From NCBI RefSeq assembly GCF_020745735.1, contig NC_083439.1, positions 13,096,596 to 13,160,595 on the forward strand: DNA of 64,000 nucleotides, written 5' to 3'. Within the stretch, counting starts at the first letter, position 1. Each line of letters opens with the position of its first letter. Shown here one piece after another: positions 1 through 64,000 of this stretch. A model generated the notes under the pieces. The model had not been told where the DNA came from. It saw only the letters and a program-made list of their open reading frames with translations, and searched no databases. The DNA is from Hemiscyllium ocellatum (taxonomy: Eukaryota). A program made the position numbers and the translations under genes.

Positions 1-414
1 TCTGGCATTTTCCCAGAAGTCCTCCCACATTTCTAATGAGACTTCCAACCCTAATTCTTGATTCCAGGTTTTAAATAATCGTTCCGTGTCTTTGGATACT
101 TTATTATATAATGAGTGGTAAAGAGTACTAACTGAGGGGTGCACCATTGGCCATAGCACTCTGCTTTCCCTATCTGATTTGGAGGGATTAATTATCAGTG
201 TGGTCTTCTTTCGTATATAATCTCGTATTTGTAAATACCGAAAAAGGTCCCTCTTAGGATGTCCAAACTTCTGATGCAACTGCTCAAAGGACATCATAAC
301 CTCCCCATTGAAAAGGTCTCCCAAGCAGGGAATATCTCTGGACTTCCAAGTCTTAAATGTAGCATCTGTCACCCTTGGCTGGAATCCCGATGCTCCCACT
401 ATATGAGTATAAGA

Positions 415-823
415 CAGTAGACAATAGACAATAGGTGCAGTAGTAGGCCATTCAGCCCTTCGAGCCTGCACCGCCATTCAATATTATCATGGCTGATCAT
501 TCCTAATCAGTATCCTGTTCCTGCCTTATCTCCCTAACCCTTGATTCCACTATCTTTGAGAGCTCTATCCAGCACTTTCTTAAATGAATCCAGAGACTGG
601 GCCTCCACTGCCCTCTGGGGCAGAGCATTCCACACAGCCACCACTCTCTGGGTGAAGAAGTTTCTCCTCATCTCTGTCCTAAATGGTCTACCCCGTATTT
701 TTAAGCTGTGTCCTCTGGTTCGGCACTCATCCATCAGCGGAAATATGTTTCCTGCTGCCAGAGTGTCAATCCTTTCATAATCTTATATGTCTCAATCAGA
801 TCCCCTCTGAGTCTTCTAAACTC
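415..823 (-). mobile_element. CR1 LINE 3' fragment nested in the L1
   Basis: EFRRLRGDLIETYKI / RTRGHSLK..RRNFFTQRVV CR1 ORF2 C-terminus, 3' UTR with (CTATTGT)n tail; L1 sequence resumes on both sides. Confidence 0.9.
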
Positions 824-3800
824 ATCTTGTCGCATTATCCTCCAGGCTTTAATTGTATTTAATACTATAGGGTTTTTACAGTGGTCCATAATAGCTCTCA
901 TCTTGTCCATAAATAAAATATTGATGAGGGGACATTTTGCTTGGGAGGGCTCAATATCTAACCAGATTGATTGTGGGTCACAAGAAACCCAGTCAGCTAC
1001 ATAAGATAATAGAGAGTTCAACTGATACATCCTAAAATCTGGAAAGTCCAGTCCTCTCCTTGCTTATGGGAGCTGCAGCTTTTCTAATTTGATAAGGGGC
1101 TCCAAATAAAGGAGCCGAGCCAGCCGTAGAGCTTACGCAACGCCTGTCTCGGGAGCATCAGGGGGAGCATTCCCATAGGATAGAGAAGACGAGGTAGAAT
1201 ATTCATCTTAACTAGGGCTACTCTGCCTAACCAGGATATTGGGAGATCGCCCCAGTCTTGAAGGTCCTGTCTTATTTTCTCTAATAAGTTCACAAAATTA
1301 GCTTTATACAGCTGACCACATACTGGGGTGATAGAAATACCTAGGTACAGAAAACCTCTTGGTGACCACAGAAAGGGAAAGGAAGATCCGTCCAGTAAAT
1401 TGGATACACTGGCAAGACCTCCAAAAGGCACAGCCTCAGATTTTACAAAATTGATTTTGTAGCCTGAGAACATCCCAAATAAATTGATCACTTGGATTAG
1501 ATGGGACATGGATATCAAAGGATCACTTAAGAAGAAGAGGACATCATCCGCATATAGTGTGATTTTATGTTTGCCCGATCCAACCCTCGGAGCCGTTATG
1601 TTAGGGTCAGTACGTGTAGTTTCTGCCAGTGGTTCAATCACTAGCGTGAATAATAATGGTGAAAGAGGACATCCCTGACGACAACCCTTGCCAACACTAA
1701 AGCTATCTGAACTTAAACCATTGGTGATCATCGCTGCTTTGGGATCATTATATAATACTGAAACCCATTTAGTAAGTACCTCGCAGACACCGAACCTTTC
1801 CAGTATATAAAAAAGATGTGGCCATTCTACCTGATCAAATGCCTTCTCTGTGTCCAAGGAGACAGCTAAATCCGGTATTGTTCCCTGTTAACAGGCTTGT
1901 ATCATATTTAAGATCCTTCTAATATTATTAGTGGACCTGCATCCCTTTATAAACCTTGTCTGGTCCTCTTTTATGATGTATGGTAAGACCCTCACCAATC
2001 TTAATGCTAACATTTTAGAAAGAATTTTGAAATCCACATTTAGTAAGGATATGGATCTATATGATGAGCAATCTTCTGGGGCCTTTTCCTTTTTAAGAAT
2101 AAGAGAGACGTTTGCTTCTCTCAATGAAGGCAGGAAGCAGCCCTGACTGTGTGAATAATTATACATATTTATGAGTGGCCCGGCCAGTTCCACTATAAAT
2201 TCTTTATAGAACTCAACCTGGAAGCCATCTGATCCAGGCACTTTGCCACTCTGAAGCACATTGAGTATTTCCTGGGTTGTCAGGGGGGCATTCTAGATCA
2301 ACACCTGCTCCGTGGTTAAGCCCAGGAGGGCCAAATCTTTAAAGAAGGATTCCATCTTCTCAGCTCTATCCTCACAGTCCTGCAATTTGTACAGAACTTT
2401 CTAAAGGCTGTATTGATCTTTTTATGATCACAAGTCAGGGTACCAGCACTTTCTCTAATGGACGTAATGGCTTGAAGAGCCTTTTTCTTTCGAGTAAGAT
2501 ATGTTAGGTATCTGCCAGGCTTGTCGCCATATTCAAATAATCTTTGTTTTGCGAATAATATTTCCCTCTTTGCTGTTTGAGTAAGTGTGGTATTCAAGGC
2601 TGCCCTAAGGGCTATGATCCTTTGTAGCTTAGTAATGGAAGGCCTGTTAAGATATGCTGTCTCAGCTGCTTTCAAGTGAGCTTCGAGCAGGCGCTGTTGC
2701 TCTCCCTTTTGTCTTTTCTGGGTCACAGAATATGAGATGACCAAGTCTCATGCGTATTCCTTAGTGGTCTCCCACATAATTGACGGGTTACTGGCCGTAC
2801 CTGAATTAATTTCCCAGAAGGTTTTGAATTCCTGTGAAAATTACTTTATAAATTCGCTATCCTTCAATAAGAAGGGATCCATACGCCAATGTCGGGGGCC
2901 TATCCCATCATTCCTAATCTTGACTTCCATATATATTGCGGCATGATCAGAAATAGCTGTATTACCTATTTTACAAGACAGTATGGGTTTAGGGGGCAAA
3001 AAACATATCAATTCTGGTATGGCATTGTGTGGGTTAGAGTAGAAAGTAAAGTCTCTACCCTGGGGGTGAAGGCACCTCCATACATCTAGTCCTAGCTCCT
3101 TATTCAGATCCACCAGTTGTCTAGATCTCAGAGATATACCTGTAGTTCTCTTCGGTATCCTATCTGTCTTTGGGTCCATAATACAGTTAAAATCTCCTCC
3201 TGTAATTGTCTGGCAGACTCCAAAAGCAATCAACTTAAAGAACGCTTCCATTACAAATTTAAAGGGATGCGCCGGGGGGCAATAAAGATTCAAAATTCCA
3301 TATTCCTCTCCATGTATTAGGGCTTTGTTCAATATATACCGTCCAGATCTTCTTTTATCTGGCTCAACATTTGGAAAGGAAGATTCTTCCAAATAAGAAT
3401 GGCTACTCCCCTATGTTTGAACTGAAAGATGACAAAAAAGCCTGATCAAATCCACCCTGTTGTAGTTTTAAATGTTCTTTGTCAAGTAGATGTGTCTCCT
3501 GTAAGAGAGCTATATCGACCCTTTCCTTTTTGAGACTTGATAATTTCTTTTTCCTTTTGATTGGTGAATTACTCCCCTTGACATTCGTCCAGGCAAGCCC
3601 AAGTCCAGGTGCCATGATCATCCAGGCAAGCCCAAGACCTCACAGGAAGAAGAACCCCACTCAGAAAATCTTGAATAGAGACCATAGGAAATACACAAAT
3701 ACAAAAATTCTTTAAAACATTTAAACCAACACAATTAAAAGCTATTCCTAAGTTTAAAAAAGTGCAAAACATATTTGAAAGGAGACTTTCCCCCTTGCTC

Positions 3801-3955
3801 CCAGGGGGCATAACTACCAATCAATAACCCCACCATAGTCTCATCTAGTTAGGATCCTACTCTTAGCCCAGGCATTATAGAGTGGAATATACAAAATCAA
3901 GTATTTTATAAAATCAGAGTTAAAAGTGAGTAACCCACAGCCCTCCCCCCCTCCA

Positions 3956-3980
3956 AACACACACACACACACACACACAC
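3956..3980. repeat. (CA)n microsatellite in L1 inter-ORF spacer
   Basis: acacacac run seen directly. Confidence 0.95.
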
Positions 3981-4884
3981 CTGAGTGCATTTAGCAAACA
4001 CAGTACGAAATAGTAAAATATAAAATTACAAAATTACAATCCACGTGAGTATTAGGCAACTAAGTAAAACGAGAAAAGAGGAAAGCCCCGCTCTTAAGAA
4101 AAGGGCAAGACAAAACAAGCGCCCCAACAAATCGAATAAGCCACGTGAACTATAAAAAGGAAGCCAAAGGAAAAGTAAGGAGCAAATTCCTCTCCCACCC
4201 TCAGGGAAAGATGAAGGATGAAAAAGAGAAAAAAGGGGTTGAACAAAGGAGGAGGTAAAATAAAGTCATTATCCATATGGTTTGAGTCCCACAGTCTATT
4301 TAAGAGAGTCCAAAAATTTTTTTTGCTTTTTCTGGCGACCCAAAATTGTAAACAGATCCTCCATGGATGAAGCCTCCGTGATGTAAAGGGTGAGGTGAAG
4401 GCAGGTGCCCCACTTTACCCGAGTCTTAGGCAGATCACTACAGACTAAGACTTGCTGGGTCGCTGCCATCTTGAATCCCCACTATTGTGAATTTTAAACA
4501 TTAAAAAAGTGTCATAAAAATGCAAAAATGGGTCTGTTAATTATTTAGTTGCACACTAATCCTGAGTCCAAATGTTATATCAGTCACACACCACACGTTT
4601 GTGATAAAAAACAGTTATTAGATCTTTCCTCCAAATTATTTCCTCACTTCATTGCATGTCTGTTATCTTTGAAATATTTATATGCTTCTCTGGCATGAAA
4701 ACTGCTGCATTTATTGATTTAGATTACGTGTCATTTCGTCTGCCGTATTTTTAATTGCTCAGCAGCATCCTCCAGGGGTCCCACATTTACTTGAGTTACA
4801 GTCTTTTTATAAACCAGTAGAAACTCTTGCTGTTTGTTTTATATTTCATTTCTTGGCAATTTAATGTTGTCATCAATTTTCTCC

Positions 4885-5339
4885 TCTTGGATGTAGGTTT
4901 GCTCACTGAGCTGCAAGGTTCATTTCCAGATGTTTTGTTACCCTACTAGGTAACATCTTCAGTGGGCCTCAGGCAAAGCAATGCTGAGAATTCCTGTTTT
5001 CTATTTTTATGTTTGGGTTTCTTTGGGTTGGTGATGTCATTTCCTGTGGTGAAGCCACTTCCTGTTCTTTTTCTCAGGGCATGGTAGATGGGATCTAACT
5101 CAATGTGTTTATTGATAGAGTTCCAGTTGGAGTGCCACAAGAAATAACATCACCACAAGAAATAACATCACCATTCCAAAAAAACCCAAAGATATAAATA
5201 GAAAGCAAGAATTCTCAGCATTGCTTCACCTGAGGCCCACTGAAGATGTTACCTAGTAGGGTAACAAAATGTCTGGAAATAAACCTGGCAGCTCAGCAAG
5301 CAGTCCTAAATCCAAAACCTCAACCTGAGGTACAAATCT
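4885..5339. mobile_element. Penelope-like element remnant with inverted pseudo-LTR (palindrome) and decayed hammerhead motif
   Basis: WHSNWNSINKHIELDPIY (GIY-YIG C-terminus, minus strand). Arms ~4888-5049 and ~5155-5314 are reverse complements. CTGAAGA-tgttacc..ggtaac-aaaa core at ~5240-5273. Confidence 0.8.
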
Positions 5340-6034
5340 CAAAATTTTGTTCCTCTTAATTAGCTTTTTATTCTTTGATTTGATTATCACTCACTTCTGC
5401 TGTTGTGTTTCTTTTTGATTTATTAAAACTTCTTTTCAAGTGAACCCTCTGCCACTATCCCAACAATTAAACAATTTAAAGTCAACCCAATACATGGTCT
5501 CCTGGATCCAGCAGAGTTCAATTGAAGCCTGTCCCAATGGATCAGATCTGTTTTTCCCCAGTACCAGCATTAGTGCCCCATAAATCAGAGCCCATTCTTC
5601 CTATGCCAATCTTTGAGCTACACGTTTACTTCTCTCATTTTAGTTACCTGATGCCAATTTGCATATGATTCAGATAGTAATCTGGAGATTGCTACCTTTG
5701 TTGTTCTGCTTCTTAATTTAGCTCCACGCTACTTGTAATTCTTTACCAGAACTTCTTGTCTTGTCCTGTATCTTTGGAACTTATGCGGACCACTCCTAAC
5801 CCAATTTCTACTCCAGCTGAGGAGAGATGTCTTGAACCTTGGCACCAGTAAGGGAACTCAGCTTTCAGGACTCTCCTTTGTTTCCCCTAACTACATTGAC
5901 CCCTATCACGAGTATGTTTTTCTTCCCAATTTGAATGGGTTCTGAACCACAATTAAAACAAGCAAAGAATTGCAGATGCTGGAACTCAAAACCAAAACAT
6001 ATTTGACGTATGTAAGAATGGAATGGCAGTAGTC

Positions 6035-6592
6035 CACTGTTGGAATATTGCGTGCAATTCTGGTCTCCTTCCAATTGGAAAGATGTTGTGAAACCTGAAA
6101 GGGTTCAGAAAAGATTTACAAGGATGTTGCCAGGGTTGGAGGACTAGAGCTACAGGGAGAGGTTGAATAGGCTGGGAGTGTTTTCCCTGGAGAGTCAATG
6201 GCTGAGGGATGACCTTATAGAGGTTCATAAAATTACGAGGGGCATGGATAGAATAAATAGACAAAGTCTTTTACCTGAGATGGGGGAGTCCAGAACTAGA
6301 GGGCATAGGTTTGAGGTGGGAAGGAAAGATATAAAAGAGACCTAAAGGGCAACTTTTTCATGCAGAGGGTGGTGTGTGTATGGAATGAGCTGCCAGAGGA
6401 TGTGGTGGAGGCTAGTACAATTGCAACATGTAAAAGAAATCTAGATGGGTGTATGAATAGAAAGGGTTTGGAGGGATATGGGCCAGGTGCTGGCAGGTGG
6501 GACTAGATTGGGTTGGGCTATCTGTTCGGCAGGGTCGAGTTGGAATGAAGGGTCTGTTTTCGTGCTGTACCTCTCTATGACTCTATGACTCT
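6035..6592 (+). mobile_element. CR1 LINE 3' end
   Basis: LEYCVQFW..LRDDLIEVHKI..RTRGHRF; tail ctatgactctatgactcta. Confidence 0.9.
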
Positions 6593-6594
6593 AG

Positions 6595-8725
6595 TCATGG
6601 GGGCTTTAACATGCACATTGATTGGCCAAATCAAGTCTGTAGAGGCAGTCTTGAAGAGGGGTTCATAGAACTTCTCCATGATAATGTTTTTGAACAGCAA
6701 ACCTACAAGGGAGTGTGCAATCTTAGATCTGGTCCTATGTAATGAGACAGGTAACATTAATAATCTTGTTGTTCAGAATCCTCTCGGAAAGAATGATCAC
6801 ACTATGGACGAATCTCAGATACAAATGGAGGGTGAAGTAGTATCATCTAAAACCAGGGTGCTATGCTTTAACAAAGGGGACTGTAATGGGATGAGGAAAC
6901 AATTGGTAAATTAGACTGGGAACACAAGTTATATGGTAGAACACTTGAGGAATAGTGGAGGACATTCAAAGAGATTTTTTACAGTGCTCAAAGAAAGTAT
7001 ATTCCAGTCAAAAACAAGGGTAGCAATGGTAGGAAGAGTCAGCTTTGGATAACCAAGGAAATAAGGGAAGGCATCCAATTTGTAAGCTCAGGCTTACAAA
7101 GTAGTCAGGAGTAGTGGGGAAACGAGAAGATTGGGAAAACTTTAAAAAGTAACAAAAAAAACCATGAGGCAAGCAGTACAGAAAGGAAAGATAGATTATG
7201 AACGCAAACTAGTACAGAATGTAAAAATAGGTAGGAATTGTTTTTATAAATATATAAAACAGGAAAAGGTAGCTAAAGTGGAAGTTAGTCTCTTGCAGGA
7301 TGATAAAGGGGAATTAATACTGGTAATGCTGAACCAGCCGAGGCCTTGAATAACTATTTTGTTTTAGTCTTCAAAGTGTGTCTGACATTCCAAAGAATGA
7401 TATTAAGAAGACAATGGGAGTTGAGAACCTCAGTTCAATTGTAATCACTAAAGGGGTAGTGTTGAGCAAACTTGAGGGTCTAAAGGTAGGTAAGTCACCT
7501 GGTCCTGATGGAATGCATCCCAGGGTGCTGAAAGAAATGGCAGAAATTACGGTAGATATGTTAGTGGGAATTTACCAAAATTCACTCGACTCCATGTAGA
7601 TCCTGGTGGGACTGGAAGACAGAAAATGCCACACTGCTGTTTAAAAAAGGGTGAAGGTAAAAGGCAAATAATTGTAGGCCAGTTAGCCGAACATCTGTAG
7701 TTGGGAAAATGATGGAGGCTATCATTAAAGAAGAAGTAGTGAGACATCTGGATGGAAAGGGTTCCATATGCAGACACAGCATGATTCAGGAAAGGAAGGC
7801 CATGTTTGTCAAACTTACTGGAGTTCTTTGAGGATGTAACAAGCATGGTGGATGGAGAGGAACAGGTGGATGTTGTATACTTGGATTTCCAGAAGGCATT
7901 TGATAAGGTGCCGCATAAAAGACTCACCCATAAGATAAGAATGCATGGAGTTGTGTGGAATGTACTAGCATAGAAAGAGGACTGGTTAACCAATAGAAGA
8001 CAGAGAGTTGGAATAAATGGGTGTTTCTCTATTTGGAGATGAGTGGTGAGCGGGTTGCCACAGGGATGGGTGTTGGTCCTGCAACTGTTCATGAGATATC
8101 TAAATGATTTGGAAGAGGAGGCCAAGTGCAATGTATCCATTACACTTGTTGACACTAAACTGAGTGGAAAGGCAAATGTGCAGAGGATATGGCGAGTCTG
8201 CAGAGAGATTCAGATAGGTTAAGTGAGTGGGCAAGGGTCTGGCAGATGGAGTATAATGTTGGTAAATGTGAGGTTATCCACTTTGCAAGTAAAAATAGTA
8301 GGCCAGAGTACTTTTTAAGTGGTGAGAGATTGTAGCATGCTGTTGTGCAGAGGGACTTAGGAGCGCTCGTACATGAATTGCCAAAAGTTGATTTGCGCGT
8401 GCAACACGTAATCAGGAAGACAAATGGTATATTGGCTTTCACTGCTAGAGGGTTTGAATTTAAGAGCAGGAGGTTATATTGGAAATGTACAAGGTGTTGG
8501 TGAGACTGCACCTAGAGTATTGTGGACAGTTCTGGTCTCCTTACTTCGGAAAGGATACACTGGCTTTGAAGGCGATGCGGAGGAAGTTCGCCTGGTTGAT
8601 TCCAGAGATGAGTTGGTTACTCTATAAGGAGAGGTTGAGCCACCTGTGCTCGCTAGAAGTTAGACAAATGAGAAGGGATCTTATAGAATCATATAAAATT
8701 ATGAAAGAGATAGATAAGGTAGAAA
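6595..8725 (+). mobile_element. CR1 LINE ORF2 fragment (EN end to RT), frameshifted
   Basis: AILDLVLCNE, KSPGPDGMHPRVLKE, DFQKAFDKVPH, LEYCGQFWSP. Confidence 0.9.
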
Positions 8726-9097
8726 TAATCCCAGTCATGCAAGCAGTCCCAGTCATGTGTGCACAGCCCTTGCACAGTTAGTGGTCTGTGGGTTGGGGGA
8801 AATGAAAGTGAGTGAGGGAAGATGTTGCTGGCAATAGGTAAAGCCTTAGTGTGAGCTAGATATAGTGGTAGTGAAGGATTGAGTGGGAGGTAGCAAAAAG
8901 AAGAATGTGGCACTTACCCTGGTATCACAGAGGAATTTATTGACCATCTAGTCTAGCTATTCCTCTGCACTATGGTGATCAACCTGACCAGGCTGGTGGC
9001 CTTGCACTGGACTGCCAGGCCTCCTCTACCACTTATCGGGGAAGAGGATGCCATCCTCCAGACCAATCTGTCCACCAGGACTTCCCGGCCCCTTTTT

Positions 9098-9408
9098 TTT
9101 TAGATTACCTACAGTGTGGAAACAGGCCCTTCGGCCCAACAAGTCCACACCGACCCGCCGAAGCGCAACCCACCCATTCCCCTACATTTACCCCTTTTCC
9201 CTAACACTATGGGCAATTTAGCATGGCCAATTCACCTGACCTGCACATCTTTGGACTGTGGGAGGAAACCGGAGCACCCGGAGGAAACCCACGCAGACAT
9301 GGGGAGAATGTGCAAACTCCACACAGTCAGTCACCTGAGGCGGGAATTGAACCCAGGTCTCTGGCACTGTGAGGCAGCAGTGCTAACCGCTGTGCCACCG
9401 TGCCGCCC
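9098..9408 (-). mobile_element. HE1-type tRNA-derived SINE, near full length
   Basis: Minus strand begins GGGCGGCACGGTGGCACAGCGGTTAGCACTG (A box), GGTTCAATTCC (B box), body TGGGTTTCCTCCGGGTGCTCCGG, tail TAGGTAATCTAA. Confidence 0.9.
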
Positions 9409-9500
9409 TGCTCCTTTATCAGGTGGTTGACAACGCTCCGAAAGCTAGTGCTTCCAAATAAACCTGTTGAACTATAACCTGGAGTTGTGTGATTTTTAAT
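9409..9500 (+). mobile_element. Penelope pseudo-LTR fragment (family B)
   Basis: gctccgaaagctagtgcttccaaataaacctgttgaactataacctgg matches the end of the Penelope element at 58770-58900. Confidence 0.75.
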
Positions 9501-10244
9501 GATGAAATGGAAGTTTAATCCAATTTGAATTGGTTGTTAAATATGTTCATATTTTTGGGGGATCTCATCCATTATCACTTCCTTTGTACCTGCATCTTTT
9601 AGATCTCTTAATCTCTTAACCTTGACTTCCACCAAGTACAGATCTTTCTTTTTTCTCCCCGTTTTATTTGCTTATAACCTATTACATTTGTAACATTTCC
9701 CATTCCCAACTGACATGAAATTTGACCTCTCATTTCTCTGTCTTTTCAGATTTTCAATGCACCTGGTAGTTTTCTTATTGTTTGAATTGTGAATTGGTTC
9801 AAAGTCGATGGGAAGTAAATGTTCTAAAAAGTGTAGGAAATTGCAAGAAAGTAGTATGCTTTAACTGCTTGTGACCTCTTAACAGGACTTGTGCATATTG
9901 AGGCTTTGGGAGCTGAACATCTGAAGGAAATTCTGTGAACTGAGGCAGTAAAACAGAAGAATTTACAGAAAACAGTAGCAATGCTAAGGAGGTCAGGCAA
10001 TGTCATGGTGAGATCAACAAAATTAACTCGTCAGGTGGTGCAACCAGTGGTTGCAAGCCTTCAGTCTGGATTAGAGATTTATTGACAGGAGTGGAAGTGT
10101 GCACTACATCTGCTTGTGGCAGGACAATGTTTCACATGAGATTGTGCACGCACTCGGGTCTACAGCAAATCTTGAGGTAGCCAAGCCAGCAATTTGACAG
10201 CTGCATTATTACTTCATGGAGTTTATGGTGGGAGTATTATGTTT

Positions 10245-10338
10245 CCTGATGAAGGGCTTATGCCCGAAACGTCGAATTTCCTGTTCCTTGGATGCTGCCT
10301 GACCTGCTGCGCTTTTCCAGCAACACATTTTCAGCGCA
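10245..10338 (+). mobile_element. Penelope-derived mini-element (family A) with intact minimal hammerhead core and 14-bp TSD
   Basis: CTGATGA-agggc-ttat-gccc-GAAAC-GTC at 10246-10273; flanking direct repeat ggagtattatgttt at 10231-10244 and 10339-10352. Confidence 0.85.
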
Positions 10339-10424
10339 GGAGTATTATGTTTAACAAGAACCTGGTCTACTATTCCAAGGATCATGCCAAGTCTATTTGA
10401 CCAACTTGTGATTTTTAAATAAAT

Positions 10425-11015
10425 GCTAGACCAGCATTTATTGCCTATCTATAATTACCCACAGGGCAATTAAGAATCAATTACATTGCTGTGGGTCTGG
10501 TGTCATGTGTAGGTCCGATTAGGTAAGGATGGCAGTTTCCTTCCCTAAAGAACATACTAGGGAATATATTTTAAAGTGACAGAAGAAGGTTTTAAGAAGG
10601 GCATGAGGGACAACTTTTTTAAAGAGTGGTTTATGTGTGGAATGAAGTGCCAATCGTGGATGCAAGTCCAGTTCCGACATTTAAAAGACATTTAGATAAG
10701 TTCATGAATAGGAGAGGTTGGAGGGATATGGGCCAAACACGGACAAGTGAGACTAATTTTGTTTGGTAACGTAGTCAGGGTGGACTAGTTGGACTGAAGG
10801 TCTGTTTCCATGCTGTATGATCCTATGACATTAATGAAGCAGATGGGTTTTTAAGGCAATCGACAATGGATTTAATGGTCGTCATTTCATTTTAATTCCA
10901 GATACCTTTTTCCCAAATTCCACCATCTGCTGTGATGGGATTCGAACCCATGTCTCCAGAACATGACCTGTGTCTCTGGTTTAAAAGTCCAATAATAGTA
11001 CCACGAGGCTGTCAC
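10425..11015 (-). mobile_element. tRNA-derived SINE interrupted by a CR1 3' fragment (10556-10828, + strand)
   Basis: B box GGGTTCGAATCCC on minus strand at ~10938-10950; CR1 3' UTR and ctatga tail in the middle. Confidence 0.7.
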
Positions 11016-12649
11016 CTCTACTTATACCCATAATCAACTGCCTCTTTGGCTCACTCTTTGCTTATTTCAAACCACTCTGCCCTCCCTCTCTAGGAATGGC
11101 TGCTGTCATGGAACACCATTCCACACAGAGGCAAAGCAGCTCCTTCTCACTCCAACTCCAGCCAGTAACTACTTCCTTGCTTTTATTAGCCTTTAGGTGA
11201 TTTTGTATCCTTGGTTTTGTGTCCTTAGGATGGAGACAAGCACTTGTTCGAAGTCACCAACACTGTCTCACTATTCATAATAATTTCTCCGATCTCTGCT
11301 GCTCGCGTGTTCGGAAAGGTCTCTAGGCAGACTAGTCAGAGAAGTAAAAGGAATCTTAGGGAGTGGCAAGTTGGATCCAAGACTGGCTCTGTGACAAGAT
11401 GCTGCAGTCAATAATTCATGCCGTTTTATGATTGAAAGGTTGTTTGCAGTGTAATTATACAGGGTTCAGTCCTAGGATACTTGCTTGTAGTGTTATATTA
11501 GAATGGTTTAGAGGGATTAGGATTCGGAGGTAAATTATCCCTCATTCCATTTAAAATGTTTGGAGCTGTATTAAAAAGAATTAAACAAGATTGAGGAGGT
11601 CAAATTTGATTCTGCACTGATGATCAGCACTTTCTCTCACTTTGACACCCTAGTACTTATTGTATTTTGTTTGATAAGTTAGATATCAAGTGCTGGAAAG
11701 TCCTTTTCATATAACACATTAATGTGTAAATTAAGCATATTCAATAACAGCCTGTTGGCTGGTTATGACATGAATTACTCTCGGATATCAGCTTTTCCAG
11801 CAGTTACCTTGTTTTGTTCGCCTACACGCAGCTTTTCATTCCTCTGTCAGATGACGGGTGCCCTTTCACAAATACCCACCCTATTGCATTGAGCGCCAGG
11901 ACTGCAAATGTAGGAAAATTAAAATGCATCAAAACAGAAGTGATCCATTTACTGTAGGCAAAAAAGTGGGGCAAGTTCTTTTTTTTCTCTAGTTCCTCAC
12001 TACTCTGCATTATGAACAGAAGTAAAAGCTATCTCATCCAATGAGAGCTTACTGTGCTGCTTTGTTCTGGTCTTCATGTCAGCCCCCAAGAGCAGATGAC
12101 ATATCTGATAGAGTGATCAGGCCTGATGTTTTCTCACAATTAATGTGGAACATGGTTAACACAGACTTTGGTAATTTGCTGAGTTGCTGACTATTTTCCT
12201 TACATATTATATCCGTGGCAGTTAATGATGCAATCCAAATGCGTGCACTACAAATTCACAAAGGCATTCAAAAACAACTTTTTTTACTCTTCAACTACAA
12301 AGAATTCCTTTTCTCCTCAGAAGTTATTCTTTGTTCTGTAGATTTGCTGTTACCAGCAAAGTCATCTCGAGGTCATTGAGAACAAACCTGGCATTTCTCA
12401 CTAAGGTCTGGTAGGTCGTTAATATGCAGCTCTCGGACAGCTACAGCTGAGGGAGAAACCAAGCCAAAATGAACCGAAAGCAGTGTCCTTCACATAAAGT
12501 TTATCCTTGAAGCTAACTGTAAATATTGTGATCCCTCAAGCCTCTATCTATGGCTAACAGAACTGAAAAGACATGAGTAAGAGGCACAAGACATATTCTC
12601 TGCACCTTTGGAGTTATTTAGGAGTTATTCTACTACAATTAGTTTTGTG

Positions 12650-13060
12650 ATTTGTCACAATGTTTTTGTACTACTGTCATATCAGCTCTTTAGCAGTGCC
12701 GACTTTGTCTTACCTTATGTATTGGCAAAGTCATGTTAATGTTATGGAGGCAAGAAATAACTGAGCCAGAGTCATTATCAAGCACTTTTAAATGAGGTGA
12801 AGCCTTGCACTCGATAATGGTCATGTCAGTATTCCATTTCCCACAGCAGCCAAACTTGTATCTCTGTGAGGAAGATGGCAAATATCATATTAGTTCGTGG
12901 ACAATGGTGTGCTCTGTTTTCTGTCAGCTTCACTTACATCATTCTGGATTTCGAAAATCAATAGGTTGTAACATGCATCACATTTCTCTGGACCAGATTC
13001 AAACCGAAGTCTGAGTAATTAAAGAACATGGTTCTAACTCACTGCCCCACCTCAACAATT
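12650..13060 (-). mobile_element. Possible very old Rex1/Babar-like LINE endonuclease relic
   Basis: GKWNTDMTIIECKASPHLKVL resembles the Rex1 EN segment (NKWCxDV..CSPxLE); heavily decayed. Confidence 0.3.
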
Positions 13061-13432
13061 TTCCTGGCTTTCTGTTTGAGCAGTGTAAGTGACATTGTAA
13101 TGAGAATATAAAGGTCACTAACTGCCTGCAACTGATTAATTGATACATGGTTGTAAAATACTAGGTGTTTTCCTGAATGTTATGATGACAACAATAGATA
13201 TTAACCTGCAAGCATTTTTAGAAATAAACAACAGATTGCATCAAATGGCAATCAATTTAATAAAACTTGGTTCCTTGCAGTGATCAGTTCTAGATGTTCT
13301 AACAGGAATATGAGCTTCTGACTGTCCTGAAAGGTCTTTGGAAAGAACAAATTCCAGTTTTCACATCATGCAACCATCGGTACCCTAACCTTTTAGCCTT
13401 CAACTGTGGCATACAGACTTGTTTATTTTGCT

Positions 13433-13515
13433 AAAAGTGGTGCAGGCTTGCGGTGTTTTTCCAGCACCACATTTTTCAATTCTGGTACTCCAGCATCTGC
13501 AGTCCTCGCTTTATC
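13433..13515 (+). mobile_element. Penelope family A mini-element with 15-bp TSD
   Basis: ttttccagcaccaca..ctccagcatctgcagtcctc; direct repeat cttgtttattttgct at 13418-13432 and 13516-13530. Confidence 0.75.
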
Positions 13516-13799
13516 CTTGTTTATTTTGCTGTAATGTATCAACCTTTATTGAGATACCATTTAGTATTGGTCCTCAATTGTCAAAAACACCTAAAATCTG
13601 TTCATGATATGTATACATAGCAGCATTAACCTCTATTTAGGATCCTAGTTGATGCTGATAAAGGCAGGACAGTGTAAAGCTGACGGCCTGACAGAGGTGA
13701 CTCGACAATACACTAACTGCTGTAATCAGAGTATAGAGTAGGGAGAACATCTTACCTTCATCTAAGTCCTTGGACTTTATGGGAAGCCTCAGCCAAACT

Positions 13800-14045
13800 G
13801 TGTATTGGAGAAACTGGTGTCATTAATTCAACTGAAACTGAACCACCTCCGAACTCACACACTAACTAGAAAAGAATTGAGTCATTTTGCTTCCATATGC
13901 AGTCAGCAGATGCGTCAATGTTTTAAGAAGGCAAGGCATCAGTGAAGAAACTGCTAAGTACAGAAAGGCCATCAAAGCTTTCAATTCATATTTTGGGTTT
14001 CAAAGGGAAGCTCTCATAGTCCAGGAGAGATTTCATAGGCATTAA
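13800..14045 (+). mobile_element. Gypsy LTR-retrotransposon gag relic
   Basis: Translation from 13881: VILLPYAVSRCVNVLRRQGISEETAKYRKAIKAFNSYFGFQREALIVQERFHR, resembling Gypsy gag (LLYxxG...Y..VIKAFDxYF....IIVER.RF). Confidence 0.5.
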
Positions 14046-15824
14046 AAGCTGGCTAGATTTAACCATGTTACGTTAAACTTCGGTGAAGTGGGGTAATGGC
14101 CCCTTTTTATAATCCTCTCTCAATTGCAAGAAATAGCTCTTAACATTTCCCTTTTTAACATGTAGCTAAAATGAAGGAGAGCCTTTGAGTTTTCATATGT
14201 TGATGAGAGAGTCAGAGTCTAGTCTAGTTTGATATGCTGTGATGTAACATTGCTCACATTCTGGTCATTATGATCAGTCACATTCATGACATCATCACAA
14301 ATTTGCTCCAGTGTCCAAAGCCCTTACACATCAGGAGGGATTTTCCATCATGCCTCCAACTAACTTTGAGAGACTTTCGTAAAGTCCGCTGCTATTTTCA
14401 TTGTAATATGCATTGAGAATAACTTGCAAAGTCACCACAATAATCACATTTTCTCATGAGGATTGGACAAACTCTTTAAACTCTGCCTCTAGAGGTTTGG
14501 ATTGTTTGACTGAAATGCTCTAAAGTAAACAATAGCAAGGTGGATCTTGAGAATTCAAATATAATATCTATTCTCATCAGCTACACATCTGCTCTTAGTT
14601 CAATAATCTCAATATTTGTGTCTGGGCTCATATAGAAATGGATGAGTTCAGGAACTTCTATCCCTGTTGCCTCTTGCGCTGTTACAGAAACTGCTGTCCC
14701 TGCTCTCTCCTGCACATATGACTGCACTAATGACTTGTACAATCGCTTTCTTCATTTGGTAGAGCTGAATGCATGACTGGCATGAGCAGTAGGTCACAAA
14801 CATGTTGCTGTACACTCTATTTGTGTCACAATGTTATGTATTAAAAAGATCATTAAAATATACAAAGGAGTCTGTTAAATCAGAGCGATCAACAATTCTG
14901 CGGAAGTCTGAGAAAACAGAAAGGGTTAATTATAAGAAACATTCATTCTGTCAAAACAGGGCTATAAGGACAAAAAAACTTTTACAGTTTGCATCTGTTT
15001 CCCAACAATAGTCAAACCTAGAATCATTCAGGCTTGTCAGGGTTAAAGAGATGTCAGGTTTATTGATCATGATAAAAACTGCAAGTTCTTATTGATTGAT
15101 TTAAGAATGCTTAAAACTTTCTAATTTAGATTATATTATTATATAAGAAATGTTACCATAGAATTTGTCTACCTTATCTTTTTCAGCTTACGCCTTAATT
15201 GGGAATTGAGAATGTAATTTTGACTGGGCGATATAAGCCACATGTAGACATCTGGTTCCTCTCTCCTCACAGTCAATAACTTCTGCTTGGTTTTCCTGAT
15301 GTTTCTTCCATTAAAATGTTCCATTATTTATATCTGTTGCAACTAATTTATAATGTTTCTGTTAAGCCTACTGATCATTACTAAATAATTAAATTACAGT
15401 GTGATGTGGTTATGTAGAGCAATATAGTTAGGCAGGTAGATACTGGATGTTCTAAGATAGAGTCAACTGTTCAGCAGTTCACTTTTGGAGACATCCCTAG
15501 AGTGGGAAGGGCAGGATCAAGTTAGCATGGTTCATTTTGGAACCAAAAGCCGAGGTAGAACTCCAACATATCCTTCCAACAAAGCTTCATTTAATGTCCA
15601 AATTAAAACATAGAAAGTGATAATCGCTGGATTGTTGGCCAAATCAAATTAAATTGGCATAAGACCATGCAGATTAGAGAGTTAAATATGTGCCTGAAAG
15701 TGTTGCGTGGAAGAAGGGATTTTGATTGGTAAAGCACTGAAACACATATTGGGAAGAATCAACTGTTCTTTTAGAATGGAATCCACTAAAATTGAGCTGG
15801 GATCAGGATCTAGGGCTTTAAAGT

Positions 15825-16134
15825 GAAACTGGTTTTATTAATTGGTTTATAGGTCATTCCTTCATTTGTTATTCAGCTGTTGACACTTTAATCACCTTGT
15901 TTGTATTAATCTATTGACACTTGTGGTTACATTTAGGCTGTTGACACTCACACTATTTGTGTTTATCCATCGATATTCCTCATTACCTGGAATTATCTTA
16001 CCATTTTCTCTCTGCCTATATATTCAGCACCTGTGTGTCCCTTTGTACTTCATCTGAAGAAGGAGCAGCACCCTGAAAGCTTGTGATTTTAAGGAAACCT
16101 GTTGGACTATAACCTGGTGTTATGTGACTTCTGA
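15825..16134 (+). mobile_element. Penelope 3' end / family B pseudo-LTR with 8-bp TSD
   Basis: ctgaagaaggagcagcaccctgaaagct decayed hammerhead, aacctgttggactataacctgg; tttaaagt at 15817-15824 and 16135-16142. Confidence 0.7.
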
Positions 16135-17102
16135 TTTAAAGTAAGAGACAGGGTAGAAGTGATGTGGTTGGTGAGGTGGTCAGGTGAATAGAGAGTTAAA
16201 ACTGTAAGAGGGAAAAAGTCAAACTTTTAAGGCAATATGATGATTTGGATAAAGGCAAATAGAATGGAATAGGAAGGGACAAAGTTTTTTTTAAGATAAT
16301 AATGCATCAGTAAACAAGATCCTTACAAAGAACTGTAGAGAAAATAAACTTAATGACTCATTATTCAACTGCATGAAACATTTATAGGAAGGTAAATGAA
16401 CCAATGGATTAAAGTTAGAGCTGATTATCATTACAGGGACATGTTTGCAAGATGACCAAGTTTACAAAATAAATATTTCGGTGTACATAACATTTCAAGC
16501 TGACAGGCAGAGTGGAACTGAATAAAGAGTAGTGCTGATGTTAAAGGATGGCGTAGGACAATTATGAAAAAAGATGTTTTCAGAAGTTCAGGAATTTAGA
16601 ATCAGTGTGGGCAGAGATTGGGAAGAACAAAAATCAGAAAGACCAGTTGTCATAATGATTCAAACAAAGAGACCAAGAGTTATGTGTCTAAAGTTTCTAA
16701 GTTAAATGGAACTATAGCTCTGAGGAGGACACAAATAAGCTACAGACAGATTAAGTGAGTTGGTAACAAGGTGTTAGATGGATGTACAGCAAACAATAAG
16801 AGTTTAAAGGCAAGTTGATACTTATTGCAAGGAGATTGGAATACGTGAGTAAAGCTTACTGCAGTTGTAAATGGCTTTGGTGAGATCACATCTGGAATAT
16901 TGTGCAATGTTGTAGTCTTCATATCCAAGGAAGGATATTCTTGTCTAGGAGGTGATACAGTTAAGGTTTTACTAAATTAGTTCCTGGGATGAAAGCATTG
17001 TCTTTTGATGACAGACTGGGACATTTGGACCTATACTCTCTGATGCTGAGAAAAATGAGATGATCTCATTAAAACATTAGGATTTTGACAGGTTAGACAC
17101 TA

Positions 17103-17312
17103 AGGAGAAAATGTGGATTGCAGATGCTGGAAATCAGAGTCAAGAGTGTGATGCTGGAGAAGCACAGCAGGTCAGGCAGCATCTGAGGAGCAGGAGAATT
17201 GACATTTTGGGCATAAGACTTTCAATCTGATGAAGGACTTATGCCTGAAATGTCAATTTGCCTGCTCCTCAGATGCTACCTGACCTGTGGTTTTCCAGCA
17301 CGACACTCTCGA
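17103..17312. mobile_element. Penelope family A fold-back mini-element with 10-bp TSD
   Basis: Two inverted arms meeting near 17223; ttagacacta at 17093-17102 and 17313-17322. Confidence 0.85.
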
Positions 17313-19055
17313 TTAGACACTACAATAGTTTCCCTTGACTAAAGAGTGTGGAATATGGGGGCAGAGTCTCGGGTAATGGGTCAATCATGGGGATCTGAGA
17401 TGAAGAGAAATATCTCCATTTAAGATGATTGTGAATCTCCGCAGTTGTCTTCCACAAATGCTCCCCCCCAACCCCCAAAAAAGATTGTAGTTGCTTACTT
17501 CTTGTGTATGCTCAAGACTGAGATTTGATAGGTCTTGCATTTCTCCAAGAATTAACAGCTTTGGGAAGCACCAAGAAAGTGAACTTAAATTGCAGTTGAG
17601 TCATAAATGGCAGAGCACACTCTTGGGGTAGTATGGTATATTCATGCTCCTACCTCTTATATTCTTAAATGTGGAATATTGCAATAGACACCGATTGCTC
17701 AGATCCTTGAGCCTGTTCCAGTACTAGATCACATCTACAGTCTTTTGAATCTAACACCTACTTCCTGATCACATCCATAAATGTCACTTATGTCTGAACT
17801 GTTCAAAAGAAGGAACTACTTTCATTCTATTTACACTACCAGGTTTGTTATATTAGCTTATCATATATATTGTAATTATTTCGATACTTTAGAAAATACA
17901 AGTCCAGTCTTTGAAGCATATCCTCATCATTTTAGCCTTTTAATCCAGGTATCATTCTGATGGATTTGTACATATCCTCCTCTTATCCCTAAGGTGTAAT
18001 GTGCAGAACACTAAATGATGTCTAACAGGAGCTTTAAACAACTGTAATGTCGTTTTTGCTCCTTAATGCTGGGCCCGTTAAAATGCTTATTTAATTATTT
18101 TGTGTGACTGCCTTCTACAATACTTCGTTCCCTTTTTAATGTTGTAATTTGATCCAAGACTTTAAACAAGAGCAGTCATGGAGCAAACATTGACATTGAG
18201 CCACATTGAAGATCTTTGTGTTCTCAAACTTTTGTTTTGCCAAAGCTTTTATTTTCCTGTGCCGCGTTAGGCAAACAGAGGGAGGACATTTCACAGCCAA
18301 TGGCACTGATAACTGATGACATGACTGTCAATGGTTCAATGACGACAATCGGGGATGTATAGGAATAGAGAGCTGGAAGGTTAAAACGTTATAGAGTCAG
18401 TAGGGTATCAGAGATATATTGGACAAAAGTCAATGAATGGATTTCAAAAATCACAAGAATTGTAAAACTGATGCATTGCCTGACTGGAGCTGATGTGAGT
18501 CACAGAATAAAGAGATGATATGTAATCAAGGTCTGGGGAAGTTCAGGTTTTTAGATGGAACATCCGGTCATGGGAGAAGCAAGCTTAGAAGTAATGAAGA
18601 CCTGGAAGAAAGCTTCTGTAGCTGAGGACGAGGCTGAGATGGGAAACATTATAAAGTCAGTATATGTTCAGAAGCTGAACTTGAAATTAAGTGGGATGCT
18701 GAAGTGATTTTGCTTCAATTTCAGACAGTGTGAAGGGAGAGGGAAGAGGTTAGTAACTAATGGGTGGAGTTTGTATTTTTAGTTTTTCCAATATTTAGTT
18801 GGAGGTAAGAGTTCAGTATTCTACATACAGCATGAAAAATCAGATATAAGGGAGGTTAAGAGAACTGCTGAAAAATTGCAATTGTCATCAATGTAGATGT
18901 GGAACCTATTGGCTTGTTTTTAGACAATGTTGCTGAGGGCTAGTGTAGAGATGAGGAATCAGGAATGAACCAGGACAGCTCCTTGCAGATCCATGAGTAA
19001 CACTTGAGGAATGGAGAAAGAAGCTGTTTCCAATGATTTTGAAACTGCTTCATTT

Positions 19056-22000
19056 TTTCAGTGGCAGCAGTAGAGGAAGAAGTGACCAGGGGCCTGCTGA
19101 GAAGATAAATTTGAAAATTATATAAGCTCGCTTTGTGAATAGGTGGAGCGCATGCTGAGCAGGAGTGGAATTGGGACTGCTGAGTAAGTGAAGTAACATA
19201 TTTGGGTTGCGTCACCCACCATACTACTTAGGTAGTGTCTCCCACCCATCCTCCTCCTCTAACTGGAAAAGTTGAATGTTCCTCCTACGGGAGATAAGGG
19301 TCACCACCAGTGTCCCTGCTGACTTCATCTGAGGGATGTACACCTAACTCCAGCTCCTCAAAAACCAAGTTAGGGACTGGAGCTGCAGCTGGATGAAATT
19401 TGGATCATTCAGGAGGCAGAGGGTGTTACTGGGAGGAGTTACAGGGAGGTAGTCACACCTCAGGTGCAAGAAAGAGGCAGATGGGTTACAGTCAGGGGAC
19501 AGAAAGGGAACTAGCAAGCAGTGCAGGGAACCCCTGTGGCCGCTTCCCTCAATAACAAGTATACCGTTTTGGATACTGTTGGGGGGATGACCTGCTGGGG
19601 TAAGTCATGGGGTACAGGTCTCTGGCACAGAATCTGTCCCTGTTGCTCAAAAAGGATGGGGGGGGGGAGATTGGCAGAGCATTAGTCACTGGGGACTCTA
19701 TAAAGTTAGGGGGACAGATAGGATGTTCTGTGGGAAAGAGAGACTCTTAGTTAATGTGTTGCCTGCAGGTGCCAGGGTTTGTGATGTCTCGGATCGTGTT
19801 TTAGGGATCCTTGAGGGGGCAGGAGAACAGCCCCAGTCATAGTCCACATAAGTACGAAAGACATAGATAGTAAAAAGGATGGGGATGTAAAGCAGAAATT
19901 TGGAGAGCTAGGGTGGATGTTTAGTGCTAAAGCAAACAGTTGTTATCTCTGGTTTGTTGCCCGTGCTATGTGTTAGCAAGGCAAGGAATAGAGAGAGAGG
20001 AGTTGAACATGTAGCTACAGGGATGGTGCAGGCGGGAGGGTTTTGGATAAATGGATAACTGGGGGTAGGTGGGGCCACTACAAACAGGATGGTCTACACC
20101 TGAATCAGAGGGGTACTAATATCCTGGAGGGGGGGGGGAGGAATTTTGCAAAGGCTATTTAGGAGGGTTTAAACTAATTTGGCAGGTGGCTGGGAACCTA
20201 AATTGTAGTTCAGTGTCCAGGAGAGTAGTTGAAAGTAGTGAGGTCAGAAATGAGGTTTCAAGGTCACAATAATTCGCCAGCAAGCAGGAAGGTGGTTTGA
20301 AGTGTATCTACTTCAATGCTAGGAGCATCTGGAATAAGATGGGTGAACTTGTAGCATGGGTTGGTACCTGGGACTTTTAAGGTTGTTGTGGCCATTTCAG
20401 AGACATGGATAGAGCAGGGGCAGGAATGGATGTTGCAGGTTCCCGATTTTGATGTTTCAGTAAGAACGGGAGATTGGAAAAGAGGGGGTGGTGTGGCATT
20501 GTTAGTCAAGGACAATATTATGGCTGCAGAAAGGACGTTTGAGGACTTGTCTACTGAGGTAGTATGGGCTGAGGTTAGAAACAGGAGAGGAGAGGTCCCC
20601 CTGTTGGAAGTTTTCCATAGGCCTCCAAATTGTTCCAGAGATGTAGAGGAAATGAGAGCAAAGATAATTCTGGATAGGAGCAAGAGTAACAGGGTAGTTA
20701 TTATGGGGGCCTTTAACTTTCCAAATATCGACTGGAAATACTGTAGTTCGAGTACTTTTAGATGAGTCAGATTTTGTCCAATGTGTGTAGGAGGGCTTCC
20801 TGACACAGAATGTAGACAAGCCAACAAAGGGCGAGGCCACATTGGATTTGGTACTGGGTTACGAACCTGGCCAAGTGTTAGGTTTGCTGGTAGGTGAGCA
20901 TTTTGGTGATAATGTCTACAATTCAATTATATTTACTTTATTGATGGAAAGGAATAGGTATATAATGCAGAGTAAGAGTTATTACTGGGGGAAAGGCAAT
21001 TGTGATGTGATTAGGCAAGATTTAGGATACACAGAATGGGGAAGGAAACTGCAGGGGATGGGCACAATTGAAATATGGAGCTTATTCAAGGAACAGCTAC
21101 TTCATGCCCTTGATAAGTATGTACCTGTCTAACAAGGAGGAAGTGGTTGAGCGAGGGAGCCATGGTTTACTAAAAAAGTTGAATCTCTTGTCAAAAGGAA
21201 GAAGGAGGCTTATGTTAGGATGAGACGTGAAAGCTCACTTAGGGTGCTCACGAGCACAAATTAGCCAGGAAAGACTAAAGAGAGTGTGAGGGAAAAGCCA
21301 GGGGGGAACATGAGAAGTTGTTGGCAGATAAGATCAAGGAAACCCTGTCAGTATTCACACTGGAAAAAGACAATATTGCCGAAGAATATTGAGATACAGG
21401 CTACTCGACTAGATTGGATTGAGGTTCACAAGGAGGAGGTGTTAGCAATTCTACAAAGTGTGAAAACAGGTAAGTGCCCTTGGCTGGATGGGATTTCTTC
21501 TAGGATCCTCTAGAAAGCCAGGGAGGAAATTGCAGATCCTTTGGCTTTGATGTTTATGTCGCTGTTGTCGACAAGAAAAGTGCCAGAAAACTGGAGGTTA
21601 GCAAATATTGTCCCCTTGTTCAAGAAGGGGAGTAGAGGCAACCCTGATAATTATAGACCAGTGAGCTTACTTCGGTTATGGATAAAGTGTTGGAAAAGGT
21701 TATAACAGGATTTATAATTATCTAAAGAGGAATAAGTTGATTAGGAATAGTCAACATGGTTTTGTGAAGGGTAGGTTGTGCCTCGCAAACCTTATTGAGT
21801 TCTTTGAGATGGTGACCAAACAGGTGGATGAGGGAAAAGTGGTTGATGTGGTGTATTTGGATTTCAGTAAGGCATTTGATAAGGTTCCCCAAGGTAAGCT
21901 ATTGCATGAAATACGGAAACATGGGATTGAGGGTGATTTAGCAGTTTGGTCAGAAATTGGTTAGCTGAAAGAAGACAGAGGGTGGTAGTTGATGAGAAAT

Positions 22001-22980
22001 GTTCATCCTGGAGTTCTGTTACTAATGATGTACCACAAGGATCCGTTTTGGGGCCACTGTTGTTTGTCATTTTTATAAATGACCTGGATGAGGGTGTAGA
22101 AATATGGGTTAGTAAATTTGCAGATGACACGAAGGTAGGTGGAGTTGTGAATAATGATGAAGAATGTTATAGGTTACAGAGGGACATAGGTAAGCTGCAG
22201 AGCTGGACTGTGAGGTGGTAAATGGTATTTAATGTGGAAAGGTGTGAGGTGATTGGAGGAAAGAGTACTGGGTTAATGGTAAGATTCTTGATAGTGTTGA
22301 TGACCAGAAAGATCTTGGTGTCCATGTACAGAGATCCCTGAAAGTTGCCAACCAGGTTGATAGGGTTGTTAAGAAGGCACATGGTGTGTTAGGGGGATTG
22401 AGTTTCGGTGCCATGAGATCATGCTGCAGCTGTACAAAACTCTGGTGCACCAGCACTTGGAGTATTGCGTACAGTTTTGGTCACCACATTATAGGAAGGA
22501 TGTGGAAGCTTTGGAAAGGGTTCAGAGGAGATTTACAAGGATGTTGCCTGGGATGGAGGGAAGTTCTTCTGAGGAAAGTCTGAGGAACTTGAGGCTATTT
22601 TTGTTGGAGAGAAGAAGGTTGAGAGGTGACTTAATTGAGACATATAAGTTAATCAGAAAGTTAGATAGGGTGGATAGTGAGAGCCTTTTTCCTCCGATGG
22701 TGATGGCTAGCACACGGGGACATAGCTTTAAATTGAGGAGTGATGGATATGGGACAGATGTCAGAGTTTCTTTACTCAAGAGTAGTAGGGGTGTGGAACG
22801 CCCTGCTTGCAACAGTTGTAGATTCACCAACTTTAAGGGCATTTATCCGAATGGTCATTGGATAAATATATGGATGAAAATGGAATAGTGGAGGACAGAT
22901 AGGCTTCTGATTGGTTCCTTGGCGCAACATCGAGGGCTGAAGGTCCTGTGCTGGGCTATAATGTTCTATGTTCTATTTTC
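19056..22980 (+). mobile_element. Near full-length but dead CR1 LINE (ORF1 SGNH esterase, ORF2 APE-RT)
   Basis: ORF1 GDS and CCL..ARV-like remnants; YFNARSI, ISETW, DFSKAFDKVP, VPQGSVLGP, FADDTK, LEYCVQFWSP; tail atgttctatgttcta. Many stops and frameshifts. Confidence 0.95.
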
Positions 22981-23083
22981 TGCCTGTTGCTGGAGAGATG
23001 TTAATGAAATTAAATGTTATTAATCTCAGCCAGGAGTATGTTGGAGAAACCTTGACAGAGGATGGGGAGCGATGTTGCCAGAT

Positions 23084-26000
23084 TACAAAAAACAAAGAAA
23101 ATTTACAGCACAGGAACAGGCCCTTCAGCCCTCCAAGCCTGAGCCGATCCAAATGTACTGTCTAAACCTGTCGGTCAATTCCTAAGCATCTGTATCCCTC
23201 TGTTCCCCACCTACTCAGGCATTTGAATAGATGCATCTTAAATGAATCTACCATGCCTGTCTCTACCACCTCTGCTGGCAACACATTCCAGGCGCACACC
23301 ACCCTCTGTGTGAAGTACTTGTCACGTGTATCCCCCTTAAACTTTCCACCTCTCACCTTGAAAGCATGACCTCTCATTATTGAATCCTTCGCCCTAGGAA
23401 AAAGCTTGTCTCTATCCACCCTGTCTATACCCTTCATGATTTTGTAAACCTCAATCAAGTCCTCCCTCAATCTCCTTTTTTCTAATGAAAATTAACCTAA
23501 CCTTCTCAACCTCTCTTCATAGCTAGCACCTTCCATACCAGGCACCATCCTCGTAAACCTTCTCTACACCCTCTCCAAAGTGTCCACATCCTTTTGGTAA
23601 TGTGGTGACCAGAACTGCACACAATATTCTAAATGTGGCCGAACCAATGTCTTGTACAATTTTAATGTGACTTGCCAGCTCTTATACTCAATACCCCGTC
23701 CAATGAAGGCAAGCATACTATATGTCTTCTTGACCACTCTATCCACCTGTGCAACAACCTTCAGGTTACAATGGACCTGCACTCCCAGATCTCTCTGCCT
23801 ATCAACTTTTTTCAAGGCTCTTCTGTTCATTGTATAATTCACTCTAGAATTAGTCTTGCCTAAAAGCATCACCTCACATTTGTCTGGACTGAAAACCATC
23901 TGCCACTTTTCCGACCAACTCTCCAGTCTATCTATATCCTCCTATCTCTGACAGTCTGTTATGTTTTCTGCTACTCCACCAATCTCCGTGTTATCTGCAA
24001 ACTTGCTGATCATACCAACAGTGCCCTCTTCCAGATCATTTATGTATATTACAAACAACAATGGCCCCAACACTGACTCCTGTGGAACTACCACTGGTCA
24101 CCATTCTCCACTTCGAGAAACTCCCTTCAACTACTACTCTCTGTCTCCTGTTGCTCAACCAGCTCTTTATCCACCTAACTAGAACATCCTGCACACCATG
24201 TGACTTCACTTTCTCCATTTGTCTATCATGGAGAACTTTATCAAATGCCTTACTGAAGTCCATGTATATGACATCAACAGCCCTTCCTTCATCTATCAAC
24301 TTGGTCATTTCCTCGAAGAGCTCTAAGTTGGTAAGGCATGATCTCACCCGCACAAAATTAAGTTGCCTATCACTGATAAGCCCATTCTTTTCTAAATATA
24401 ATTAGATCCTATCCCTCAGTACCTTCTCCAGCAACTTTCCCACCACTGACGTCAGGCTCACTGGTCTGTAGTTACCCTGAATATCCCTACTACCCTTGCA
24501 CAGGGGGACAACATAAGCAACCCTCCAGGAATCTGGCACCTCACCTGTATTTAAGGATGCCACAAAGATATCTGTCAGGGCCTCAGCTATTTCTTGCCTC
24601 CCTCAACAACATGGGATAGATCCCATCCAGGCCTAGGGATTTATCCACCTTAATAACCTCTAGCCTACCCAACACATCTTCCCTACTTATGTCAATGTGA
24701 TCCAGACTATTCAAACTTCTATCTCTAATTTTAACATTCATCGTGTTCCTCTCCTCAGTGAACACTTTGCAAAGTAATCATTCAGAATCTCACCCATTCT
24801 CTCAGGTTTGACACTCAGCCTTCCTTCATTATCCTTTAGTGGACCAATCCTTTCTCTTGTTACCTGCTTGTTTCTTGTATAAGAATAAAATGCTTTGGGA
24901 TTCTCCTTAATTCTGCTTGCTAAAGCTATTACTTTAGCCCTCTTGATTCCTCATTTAAGACTAATCTTACTCTTCCGATATTTGTCCAGGGCCTGTTCTG
25001 TTCTTAACTGCCTAGCTGCAAATGTGTTGCTGGTCAAAGCACAGCAGGTTAGGCAGCATCTCAGGAATAGAGAATTCGACGTTTCGAGCATAAGCCCTTC
25101 ATCACTGCCTAGACCTATGTACGCTTCCCTTTTCCTCTTGGCCAGTCGTACAATTTCTCCTGTCATCCACGGTTCACGAATCTTGCTCTTCCTATCCTTT
25201 GACTTCAATGGGACATGCCTATCCTGCACTGTCTTTAACTTATCTTTGAAAGCCTTCCACATCTCAAATGTGGACTTCCCTTCAAATAGCTGTGTCCAAT
25301 CCATATTTCTGAGCTCCTGCCTGATTTTTATATAATTGGCCATGGCCCAGTTTAGTACTCTTCCCTTAGGATCACTCTCTACTTTATTTATGAGTATTCT
25401 AAAACTTACAGAATTGTGGTCAGTGTTCCCAAAGAACTCCCCCACCGCAACTTCTACCACCTGGCCTGGCTCGTTCCCCAGTGCCAGGTCCAATATGGCC
25501 CCTTCCTTCATTGGACTATTGACGTACTGCTCTAGAAAACTCTCCTGGACGTTTCTTACAAATTCTACCCCATCCAGACCTCAGACATTAAGTTTACCCC
25601 AGTCAATGTTGGGAAAATTAAAATCTCCCATCACCACACCCTATTGCCTCTACATCTTTCAATAGTCTATTTACCTATTTGTTCTTCTACCTCACACTCA
25701 TTGTTGGGAAGCTCTAATACAGCCCCAACAATGTAACTGCACCCTTCTTATTTCTCGGCTCTACTCATAATGCTTCACTGTTCAATCCCTCCATAGTATG
25801 TTCCTTTAGCACAGCCATGATATCATCCTTGACCAGCAATGCAACTCCACCCCTCCTTTTACTTCTCTCCCTGTCCTGACTGTGTCTATATCCTGGAACA
25901 CTTAATTCCCAATCATCATGCCCTTCCTTCAACCAAGTCTCTGTGATTGCAATAACGTCATACTCCAGGCACCAATCCAAGCCCTAAGTTCGCCTGCCTT

Positions 26001-26335
26001 ACACACTATACTCCTTGCATTAAAGTAGATGTAGTTCAGGCCACCAGTTTTTTTGCACTCATCTGTTCTCTGCCTACTCTTCCCTTTAGTAATGCTATCT
26101 TCATAATTCTTACAGTCTCCAGTCTCCATCTCGCTGCCTACTCGTTTTCTCCTCTGGTTCTCAGCCCCCTGCCACATTTGTTTAAAACCACCCAACAGCA
26201 TTAGCAAAAACTCCCCCAAGGACATTGGTTTCAGTGTGGTTCAGATGTAGACCGTCCTTTTTGTAATAGTCCCACCTTCCCCAGAACCGGTCCCAATGTC
26301 CAACAAATCTGAACCCCCTCCCTCCTACACCAATA
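23084..26335 (-). mobile_element. CR1 LINE (end of ORF1 plus ORF2), dead
   Basis: YFNARSIV, AITETWL, AILDLALGNEPGQ, DFSKAFDKV, RPHLEYCVQFWSP on minus strand. Confidence 0.95.
25016..25103 (-). mobile_element. Penelope family A mini-element inserted in CR1, 9-bp TSD
   Basis: Minus strand tgatgaagggcttatgctcgaaacgtcg; actgcctag at 25007-25015 and 25104-25112. Confidence 0.85.
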
Positions 26336-26534
26336 GGCAGGGAAGAAATTATGCTTGGGAGATGGAAGGCAGAATGGACACATGAATGGGGACAAACACA
26401 AGGATATGTTCAAATATTACTTTGCATTTGATGGCTCAATGGCAGTATAGTGCCCGATAGAAATAACTGAGAATCTTACTGTGAACATGGGAAGGTGAGA
26501 TTATATGTGGAGTGCAATAAAAAGCAGTGAGCTA

Positions 26535-26770
26535 ATTAGCTCAGTGGATAGCACTGTTGCCACACTTTGGGATCTGGGTCCGATTCCAGCTGTGGGTGAC
26601 TGTGTGGAGTTTGCACATTCTCCCATGTCTGTGTGGGTTTCCTCCGGGTGCTCCGGTTTCCTCCCACAATCCAAATATGTGCAGGTTAGGTGAATTGGCT
26701 GTGCTAAGTTGTCCACAGTGTTCAGAGATATATGGGTTGGGTGCATTAGTCAGGGGTATGTATGGATCTT
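26535..26770 (+). mobile_element. HE1-type SINE, partial
   Basis: gctcagtggatagcactg..tgggtttcctccgggtgctccgg. Confidence 0.85.
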
Positions 26771-27159
26771 GAAGGATTTTTAGGAGGTTGAAGCTCCAAT
26801 GGGAGCATTGCACAGGAACAATAGTGAAAGAGGTGGGTGGGCTGTGGTTGCTTCTTAAAAAGAGGTGACAATGAGTACCTTGTTGGTTCTTCAGGGAATG
26901 CTAAGGCATCCAGAGAAGAAAGCTATTGTCTCACCTCAGACTGTTTTAGGCTTGGAGTGATGGCATGATATTAGAAAGACTAAGGTATAACTGGTTAGGC
27001 TATGGATTTGCAAGGAAAACAGTACCGTAGGAGGAAGAAGTGAGAAGAGACAGGATGAAAGGAGAGACATGTCTAAGAAAGATAAAGAACAGTGAATAAG
27101 ATAAGGTTAATTAGAGATTACAGGCTCAAGTCTGAAATATTAGTAGTGAATGCACACTG

Positions 27160-27425
27160 GAAAACTCAAGTTACATAAATTTGGTTAAGAAGGATAAAAG
27201 GTACACCCATTTAGGACTGAGATTAGGAGAAATTTCTTAATCCAGAGAGTGGTGAGCCTGTGGAATACTCAACCACACAAAGCAGTCTGGTTGCAGCAAG
27301 CCGGGCTCAAGGGGGAAATGGGAAGACGTTGTTGAGTCAAACGATCAGCCATAGTCCTAATGAGTGATGGAGCAGACTCAAATGTCTGAATGGATTGCTT
27401 TTGCCCTATTTTCTATGTTTCTATG
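27160..27425 (+). mobile_element. CR1 3' fragment
   Basis: aggagaaatttcttaatccagagagtggtgagcctgtggaa; tail tctatgtttctatg. Confidence 0.75.
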
Positions 27426-27679
27426 ACACAAAGCAACATTAGAATGGATGTGACCTGATAATAAAGGAAATAGACAGCAGAGAATTGGAGGGATTCCAAT
27501 GTTAATTAAAAAATGGAACATCCTGTTAACAGTCAGCAAGTCTGACATTTTCTATGCAGGCAGTAACAAAGTTGATGTTTTGATCAATGATTTTTTATGA
27601 GAATGGAGCATACTGTTCTAAATGGCTTATTATGATGCTCTTGTCAGTTGGGAAGTTCTTAAAAACTAATTTCCACCAG

Positions 27680-28005
27680 CAAGTTAATGTGCCCACCCCA
27701 ACTCTTCCATAAAATATGCTAAATCACCATTTCTCCTCTCAAATTTATGCTGTGGCAATAAATTATCTGTAAAGAGTTTGACTACACACTAAATTACAGC
27801 AGTACTTCCTATGAAAGTAGAAAAATTCAAAACTTGAGACACAAGCAGTTAATTCTCAAGACAAATTAACAATAAACCGTCCACCACCAAAACCGGTTGG
27901 TAGCATACCAAGCAAATACTGTGCATGGTCAACCACATAAGGATTAATATTGCACAATCACAAATTCAAGGATATATATATATACCAGCTGTTTAACGTG
28001 ACTGT
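27680..28005 (+). promoter_or_regulatory. Putative promoter of UGT gene 1 (liver/gut-type motifs)
   Basis: GTTAAT HNF1 half-site 27848-27853, FOXA-like AGCAAATA 27911-27918, C/EBP ATTGCACAAT 27949-27958, TATATA 27973-27984. Non-repeat sequence with a paralogue at 34570-35330. Confidence 0.6.
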
Positions 28006-28079
28006 AGTCTTTGCTTTATTTGCAGTCTCAGGTTCCTGGAGTAGAAGACTTGCGGCTTTGTTTGATTTCTGCCTTATCA
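28005..28079 (+). other. Putative non-coding 5' exon of UGT gene 1 (start uncertain, 28005-28026)
   Basis: Ends TTATCA/GTAAGT (donor 28080); same ending at 35410/35411; matching acceptor at 29513-29514. Confidence 0.6.
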
Positions 28080-28129
28080 GTAAGTAGAAGTTTGTAATGT
28101 CATGACAAAATGTTTGATAATCCAGGTAA

Positions 28130-28270
28130 AATCATCATAGTCTTACCAGAGTGAAGCACTGCTCTCCCATTAGAGAGAGCCGACTGGTGTTGATTAAATC
28201 TGAAGTGCAGTACATCTCAGGCAAGGGGAAAGGTTGAGTAGGAGAGTCCCTCATGGTAACCCCAGCCTTA
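28130..28270 (-). mobile_element. Short SINE fragment (family also at 37975-38100 and 53315-53510)
   Basis: ctgctctcccattagagagag..ctcaggcaagggga..catggtaacc shared among the three copies; the 53315 copy carries a B-box-like ggaattgaatcc. Confidence 0.65.
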
Positions 28271-28799
28271 AGTCTACAAGATAAAAAAGTCTTTCAAACA
28301 TGTAGAATAGACCCCCTTTGGTAAGGCAAGTTGTTTTGTATTTAACTTATGTTCAACAATATTGCAGGCAGCCTAAATAGTTATACTATGTTCATATTGA
28401 GAGAATACAATAGAATGATTGAGAATCTCATGGAACTTGTTGCTCCTGTGGTTGGAACTGGCGGCTGTTTGCTCACCAGCTGAAAATCCAACACTTTCTG
28501 ATTCTATTTCCAAATGTTTATTTTACATAAGAAGCTATTTAGCCTGCAGCTCGGATATCTTTAATATATTGGCAAGTCCAAACACAACTGAGACAAATGT
28601 CCTGCAGTAAGTGTAATATTATGCATTTATAGGAAGAGTGAAAATTCAGAATATTTTAAAGGTCATGAAAGTTTACACTCATAAGAACTAAGGTGTTCTT
28701 TCACACAATTTACAGAAATTTAATCTGCAAACAGAACAAGCAATTATGAAAGCAAATTGAATGATACCCATTTTTGCAAGGGGGTTGCTTATAAAAGGA

Positions 28800-29440
28800 G
28801 GCACACCATATTGCAAGCACATATGAAGCGGGTGAGATTACACCTTGAATAATGTGTACAGTTTTGGTTGCCTTACCTAAAGGTAGACAGATGTTTTTAA
28901 TAAATCTATTAAATATGTCATGACACAGCTCCAAAGAAGCAGGACATGAACCTGGTAATTCTGGCTCAGTGGTAGGGATATTGTGCGAGACTATTAGACA
29001 CCCTTCCTAAGGGTGGATGGACTGACTTTGGAGGGACCGCAAAGAATATTCACTAAATTAATCCAGTGAATACTAGGCTGGGCTGATTAGAATTAGGTTA
29101 CATTCAGTGGAACTTAGAAAATTGAGAGGTAATCAGTTTGTATGGTACAAAATTCTTAGGGAACTTGACAGCTGCAAAGACATTCCTTTGGAGAGAGAGT
29201 CTAGATCTTGGTTCATGGTATCCATTTTGGTCCGAAATATGGCAAAATATCTTCATTTGAGGGTTGTAACTCTTTGGAAGTCTCATCTCAGCAAGCTGCA
29301 AATACATGCTGCAAAATCATTGAGTCCATTCAAATTGGAAGTAAGGCAAATGAAGTTAAGACTGGAGAGTGGAATTGATGTAGAAGTTCAACCATGGTGT
29401 TATTGAATAGTTGAAGTAAATTCAAGGCCCCTATACTTTA
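28800..29440 (+). mobile_element. Ancient CR1 3' relic immediately upstream of the gene 1 acceptor
   Basis: cagttttggttgccttacc, aaaattgagaggtaatc, gagagtctagatc, ttcaaccatggtgttattgaa. Confidence 0.6.
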
Positions 29441-29499
29441 TTACTGATGCTTATTTATTTGTCTCTAGATATTCCAATTTATGTTATCAATATTTCTAT

Positions 29500-29519
29500 T
29501 CAATTCTCCAATAGGATCT
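29500..29519 (+). promoter_or_regulatory. Splice acceptor of UGT gene 1 coding exon (exon starts 29515)
   Basis: tcaattctccaatag/GATCT, conserved in front of all three ORFs. Confidence 0.85.
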
Positions 29520-29536
29520 GACTGTTTCATCCGAAT

Positions 29537-31147
29537 ATGAAGTGTCCTAATTGGAAGAGTAGATTTGAAGTTGCGTCTGTTCTTAGTATCATAATCATCA
29601 TGTCTTGTTCAGTAACCCAGGCAGCTAATATATTGGTTGTGCCTGCTGATGCAAGTCATTGGATCAATATGAAAATTCTAATGGAAGAACTGAAAAATCA
29701 TGGGCACAACCTCACTGTGCTTTATTTCTCAACATCTTGGTTTATCGATGCAAGGCCTGATTTATATCAATCCATGGTCTTAGAACTTCAGCAAAACTTT
29801 AAAGTTACAAGTGAAGATATTTTACAAACCTTTGTACAAAGGTCGTTAGATGTTTTACAGAATAGTTCAACGCCATGGAGTTTTCTCAAGTCTCAGTACA
29901 AACTAATGTCTTTTATACACAGCTGTCATAGTTATTTTCAACAGCTTAGCATCACAACATTTGAAAACAAAAGTTTGTTAAAACAGTTTGAAAATGAACA
30001 CTTTAATTTAGTACTTGCAGATCCTGTTTTTCCCTTAGGTTCAATGCTTGCTTATTATTTAAAACTCCCTTTGGTGCATAATGCACGTTGGCTCATCAGT
30101 GGAGAAGCTCATTTTCTCTTCGCCCCTTCTCCATTATCTTATATCCCAGTGCCAGGTTCACAATTGACAGACAAAATGTATTTTTTCCAAAGAACAAAAA
30201 ATGTCATCTTAAGTCTTTTTCTTCTATCTATAACAGAATTCCTGACTCACCCCAAATATAATGATCTCTGCCATCACTACCTAGGCCCAGACATAGACGT
30301 TGAGACTGTTCTTCTCAGTGCAGATGTGTGGCTGATGAGAGTAGATTTTATATTTGATTTCCCGAGACCCACCATGCCAAATATTGTTTATATTGGAGGA
30401 TTCCAGTGTAAACCATCTAAACCTCTAGAGGCAGAGTTTGAGGAGTTTGTCCAGTCCTCAGGGGAACATGGGATTATTGTCATGTCTTTGGGGTCCATGG
30501 TCAGTTCTTTGTCAATGCATATTACAATGCAAATAGCAGAAGCCCTTGCTCAAGTACCTCAGAAGGTTATCTGGAAACACAATGGAGAGATCCCTCCCAA
30601 CATAGGAAATAATACACTACTGGCAAAATGGATCCCTCAGAATGATCTACTAGGGCACCCAAAGACACGAGCCTTCATTGCCCATGGTGGCACCAATGGG
30701 CTTTATGAAGCCATCTATCATGGGGTGCCAGTAGTTGGCATACCTCTATTTTATGACCAGTTTGATAATTTACTCAGACTTGAAATTCGAGGTGCAGCAA
30801 CAGTGATTGATATCTCCACCATGCAGTCAACAGATCTATTGCAGGCACTTAATGATATTATACATAACACATCTTATTGGGAGAACATGCAGAAACTCTC
30901 AGCTCTCCACAGAGGCCAACCAGAGACTCCAATGGAGAGAGCTATTTTCTGGATTGAGTATGTAGCCCGACACAAAGGGGCGCCACATTTGCGCCCAGAG
31001 TCTTATAGACTTCCTTGGTATGTTTACTATTGTGTAGATGTGATGATCTTTCTATTGTTACTGTTCCTCATGCTTCCAATATTGGTAGTTATACTGATCA
31101 AGAAATTGTGTAACATTGCTTGGCAAGAGAAACAAAAAAATCTGTGA
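29537..31147 (+). CDS. UDP-glucuronosyltransferase, single coding exon (UGT5-like), 536 aa
   Basis: Signal peptide, catalytic SHW His, LADP Asp, UGT signature WIPQNDLLGHPKTRAFIAHGGTNGLYEAIYHGVPVVGIPLFYDQ, C-terminal TM helix, KQKNL KxKxx ER-retrieval motif; intact ORF. Confidence 0.97.
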   Translation: MKCPNWKSRFEVASVLSIIIIMSCSVTQAANILVVPADASHWINMKILMEELKNHGHNLTVLYFSTSWFIDARPDLYQSMVLELQQNFKVTSEDILQTFVQRSLDVLQNSSTPWSFLKSQYKLMSFIHSCHSYFQQLSITTFENKSLLKQFENEHFNLVLADPVFPLGSMLAYYLKLPLVHNARWLISGEAHFLFAPSPLSYIPVPGSQLTDKMYFFQRTKNVILSLFLLSITEFLTHPKYNDLCHHYLGPDIDVETVLLSADVWLMRVDFIFDFPRPTMPNIVYIGGFQCKPSKPLEAEFEEFVQSSGEHGIIVMSLGSMVSSLSMHITMQIAEALAQVPQKVIWKHNGEIPPNIGNNTLLAKWIPQNDLLGHPKTRAFIAHGGTNGLYEAIYHGVPVVGIPLFYDQFDNLLRLEIRGAATVIDISTMQSTDLLQALNDIIHNTSYWENMQKLSALHRGQPETPMERAIFWIEYVARHKGAPHLRPESYRLPWYVYYCVDVMIFLLLLFLMLPILVVILIKKLCNIAWQEKQKNL

Positions 31148-32302
31148 TTGTGCTTTTGAAGTGAGAGAGGAGGACTTGGACAGTCCACCCAACAGCACAC
31201 TGCATACGCTGTCTGATATGATTTGTCAATCTTTGAAATTTTGCATTACATATGAGCATCACAATGGCATTGATGTACATACTCTACATGATTCATTTGT
31301 GTGCTGGGCAGAATGTGTTTCTAGCTGGATTTGTTGCGAACACCACTCATGTTGTTCCTGCATAGTATTATATCTATGTTAATGGAATAATGATGATTCA
31401 CTCAGATGTATTCATTAACTTTGTGTGTTAGATTCATTAAAATAATGAAACCCTTTATAAGTTATGAAGCAGGCATTTCAGAAACCAATTGATTTCTGAC
31501 TGTATAGATTGCTGACAAATGGCAGGCAGACACACAACATTATATGCACACAACACCTGGAGTTCTTAAGGACAAACTTTCTTAATGACAAGATTTGCAT
31601 ACAGTATACAGTAGCAGCTTCAAGTATCTAGTTTCACATATTGCTCAAAGTTTTGAGATGCTTCACTCTTCCAGGGTAACGAGTGATGCATGATTACAAG
31701 TGGCAGCCTAAGGCCTGGTTCATAGATTTGTGTGACACACATTGAGTCATGATCATATAATATTAAGTGTTCCTTCCCCTTACATTGTATCTCTTGCAAA
31801 AGTCTGGATAGGTGCAAGATGAAAACGTATTTTCTTTAACAAATGAATTTGTCAAAGAAAAGCTGAAATTCTGCTGACACCTGAAAAAACAGGTCAGTAC
31901 TGTATAAAGTTCCAATCTGATCTATTCTAAATGTGGTGATTGTAACCTCATTTATGGTGTATGCAGATAATTACACCAGGCTCCGAAAAAGAATCATATC
32001 AAAATCGAAGCGCTAACTCAGTTTTTATCTCCATAAATGTAGCCAGACCTGCTGAGTTTCTCTTGCACTTTGTGTTTTCGATTTCAAATTTCCAGCAGTT
32101 GCAGTATTTTGCTTCTATATCAGAGTTCTGGCTGATTGTAATGCAGGGTCATTCCAGAAAATTGTGATAAACATTTGATAACTGAGCTATGAAAGCAAGA
32201 TAATCTACTCTCTGCACCTGTTTTCCATCAGTGCCTGATGAAATGAAGGAGTCTGTTTGTTGAATGAGATAACCATGTACTCACACTGACTGAGTTTTAC
32301 AA

Positions 32303-32525
32303 TGGGCAAAAAGAAGACTGTAGCTGCTGGAAATCAGAGACTAGATTAGAGTGGTGCTGGAAAAGCACAGCAGGTCAGGCAGCATCTGAGGAGCAGGAAA
32401 ATCGATATTTTGGGCAAAAGCCCTTCATCAGGAAATTCGTGAAGGTATTTTGCCTGAAATGTCGATTTTCCTGCTCATCAGATGCTGCCTGATCTTCTGT
32501 GCTTTTCCAACACCACTCTAATCTA
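32303..32525. mobile_element. Penelope family A fold-back mini-element (probably within gene 1 3' UTR)
   Basis: Inverted arms ~32342-32428 and ~32439-32525; degenerate direct repeat tgagttttacaat / tgagtgctacagt. Confidence 0.8.
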
Positions 32526-32886
32526 TGAGTGCTACAGTCACAGGCCTAAACAAAGAAATGTTAATGTAAGACTTAACTGACGTCCCATATGGTTTTGGTA
32601 AATAGAAGTTGAGAAGGTGAAATGGGATGGACACCTACCAGAGCAACATGTGTCGTAGTGAGCTCTTTTTATACTCAGAGCCTTGCAATGGTACTTGAAG
32701 GCAATAACTTGTGGTTTAGAGATAAACATGTTAGCAACTGCACCACAGCAAATCCTGCATGATGTATTTTCACTGTTGTTCACACTGAATAATAAGGCTT
32801 AAATGGAGGATCATGTTTTTTGCAAAAGAACAATGTGCTTGTACAATCTGATTTTGAAATGTTGTAATAATATAATCATGTGTATT

Positions 32887-32892
32887 AATAAA
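32887..32892 (+). terminator. Candidate polyadenylation signal of UGT gene 1
   Basis: AATAAA with TGTA upstream and a T/GT-rich tract downstream; alternative ATTAAA at 31436-31441. Confidence 0.5.
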
Positions 32893-34569
32893 AGAATGCT
32901 TCTGTTTGATTTGTTTCTTCTTCTCTTTGATAATTTTGACAACTGGAAGTTAACTTTTTCAGACTGACTTCTAAAAGGATCTTGATCATTTTGTTTTTAC
33001 CAGTGACAGTAAGATCGTTCAATTAAGCTAAACATTGCCATCTGATGTTTCTACAATGTTGTCCTGTAGTTGTTCAAATGCATTCCCCCTTGTTCCCTAG
33101 TTGAAAATATTCCATAGTTTATGTTGTGTTAAAATGTTTATCATTTTGTGAGCCTGTAAGTCAGCATCATTTAAGTGAATTATAGATTCTCCTTCAATGT
33201 AGCTACCGTGCTGAAAAATAGGAACAATAATAGGGTTTTAACCACTTGACTTTGATTTGCCATTCAGCTGGATCCTACTGGTGGTTATCCTAACTTCACC
33301 TACCTGTTTTTGTTGCATAATCTTCAGTACCTTCTACCGAAGGAAAGTTCTAGCAATAACAGTTCTGAAACTTTCAATCTGTCCTGTTGTAGCAGTTCTT
33401 TAGCAATGAGAGTTCCCGATTTCACATCCTTTCATGTAAAACAACTTCCTGACGTTCTCCCAAAGGGCATAACACGAGCTGAGTGTTGTTGCAACTGCAC
33501 TCATTAAAGCAAGTGGGGAGTATTCGCACTTGTTGACTCCTGACTTGTGCCTTATGGACAGATTGCCTGATGAGAGATTGGCTTTGCAACAAAAGCTATA
33601 TTGATCACAGGAACCTGAGTGGGCATGGTTTTCAAGCTGGGGGACACTTGAGGTAGAACCAACATCTGGTCTGAACAGGACTACAAACATCAAATATGGT
33701 AGGGAGAGTATCACATTCACAGAATATATTAATACTGACACTTTTTATGACCCTGTGTCTGGATTGAGCCTGAATATAAGCATACAGCACAGTTGAGATG
33801 AAGACCATCTGGGATTCTGAGTCTGATCTTGGCTTGAGTTCCTCTTCAATCCCAAACAAAAGACTGCCTGAATTTCAGTAAAATCAGTTTTTAACAATTT
33901 ATCTGAGTAGGACCATCAGCTACAGGACCAGCTGCACCTTCATTGTCACTGACTCTTCAAAGGGATTCAACTTCACTTTCATTGGCATCTGAAACCATTC
34001 TTATAACCATTTAAAACTGAAAATTTAATGCCAACGTGGCGATAGATAAGCACCATTGTTATTCTAGTACCTGACTTTAGCCATAAAACCTCACATTCAT
34101 TGCAATACAATACAATGATAACTGTAATCCGGAACCCAGTTTAACCCTGACAGCTAGCCCTGTGTCAGATGTTCACATTTACACTCAACTTTTCCATTGC
34201 ATTTCCTGTGCCAGTCTCAAGGTCACCCAAAGCGTTCCACTTTGGTGCTTTTAGCGTCTCCATGGGAAACAAAGTATTTCAGAAAGAATACAACACAAAT
34301 GAGGAAATGGAAAGCATGCAACTACAGACATGGATTGAAAAAGAAAAAAATATATGTGTACATTTGGCAAGGACCACTGGTATGAGAGATCACTTAGCTG
34401 AGCATGATTTGTTTCCTAATGCCCCTTCTGTGGATTATTGTTAATTCTAACAATACTTCTGGTACAAAGATACAATACAGCATGGTTATTAATTTAAGTG
34501 GCTTATCACCATCATTAAACCATTGCTACACTAATTGGAAAATTGTCATTCTCTTACCAAATACAACTA

Positions 34570-35335
34570 ATGAATGTGCCCACCCAAAATAACTTTCCTG
34601 TGAACATACTATTTTCCAAATTAATAATCTTGGTCATTCCTATCATAACGCCACCAGTCTCTTTTTGTATTAACAGAGCTATAGGAACAGAGAAGTCTAT
34701 GGTGCAGAATAAGGCCCTTCAGCCCATCGCATTCATACTAGTCAAAAGCAACGTCCTCACATTGCTATTGTAATGTCCCTTGTAGTATATCTGCACTAAT
34801 ATATTTTGGTAAATTCCATGGAATTAGAACTACTCAGGAATCTAGAATCCATTGGTTAATTCAAAAGGTACTGATGCCTCAGAGGAAAGACCCATTTCAA
34901 GTTTTAAATTAGATTACTTACAGTGTGGAAACAGGCCCTTTGGCCTAACAAGGCCACACCGGCCCTCCGAAGAGCAACCTGCCCAGACCCATTCCCCTAC
35001 ACCTAACATGATGGGAAATTTAGCATAACCAATTCACCTAACCTGCACATTTTTGGACTGTGGGAGGAAACCGGAGCACCCGGACGAAACCCACACAGAC
35101 TCGGGGGGAATGTACAAACTCCACACAGACAGTCACCTGAGGTGGGAGTTGAACCTGAGTCTCTGGTGCTATGAGGCAGCAGTGCTAACCACTGTGCTAC
35201 CGTGCCACCCAGATGGCCAAGGTCATAAGAAAAATGCTTACCAAATGTGAATAGCAGATCACATGAGGATTAGTATCAAACAATCAGAGGTTCAATTAGA
35301 CTTTGAACTGACCAACTACATTAACATAAACAAAT
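34570..35335 (+). promoter_or_regulatory. Putative promoter of UGT gene 2, paralogous to 27680-28005, split by a SINE
   Basis: aatgtgcccaccc 34573-34585 = 27686-27698; 35260-35295 matches 27934-27969 at 28/36; HNF4-like DR1 (AGTTCAAAGTCTA, minus) 35297-35309; CATAAA 35325-35330. Confidence 0.6.
34909..35210 (-). mobile_element. HE1-type SINE
   Basis: Same family as 9098-9408. Confidence 0.9.
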
Positions 35336-35349
35336 ATTGATTTTTCCTC

Positions 35350-35410
35350 AGTTGAAAGCTCAGCAACAAGAAATACGACAATTATACTGCACTTAATTTG
35401 TTCTTCATCA
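35350..35410 (+). other. Putative non-coding 5' exon of UGT gene 2
   Basis: Ends TTCATCA/GTAAGT (donor 35411), homologous to 28079/28080; TCAGTT Inr-like (or acceptor) at 35348-35353. Confidence 0.6.
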
Positions 35411-35621
35411 GTAAGTAAAAGAGCATAATTTCTTGATGAAATGATTTCATAAATCAAAAGGTTTTTTTTCATTTGTGCTAATTCGTCAGCCTGAGGTTTG
35501 AAATGCATTAGTTTAGTTTCTGTACACCAACATTGCATGAGCCTGAAATATAATCTTCCAAAGTTTACTCAGTTCTGGAACTGTTCCATGAAATTGGAAA
35601 AGCTGCCGATATCAATTCACA

Positions 35622-37969
35622 CTGAAGGGGAAGGGTGAGCAGCCAGAAATCGTGGTACATATTGACACCAATGATATAGCCAGGAAAGGGATTGAGGAGC
35701 TTAAAAGTGACTACAGAGAGCTAGGTTGGAAGCTGAAGAGCAGGGCAAGTAGAGGGTGTTCTCAGGTTTGCTACCGGTGCCATGAGATAGTGAGGTGAGG
35801 AACAGGCAGCAAGCGCAACTGGTGCAGGAGGGAGGGCTTCAGATATTTAGACCATTAGGATGCCTTCTGGGGAAGGTGGGACCTGTACATGAAGGACAGG
35901 TTGCATCTGAATTGAGAAGCACAAATGTCCTAGATTGGAGATTTGCTCCTATGGTTCAGGAGGATTTACGCTAGTTTAGCAGGGAAGTGGGAACCAGAGC
36001 TACGTATCTGAGAGGGGGTAGTTAGATATGGGGCAGTGACAGATGTAGTGAATCTATCAGGAAGGTTATTCATGTGCTGGAACAAAGGGATCGGTTAAAG
36101 TGTGTCTGCTTTAATGCAAGGAGTGTCAGAAATAAGAGTGATAAACTTAGAGCATGGATCGGTTCTTGTGACTGCGATGTTGTTGCCATAACAGAGACGT
36201 GGGTTTCACAGGGGTGGGAATGGTTGCTAGATGTTCCAGGGTTTAGAATGTTTAAAAAGAATGGGGAGGGTGGAGAAAGAGGAGGGGGTGTAGCATTGCT
36301 AATCAGAGAGTGCATCACGAAGGAAAGGGACCTTATTGTGAATGAAAACTTTGAGGAGCTGGGAAACAGGCTTGAACAGATCAAGATTGATGAATCTGAT
36401 GTGTTGGAAATTTTGGCAAACATTAAGATTATTAAGTCCCCAGGGCCAGACCAGATTTATCCTAGATTGCTCTGGGAAGCGGGAAAGGAGGTTGCTAAGC
36501 CGCAGGCAAAGATCCTTGCTTCCTCACCCTCCATGGGAATTTTATCAGAGGATTGGAGGGAGGCGAATGTTCTTCCTCTTTTTAAAAAGGGAAACAGGGA
36601 AATCCCTGGCATTTGCAGACCAGTCAGTCTTACATGTGTGGTCAACAATGTTTTGGAAAGAATTCTGAGGGATAGGATTTATGACTATTTGGAAAAGCAT
36701 AGCGTGATTACATACAGTCAGCATGGCTTTGTGAGGGGCAGGTCATGCCTCACAAATCTTAGTGAGTTATTTGAGGTGGTGATGAGACAGGTCAACAAAG
36801 GTTGAAGAGTGGATGTCGTGTATATGGACTTCAACATGGCATTTGATAAGGTTCCCCATGGTAGGCTCATTCATAAATTCAGGAGGTGTGGGATACAGGC
36901 AGATTTGGCTGTCTGGATTCAGAATTGGTTGGCTGACAGAAGGCAGAGAGTGGTTGTAGATGGAAAGTATTCTGCCTGGAGGTCAGTAGTGAGTGGTGTC
37001 TCACAGGGCTCTGTTCTTGGTCCTCTGATCTTTGTAGTTTTTATAAATGATTTGGATGAGGAGGTTGATAGGTCTGTTAGTAAATTTGCCAATTTGCAAA
37101 GGTGGGAGGTGCAGTTGATAGGATTGAGGACATTGCAGGCTGCAGCATGACATGGACAGGATGCAGAGCTTGGCTGAGAAATGGCAGATGGAGTTCAACC
37201 TGGATAAATGTGAAGTGATGTATTTTGGAAAGTCGAACATGAATGCTGAACATAACGTTAACAACAGGATTCTTGGCAGAGTGGAGGAGCAGAGGGACCT
37301 TGGTGTTCAAGTGCTCAAAGTTACCACCAGAGTGGATAGGGTTGTTACAAAAGCATGTAGTGTTTTGGTTTTCATTAACAGGGGGATCGAGTTTAAGAGC
37401 TGTAAGATTTTGCTGCAGATCTACAAGTCCCTGGTGAGACCACACTTAGAATATTGTGTCCAGGTCTGGCCGCCTATTGTAGGAAAGATATGGAAGTTTT
37501 GGAGATGGTGCAAAGAAGGTTCACCAGAATACTACCTGGACTGAAGGGCTTATCTTATGAAGAAAGGTTGACTAAGCTCGGACTTTTCTCTCTGGAGAGA
37601 AGGAGGAAGACAGGTGACCTGATCGAGGTATACAAGGTAATGAGAGGCATGGATAGAGTCAATAGCTAGAGACTTTTCCCCAGGGCAAGATTGACTGGCA
37701 CGAGGGATCATAGTTTTAAGATTTTAAGAGGAAGGTATAGAGGAGACATCAGAGGTAGGTTCTTTACTCAGAGAGTTGTGAATGTGTTGCCAGTAGTGGT
37801 GGTGGAAGCAGAGTCATTAGGGACATTAAGAGATTGCTGAATATGCACATGGACAGCAGTGAATTAAGGGGTGTGTACATTAAGTTATTTTATTTTAGAT
37901 TAGGAATAATCCTCTGCACAACATAATGGGCCAAACGGCCTGTCCTGTGCTGTACTTTTCTATGTTCTA
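35622..37969 (+). mobile_element. CR1 LINE with internal deletion (EN joined to pre-RT near 36315)
   Basis: CFNARSVRNK, AITETW, GGGVALL then directly KSPGPDQIYPRLL, AFDKVPH, QGSVLGP; tail ttctatgttcta. Confidence 0.9.
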
Positions 37970-38107
37970 TATGGTAAGGTAGTCACAGTCCCAGAAGCCC
38001 ATGGGGCTGCTCTCTCATTAGTGAGAGATGACTGGTGGTGGTTTAACATGAGGATCACTATGCCTTAGGTAAGGGGAGGGGTTGAGAAGGTGGGACCTAC
38101 CCCACAA

Positions 38108-38790
38108 TGTATTTTAACTCTTATATCTAGCAAAAAATCTGCGAATTGATTCTTAGTGGTAAAAATGATAATATTTATTTATTTAACGCAATTAACATTA
38201 TAATAACAAAATATACTACAAACTAACAATTTACAGGATAAATCTAACCAACTATCGTGTGCTTTATCTTTCCTCTGGGTGATCATACACCACCATATTG
38301 GATCTTGGCTTTGATCCTCACTGCGATGATCGTCTGGTTTTTTTTCTTCTGCTGGTCCTGGGGAGTTTTCTCTTCTCAGTGGTTGGTCGTGAGTTACCAC
38401 TCCTGAGGGTGGTGTTGAGGTGGTTCTTATCCTTAGAAAGCTTCACGCCCTTTTAGGAGTATCTTCAAAGTCCACCAATAGGTCAATCAGGGCTCAATTA
38501 CCTCGATCGATCGGACCCAACCAGGTGTTGACATATCTGGTGAACACCTTGATGGTTTCAATTATCCTGGGGATGGCACTCAGGTTGATCTATTCAATTC
38601 CAATTCAAGTATATATTGTATTATCTGTAGCTGCTGAGTCAGTTTCATACTGTCTGTCTGTAGCTGCAGCCTGTCTGAATTCTGCAGCATATTTATTCAT
38701 GAATCTTTCAGTACCGTTACTTTCGGCCAAGGCTTGTCTCAATTTCCCAGCATGCCTCATTTATTGACCATTTTCATAAATCCACCATTT
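38108..38790 (-). mobile_element. Possible solo LTR
   Basis: Starts TGT, has AATAAA on the minus strand near one end, and composition unlike the flanks; no TSD identified. Confidence 0.35.
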
Positions 38791-39323
38791 TAAGTGGCTT
38801 CTCCAGCCACCAAGTTGACTGTTGAAATGGGACTGAAGCTGTGCTTTTGGTCTTTATTTCAAAGTGGTCATCCAAGCCAACTGAGCTCAAAGCAGCAAGT
38901 CAAGCAGACTTGGGAGACTTTGGGCACGAAAATGTTACAAACAGCTACAAAAGTTAAGCAAAAAGGGTCGTGCAATGATTTGGCCTTCATTATGAGAAGT
39001 CTGAAATCCAAGAGAGCAAACGTCAGGCTTCAGCTGAAAGCTAAATAATTGAAGTTTTCAAGAAATGCAACGTTTCTCCTAAACAACAGCTGATGTCTGC
39101 AATGGAAACAGAAAATGCTGGATATACACAGCAAGTGAACAGACAGAAATAGCATTAACAATTCAAGTCAATGATGGGCCATCACCCATTCTGGAATCCT
39201 GGCTGATTCAGTAGCTCAGTTGATTTTCTTAAATGATAAGGACAGTCCTCACACCAAGGCATCTTGTGCCAAAGTGGTAGTCTTCCAACCTCTGAACCAA
39301 TAATGTTCTTGGTTCAAGGTCTT

Positions 39324-39645
39324 GGGTTGGCACAGTGGCTCAGTGATTAGCACTGTTGCTTCACAGCACCAGGGACCTTAGTTTGATTTCCACCTCAGGC
39401 AACTGTCTGTGTGGAGGTTGCACATTCTCCCCATGTCTGTGTGGGTTTCCTCCGGGTGCTCCAGTTTCCTCCCACAATCCAAAAATGTGCAGGTTAGGTG
39501 AATTGGCCATGCTAAACTGCTCGTAGTGTTAAGTGAAGGGGTAAGTGTAGGGGAATAGGCGGGTTGCGCATGGGCGGGTTGGTATGGAATTGTTGGGCCG
39601 AAGGGCCTGTTTCCACACTGTAAGTAAGTAATCTAAAGTAATCTA
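39324..39645 (+). mobile_element. HE1-type SINE
   Basis: ggcacagtggctcagtgattagcactg..tail taagtaatctaaagtaatcta. Confidence 0.9.
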
Positions 39646-39649
39646 AAAA

Positions 39650-42600
39650 GACAAGTAGTAGTTAGAGGGATCCTTTGTAAGCAGTAGTAGTTAGAGGGAT
39701 CTATAATTCGGGATCCTTTGTAAGCAGGATCGAGAATCCTGTATGGTATGTTGTCCGATAAGTCCAAGGATGCCAGACATCTCTGCCTGGCTCAAAAGGC
39801 TATTAAAGAAAGAGGGAGAGGATTTAGTTGCTGTGGTCCATATTGGGAAAAACAACGTAGGCAAGACTAGGAAAGAGGATCTGTTAAGGGGTTATCAGGA
39901 ACTAAGAATCAATTTAAGGAACAGATATTCAAAGGCTATAATCTCCGGATTACTACCTGAGTCATGTGCTAATTGGAATAGGGATGTGAGAATAAGGGAA
40001 GTAAACGTTTGGCTAAAAGGGTAGTGCTGCAAAGAGGGCTTCCTTTTCATGGGGCACTGGTGGCAGTATTGGAACAGGAGGAATCCATGCTGCTGATCTG
40101 AGTTGGGAGTAGTGCTTTAGCGAAAAGAGTAAATAGGGTGTTCAACAGGACTTTAAACGAGGACGGGAGGAGGGAAGGGAATGGTAAAACTCCAAGACGT
40201 GTAATGACCAATAGAAAGTAAGGCAGCATGTTTACATCTGTGGGGGTGGGTTCAATTGCATGGAAAAATATTTTAAAAAATGAAAACAAAGGAGAACTCA
40301 GGAGAGGTTATTAAAATCTCCAGTACACAAAACAGGACAGAATGTTTGGAAAGGGTTAGGAATCAAACTTCAAACACACTGGATAAATGAGTAACAATGA
40401 GAAAAGGGATGGTCAATATGGGACTGAAGGCGTTGTATCTGAATGCGCACAGTGCTGGAAATAAGGTAAATGTGATGCAGATCATAATTGGCAGGTATGA
40501 TGTGATGGGCATCATGGAGACATAGCTGCAAGTGGATCAGGACTGGGAGCTAAATATCCAAGTATATGCATTCTATCGAAAAGACAGGCGGGTGGGCAGA
40601 ATAGTTGAGGTTGCCTTATTTGTAAAAAAGTGAAATTAAATCAATAGCAATCAACAAAGTAGGGGCAGATGATGTAGAATCTCTGTGGGTAGAGTTGAGG
40701 GACTGCAACGGTGAAAATAACTAGAAAGGGAATTATATACATGCCTCCAAACAGTAGTTAGGATTTGAGACATAAGATACACAAAGAGATAGAAAAGGCA
40801 TGTAAGAAAGGCAAGGTTATAGTGATCATGGGGGGATTTCAATATGCAGGCAGACTGGAAAATCAGATTAGCAATAGATCACAAGAAAAGGAATTTGTGG
40901 AATGTCTATGAGATGGCTCTTTGGAGCAGCTTGCAGAGGAGCCCACGAGGGAACAGGCAATACTGGATTTAGTATTGTGCAATGAGGCAGACTTAATAAA
41001 GGAGCTTAAAGTGAAGGAACGCTTAGGAGGCAGTGACTATAATATGATAGAATTGACTCTGCAGTTTGAGATAGATAAAGTGGAATCAAATGTAATGGTA
41101 TCATGGTTGAATAAAGGCAACTACAGAGGCATGGGGGAGGAGCTGACCAGAATTGACTGGGAGAGGAGCCTGGCAGGAAAGACAGTGGAACATCAATGGC
41201 AGGAGTTTCTGGGAGTAATTCAGGAGACGCAGCAGAGATTCGTCCTGAGGAAAATGAAGCATACTAAAGGGAGGATGAGGCAACCACGGCTGACCAGGGA
41301 AGTCAGAGATAGAATAACAGAAAAAGAGGAAGCATATAATGTGGCGAAGGGCATTGGAAGGCCAGAGGATCAGGATGCTTATGAAGACCATCAGAGAACA
41401 ATGAAGAAAATATGAATGTAAGCTAGCCAGTAATATTAGGACAGATTGCAAGAGTTTCTTTAGATATATAAAGGGCAGAAAAGAGGCAAAAGTAGACACT
41501 AGATGGCTGGAAACTGATGCTGGAGAAGTAGTAATGGAGAACAAAGAAATAGCAGGGGAACTGAATAAGTACTTTGTGTCAGTCTTCATGGTGGAAAACA
41601 CGAGTCACATCCCAAAAGGCGGGGAGGTGGCAGACCATCACCATGGGCAAGATGCTTGAAAAACTGAAAGGGTTGAGAGGAGATAAATCACCTGGACCAG
41701 ATGGGCTACACCCTAGAGTTCGGAAGGAGATAGCTGAAGAGATAGTGGAGACTTTAGTGGTGATCTTTCAGCTATCACCGGAGTCATGGAAGGTCCCAGA
41801 GGACTGGAAAATTGCTAATGTGACCACCCCATCCCCCCCAAGTTAAAAAGGGAGCAAAGCAAAAGATGGGAAATTATAGGCCAATTAGCCTGACCTCAGT
41901 TGTTGATAAGATTTTGGAGTTCACTGTGAAGGATGAGATTTCTGAATACTTGGAAGTGCATGGTAAAGTAGGGCAAAGTCAGCACAGTTTCATCAAGGAG
42001 AGGTCATGCCTCACAAAGTTTTGAGTAGGTAATGAGCAGGTTAGACCAAGGAAAGGTAATGGTTGTTATTTATCTGGATTTCAGAAGGCCTTTGATAAGG
42101 TGGTGCACAGGAAGCTGCTGAGTAAGATATGAGCTTGTGGTGTTATAGGCAAGGTACTAGCATGGGTAGAAGGTTGGCTGTCTGGCAAAAGACAGAGAAT
42201 GGGGTTAAAGGGTCCTTCACAGGATGGAAGCTGGTGAGTAGCTGATGGTTAAATATATGGATGATATGGATGATAATGGAATGCTGTAGCTTAGATTGGA
42301 CTTCAGATCAGACTTACAGGTCGGCGTAACATCCAGAGCCAAAGGACCTGTGCTGCGTTGTAATGTTCTATGTTCTAGTGCTGTTTCACGAGGGTCAGTG
42401 TTGGGACCACAGCTTTTCATTTTATGCATTCATGAGCTGGATGAAGGAACTTGAGGCATTCTGGCTAACTTTGCAGATGATACAAAGATAAGTGGAGGGA
42501 CAGGCAGTATTGAAGAGTGGGAGAAGCTGCAGAAAAGATTTAGTTATGTTAGGAAAGTGGTCAAAGAACTGGCAGATGAATTTCATGGTGAAAAAGTATG

Positions 42601-43308
42601 AGGTCAAGCCCTTTGATGGGAAGAATAGAGGCATGGACAGTTTTCTAAATTGCTAGAAAATTCAGAAATCTGGAGTCCTAGTCCAAGGTAACCTTGTAGG
42701 TTGAGTCAGTAGTTAAGAAGGCAAATACATTTATTTCGAGAGGACGAGAATATAAAAATGGCGATATACCTTTGAGGCTTTATAAAGCTCTGGTCAGACC
42801 ACATTTGGGAGCAATTTTGGGTCCTATACTTTAGGAAGGATGTACTAACCCTGGAGCAGGTCCAGAGGAGGTTCATGAGAATGATCCCAGGACTGTAAGG
42901 CCTAACATATGAGAAAGGTTTGTGGACTCTGGGATTATGCTTGATGGAGTTTAGAAGGATGAGGAGGGATCTGATTGAAACTTATAGAATACTAAATGGC
43001 CTAGACAGAGTGGATATTGGGAAGATATTTCCATTGGCAGGAGAGACTACGACCGAGGGCACAGCCTGAGAGTAAAGGGAAGGCCCTTTAGAATGGAGAT
43101 AAGGAGAAACTTCTTTACTCAGAGAGTGGTGAATCTGTGGAATACGTTGCCGCAGAAGGCCATGGAGGCCAGGTATACTAAAGACTGAGAGAGATAGGTT
43201 CTTGATTGCCAAGGGGATCCAAGGTTGCAGAAAGAAAGCCGTGGTTGAATGGCACAGCAGCCTCTATAGGCCAAATGGCCTGATTTCTGCACCTAAATCT
43301 TATGGTCT
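39650..43308 (+). mobile_element. CR1 LINE (ORF1 esterase part plus ORF2), dead, with a nested short CR1 tail at ~42241-42377
   Basis: VVHIGKNN, IISGLLP, AILDLVLCNE, KSPGPDGLHPRV, FADDTK, RRNFFTQRVVNLWN. Confidence 0.93.
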
Positions 43309-43349
43309 CGATCACTGACAAGAAGAAGATGCAGTTACATTAAAGTCTT

Positions 43350-43860
43350 AGGAAAGCAAAAGGTAAATGCAGCAAAATAGTAAGGGTGTTTTGCTAAAAT
43401 TGTGTAGTACTTTGGAGAAATCACTTGTTGGGATTGTCCAAATTAAGAACTGTTTTAGAATGGAAGCAATAAATGTTTACACAATAGATTCCTGGGTTAA
43501 GAGGGTTGTCTGATGAGTAACAGATTAGCTGAGTAGGCCAAATTTTCAAGGGTTTGGAAATTTGAAACATTAATCTAAAATGAAATTATAAAATTGACAG
43601 AGGCTTTATTCTGAAGATATTAGAATAATATGTTTTATTACTCAGATTATAGTATGAGGTAATAGAACTAGAACCGGATCTAGAATTAGAACTCAGAATT
43701 ATACTATTAGAATAAGGAAAATATTCTTAAGAAGGTTATGAATTTTTACAATTGTCTACCCAGTGAGTTGTGGGTGCTCAATGCATTGAAGAATTATTTG
43801 AATGGATTTTTGGAAATTAAGGGGAAGTAAAGTTGAAATTGTTCAGCTACCTCCTTCTTA
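43350..43860 (+). mobile_element. Ancient CR1 3' relic upstream of the gene 2 acceptor (continues at ~44590-44645)
   Basis: gattcctgggttaagagggttgtctgatgag, aggaaaatattcttaagaaggttatgaa, gttcagctac / ttattgtaagacagggaaggttcagagagccaattgcc. Confidence 0.55.
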
Positions 43861-44588
43861 AAAGAGACAAAAAACTGCAGTTGCTAGAGTCCAAAGTAGA
43901 CAAGCAGGAGGCTGGATGAACACAGCAAGCCAGGCAGCATCAGAAGGTGAGGAAGTTGACATTTTGTGTACAACCATTCTTCAGGAATTGGGGAGGGGGG
44001 GGATGCGGGTGCGGGGGGGGGGGGGGTGGGGGGGGATAGTGGGACTGCGGATAAGGAGAGGTGGTGGGGGGAAGAGTTTTGGGTGGGGAGGGAACAGAGC
44101 AGTGAGGTAGTGATAGGTAAACATAAGAGGTGGGTATGACCTGATTGGTCGATGGGAGGAATGAATCTGGTTGGTAGCTGGAAAGAAGGATTGAAAGTGA
44201 AATGAAAGGGAGGAGGGGGGCTGGAAAGGGAGTCGGGGGATGGGAAAGGAGGTTATTTGAAATTGGAAAACTCAATGTTAACTCCTCCCAGCTGTCGGCT
44301 ACCCAGGCGGAAGATAAGTGATGCTCCTTCAATTTGTGGTCTGATTCACTGTGGCAATGGAGGAGATCGAGGATGTACATGTTGAAGGAGTGGAAAGGGG
44401 AATTGAAATAGGCAGTGACTGGGAGGTCAGGCTGGCCCTTACGGGCCTGGCTGAGACGCTCATTAAAATGTGCCCTTGGTTTGCGTTTGGTCTCCCCAAT
44501 GTAGAGGAGACCTCATCAGGAGCACTGGATGCAGTAAACTGGGTTGGAGGAGAGGAGGATAAACCTCTGTTTCACCTGGAAGGACTCC
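43861..44588 (-). mobile_element. Penelope-like element 3' part (GIY-YIG end plus family A-like pseudo-LTR)
   Basis: ILDLLHCHSESDHKLKEHHL..RLG..GVNIEFSNFK on minus strand, then a C-rich spacer and gatgctgcctggcttgctg pseudo-LTR. Confidence 0.85.
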
Positions 44589-44690
44589 TTATTGTAAGAC
44601 AGGGAAGGTTCAGAGAGCCAATTGCCCTAGGTTTGCTTGTATGTTTTAAGTCATGTTTTTAAATTTATGCTGTATTGTCAATATTTATCT

Positions 44691-44710
44691 TCAATTCTCC
44701 AACAGGATCT
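44691..44710 (+). promoter_or_regulatory. Splice acceptor of UGT gene 2 coding exon (exon starts 44706)
   Basis: tcaattctccaacag/GATCT. Confidence 0.85.
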
Positions 44711-44730
44711 GGAAATTCCTTGCTCTTGAA

Positions 44731-46344
44731 ATGGATCATTTTGCATGGAAAAGAGGGTTCCATGTTGCATGCACTCTTAGTTTCTTCATTGCCCTGTCTT
44801 ATCCAATTACCCAGGGAGCTGATATATTGGTTGTCCCTGTTGATGGAAGTCATTGGGTCAATATGAGAATTCTAATAGAAGAGCTGAAACGTTATGGGCA
44901 CAATATCACTGTGCTTTATTCTTCAGGATCTATGTACATCAAAGAGCAGCCTGATCTATATCAAACCATCGCAGTTGAAGTGCAAGGATTCGTTGACAGA
45001 AATATGAGCAAAGACATTCTGCAAAATTTAGTTCAAAACACACTAGAAACCTTAAAATTTGATTGGACACTATGGAGATCTGTTAAGTTCCAGTATGAAA
45101 TGATGTCTTTTGTTCATGCCTTTCACTCTTGGGCACTACAGCTAAATTTTGCAATTTATGAAAGCAAGGATTTGTTGAAACAACTTGAAAATGCACATTT
45201 TGACTTAATATTGACTGATCCTGCTTTACCTACAGGTCCAATGCTTGCTTATTATTTAAAACTTCCCCTGGTATATAATGTTCGATGGCTCAGCATTGGA
45301 GAAGCTCATTGTCTCTTAGCCCCATCACCACTGTCCTATATCCCAACCCTTGGTTCCAGATTGACAGATAAAATGAGTTTACTCCAAAGGACAAAAAACA
45401 TCATCTTTTATCTGTTTCAACTCTCCAATTTTAAATTTCTAATTGAGCCTATGTACAATGATTTCTGCCATCGCTATCTGGGCCCAGACACAGACATTGA
45501 GACTGTTCTCCTAAGGGCCGATGTGTTGCTGATGAGAGTAGATTTTATATTTGAATTCCCGAGACCCACCATGCCCAATATTGTTTATATTGGTGGATTC
45601 CAGTGTAAACCACCCAAACCTCTAGAGGCAGAGTTTGAAGAATTTGTCCAGTCCTCAGGAGAACATGGGATTATTGTCATGTCAATGGGGACTGTTATCA
45701 ACTCTTTGCCAATGCATATTGCAATGCAAATAGCAGAGGCCTTTGCTCAAGTGCCTCAGAAGGTTATCTGGAAACATAATGGAAAGACCCCTCCCAACAT
45801 TGGAAATAATACACTACTGGCAAAGTGGATCCCTCAGAATGATCTACTAGGACACCCCAAAACACGAGCCTTCGTTGCTCATGGTGGCACCAATGGAGTT
45901 TATGAAGCCATCTATCATGGGGTGCCAGTAGTTGGCATACCTCTGCTTTTTGACCAGTTTGATAATTTACTCAGACTTGAAACCCGAGGTGCAGCAAAAG
46001 TGATGAACATTGCAAACATGCAGTCAACAGATCTACTGCAGGCACTTAATGAGGTTATATATAACACATCTTATCGGGAGAACATACAGAAACTCTCCGC
46101 TCTCCACAGAGACCAACCCGAGTCTCCAATGGAGAGAGCTATTTTCTGGATTGAGTATGTTGCCCGACACAAAGGGGCAGCACATTTACGCTCAACATCT
46201 TACCGACTCCCCTGGTACGTTTACTATTGTGTAGATGTGATGATCTTCCTGTTGGTTGTGCTACTGATGCTTACAATCCTGACAGTTGTACTGATGAAGA
46301 AATGTTGTAACATTGTCTCAAAAATAAAGCTAAAAACACAGTAA
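44731..46344 (+). CDS. UDP-glucuronosyltransferase, single coding exon (UGT5-like), 537 aa
   Basis: True start MDHFAWK aligns with the paralogues; the track start at 44653 is upstream of the acceptor. VVPVDGSHW, LTDP, signature ..GIPLLFDQ, TM helix, KLKTQ KxKxx. Confidence 0.97.
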   Translation: MDHFAWKRGFHVACTLSFFIALSYPITQGADILVVPVDGSHWVNMRILIEELKRYGHNITVLYSSGSMYIKEQPDLYQTIAVEVQGFVDRNMSKDILQNLVQNTLETLKFDWTLWRSVKFQYEMMSFVHAFHSWALQLNFAIYESKDLLKQLENAHFDLILTDPALPTGPMLAYYLKLPLVYNVRWLSIGEAHCLLAPSPLSYIPTLGSRLTDKMSLLQRTKNIIFYLFQLSNFKFLIEPMYNDFCHRYLGPDTDIETVLLRADVLLMRVDFIFEFPRPTMPNIVYIGGFQCKPPKPLEAEFEEFVQSSGEHGIIVMSMGTVINSLPMHIAMQIAEAFAQVPQKVIWKHNGKTPPNIGNNTLLAKWIPQNDLLGHPKTRAFVAHGGTNGVYEAIYHGVPVVGIPLLFDQFDNLLRLETRGAAKVMNIANMQSTDLLQALNEVIYNTSYRENIQKLSALHRDQPESPMERAIFWIEYVARHKGAAHLRSTSYRLPWYVYYCVDVMIFLLVVLLMLTILTVVLMKKCCNIVSKIKLKTQ

Positions 46345-46366
46345 GAGATATATATGTTTGCTCAGA

Positions 46367-46430
46367 AATAAATTTTTATTTTCCAAGTGAAATAAGTCAA
46401 AGCAGCTTTCTTGATAAACAAAGTAATAAA
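46367..46430 (+). terminator. Candidate polyadenylation signals of UGT gene 2
   Basis: AATAAA at 46367-46372 and 46425-46430, the latter followed by a T-rich tract. Confidence 0.45.
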
Positions 46431-46734
46431 TTACAAGCTAATCTTTTTTTGTTTTAGTTGAGGTGAATAGTCAGTATGAGGTCTGCTGTGTAACATTGCA
46501 TTCACTTTCTTAATAACATAACCACAAACACCCAATACATAAAATTCCAAAGTTCTTTTGGGACCATTTCTTTAGATTGGAAAAACTACAAACGGCACTC
46601 CAAATTTTAGAATTAGATTTTATTGTCATTTGTACTCAAGTACAACAATACAGTGTAAAGTGTATAAAATCACGATTCTCTGGCACCATCTTAAAATACA
46701 AAATTAAAACTTAAAAAAAAGGAGAAATGAAAGA

Positions 46735-47270
46735 AACGTTGAAGACTCTGGGTCTGTACAGGATGGAGTGTAGAAAGATGAAGGGGGGGATCTCATTCAA
46801 ACTTGAAGAATACTGAGAGGATCAGATAGAGTGGCAGTGGAGCAACATTCTGCCATAAAATCTGTGTCTTATGATCCTATTCTCCACAATCACTTGATGA
46901 AGGAGCAGTGCTCTGAAAACTAATGCTTCCAAATAAACCTATTGGACTATAACCTGGTGTTGCACGATTTTTGACTTTGTCCACCTTGGTCCAACATTGG
47001 CTCCTCCACATCATGACAACTCTTTAGAACTGAGGTGAGGAGGTATTTCTTCAGCCAGAGGGTGGTGAATCTGTGTAACTCATTGTCACAGACGTTTGTG
47101 AAGGCAAAAAGAGAGAGATAGATGAGTTCTTGATTAGTAAATGGGTCAAAAGAAATGGGGAGCAGACAGGAGAATGGGGTTGATAAATATATTAGCCATG
47201 ATCGAATAACAGGATAGACTTGATGGGCCAAATGGTTTAATTCTGCTCCAATATCTTATGCATTGTTTTT
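46735..47270 (+). mobile_element. CR1 3' fragment interrupted by Penelope family B pseudo-LTR (46880-47015)
   Basis: ttcttcagccagagggtggtgaatctgtg; ttgatgaaggagcagtgctctgaaaact..ggactataacctgg. Confidence 0.8.
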
Positions 47271-48789
47271 TAGTCTTAAAAGTGGGCAAAAAGCTGATGA
47301 ATTTATTGAGGGGGTGAGGATTTAAGGATAGTAGTATAAAATTGATCCAAGTAGGATGAGGAATATGACAGCAGTAAATTATGGATATGGACTAGGAAGG
47401 AAAAAGGAAAATCAAGAATAAACTTCCACCACCTGTTATTTTGCTCAACCGGTATTCTCATCTTTATTGAGAAGGAAATGGAGTTCAATTCAACAATTTG
47501 TTGCAAACAAACTTGCCAAATTTGACATCTAAATGAGTATCATACTTCAACAGAGGTGTTGTCCCAGGTGAAGTGAACAGCCCCTGATATTATCCAAATG
47601 GAACGAAACCCTTCAAGATTCTACAACAATGCTCTTGCCTGAACCAACACCATCAAAAATTGATTGACTAGTTATTCATCACACTGGTAGGATCTTGTTC
47701 ATGGAAAACAAATTGTATTTGTCAACATCAAACAAATTCTAGAATTGTTAAAACCTATTGCATGCATATCACTTTTCAGTTCTAAAAAGCTGCGAAATCT
47801 GAACTTGTAACTCTCCACAGAGTTTGCCTGATTTCAAGTATTTCCAGTACCTTCAGCTTTTATTTCAGATTTCCACATCACCTGCAGTATGTTGTCTTCA
47901 CAAAATTCTCAGTTCTGTTTAATAAATAACTAATAATTTCATGGCTCAGAAAGCGACTTGTGGAATTGCTTGGCATGCGTATACTGAAATCCAACTTAGG
48001 CTGTGAGCTTTAATTGGGACAGCAAAATCAATAATAATGCCAACATATTAGAAATACAGTTTAGAGATATATTTGTGTACATAATATGAAGAATTTTGAC
48101 ATTAATTTTGCAGTTTGGAGCAGCATTCATATCAAACATTGAGAAATTGGGAAAAGAGTCAAAAAATAAGTTTGGGTTTGTGAGTGTTGGCCACAGAAAA
48201 AAACTTTTGACGAGATTTTAAGCTGAGCTATACCACTGGAACAAGAATATCAACTTTGATTCTTTTGGGGCACTTGAACTTTCTAGCTAGGGTTTTGATA
48301 GTCAGGTGGGAAGCCAACTTTTGATTAGACCTTTGTGTTTTTATTTTGTATATTCTGCCTTTTTTTTGGCTTTTTGTTCCATTAAATCTGTCAAGCAGTA
48401 TAGGGGAGGATCAGATAGTGGAAGCTTACTTTCAGTCGTGATGTTATTCTGAGGGCTGTTGGAGCCTCCATTAATCTTTGGATTCTCACGTGCACATGGC
48501 TGTTTAGCCACTGAGATGATGGTATTCTGATTCAGGACGCTCTGGAATCAAGCAACAAAAAGCTTTCTGAGGAAAACGGAGATTTTCAAACCAGTTATCC
48601 CAATATCTGATGCTGTGGGCTGAATAGAGATTTTAATTAAGAATAAAGTGACAAAGTGGTTTGAAACATTTCAGAACATCACATGAATTTTCCTACCTCA
48701 CTGTCTGAAAGAGCCACATATTTGAGTTTACCAGTAACACAATGATAGTACCAGCATACGTGGAAATATACAATTAAAAGGAAAATGCA

Positions 48790-49930
48790 GTTACATTAAG
48801 TGAATATGCAAAACTGTGACAAGAATGCTTTTGGTATAGGCATATGTGAGGGTATCCACTCTGCACTTAAAAAGGATAGAGCAATATGCTTTGTTAATGG
48901 TGAGAGGCATGAAATATTTGAGACCCAAACAGATTTAGGTGATTATGAGCACACTTTGCTAAAATGTCATAGACAGGTCTAGGAAAAACACAAAAAGGCT
49001 CAATGAGTATTGGCCTTCATATCTGGAGACTGGAATTCCAAGGAGCAAACATTATGCTGCAGTTACAAAGTTCAAGTTACAATACTCAAGACCATACGTA
49101 GTCATGTGTTCAGTTCAGGCCATCTTATCTTAGGATTAATGTACTGGTTTTGGAAACAATTCAGCACTGATTTCACTAAACACATAGCTAGATTCTCAGG
49201 ACTTAATAATAAGAAGAATTTATACAAACTATTCCATTCCCTGGAATTTAGATGGTTAAAAGGTGATATGATCAAAATGTTCAACATATTATTGCATGAT
49301 GATAGGGTAGATAATAACAAACTATTTCTGTTGGTTAGGGAGTCTAGAAGGTGACACAGTGGCTCAGTGGTCACAGTTTTAGGGACCCAGGATCAATTCC
49401 ATCCTCAGATGACTGCACATTCTCACTGTGTTTACATGTGTTTTCTCCTGGAGCTCCAGTTTCCTCCCACAATCTAACGATGTGCAGGTTAGGTGGATTG
49501 GCTATGCTAGATTGCCCATAGTATCCAGGGATATGTAGACTCGGTGGATTGGCCACGGGAAGCCTAGAGATGCAGGGATGGGGTGAGTCTGGGTCAGATG
49601 CATTTTAGAAGGTCAGTGTTGGTTCGATGGACGGAATGGCCTGCTTCCATATTGTAGGGATTCTAATGGGCAGAGTCTAATGGTTAGAATGAGTCCATTC
49701 ATGAGTGAAGCTTGGATGCTCTTCTGAATGCAAAAGGTAGTTGAGTTTGGAAGTCTGTTCCACTTATGGTATTTTACAGTAGGATGGTTACAAACTTTAA
49801 ATCTCGCATAATTTTGTTAACCAAATTCAATGAGAGATATGCGGCAATGGTGGCTAAAGGGAAGTAATTCACAGATCAGCAATGATATCATGGAATGGTA
49901 GTACAGGTTTGAGTGGACTTCTGTTCCTGT
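48790..49930 (+). mobile_element. Old CR1 3' region with nested HE1 SINE (49350-49665)
   Basis: LEFRWLKGDMIKMFNIL; SINE gtgacacagtggctcagtgg..tgtagggattcta. Confidence 0.75.
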
Positions 49931-50369
49931 AACAAATCAAAATTAATGTTATGTCTAACTGAGGTAGTTCACTGAAAATCCAGCCCTGTTCCTCTTAGAA
50001 TCATAACGACAATTAAAGATTATTTTATAAAACTTGGCAGAATTCCCAATTTCCGTGTCCTTTAGATCCAAGGTTGATCGAAAGCATGGACCAGGTTTCT
50101 GTATTTAACAAGCAGTACTAATTTATACAAATCAATTGATTCTAGCTACAAATAAACAAATATGGACCATTGACAGATAATTAGTTAAATGTCTAACTCA
50201 TTTACAAAGCTCAGTTAATGCGCACATACATATAGGCACAAGAAAAAGTTTTAAAGGTGGAGGGAGTGACTGGGAAGATAGTTCAACAATCCCTGTCCAG
50301 AGCAATCACTGAGATAATCTTTTTGGTATGACAGGACTGGTTATTTCTCAAAATTCTTTCTTCTGCCAC

Positions 50370-51540
50370 TGAATGTAGTTAGTAGAACTGATAAGGGGGA
50401 GCCAGTGGCTGTGGTTTATTTGGACTTTCAAGACATATTGATAATGTGTCACATAAGAAATTAGCATTAAAATTAAAGCATATGGAGTTGGGAGGTAGTG
50501 TATTTAGATGGATAGGGTGTTAACTGGTGGACTGGAAACAAAGTGTAGGAACAAATTAGACATTTTCTGATTGGCAGTCGGTGACTAGTGGGTATGTCAG
50601 GAATCGATGCTTGAATCTCAGCTATTCACAACATATATTAATGATTTAGATGAGAGAACTAAATGTAGTACTTCCAAGACTTGAAGACAACACAAGGCTG
50701 AGTGGGAGGCTAAATTGTGAGGAAGTTGCAGAGATGCTTCAGTGTGTTTTGGACAGGTTGAGTCAGTGGATGAATGCACAGCATATAGAGTATAATGTGG
50801 ATAAATGTGAGGTTATCTATTACGGGACAAAAAAAACAGAAAGGTGGATCATTATCTGAATGGTGATAGATTGGGAAAGGGGGAGCCCAATGAGACCTGT
50901 GTGTCCTTGTGTACCAGTCATTGAAATTAAGTATGCAGGAACGGTAAGTGGTGAAAAAGGCAAATGACACATTTCCCTTCACAGGGAGAGAATTTGAGTT
51001 CAGGAACAGGATGTCTTGCATTTGTATAGGGCCTTGGTGAGATAACAGCTGGGTATTGATGTGCAGTTTTGGTCTCATTATCCGAGGGTCCTGGGATGGC
51101 AGGATTGGCAGATTGAAGACAGACTTCATCAGTTAAGATAATATTCATTGGAGTTTAGAAGAATAGAAGGAAAATCTAATAGAAGCCTATAATATTCTAA
51201 AGGACCTCAATGCAAGAAGGATATTCCTGCTGACTGGGGAGTTCAAAACACAGGACACAGTCCAAGGATATAGGGCCGGCCATTTAAGGCTGCATTGAGA
51301 TGAAGATAAATTTCTTCATCCAGACAGTCAAGAACCTGTGGAATTCTCTGCCACAGGAGGTTTTTGAGCCAATATGATTCAATATTTTCAAGAAGGGGGT
51401 AGATCTAGTTGTTAGGGCAAAAGGGATCAAAGGCTGTACATGGAAACAGGGTTTTGAGTTGATTGATCAGCCACGATCATAGTGAATAACGGAGCAGGCT
51501 CAAAGAGCCTATTCTTATTTCTATTTTCTGTGTTTCTGTT
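50370..51540 (+). mobile_element. Old CR1 RT/3' region
   Basis: tatttggactttcaaga, YNVDKCEVI, gtgcagttttggtctc; tail ttctgtgtttctg. Confidence 0.8.
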
Positions 51541-51745
51541 TCACTCACTTGCAGGAGGCACAGAGTGACTGGTTCATATTAATAAAGTCGCTGATATATT
51601 GATTAAGTTCAAGCCTACAGGAACTGATGAGCGAAATAAACTGGCTGTCTTCAGGCTTGAGGTGTTTTGTTCACACCTAGCCATCATTTTAACTTGTCTT
51701 CATTTGGAAGTTGGCTGTAGGCCCACTTGGCTCCTGTGGAGATCG

Positions 51746-51899
51746 AGGAGAAAGTGAGGACTGCAGATGCTGGAGATCAGAGTTGAAAAATGTGTTACTG
51801 GAAAAGCGCAGCAGGTCAGGCAGCATCCAAGGAGCAGGAGACTCTCCTGCTCCTTGGATGCTGCCTGACCTGCTGTGCTTTTCCAGCAACACATTTTCA
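51746..51899. mobile_element. Penelope family A fold-back mini-element with 16-bp TSD
   Basis: Near-perfect hairpin centred ~51841; gctcctgtggagatcg at 51730-51745 and 51900-51915. Confidence 0.9.
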
Positions 51900-52232
51900 G
51901 CTCCTGTGGAGATCGTTCGTGAGGCAATCGGAGCGTCAGCAACATGCACGGGCTGTGAAGCTTCAATAAAAACATTTCAAAAAGAACTCACCTCGCTGAA
52001 ATGAACTGAGAACCTCTGTAAGCCAGAAGTGAAGAGGGGACCCACAATCAGACTCCCTGGGTCTCTCCTGCTTTCAGCTCTTCGCCACACCCTCTGTGCG
52101 GTTTAAACTCTCGCCACATTGTGACAGAAAAATGCTGTGCAGAGGGTCTAATTTCAAATCAGTCCTAACAGGGAAAAAAAAGTTGCTAAACTTCCTACAT
52201 TCACATGAGACTGATGCCAACACTCCCTGGCC

Positions 52233-53180
52233 TCCTGCCAGGAGTTGAAAAGGAAATGTTCGTGTCTTCCTCGCTTCACTCGTAAAAACGTCCCCTCAAT
52301 AGCTCAGACATTCAGTCTGTGTTTCATGTTGATTTTTGCTGCAATTATTGATTTACAACTTCCCCAAACCCGCATCGATATACTTACAGTATCTTTCTGT
52401 ACATGTTCCTCTCCGTAATTAAAACAAAGGGGAGGGACAGTGGCCAAATGGTTAGCACTCCATTCCCACCTAGGGCACTTGTCTATGCAGAATTTGCACA
52501 TTCTCCCTGTGTCTACGTGTGTTTCCTCCCACAATCCAAAGATGTACAGACCAGGCCAGGTGAATTGGACATGCTAAATTGTCCATAGTATTAGCTGCAT
52601 TAGTCAGGAGTAAACACTCTATAGGGTAGCTGAATGGTTCTGGGTGGGTTACTCTTCAGAGGGTTGGTGGGGACTTGTTGTGTTGAAGGGCCTGTTTCCA
52701 CACTGTAGGGATTCTAATTCTAAATTCTTACAATGTGGACTGAGAAAGGAAATGGGCGAGGGCAAGGTGAGAGTCAAGAATGTGGTGCTGGAAAAGCACA
52801 GCAGGTCAAGCAGCATCCAAGGAGCAGGGGAGTTGACATTTAAAAGCCTTTAATCAGAAAGGAACCTCCTGCCAGAAGTTTAAAAGGAAATGATTGTATC
52901 TTCCTCGCTTCACTTGTTAAAAATTTTCCCTCAGTAGCTCAGATATTCAATATGTGTTTCATGTTGGATTTTGTGGCAAATATTAATTTACTACTTCCCC
53001 AAATCCATACCTATATATTAACATTATCTTTCAATGTGGACTGAGAAAGGAAATGTGAGGACTGCAGTTGCTGGAGGTGAGAGTTGAGAGTGTGGCGCTG
53101 GAAACGCACAGCAGGTCAGGCAGCATCCAAGGAGCAGGAGAGTCTCCATTTCAGACAAAAGCTCTTCATCAGAAAGGAAA
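52233..53180. repeat. Diverged ~315-bp tandem duplication (copy 1 52233-52864 split by a HE1 SINE at ~52430-52725; copy 2 52866-53180)
   Basis: ctcctgccag..tcttcctcgcttcact..tatctttc and caatgtggactgagaaaggaaatg..atcagaaaggaa each present twice. Confidence 0.85.
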
Positions 53181-53572
53181 TGGATTGGTTTCAAAACAAA
53201 GGATCGCAGGCAAGATTACTGCACTTTTTAATAGCAAGTTTAATAGCTACTCTTTATAAATGCTGAATAAACTGCTTTTTGTTCAAGCAGTGGCCAGAGG
53301 AGTACTAAGATAGCGGTAAAGCCCCCATGAGACCAGACCATGCGGTTGTTTTTTCATTTGAAAGAGATGGCTGATGGTTGTTTAACTTCAGGTGAGGGGA
53401 GAGTCTCTCACAGTAACCTCAGCCAGTGCAGGAATTGAATCCATGTTGTTGGTGTTACTCTGCAACACAAACCAGCCAATGCAAGCAACAGAGTAAACCA
53501 ACTCTCTGTGCCATGACAGATTGGTCATGCATGCTTAGTTAATTGATCTGAAAAGTGATGACTAATTATCGA

Positions 53573-53723
53573 TGACCTGCTGCGCTTTTCCAGTAACACA
53601 TTTTTCAACTCTGATCTCCAGCATCTGCAGTCCTCACTTTCTCCTCGATCTCCACAGGAGCCAAGTGGGCCTACAGTCAAATTCCAAATCAAGACAAGTT
53701 AAAATGATGGCTAGGTATGAACA
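53573..53723 (-). repeat. Inverted duplicate of 51668-51818
   Basis: Reverse complement including one arm of the mini-element, its TSD and ~60 bp of flank. Confidence 0.9.
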
Positions 53724-53769
53724 GAGCGGGAATCTCTCTCTCTCCTCAAACTACTGCCGAAGCCTGAAG

Positions 53770-54430
53770 CAAATGCAAAACATGCATTGATAGGTGTGGT
53801 TCCGAGTGAAGTGGGCTGTGGCCAGATATGTCAGGGGTCAGAGGAGAGATTATGAAAAGAAATTGGACAAAGTTGGGTGTTTTACCTGGATGAGCTGAGG
53901 GTGAAAAGGGGGACATGACTGAGGTGCGTCAAATTATGTGGGGCATAGCCGAAGGTAGACATGAAGGAGATTTTCCCCTTGATGAAGATGGCGCCATCTA
54001 TAGTCTTTCCTTGCCAGCTCCTGAGTGCAGATCTAAATTTCCTATTTTCTACAATCGTTCTACACTCTTTAAACTTAATCGCATACTTTTAAATAATTAC
54101 TAATAACTATGTTTTATACTGAATGGACTCACAAACTTTTAATATTCGCCTGTACCTGTGTGTTTGTTTTTGTCGCTGTTTACCTTATTATTTATAAATC
54201 TGTGCTACTCATCTGTGTGATCTGCCTGCACTGATCACAGGACAAAGCTTTTCACTGTGCATCGGTACATGTGACAATAAATTCAATTCAATTCGATTCA
54301 ATTCAGTTGAGGGGATGGGCTTCATAGGTTTAAGGTAAGGAGAAGAGGAAAAAGAAATACCCAGAGGCTGGTAGGAACCTGGAACTCTCTGCCTGTAAAG
54401 TTAAGATACAAAAACCCTCATAACATTTAA
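53770..54430 (+). mobile_element. CR1 3' relic with nested Rex1-like LINE tail (~53985-54306)
   Basis: ttttcactgtgcatcggtacatgtgacaataaa followed by (ATTCA)n. Confidence 0.6.
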
Positions 54431-54499
54431 GCAGGTGAAGGAGCCAGTGTTGGGCTGGGGTGGACAAAGTTAAAAGCACAAAACACCAGGTTATAGGTT

Positions 54500-54960
54500 C
54501 GGTGTGGACTAGTTGGACCGAGGGGCCTGTTTCCACACTGTAGGGAATCTAATTTAATTTTCCAGCATTTGACCCATTGTCTTGGCAAGTGTACAACTAA
54601 CTACTGTTTAAATGTTAAAAATCACACAACGCCAGGTTATAGTCCAACAGGTTTATTTGGAAACACTAGCTTTCGGAGCACTGCTCTTCATCAGGTAGTT
54701 GTGAGGTATAAGATGATAAGATAAAGAATTTATAGCAAAAGATTACAGTGTCATGCAACTGAAGTGACCATATGCACCACAACCACCTGAGGAGTAGCGC
54801 TCCGAAAGCTAGTGCTTCCAAATAAACCTGTTGGACTATAACCTGGTGTTTTGTGATTTTTAACATTTAAGCAGTACACTTGCCAAGGCAATGGGTCAAA
54901 TGCAGGAAAATTAAATTGGATTCCCTACAGTGTGGGGACAAGTCCTTCAGCCCAACCCAA
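54500..54960. mobile_element. Penelope family B inverted pseudo-LTR pair whose arms extend into flanking DNA and SINE tail
   Basis: ~54533-54700 is the reverse complement of ~54780-54936; hammerhead motif on minus strand at 54669-54695. Confidence 0.85.
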
Positions 54961-55206
54961 CCCTCCGAAGAGTAACCCACCCAGACCCATTTCCCTCTGA
55001 CTAATGCACCTAACACTATGGGCAATTTAGCATGCCCAGTTCACCTGACCAGCACATCTTTGCATTGTGGGAGGAAACCAGAGCTCCCAGAGGAAACCCA
55101 TGCAGAACATGCAAACTCCACACAGACAGTTGCCCGAGGCTGGAATCAAACATGTGGCCCTGATGTGTGAGGCTGCAGTACTAACCACTGAGCTGCCATG
55201 CCACCC
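54915..55206 (-). mobile_element. HE1-type SINE
   Basis: Same family as 9098-9408. Confidence 0.85.
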
Positions 55207-55636
55207 AGGTGTTTTTTTTAAACCAACACAGATTTGATAAACTGTTGAACTCTTTGATTCTAAAGTTACTTGGTTTTGCATAAAGCTGATCTCACTAATT
55301 AAATCTGTTTATCATTAAACTTATTTTGAGATTAATGTGTGCTTGCAAGTTTTAATCAATTTTCCACAGGCTTTCTTTTACAGTTTGTTTTTGCAGAATG
55401 TTGTCAGCTACTGTTTGAAGTCTCATTAGGCTTCAGCTAACAGGTGTTTTTGCAAGATTATACCATTAATCCCAGATATCAAACAGTCCCTAAGCATCTC
55501 ATTAAGGGTTAAACAAGCCTCAGCCAGCCATCTTCACCTCGCCAAAAATCCCAATAGAGGTTCCCATAATTCTTGAATTGCTGAGTAAAATCTATAACAT
55601 TTCAGAATTGGAAGAAACTTGAGGTCATTCCTAAAC

Positions 55637-55765
55637 TATGATTTGGAGATGCCGGTGTTGGACTGGGGTGTACAAAGTTAAAAATCACACAGCACCAGGT
55701 TATAGCCCAACAGGTTTAATTGGAAGCACTCAATTTCAGAGCACTGCTCCTTCATCAGATGGTTC
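55637..55765 (-). mobile_element. Penelope family B pseudo-LTR
   Basis: Near-identical to 58770-58897. Confidence 0.85.
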
Positions 55766-56276
55766 CTCAACTACGTCTGTCAATTCTTGAAAGGTTTTGG
55801 TATCTGGTGCCTCCAGCAGTCAGGCTCCTGATGACAGAAAATACTGCAGCTCCGCAGACTGTCAGGAGAACTAGACATTGATTTTCATCCGTCACAATGT
55901 CAATTACCCAGAAAAAAAACCACATTCTTTCTGGATATGTTAACTGGTGCTCCAAGGCAGAATTTAACAAGTCAAGCTTCCCACACCTAGGCATGATGCA
56001 AGAAGTGCTTACCCCAGCTCAAATACAACTGGTGTGAGCAAGTTTCTTCAAGATTTTGCTTTATTTTCACCATTACTGAAATAACTCCACAGAAGCTCTT
56101 TGAAATAGTCCTTGATTTTAGTCCTGCCTCTTCACAGTCAGCTCTCTGAGTATCAGTATCTCTGTCACTCCCCTTTTTATCTTTCAGACAGGGTTCCGCA
56201 ATTTGACCAGACTAAGAGCCTCAAACAGGGAGCTCATGTTGTAAGAGGTCCAGCTAGTTGATCTCATCACAATCAC

Positions 56277-56481
56277 CGAGTAAAAAGTGAGGTCTGCAGA
56301 TGCTGGAGATCAGAGCTGAAAATGTGTTGCTGGTTAAAGCACAGCAGGTTAGGCAGCATCCAAGGAACAGGAAATTCGACGTTTCAGGCCAGAGCCCTTG
56401 GGCTCTGGCCCGAAACATTGAATTTCCTGTTCCTTGAATGCTGCCTAACCTGCTGTGCTTTAACCAGCAACACATTTTCAG
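56277..56481. mobile_element. Penelope family A fold-back mini-element with 14-bp TSD
   Basis: ~85-bp arms centred on agagcccttgggctct (~56398); ctcatcacaatcac at 56263-56276 and 56482-56495. Confidence 0.9.
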
Positions 56482-56629
56482 CTCATCACAATCACTACAA
56501 TCTCCAGTGTTCAGGAGCAGCCTTTGGCCATCTGAAGAACAAAGTGTTTCATAACAAAGACTTTGAATCCAGTACTAAGCTCATGGTCTGGAGGGCTGTG
56601 TTGGTACCTGCCTTTATTTGGGCCTTTGT

Positions 56630-59600
56630 CCTGTCTGGGAGCAGCAGGAGATAGAGCGAAGGTGACGCCGGAACTCAGAGGTTGCTGGGAAGGTAAGGAC
56701 TTAGTATATATTCTTACCTTTGAAGCGATCTTTTACTTGTCCGGGAGTAGTGGGAGGAAGAGCAGAGGTGATGTTGGAGACCAGGAGGTTGCCGGGAAGG
56801 TAAGGACTTAATATATATCTGTGCAGCAGCTAAACCTGAGATACTACATGTTTAGTATTTCCTACCACCTCCCCCCACCCACCCCCCCACCCCCAACCAG
56901 AAGAAAAGAACTCTGGTAAAGTTTTTTCTTTCATATATCTAAGTGCATTGTTTGGTTTTATTTAGTTGATATCAAGCTAAGGCTTACATTGACAGGAGAC
57001 CTCAGACCCATGGCATGTGCCTCTTGCTTGACGTCAACCACATCCCTGACTTGTAAGAAGTGTGTCCAGCTGCAGCTCTTGTTTGACCACATGACGACTC
57101 TGGAGCTGCAGAGTCAGAGGTCTGGATGGGTCAGAATTTGTAAGAAACATCCAAGAGAGTTTTCAAGAGCAATATGTCGATAGTCCAATGAAGGAAGGGG
57201 CCATATTGGACCTGGTGTTTGGGAATGAGCCAGGCCAGGTGGTAGAAGTTGCAGTGGGGGATTTCTTTGGGAATAGTGACCACAATTCTGTAAGTTTTAG
57301 AATATTTGTAGACAAAGATGAGAGTGGTCCTAAGAGAAGAGTACTAAACTGGGCCAAAGCCAAATTATATCAAAATTCGGCAGGACCTGGGAAATGGGGA
57401 TTGGGGGCAGCTAAGTCCACATTTGATGTGTGGGAGGCTTTCAAAGATAGGTTGAATATAGTGGAGGATAGGCATGTCCCTTTGAAAATAAGGGATAGGA
57501 AAGGCAAGATTCATGAACCGTGGATGACAGGAGAAATTGTACGATTAGTCAAGAGGAAAAGAGAAGTGTACATAAGGTCCAGGCAGCTAAGAACAGAATG
57601 GGCCTTGGAGGAATATTGGGAGAGTAGGACCAATCTTAAATGAGGAACCAAGTGGGCTAAAAGGGGTCATAAAATAACTTTAGTGAGCAGAATTAAGGAG
57701 ACTCCCAAGGCCTTGTATTCATATATAAGAAGCAAGAGGGTAATTAGAGAAAGGGTTGGTCCACTAAAGAAGGAAGGATGTGTGGAGAACCTGAGAAAAT
57801 GGGTGAGATTCTCGATAATTACTTTGCATCAGTGTTACATGAGGAGAGGGATTTGATGACTGTTGAGATAAGTGATAGATGTTTGTTTACTGTGGATCAT
57901 GTTGACCTAAGGAGGGAAGATTGGTTGGGTAGGCTAAAGAATATTAAGGTGGACAAATCCCCAGGACCCGATGGAATCTATCCCAGGTTGCTGAGGGAGG
58001 CAAGAGAGGAAATAGCTGGGGCCCTGATAAATATCTTTGGAGCATCCTTAAACACAGGTGAAGTGCCATAGGACTGGAGGGTTGCTAATGTATTCCCCCT
58101 GTCCAAGAAGGGCAGTAGGGATATTCCAGGTAACTACAGACCAGTGAGCCTGACTTCAGTGGTGGGAAAGTTGCCGGAGAAGGTACTGAGGGATAAAATC
58201 TATTTATATTTTGAAAAGAATGGGCATAACAGTGATAGGCAACATGGTTTTGTGTGGGGGATACTGTACCTTACCAACTTAATAGAATTCTTCGAGGAAG
58301 TGGCCAAGTTAGTATATGAAGGAAAGACTGTTGATGTCATATACCTGGACTTTAGTAAGGCGTTTGATAAGATTCCCCATGGTAAACCAATGGAGAAAGT
58401 GAAGTCACATGGTGTGCAGAATGTTCTAGCTAGGTGGATAGAGAACTGGTTGATAAACAGAAGACAGAGAGTAGTAGTTGAAGGAAGTTTCTCGAAATGG
58501 AGAAAGGTGACCAGTGGTGTTCCACAGGGATTAGTGCTGGGGCCACTGTTGTTTGTAATATACAAAATGATTTGGAGGAGGGCATTGGTGGACTGATCAG
58601 TAAGTTTGCAGATGACATGAAGATTGTCAAAGATTGCAAAAAACACAGGGGATTGTCAAAGAAAACAGGAGAATATAGATAGACTGGAGAGTTGGATGGA
58701 GAAGTGGTAGATGGAGTTCAATCCAGGTAGGTGTAAGGTGATGCATTTTAGGAAGTCTAATTCTAGTGTTATGATTTGGAGGTGCCGGTGTTATACTGGG
58801 GTGTACAAAGTTAAAAATCACACAACACCAGGTTATAGTCCAACAGGTTTAATTGGAAGCACACTAGCTTTCAGAGCGCCGCTCCTTCATCAGGTGATTG
58901 TGGAGGAAACAATTCTAAGGCACAGAATTTATAGCAAAAATTTACAGTGTGATGTAACTGAAATTATACATTGAAAAATATCCTGTTTGTCTGTTGAGTC
59001 TTTCATCTGTTCAAATACCATGATAGTTTCACTTCTTTCATGTGTAAATAACAAGACCTTTTTTTAAAAGTTGCATTCTCAGGTTAGCTGTAACAATGGG
59101 TGTTAGCTAGACAATATGGTGGAAGTGTTAGCCCCCGTGTTCTCTGTCTACGCCATGATGTTTAGATTTATTCTAATCTAAAAAGTGAGATAACAGAGTT
59201 TTACATGAATTCATGCAGTTTTTGAGCAAATTACAATGTAACTCTGCAAGTACAAATTCACCTCACAAGATATATATGTACATTTGGGTCTATGTCTGTC
59301 TGTGTATCTGTCTGTCTGGGTTGGGAGTTGTGAATGTGAGAGAGAATGTACGTGTGTGTAGTGAGTGTAGAGTGTCTTAAGTCTGGAAAGGCTGCATGTG
59401 TGAGTGTGGGAGAGTGTGTGCATGTTTGGGGTGGGGGATTGTGAGTGTCTGTGAGAGAGAGTGTATATGTGTGTGCATGAATGTAGAGTGGTCTAAGTGT
59501 CTGAGAGGATGCTTGTGTGAGTGTGGAAGTGTGTGTGTCTGTAAGAGTGTGTGTGAGTGTCTGTGTGCGTGTCTGTGTGTGTGTGTGTGTCTGTGTGTGT

Positions 59601-60745
59601 ATAGTGCAATGGTGGTCACCTGTAATGTGACATGAACCCAAGGTCCCGGTTGAGGCCCTCCCTATGAGTACTGAACTTAGCTATCAACTTCTGCTCGGCC
59701 ACTTTTCGCTGCTGCCTGTCCTGAAGTCTGCCTTGGAGGATGGTCACCTGAAGGTCCGAGGTCGAATTCCTGGACCACTGAAGTGTTCCCCAACTGGGAG
59801 GGAACACTCCTGTCTGTTGATTGTTGTGCGGTGCCCATTCATCCGTTGTTGTAGCCTTTGCTCGGTTTCCCCAATGTACCATGCCTCAGGACATCCTTGC
59901 CTGCAATGTATAAGATAGACAACGTTGGCTGAGTCACATGAGTACCTGCCATGTACAAGGTGGGAGGTGTTCCCACGTGTAAAGGTGGTATCCATGCTCA
60001 CACTCTGACATGTCTTGCAGTGCCTACCATGACAGGGTTGTATGGAGTTGTCCTGTGAGCCGGGCAGCTTGTATATGGCAGGTATTCATGTGACTGGTGG
60101 ATAGAGTGGTCAAGAAGACATATGGTATGCTTGCCTTAATTGGATGGGGTATTGAGTGTAAGAGCTGGCAAGTCATGTTAAAATTGGGCAAGATTTCGAT
60201 TCGGCCGCATTTAGAATACTGTATACAGTTCTGGTTGCCACAATACCAAAAAGATGTGGATGCTTTGGAGAGGGTGCAGAGCAGGTTCAAGAGATGTTGC
60301 CTGGTATGGAAGGTGCTAGCTATGAAGAGAGGTGGAGTAGGTTAGGATTGTTTTCATTAGAAAAAAGGAGATTGAGGGGCGATCTGATTGAGGTTTACAA
60401 AATCATGGAGGGTAGAGACAGGGCGGATAGAGATAGGCTTTTTCCCAGGGTGAAGGATTCAATAATGAGAGGTCATGTGTTCAAGGTGAGAGGTGAAAAG
60501 TTTAAGGGGGATACACGCGGAAAGTACTTCACTCAGAGGGTGATAGGTGCCTGGATCGTGTTGCCAACAGAGGTGGTAGAGACAGGCACAGTAGATTCAT
60601 TTAAGGTGCATCTAGACAGATGCTTGAGTAGGTGGTGAGCAGAGGGATATAGATGCTTAGGAATTGGGCGACAGGTTTAGACAGTAGATTTGGATTGGCT
60701 CAGGCTTAGAGGGCCCGTGGGCTGTAAATTTTCTTTGTTTCTCAT
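56630..60745 (+). mobile_element. CR1 LINE retaining its 5' end, internally deleted, interrupted by Penelope; same subfamily as 23084-26335
   Basis: 5' tandem ~107-bp units, CASC..CKKCVQLQLL ORF1 start, MKEGAILDLVFGNEPGQ, VPQGLVLGP, RGKYFTQRV; tail ctgtaaattttctttg. Confidence 0.92.
58770..60075 (-). mobile_element. Penelope-like element 3' part: GIY-YIG endonuclease, CA-rich microsatellite, family B pseudo-LTR
   Basis: YSCDSANVVYLIHC..YIGET..RMNGHR..VGEHF and RKVAEQKLIAKF..GLNRDLGFMSHY; (TG)-rich 59290-59600; ctgatgaaggagcggcgctctgaaagct on minus strand. Confidence 0.92.
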
Positions 60746-61819
60746 TCTTAGAGACCTGGACAATGTGCAGAAGAATTTTAAATTCCGAGAGAAATACTCT
60801 TGCAAATCCAATGGCAGAATAGACTCAAGTCAGTGTCCTCTTTTTTTATGTCTTGAAGTCTTCCAACATATTGTCTGCCTTTCCAGGACCCCACCCTCCC
60901 ATTTATTCAAATACACCTTCAGTGATATCTGAGGTGCTACCCTGCTTCTAGAGTCCTCTTTATTCAGTTGTGCCCCTTTGACCCTATTTTAACATTACTT
61001 TCAGTTTTTCAAGTTTTCTTCCCCAGCTCCTGCTACCTAAACATTGTCCCTTATCCCTAAATAAGGCTTTCCCAATTGTAATGTATTGCAACATTCATTT
61101 ATTTATATCTGTATATAGCGTGTTCTCAACTTCAGCTCTCTAGTGTTCTCCAACATGCTTATTCTACACTTATGTCTTCTCCTTTACTGATGTGAGTCTT
61201 ATTTTACTATCAAGGTTTGCATGAAACCAAAATGTTGCACATACTTCTATTATTTTTTCCCCTTTCAATAAATTACAACATTACACTCACTTTCCTAATC
61301 ACTTACAGTCCTAACCTAGTAACCTTTTGTGATTTATGCATCAGGAACCTCAGAACTCCAGTTCCGAAATTGCCCACATTACGCTCCATCCACTAAATTT
61401 TTGCATGCTCAGATAATAAATACTAATAAGCTTTACAACTGCAAGTAACTTTACAATTACCAATATCACTTACAGTTGTTAAAAAAAGGTTCAAAAAATA
61501 AACAAGTATAATACTCGCTAACAAATTTTTATCTTTTACTGTGACATGATAATTTGATTTTTTGCAGCGTGCAGGTATTTCAAAGACTGAGTGCCCTGCT
61601 CTTCTAGACAGGTCTGCGTGCTCCGTCCACGTTTAAATTGAAAGTATAGGTCACTACTTCAGTGAATGGCACCTCTTCCCTCACTGCAATGAAATTTGTC
61701 GTTCATCAAATTGCCAATCCTATAATCTGTGTCCAGCCGTAATTGGTGATGAGCAGTTACACTTTATTGCAAGGTGGTTACAGTGAGTGAAGAAGGCTTG
61801 CAATATTAATAATAGACTT

Positions 61820-61975
61820 TGGAGATGTGCAAAAATGTGCAGGTTAGCTGGATTGGCCATGGTAAATACAGGGTTCCAGTACAGAATTGGGCTTCTGGGT
61901 CTGGATGGCATTCTGATTGGAGGGTCGATGTGGTCCGAATGGGCCAAATGACCTCTTTCCACACTGAAGAGATTC
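61820..61975 (+). mobile_element. HE1-type SINE 3' fragment
   Basis: atgtgcaggttagctggattggccatg..tttccacactg. Confidence 0.75.
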
Positions 61976-61989
61976 AATAATCATTCCGT

Positions 61990-62420
61990 GAGAACAGTTT
62001 TGGGCTCCCTACCTAATTAATGATTGAATTGCCTTAGGCAGAGTTGAACAAAGTTTCACAAGGTTGATTCCTGAGTTCAGAGATTTGACTCATCAGTTAA
62101 CAGCTGACCAGAAGAGCATTATATTTCACCTGAAGTTGGAAAGCTAATCTCATTGCGAATATGACATTCTTCGAGGGTTCGCTGGGGAGGAAACTGAGAG
62201 GCTGTTTCCCCACTAGAGAGTCCACAACCCACGGTCATATTAGAAAAAGGATAAAATTCTTCAGAGTGGTATAAATCTCCAGAATTGTCTGCTGTAGAGG
62301 ACTGTGTAAATTCAAGAATGACATCAGTATATTTGGGGCACTAAGGGAATTTGGGGAAGGGAAATTTGAGGTAATTCAGCATTAAGGAAACATAGTAGGA
62401 CCTCATATTGGTCTAAACAT
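61990..62420 (+). mobile_element. Ancient CR1 3' relic upstream of the gene 3 acceptor
   Basis: cagttttgggctccctaccta, ttcacaaggttgattcctgag, gaggctgtttcccc, aattcttcagagtggtataaatc. Confidence 0.6.
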
Positions 62421-62470
62421 ATTCTTATTTTATTATTGCACAGAATCTTATGTTATAACAACATTTCTTT

Positions 62471-62490
62471 TCAATTATCCAACAGGATCC
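62471..62490 (+). promoter_or_regulatory. Splice acceptor of UGT gene 3 coding exon (exon starts 62486)
   Basis: tcaattatccaacag/GATCC. Confidence 0.85.
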
Positions 62491-62510
62491 AGATGCTATT
62501 TGCTCACAAT

Positions 62511-64000: not shown

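Follow-up and report, generated by a model that had tools for sequence, protein, structure and literature searches.

How can neighbouring genes keep one half of an enzyme alike while the other half and the surrounding DNA drift apart? The question is raised by three UDP-glycosyltransferase (UGT) genes of Hemiscyllium ocellatum, here called g1, g2 and g3, which lie in tandem and in the same orientation in the window, that is, the whole stretch of 64,000 nucleotides that was analysed (contig NC_083439.1, positions 13,096,596 to 13,160,595). A sequence-only reading of this DNA had proposed that recurrent gene conversion keeps a quasi-constant UDP-sugar domain while the substrate domains diversify, converging on the outcome of the shared exons of UGT1A inside single-exon genes.

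The first gene, g1 (29537-31147, forward strand), is a complete single-exon UGT with an open reading frame for 536 aa (Pfam UDPGT, E=3e-154). The second, g2 (44731-46344, forward strand), is also a complete single-exon UGT by its open reading frame and Pfam UDPGT match and encodes 537 aa; its start was placed at the methionine that aligns with those of g1 and g3, and a further in-frame ATG lies upstream at 44653. For the single-exon gene g3 (62511-64000, forward strand), 496 of the 534 codons of the open reading frame lie inside the window and the rest past its end; its protein corresponds to P0126 without differences. Across residues 31 to ~530, g1-g3 match the Pfam family UDPGT (PF00201) at 487-519 bits (cut-off 19.5; E 1e-146 to 1e-155), and the C-terminal domain structures of human UGT2B7, 2B10, 2B15 and 2B17 align to g1 residues 283-458 with E=1e-64 to 1e-68. 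By these matches the three proteins are assigned to the UDP-glycosyltransferase superfamily (GT1, GT-B fold). The whole open reading frame sits in one exon, which is a Ugt5 trait: g1 and g2 are uninterrupted over 536 and 537 codons and g3 over the 496 in the window, the orthologous gene of Chiloscyllium plagiosum measures exactly 1611 nt for 536 aa, and the C. punctatum copies are single open reading frames. Among the best non-elasmobranch matches (51-54% identity) are teleost proteins named UGT5 D1, E1 and G1, but many others carry automatic "2C1-like", "2A1-like" or "1-2-like" names. Ugt5 genes were found in teleosts and amphibians, in a study that does not mention sharks and reports no conversion among them (PMC2819257, Huang & Wu 2010); like the shark genes, they have their open reading frame in one large exon and some members are clustered. 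S. canicula P0079 was considered as a multi-exon outgroup for an ancestral intron near residue ~245 and was dropped, its nearest named relatives being Ugt5 themselves.

By its N half, the orthologue of g1 is C. plagiosum P0025 (identity 93% in the N half and 97% in the C half), and g3 has its C. punctatum orthologue at L001:9290-10891, with 94.6% identity at the protein level. The window also holds a UGT relic on the reverse strand (14327-14649), found by tblastn/blastn, with frameshifts, stops and 77% nt identity to g2 and g3. Only residues ~243-356 can be recognised in it, and detectable homology begins at the 5' edge of the block described below. Among the RNA runs searched for g2, none holding these genes was found.

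In each gene an internal block of ~790 nt stands out, at 30266-31051 in g1 (codons 245-506, LCHHYLGPD to CVDVMIF), 45463-46248 in g2 (LCHxYLGPD to CVDVMIF) and 63234-64000 in g3, where the 3' end falls outside the window, all on the forward strand. It comprises the last part of the N domain, the linker, the entire UDP-sugar-binding domain and the luminal stem, which in g1 amounts to the UDP-sugar-binding C-terminal domain plus ~40 residues on each side. Pairs among g1-g3 agree at 64.7-71.6% of nucleotides in the N half and at 89.4-93.2% in the block, with 85-90% protein identity in the latter, and their dS (Nei-Gojobori) is 0.72-1.31 over codons 1-244 and 0.15-0.31 over codons 245-499. The most distant copy is g1, with a block dS of 0.29-0.31 to g2 and g3 (N half 0.86-1.31); g2 stands at 0.15 from g3 and at 0.29 from g1. 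Three C. punctatum paralogues behave likewise, with dS of 0.90-1.08 in the N half against 0.21-0.32 in the block. The earlier description of these blocks as near-identical even at silent sites was thus too strong, since 7-11% of block nucleotides differ and only codons 381-499 of g2 and g3, with a dS of about 0.03-0.08, come close to it; "quasi-constant" likewise fits the UDP-sugar domain loosely, at 85-90% protein and 89-93% DNA identity.

The orthologous pair formed by g3 and its C. punctatum counterpart served as a control, and its dS is 0.117 in the N half and 0.109 in the block (ratio 1.07). Silent divergence is therefore uniform along the open reading frame between orthologues and strongly non-uniform between paralogues, the unevenness for which the sequence-only reading had asked. 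A local drop in the silent rate within the block is excluded by this equality, and the 4-6 fold fall in paralogue dS and dN cannot be put down to mutation rate or to constraint. Judged by silent sites, the common ancestry of the block is 3-5 times younger than that of the N half. DNA from another species was compared for C. punctatum; beyond it, the pattern is read from protein trees, several rows of which carry putative species names. GC3 decreases from tail to block to N half, and because the tail has the highest value, the raised GC3 of the block is no clean sign of biased conversion.

The block has edges on both sides. A two-breakpoint likelihood scan of third codon positions places the start of the low-divergence segment at codons 243-264 and its end at codons 482-528, with 2dlnL of 36-62 for the paralogues versus 10.5 for the orthologue control. 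The difference between paralogue identity within an order and orthologue identity across orders changes sign at residue ~241-250. Beyond the block, the transmembrane (TM) tails (~codons 500-537) have diverged to dS of 0.34-1.4, local alignment finds no similarity between the 3' flanks of the paralogues (z<2 against shuffles), and the 5' flanks have just short patches in common, of up to 62 nt. One short conserved patch lies 20-60 nt upstream of every ATG in g1-g3. The homogenised tract is thus bounded on both sides, and the flanks were not transferred along with it; the divergence of N halves, tails and flanks is as originally described. In the deep-time comparison the TM tail does not follow N-half orthology either, so the 3' edge may move.

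Trees of 61 elasmobranch proteins were built separately for N halves and C halves. The N-half tree consists of orthogroups that each span sharks and rays (support 98-100), as had been predicted, and on this tree the substrate-binding halves have been diverging since before the shark/ray split. The C-half tree groups Orectolobiformes (96), skates (99), Narcine (99) and Scyliorhinus (84), as well as a core of five Pristis genes (96; all six at 90). The incongruence is reciprocal in approximately unbiased (AU) tests. N-half data reject the C-half clades of skates (p=6e-61), Scyliorhinus (p=4e-7) and orectolobiforms (p=1e-120) and the Stegostoma-trio (p=3e-6), and C-half data reject the N-half orthogroups X (p=3e-48) and Z (p=0.007), with a borderline result for Y, the g1 group (p=0.06). 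At least seven lineages have C-half clusters of their own, and the N/C pattern recurs among the proteins of about 15 species; in these trees sharks, skates, sawfish, stingrays and electric rays each show the discordance independently.

The companion prediction, that C halves group by species, did not hold at that level. They group by order or family, and within Hemiscylliidae a single clade of g1, g2 and g3 is rejected by C-half data (p=4e-5); in the C-half tree, g1 and g3 are each still grouped with their own Chiloscyllium orthologue (98). Most of the homogenisation is therefore older than the Hemiscyllium/Chiloscyllium split, and grouping by order and family indicates that conversion is slow or episodic. 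The earlier idea of recurrent conversion can be kept as to mechanism, but its pace is lower than was implied, most exchange predating the genus split.

Within the block, agreement among the copies is patchy. The proportions of sites at which g1=g2, g1=g3 or g2=g3 vary along it (chi-square p=0.003), which points to several events; the same test in the N half found a homogeneous mix (p=0.32). The 21-mer quoted earlier for g1 and g3 occurs only at 30311 (g1) and 63279 (g3), in line with the patchiness first noticed there. It falls in a candidate tract of exact 58-nt identity between g1 (30300-30357, forward strand) and g3 (63268-63325), and since this tract is also present in the C. punctatum g3 orthologue, it predates the genus split. 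The youngest candidate tract covers codons 381-499 of g2 (45871-46227, forward strand) and g3 (63642-63998), where g2-g3 dS is 0.00-0.08; inside it lies the exact 108-nt identity between 45874-45981 and 63645-63752, which we could confirm. Here the site patterns g2=g3 against C. punctatum, g2=C. punctatum against g3 and g3=C. punctatum against g2 stand at 9:3:8, compared with 12:13:183 in the N half. Differences between the orthologues are marginally clustered in the block (6 in 25 nt, p=0.02; N half p=0.07). The star-like 9:3:8 pattern and this one cluster hint weakly at conversion after the genus split. A Sawyer-type permutation on polymorphic sites gave best values of p=0.001-0.006 uncorrected for 15 pairs, the run in the g1=g3 tract comprising 13-14 concordant sites, and p=0.07 for the g2-g3 tract; on silent sites alone it found no significant run. 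With the test marginal, individual recent tracts are not proven.

Similar C halves that had been collapsed or cross-patched during assembly could in principle imitate homogenisation. The block is indeed repeat-like for short words, and De Bruijn contigs break there. However, contigs from two conspecific individuals in two studies show 0 differences to g2 over 44600-45480 and 46224-46500 and reproduce the g2-specific stretches of the block, again with 0 differences. The three blocks differ mutually at 7-11% of sites, the independently assembled C. punctatum orthologue matches g3 at 96.3% across the block, and the pattern is seen in about 15 species, which together leave an artefact with a negligible probability. 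The check for assembly collapse set by the sequence-only reading thus found none, and independent read-built contigs bear g2 out. A second explanation needs no exchange: constraint or slow mutation confined to the block, through RNA structure, codon usage or exonic regulatory elements, would act together with stronger protein constraint on the donor-binding domain. In all UGTs conservation is concentrated in the C-terminal domain, even in unlinked ray-finned Ugt5 paralogues similarity is ~0.70 between C halves against 0.50 between N halves, and for the g3 orthologue pair dN/dS is 0.17 in the block, somewhat below the 0.26 of the N half. Yet silent divergence between the orthologues is as high in the block as in the N half, the scan of the orthologue pair reveals no low segment of similar strength, and the clustering of C halves by taxon against N-half orthology is beyond the reach of constraint, which we consider very unlikely as the explanation. 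The ray-finned baseline rises from an N-half identity near 0.5 to a C-half identity near 0.70, whereas the elasmobranch arrays have C halves at 0.85-0.95; such an excess was not seen among the sampled ray-finned Ugt5 paralogues, with the Polyodon trio as a possible exception.

Exchange of another kind, unequal crossing-over inside the C half, would join the N half of one gene to the C half of another and change copy number without conversion. It too would yield discordant N and C trees, and a tandem, same-orientation array with relics or pseudogenes (that at 14327-14649 and another on a C. punctatum scaffold, L001:17212-20649) speaks for copy turnover. A crossover product, however, would bring along the tail and 3' flank of the donor, which in g1-g3 are diverged and unalignable, respectively; read-based contigs show sharp edges of the g2 block near 45,450-45,490 and 46,251-46,254, and at 46251-46254 at least three different contig continuations part from the shared sequence at one point. 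Agreement among the copies also switches several times within the block, and N-half orthologues have stayed distinct across orders, against frequent rebuilding of the array by crossing-over. We regard this route as distinctly improbable. The intronless genes could instead be retrocopies of differently spliced mRNAs from a variable/constant cluster, their C halves identical at birth, and the 5' edge of the block (residue ~245) would lie close to the UGT2 exon 1/2 junction, exon 1 being ~721 nt. Retrotransposition has moreover been proposed as the source of Ugt5 open reading frames (PMC2819257). Against this stand the tandem arrangement in one orientation with N-half orthologues kept across orders, the divergence of a TM tail that would have belonged to the constant exons, the mosaic block, and the at least seven separately clustering lineages, which would demand repeated synteny-preserving retrocopying. 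This origin of the similarity is scarcely plausible.

We therefore favour, with a probability of about 85%, region-restricted concerted evolution by interlocus gene conversion in an old tandem array of intronless Ugt5-like genes. The dS contrast, the reciprocal incongruence of the trees and the absence of assembly collapse all support the proposal that conversion is restricted to the C-terminal block. An internal segment, codons ~245-506, would have been repeatedly overwritten from paralogues by non-reciprocal homologous recombination. A hypervariable stretch (residues ~221-243) on one side and the TM tail on the other may be too diverged to pair, in which case tracts would start and resolve inside the block, and homology would then maintain itself there and decay outside; selection against overwriting of the substrate-binding half may contribute. 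The rate would be low, with the last homogenisation of most of the block in g1-g3 probably dating to 1.4-2.9 times the age of the Hemiscyllium/Chiloscyllium split. The longest escape from conversion would be that of g1, and codons 381-499 of g2 and g3 may have been exchanged at about the time of the split.

The constancy of the block may be a by-product of where homology persists, or it may be selected. A stronger form of the second idea, in which block-restricted conversion is a selected substitute for shared constant exons with its 5' edge at an ancestral UGT2-type junction (residue ~245), strikes us as improbable. If true, it would mean that an intronless array without alternative splicing keeps a common donor-binding and oligomerisation module by copying between genes, and that the family itself traces back to transcripts of a variable/constant cluster that had been retrocopied.

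Region-restricted gene conversion is reported, in work by Noonan and colleagues from 2004 that PMC1885805 and PMC2819257 cite, for the variable exons of clustered protocadherins. In both systems large coding units stand in tandem, one part is homogenised and clusters by lineage, and the part that recognises ligands diversifies. The protocadherin variable exons are spliced to constant exons, whereas the shark array consists of complete intronless genes whose converted block is internal and bounded on both sides. The UGT1A and UGT2A loci likewise combine many substrate-binding N halves with a similar UDP-sugar-binding C part in one locus, but they do so by sharing physically identical exons, TM tail included, through alternative splicing (PMC1885805). 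Each shark gene has its own copy of the block, the tail is unshared, and the 5' edge at residue ~245 does not coincide with the end of UGT1 exon 1. The convergence on UGT1A suggested earlier therefore holds for the outcome and remains an analogy, edges and TM tail being different.

Vertebrate UGT clusters are textbook examples of birth-and-death evolution. For the vertebrate Ugt1 and Ugt2 clusters, which were described in these terms, gene conversion was found not to be prevalent (PMC1885805), and the elasmobranch array would be a clear counter-example. Other gene families are known to undergo conversion of this type; in the literature searched we found no report of it in UGTs. For several hundred million years one half of an enzyme would have undergone concerted evolution, with the orthologous identity of the other half preserved across sharks and rays. 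Trees and orthology calls for cartilaginous-fish UGTs are accordingly misleading when taken from whole proteins, and N halves are preferable for orthology. As a natural system, the array could also be used to find out whether conversion tracts end where they do because of a heterology barrier or because of selection; comparative genomics would suffice for this, since genomes of many elasmobranchs are now available at chromosome level. Short-read assemblies are expected to fragment at the block; at g2, the Logan contigs from 45432 to 46263 are broken into fragments 65-240 nt long, and summed word depth is 3-12x higher there.

Three tandem single-exon UDP-glycosyltransferase (UGT) genes lie on the plus strand of the window: g1 at 29537-31147 (536 aa), g2 at 44731-46344 (537 aa, with an in-frame ATG further upstream at 44653) and g3 from 62511, which the window end cuts after 496 codons. 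All three reading frames are uninterrupted, and Pfam UDPGT spans almost all of each in a profile search (487-519 bits each); residues 283-458 of g1 align to solved human UGT2B C-terminal domains. The g1 orthologue of Chiloscyllium plagiosum occupies exactly 1611 nt for 536 aa. Intronless ORFs are the defining feature of the Ugt5 family, which PMC2819257 describes in teleosts and amphibians, and teleost UGT5 D1, E1 and G1 are among the nearest non-elasmobranch proteins (51-54% identity); based on these sequence features, g1-g3 are termed Ugt5-like. The g3 protein is 100% identical to database protein P0126, whereas protein searches gave no 100% match for g1 or g2, so the public annotation of the H. 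ocellatum genome may lack both of these intact ORFs. Upstream of each ATG, a patch of 31-50 nt (29476-29520, 44662-44711 and 62448-62489) is 82-87% conserved among the three genes, and outside it their upstream DNA is unalignable. If non-coding leader exons precede the coding exon here, as they do in Ugt5 genes, a splice acceptor and 5' UTR would be expected at this place, and the patch could represent them. In a low-stringency comparison, the stretch 27680-28130 upstream of g1 had no counterpart upstream of g2 or g3.

From LCHxYLGPD to CVDVMIF (codons ~245-506, hereafter the block), DNA identity among g1-g3 is 89.4-93.2%, compared with 64.7-71.6% in the N half (codons 1-244). Paralogue dS (Nei-Gojobori) is 0.15-0.31 in codons 245-499 versus 0.72-1.31 in codons 1-244, and a likelihood scan of third codon positions with two breakpoints delimits the low-divergence segment at codons 243-264 to 482-528 (2dlnL 36-62). 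The sequence-only reading had described strongly diverged N halves, TM tails and flanks. This description holds: the TM tails diverge again (dS 0.34-1.4), similarity between the 3' flanks does not exceed that of shuffled sequence, and the upstream regions have in common only patches of at most 62 nt. Just upstream of the block, residues 221-240 are hypervariable (paralogue identity 0.34). The exact 108-nt identity it reported between 45874-45981 in g2 and 63645-63752 in g3 was recovered, as was a 21-mer found only in g1 (30311) and g3 (63279), which sits within a 58-nt identity between these genes. Its wording that the block is near-identical even at silent sites is overstated, as only codons 381-499 of g2 and g3 come close.

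Low silent divergence in the block might reflect a locally slow silent clock, and protein constraint is indeed stronger there than in the N half, but only ~1.6-fold, against a 4-6 fold lower paralogue dN. This explanation is rejected by g3 and its C. punctatum orthologue (scaffold L001:9290-10891), which are separated by a dS of 0.117 over the N half and 0.109 over the block, with dN/dS of 0.26 and 0.17, respectively. A breakpoint scan of this pair gave 2dlnL 10.5, nothing like the paralogue signal, so the silent rate is uniform along the gene; the regional dS comparison suggested earlier thus finds non-uniformity between paralogues only. Three C. punctatum paralogues repeat the contrast (dS 0.90-1.08 in the N half, 0.21-0.32 in the block). 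The block copies are alike because their common ancestor is more recent. Unequal crossing-over is an alternative source of a shared block, but it would bring the distal flank along, and here the block has a limit at either end, with diverged tails and unalignable 3' flanks.

Assembly collapse, which the sequence-only reading had named as a possible artefact, was assessed with Logan contigs from two H. ocellatum individuals (two studies) and two related species, mapped on 44600-46500. Same-species single-copy contigs with 0 differences cover 44600-45480 and 46224/46242-46500. Across 45432-46263 the contigs fragment into 65-240-nt pieces and summed word depth is 3-12 times higher, and g2-specific pieces with 0 differences are found there. 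At least three different continuations branch at 46251-46254, indicating that the paralogues have words in common to that point and then their own TM tails. The edges of the common block are sharp (near 45,450-45,490 and 46,251-46,254), and the contig pattern is alike in the two related species. The g2-specific pieces and unique flanks in independent individuals rule out collapse. Both related species have g2 orthologues (N half 4.1-4.4% different); that of relative B carries a 5-nt deletion at 45161 in an N half otherwise 96% identical, and is therefore probably a pseudogene. No g2-type N half was found among annotated Chiloscyllium proteins (best 65%).

An alignment of g1-g3, two ray-finned outgroup proteins and 56 other proteins from elasmobranchs was divided into N half and block, and a tree was built from each (215 and 255 columns, respectively). 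As predicted, N halves group by orthologue, in orthogroups that span sharks and rays, one of which (support 98) unites Scyliorhinus, Stegostoma and Hemiscyllium genes with Amblyraja, Hypanus and Mobula genes. The partner of g1 is C. plagiosum P0025, followed by Stegostoma P0026 and Carcharodon P0022, while g3 groups with C. punctatum P0017 and Stegostoma P0023. The C-half tree clusters by taxon, with clades of Orectolobiformes (15 genes, support 96), skates (99), Narcine (99), Pristis (96 for a core of five genes, 90 for all six) and Scyliorhinus (84). In reciprocal AU tests, C-half clades imposed on the N-half data gave p=6e-61 for skates, 4e-7 for Scyliorhinus, 1e-120 for Orectolobiformes and 3e-6 for a Stegostoma trio; N-half orthogroups imposed on the block data gave p=3e-48 (X), 0.007 (Z) and 0.06 (Y, the g1 group). 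In a sliding comparison, cross-order orthologues are closer than same-order paralogues up to residue ~240, and the relation is reversed from ~241-250 on. Ray-finned Ugt5 paralogues with N-half identity of ~0.5 provide a baseline C-half identity of ~0.70, compared with 0.85-0.95 in elasmobranch arrays.

The predicted grouping of C halves by species breaks down at shallow depth: the block data reject a g1+g2+g3 clade (p=4e-5), and the block tree still joins g1 and g3 to their Chiloscyllium counterparts (support 98). Block paralogue dS is 1.4-2.9 times orthologue dS (0.11) and about equal within and between Hemiscyllium and Chiloscyllium, and most homogenisation is therefore older than the genus split. 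The block of the g1 lineage became independent before Stegostoma split off. Over codons 381-499, g2 and g3 form a star-like trio with C. punctatum g3 (site patterns 9:3:8, versus 12:13:183 in the N half), implying that g2 and g3 exchanged sequence roughly when the genera separated; the evidence for later exchanges is marginal. The claimed patchiness is borne out, since the proportions of g1=g2, g1=g3 and g2=g3 sites shift between bins in the block (p=0.003; permutation 0.0026) and are homogeneous across the N half (p=0.32), which calls for multiple exchanges involving different partners. A Sawyer-type run test was only marginal, and our claim is accordingly one of regional concerted evolution and not a catalogue of single tracts.

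An internal block of ~790 nt has been repeatedly replaced from paralogues, and the N half, tail and flank were not co-replaced. Gene conversion, the mechanism originally proposed, is well supported, at a probability of about 0.85. The hypervariable stretch upstream and the fast-evolving TM tail would act as heterology barriers at the two edges, such that tracts would start and end inside the block and its homology would be self-maintaining; selection against loss of substrate specificity may contribute. The proposed likeness to UGT1A applies to the outcome and not to the anatomy, as the shark block begins near residue 245 and excludes the tail. This start presumably lies close to the exon 1/2 junction of UGT2 rather than to that of UGT1. 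The nearest parallel is the region-restricted conversion reported among protocadherin variable exons. The Ugt1 and Ugt2 clusters have been screened with GENECONV, with conversion not prevalent and evolution by birth and death (PMC1885805), and the Ugt5 account in PMC2819257 includes neither sharks nor conversion among Ugt5 genes; both papers cite the protocadherin case. A full-text literature search, with most subscription journals outside its coverage, gave no report of concerted evolution in elasmobranch UGTs. Conversion is a known evolutionary mechanism, and these genes are a new example of it in a UGT family where its role was thought minor.

The spacers between the UGT genes carry LINE reverse-transcriptase and endonuclease fragments; such ORF fragments lie at 1084-3392 (minus strand), 36074-36805 and 58144-58596 (both plus). 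The spacers also contain an inverted repeat pair of ~2.4 kb (23128-25586 versus 57113-60714) that is 82-88% identical. A decayed short UGT relic on the minus strand (14327-14649), with frameshifts and stops, is recognisable only over residues ~243-356 and matches g2 and g3 at 77% of nucleotides. The 5' edge of the block is precisely where its detectable homology starts, and even permissive tblastn found no N-half remnant. The UGT array extends past g3. Downstream of the g3 orthologue in C. punctatum, a UGT pseudogene (L001:17212-20649) runs over several frames in pieces 40-57% identical to g1-g3. Among the ray-finned paralogues sampled, only three Ugt5-like proteins of the paddlefish Polyodon spathula (P0073, P0077 and P0101) have a comparable C-half excess, with identities of 67-71% over the N halves and 89-91% over the C halves; they may represent the same phenomenon outside elasmobranchs.
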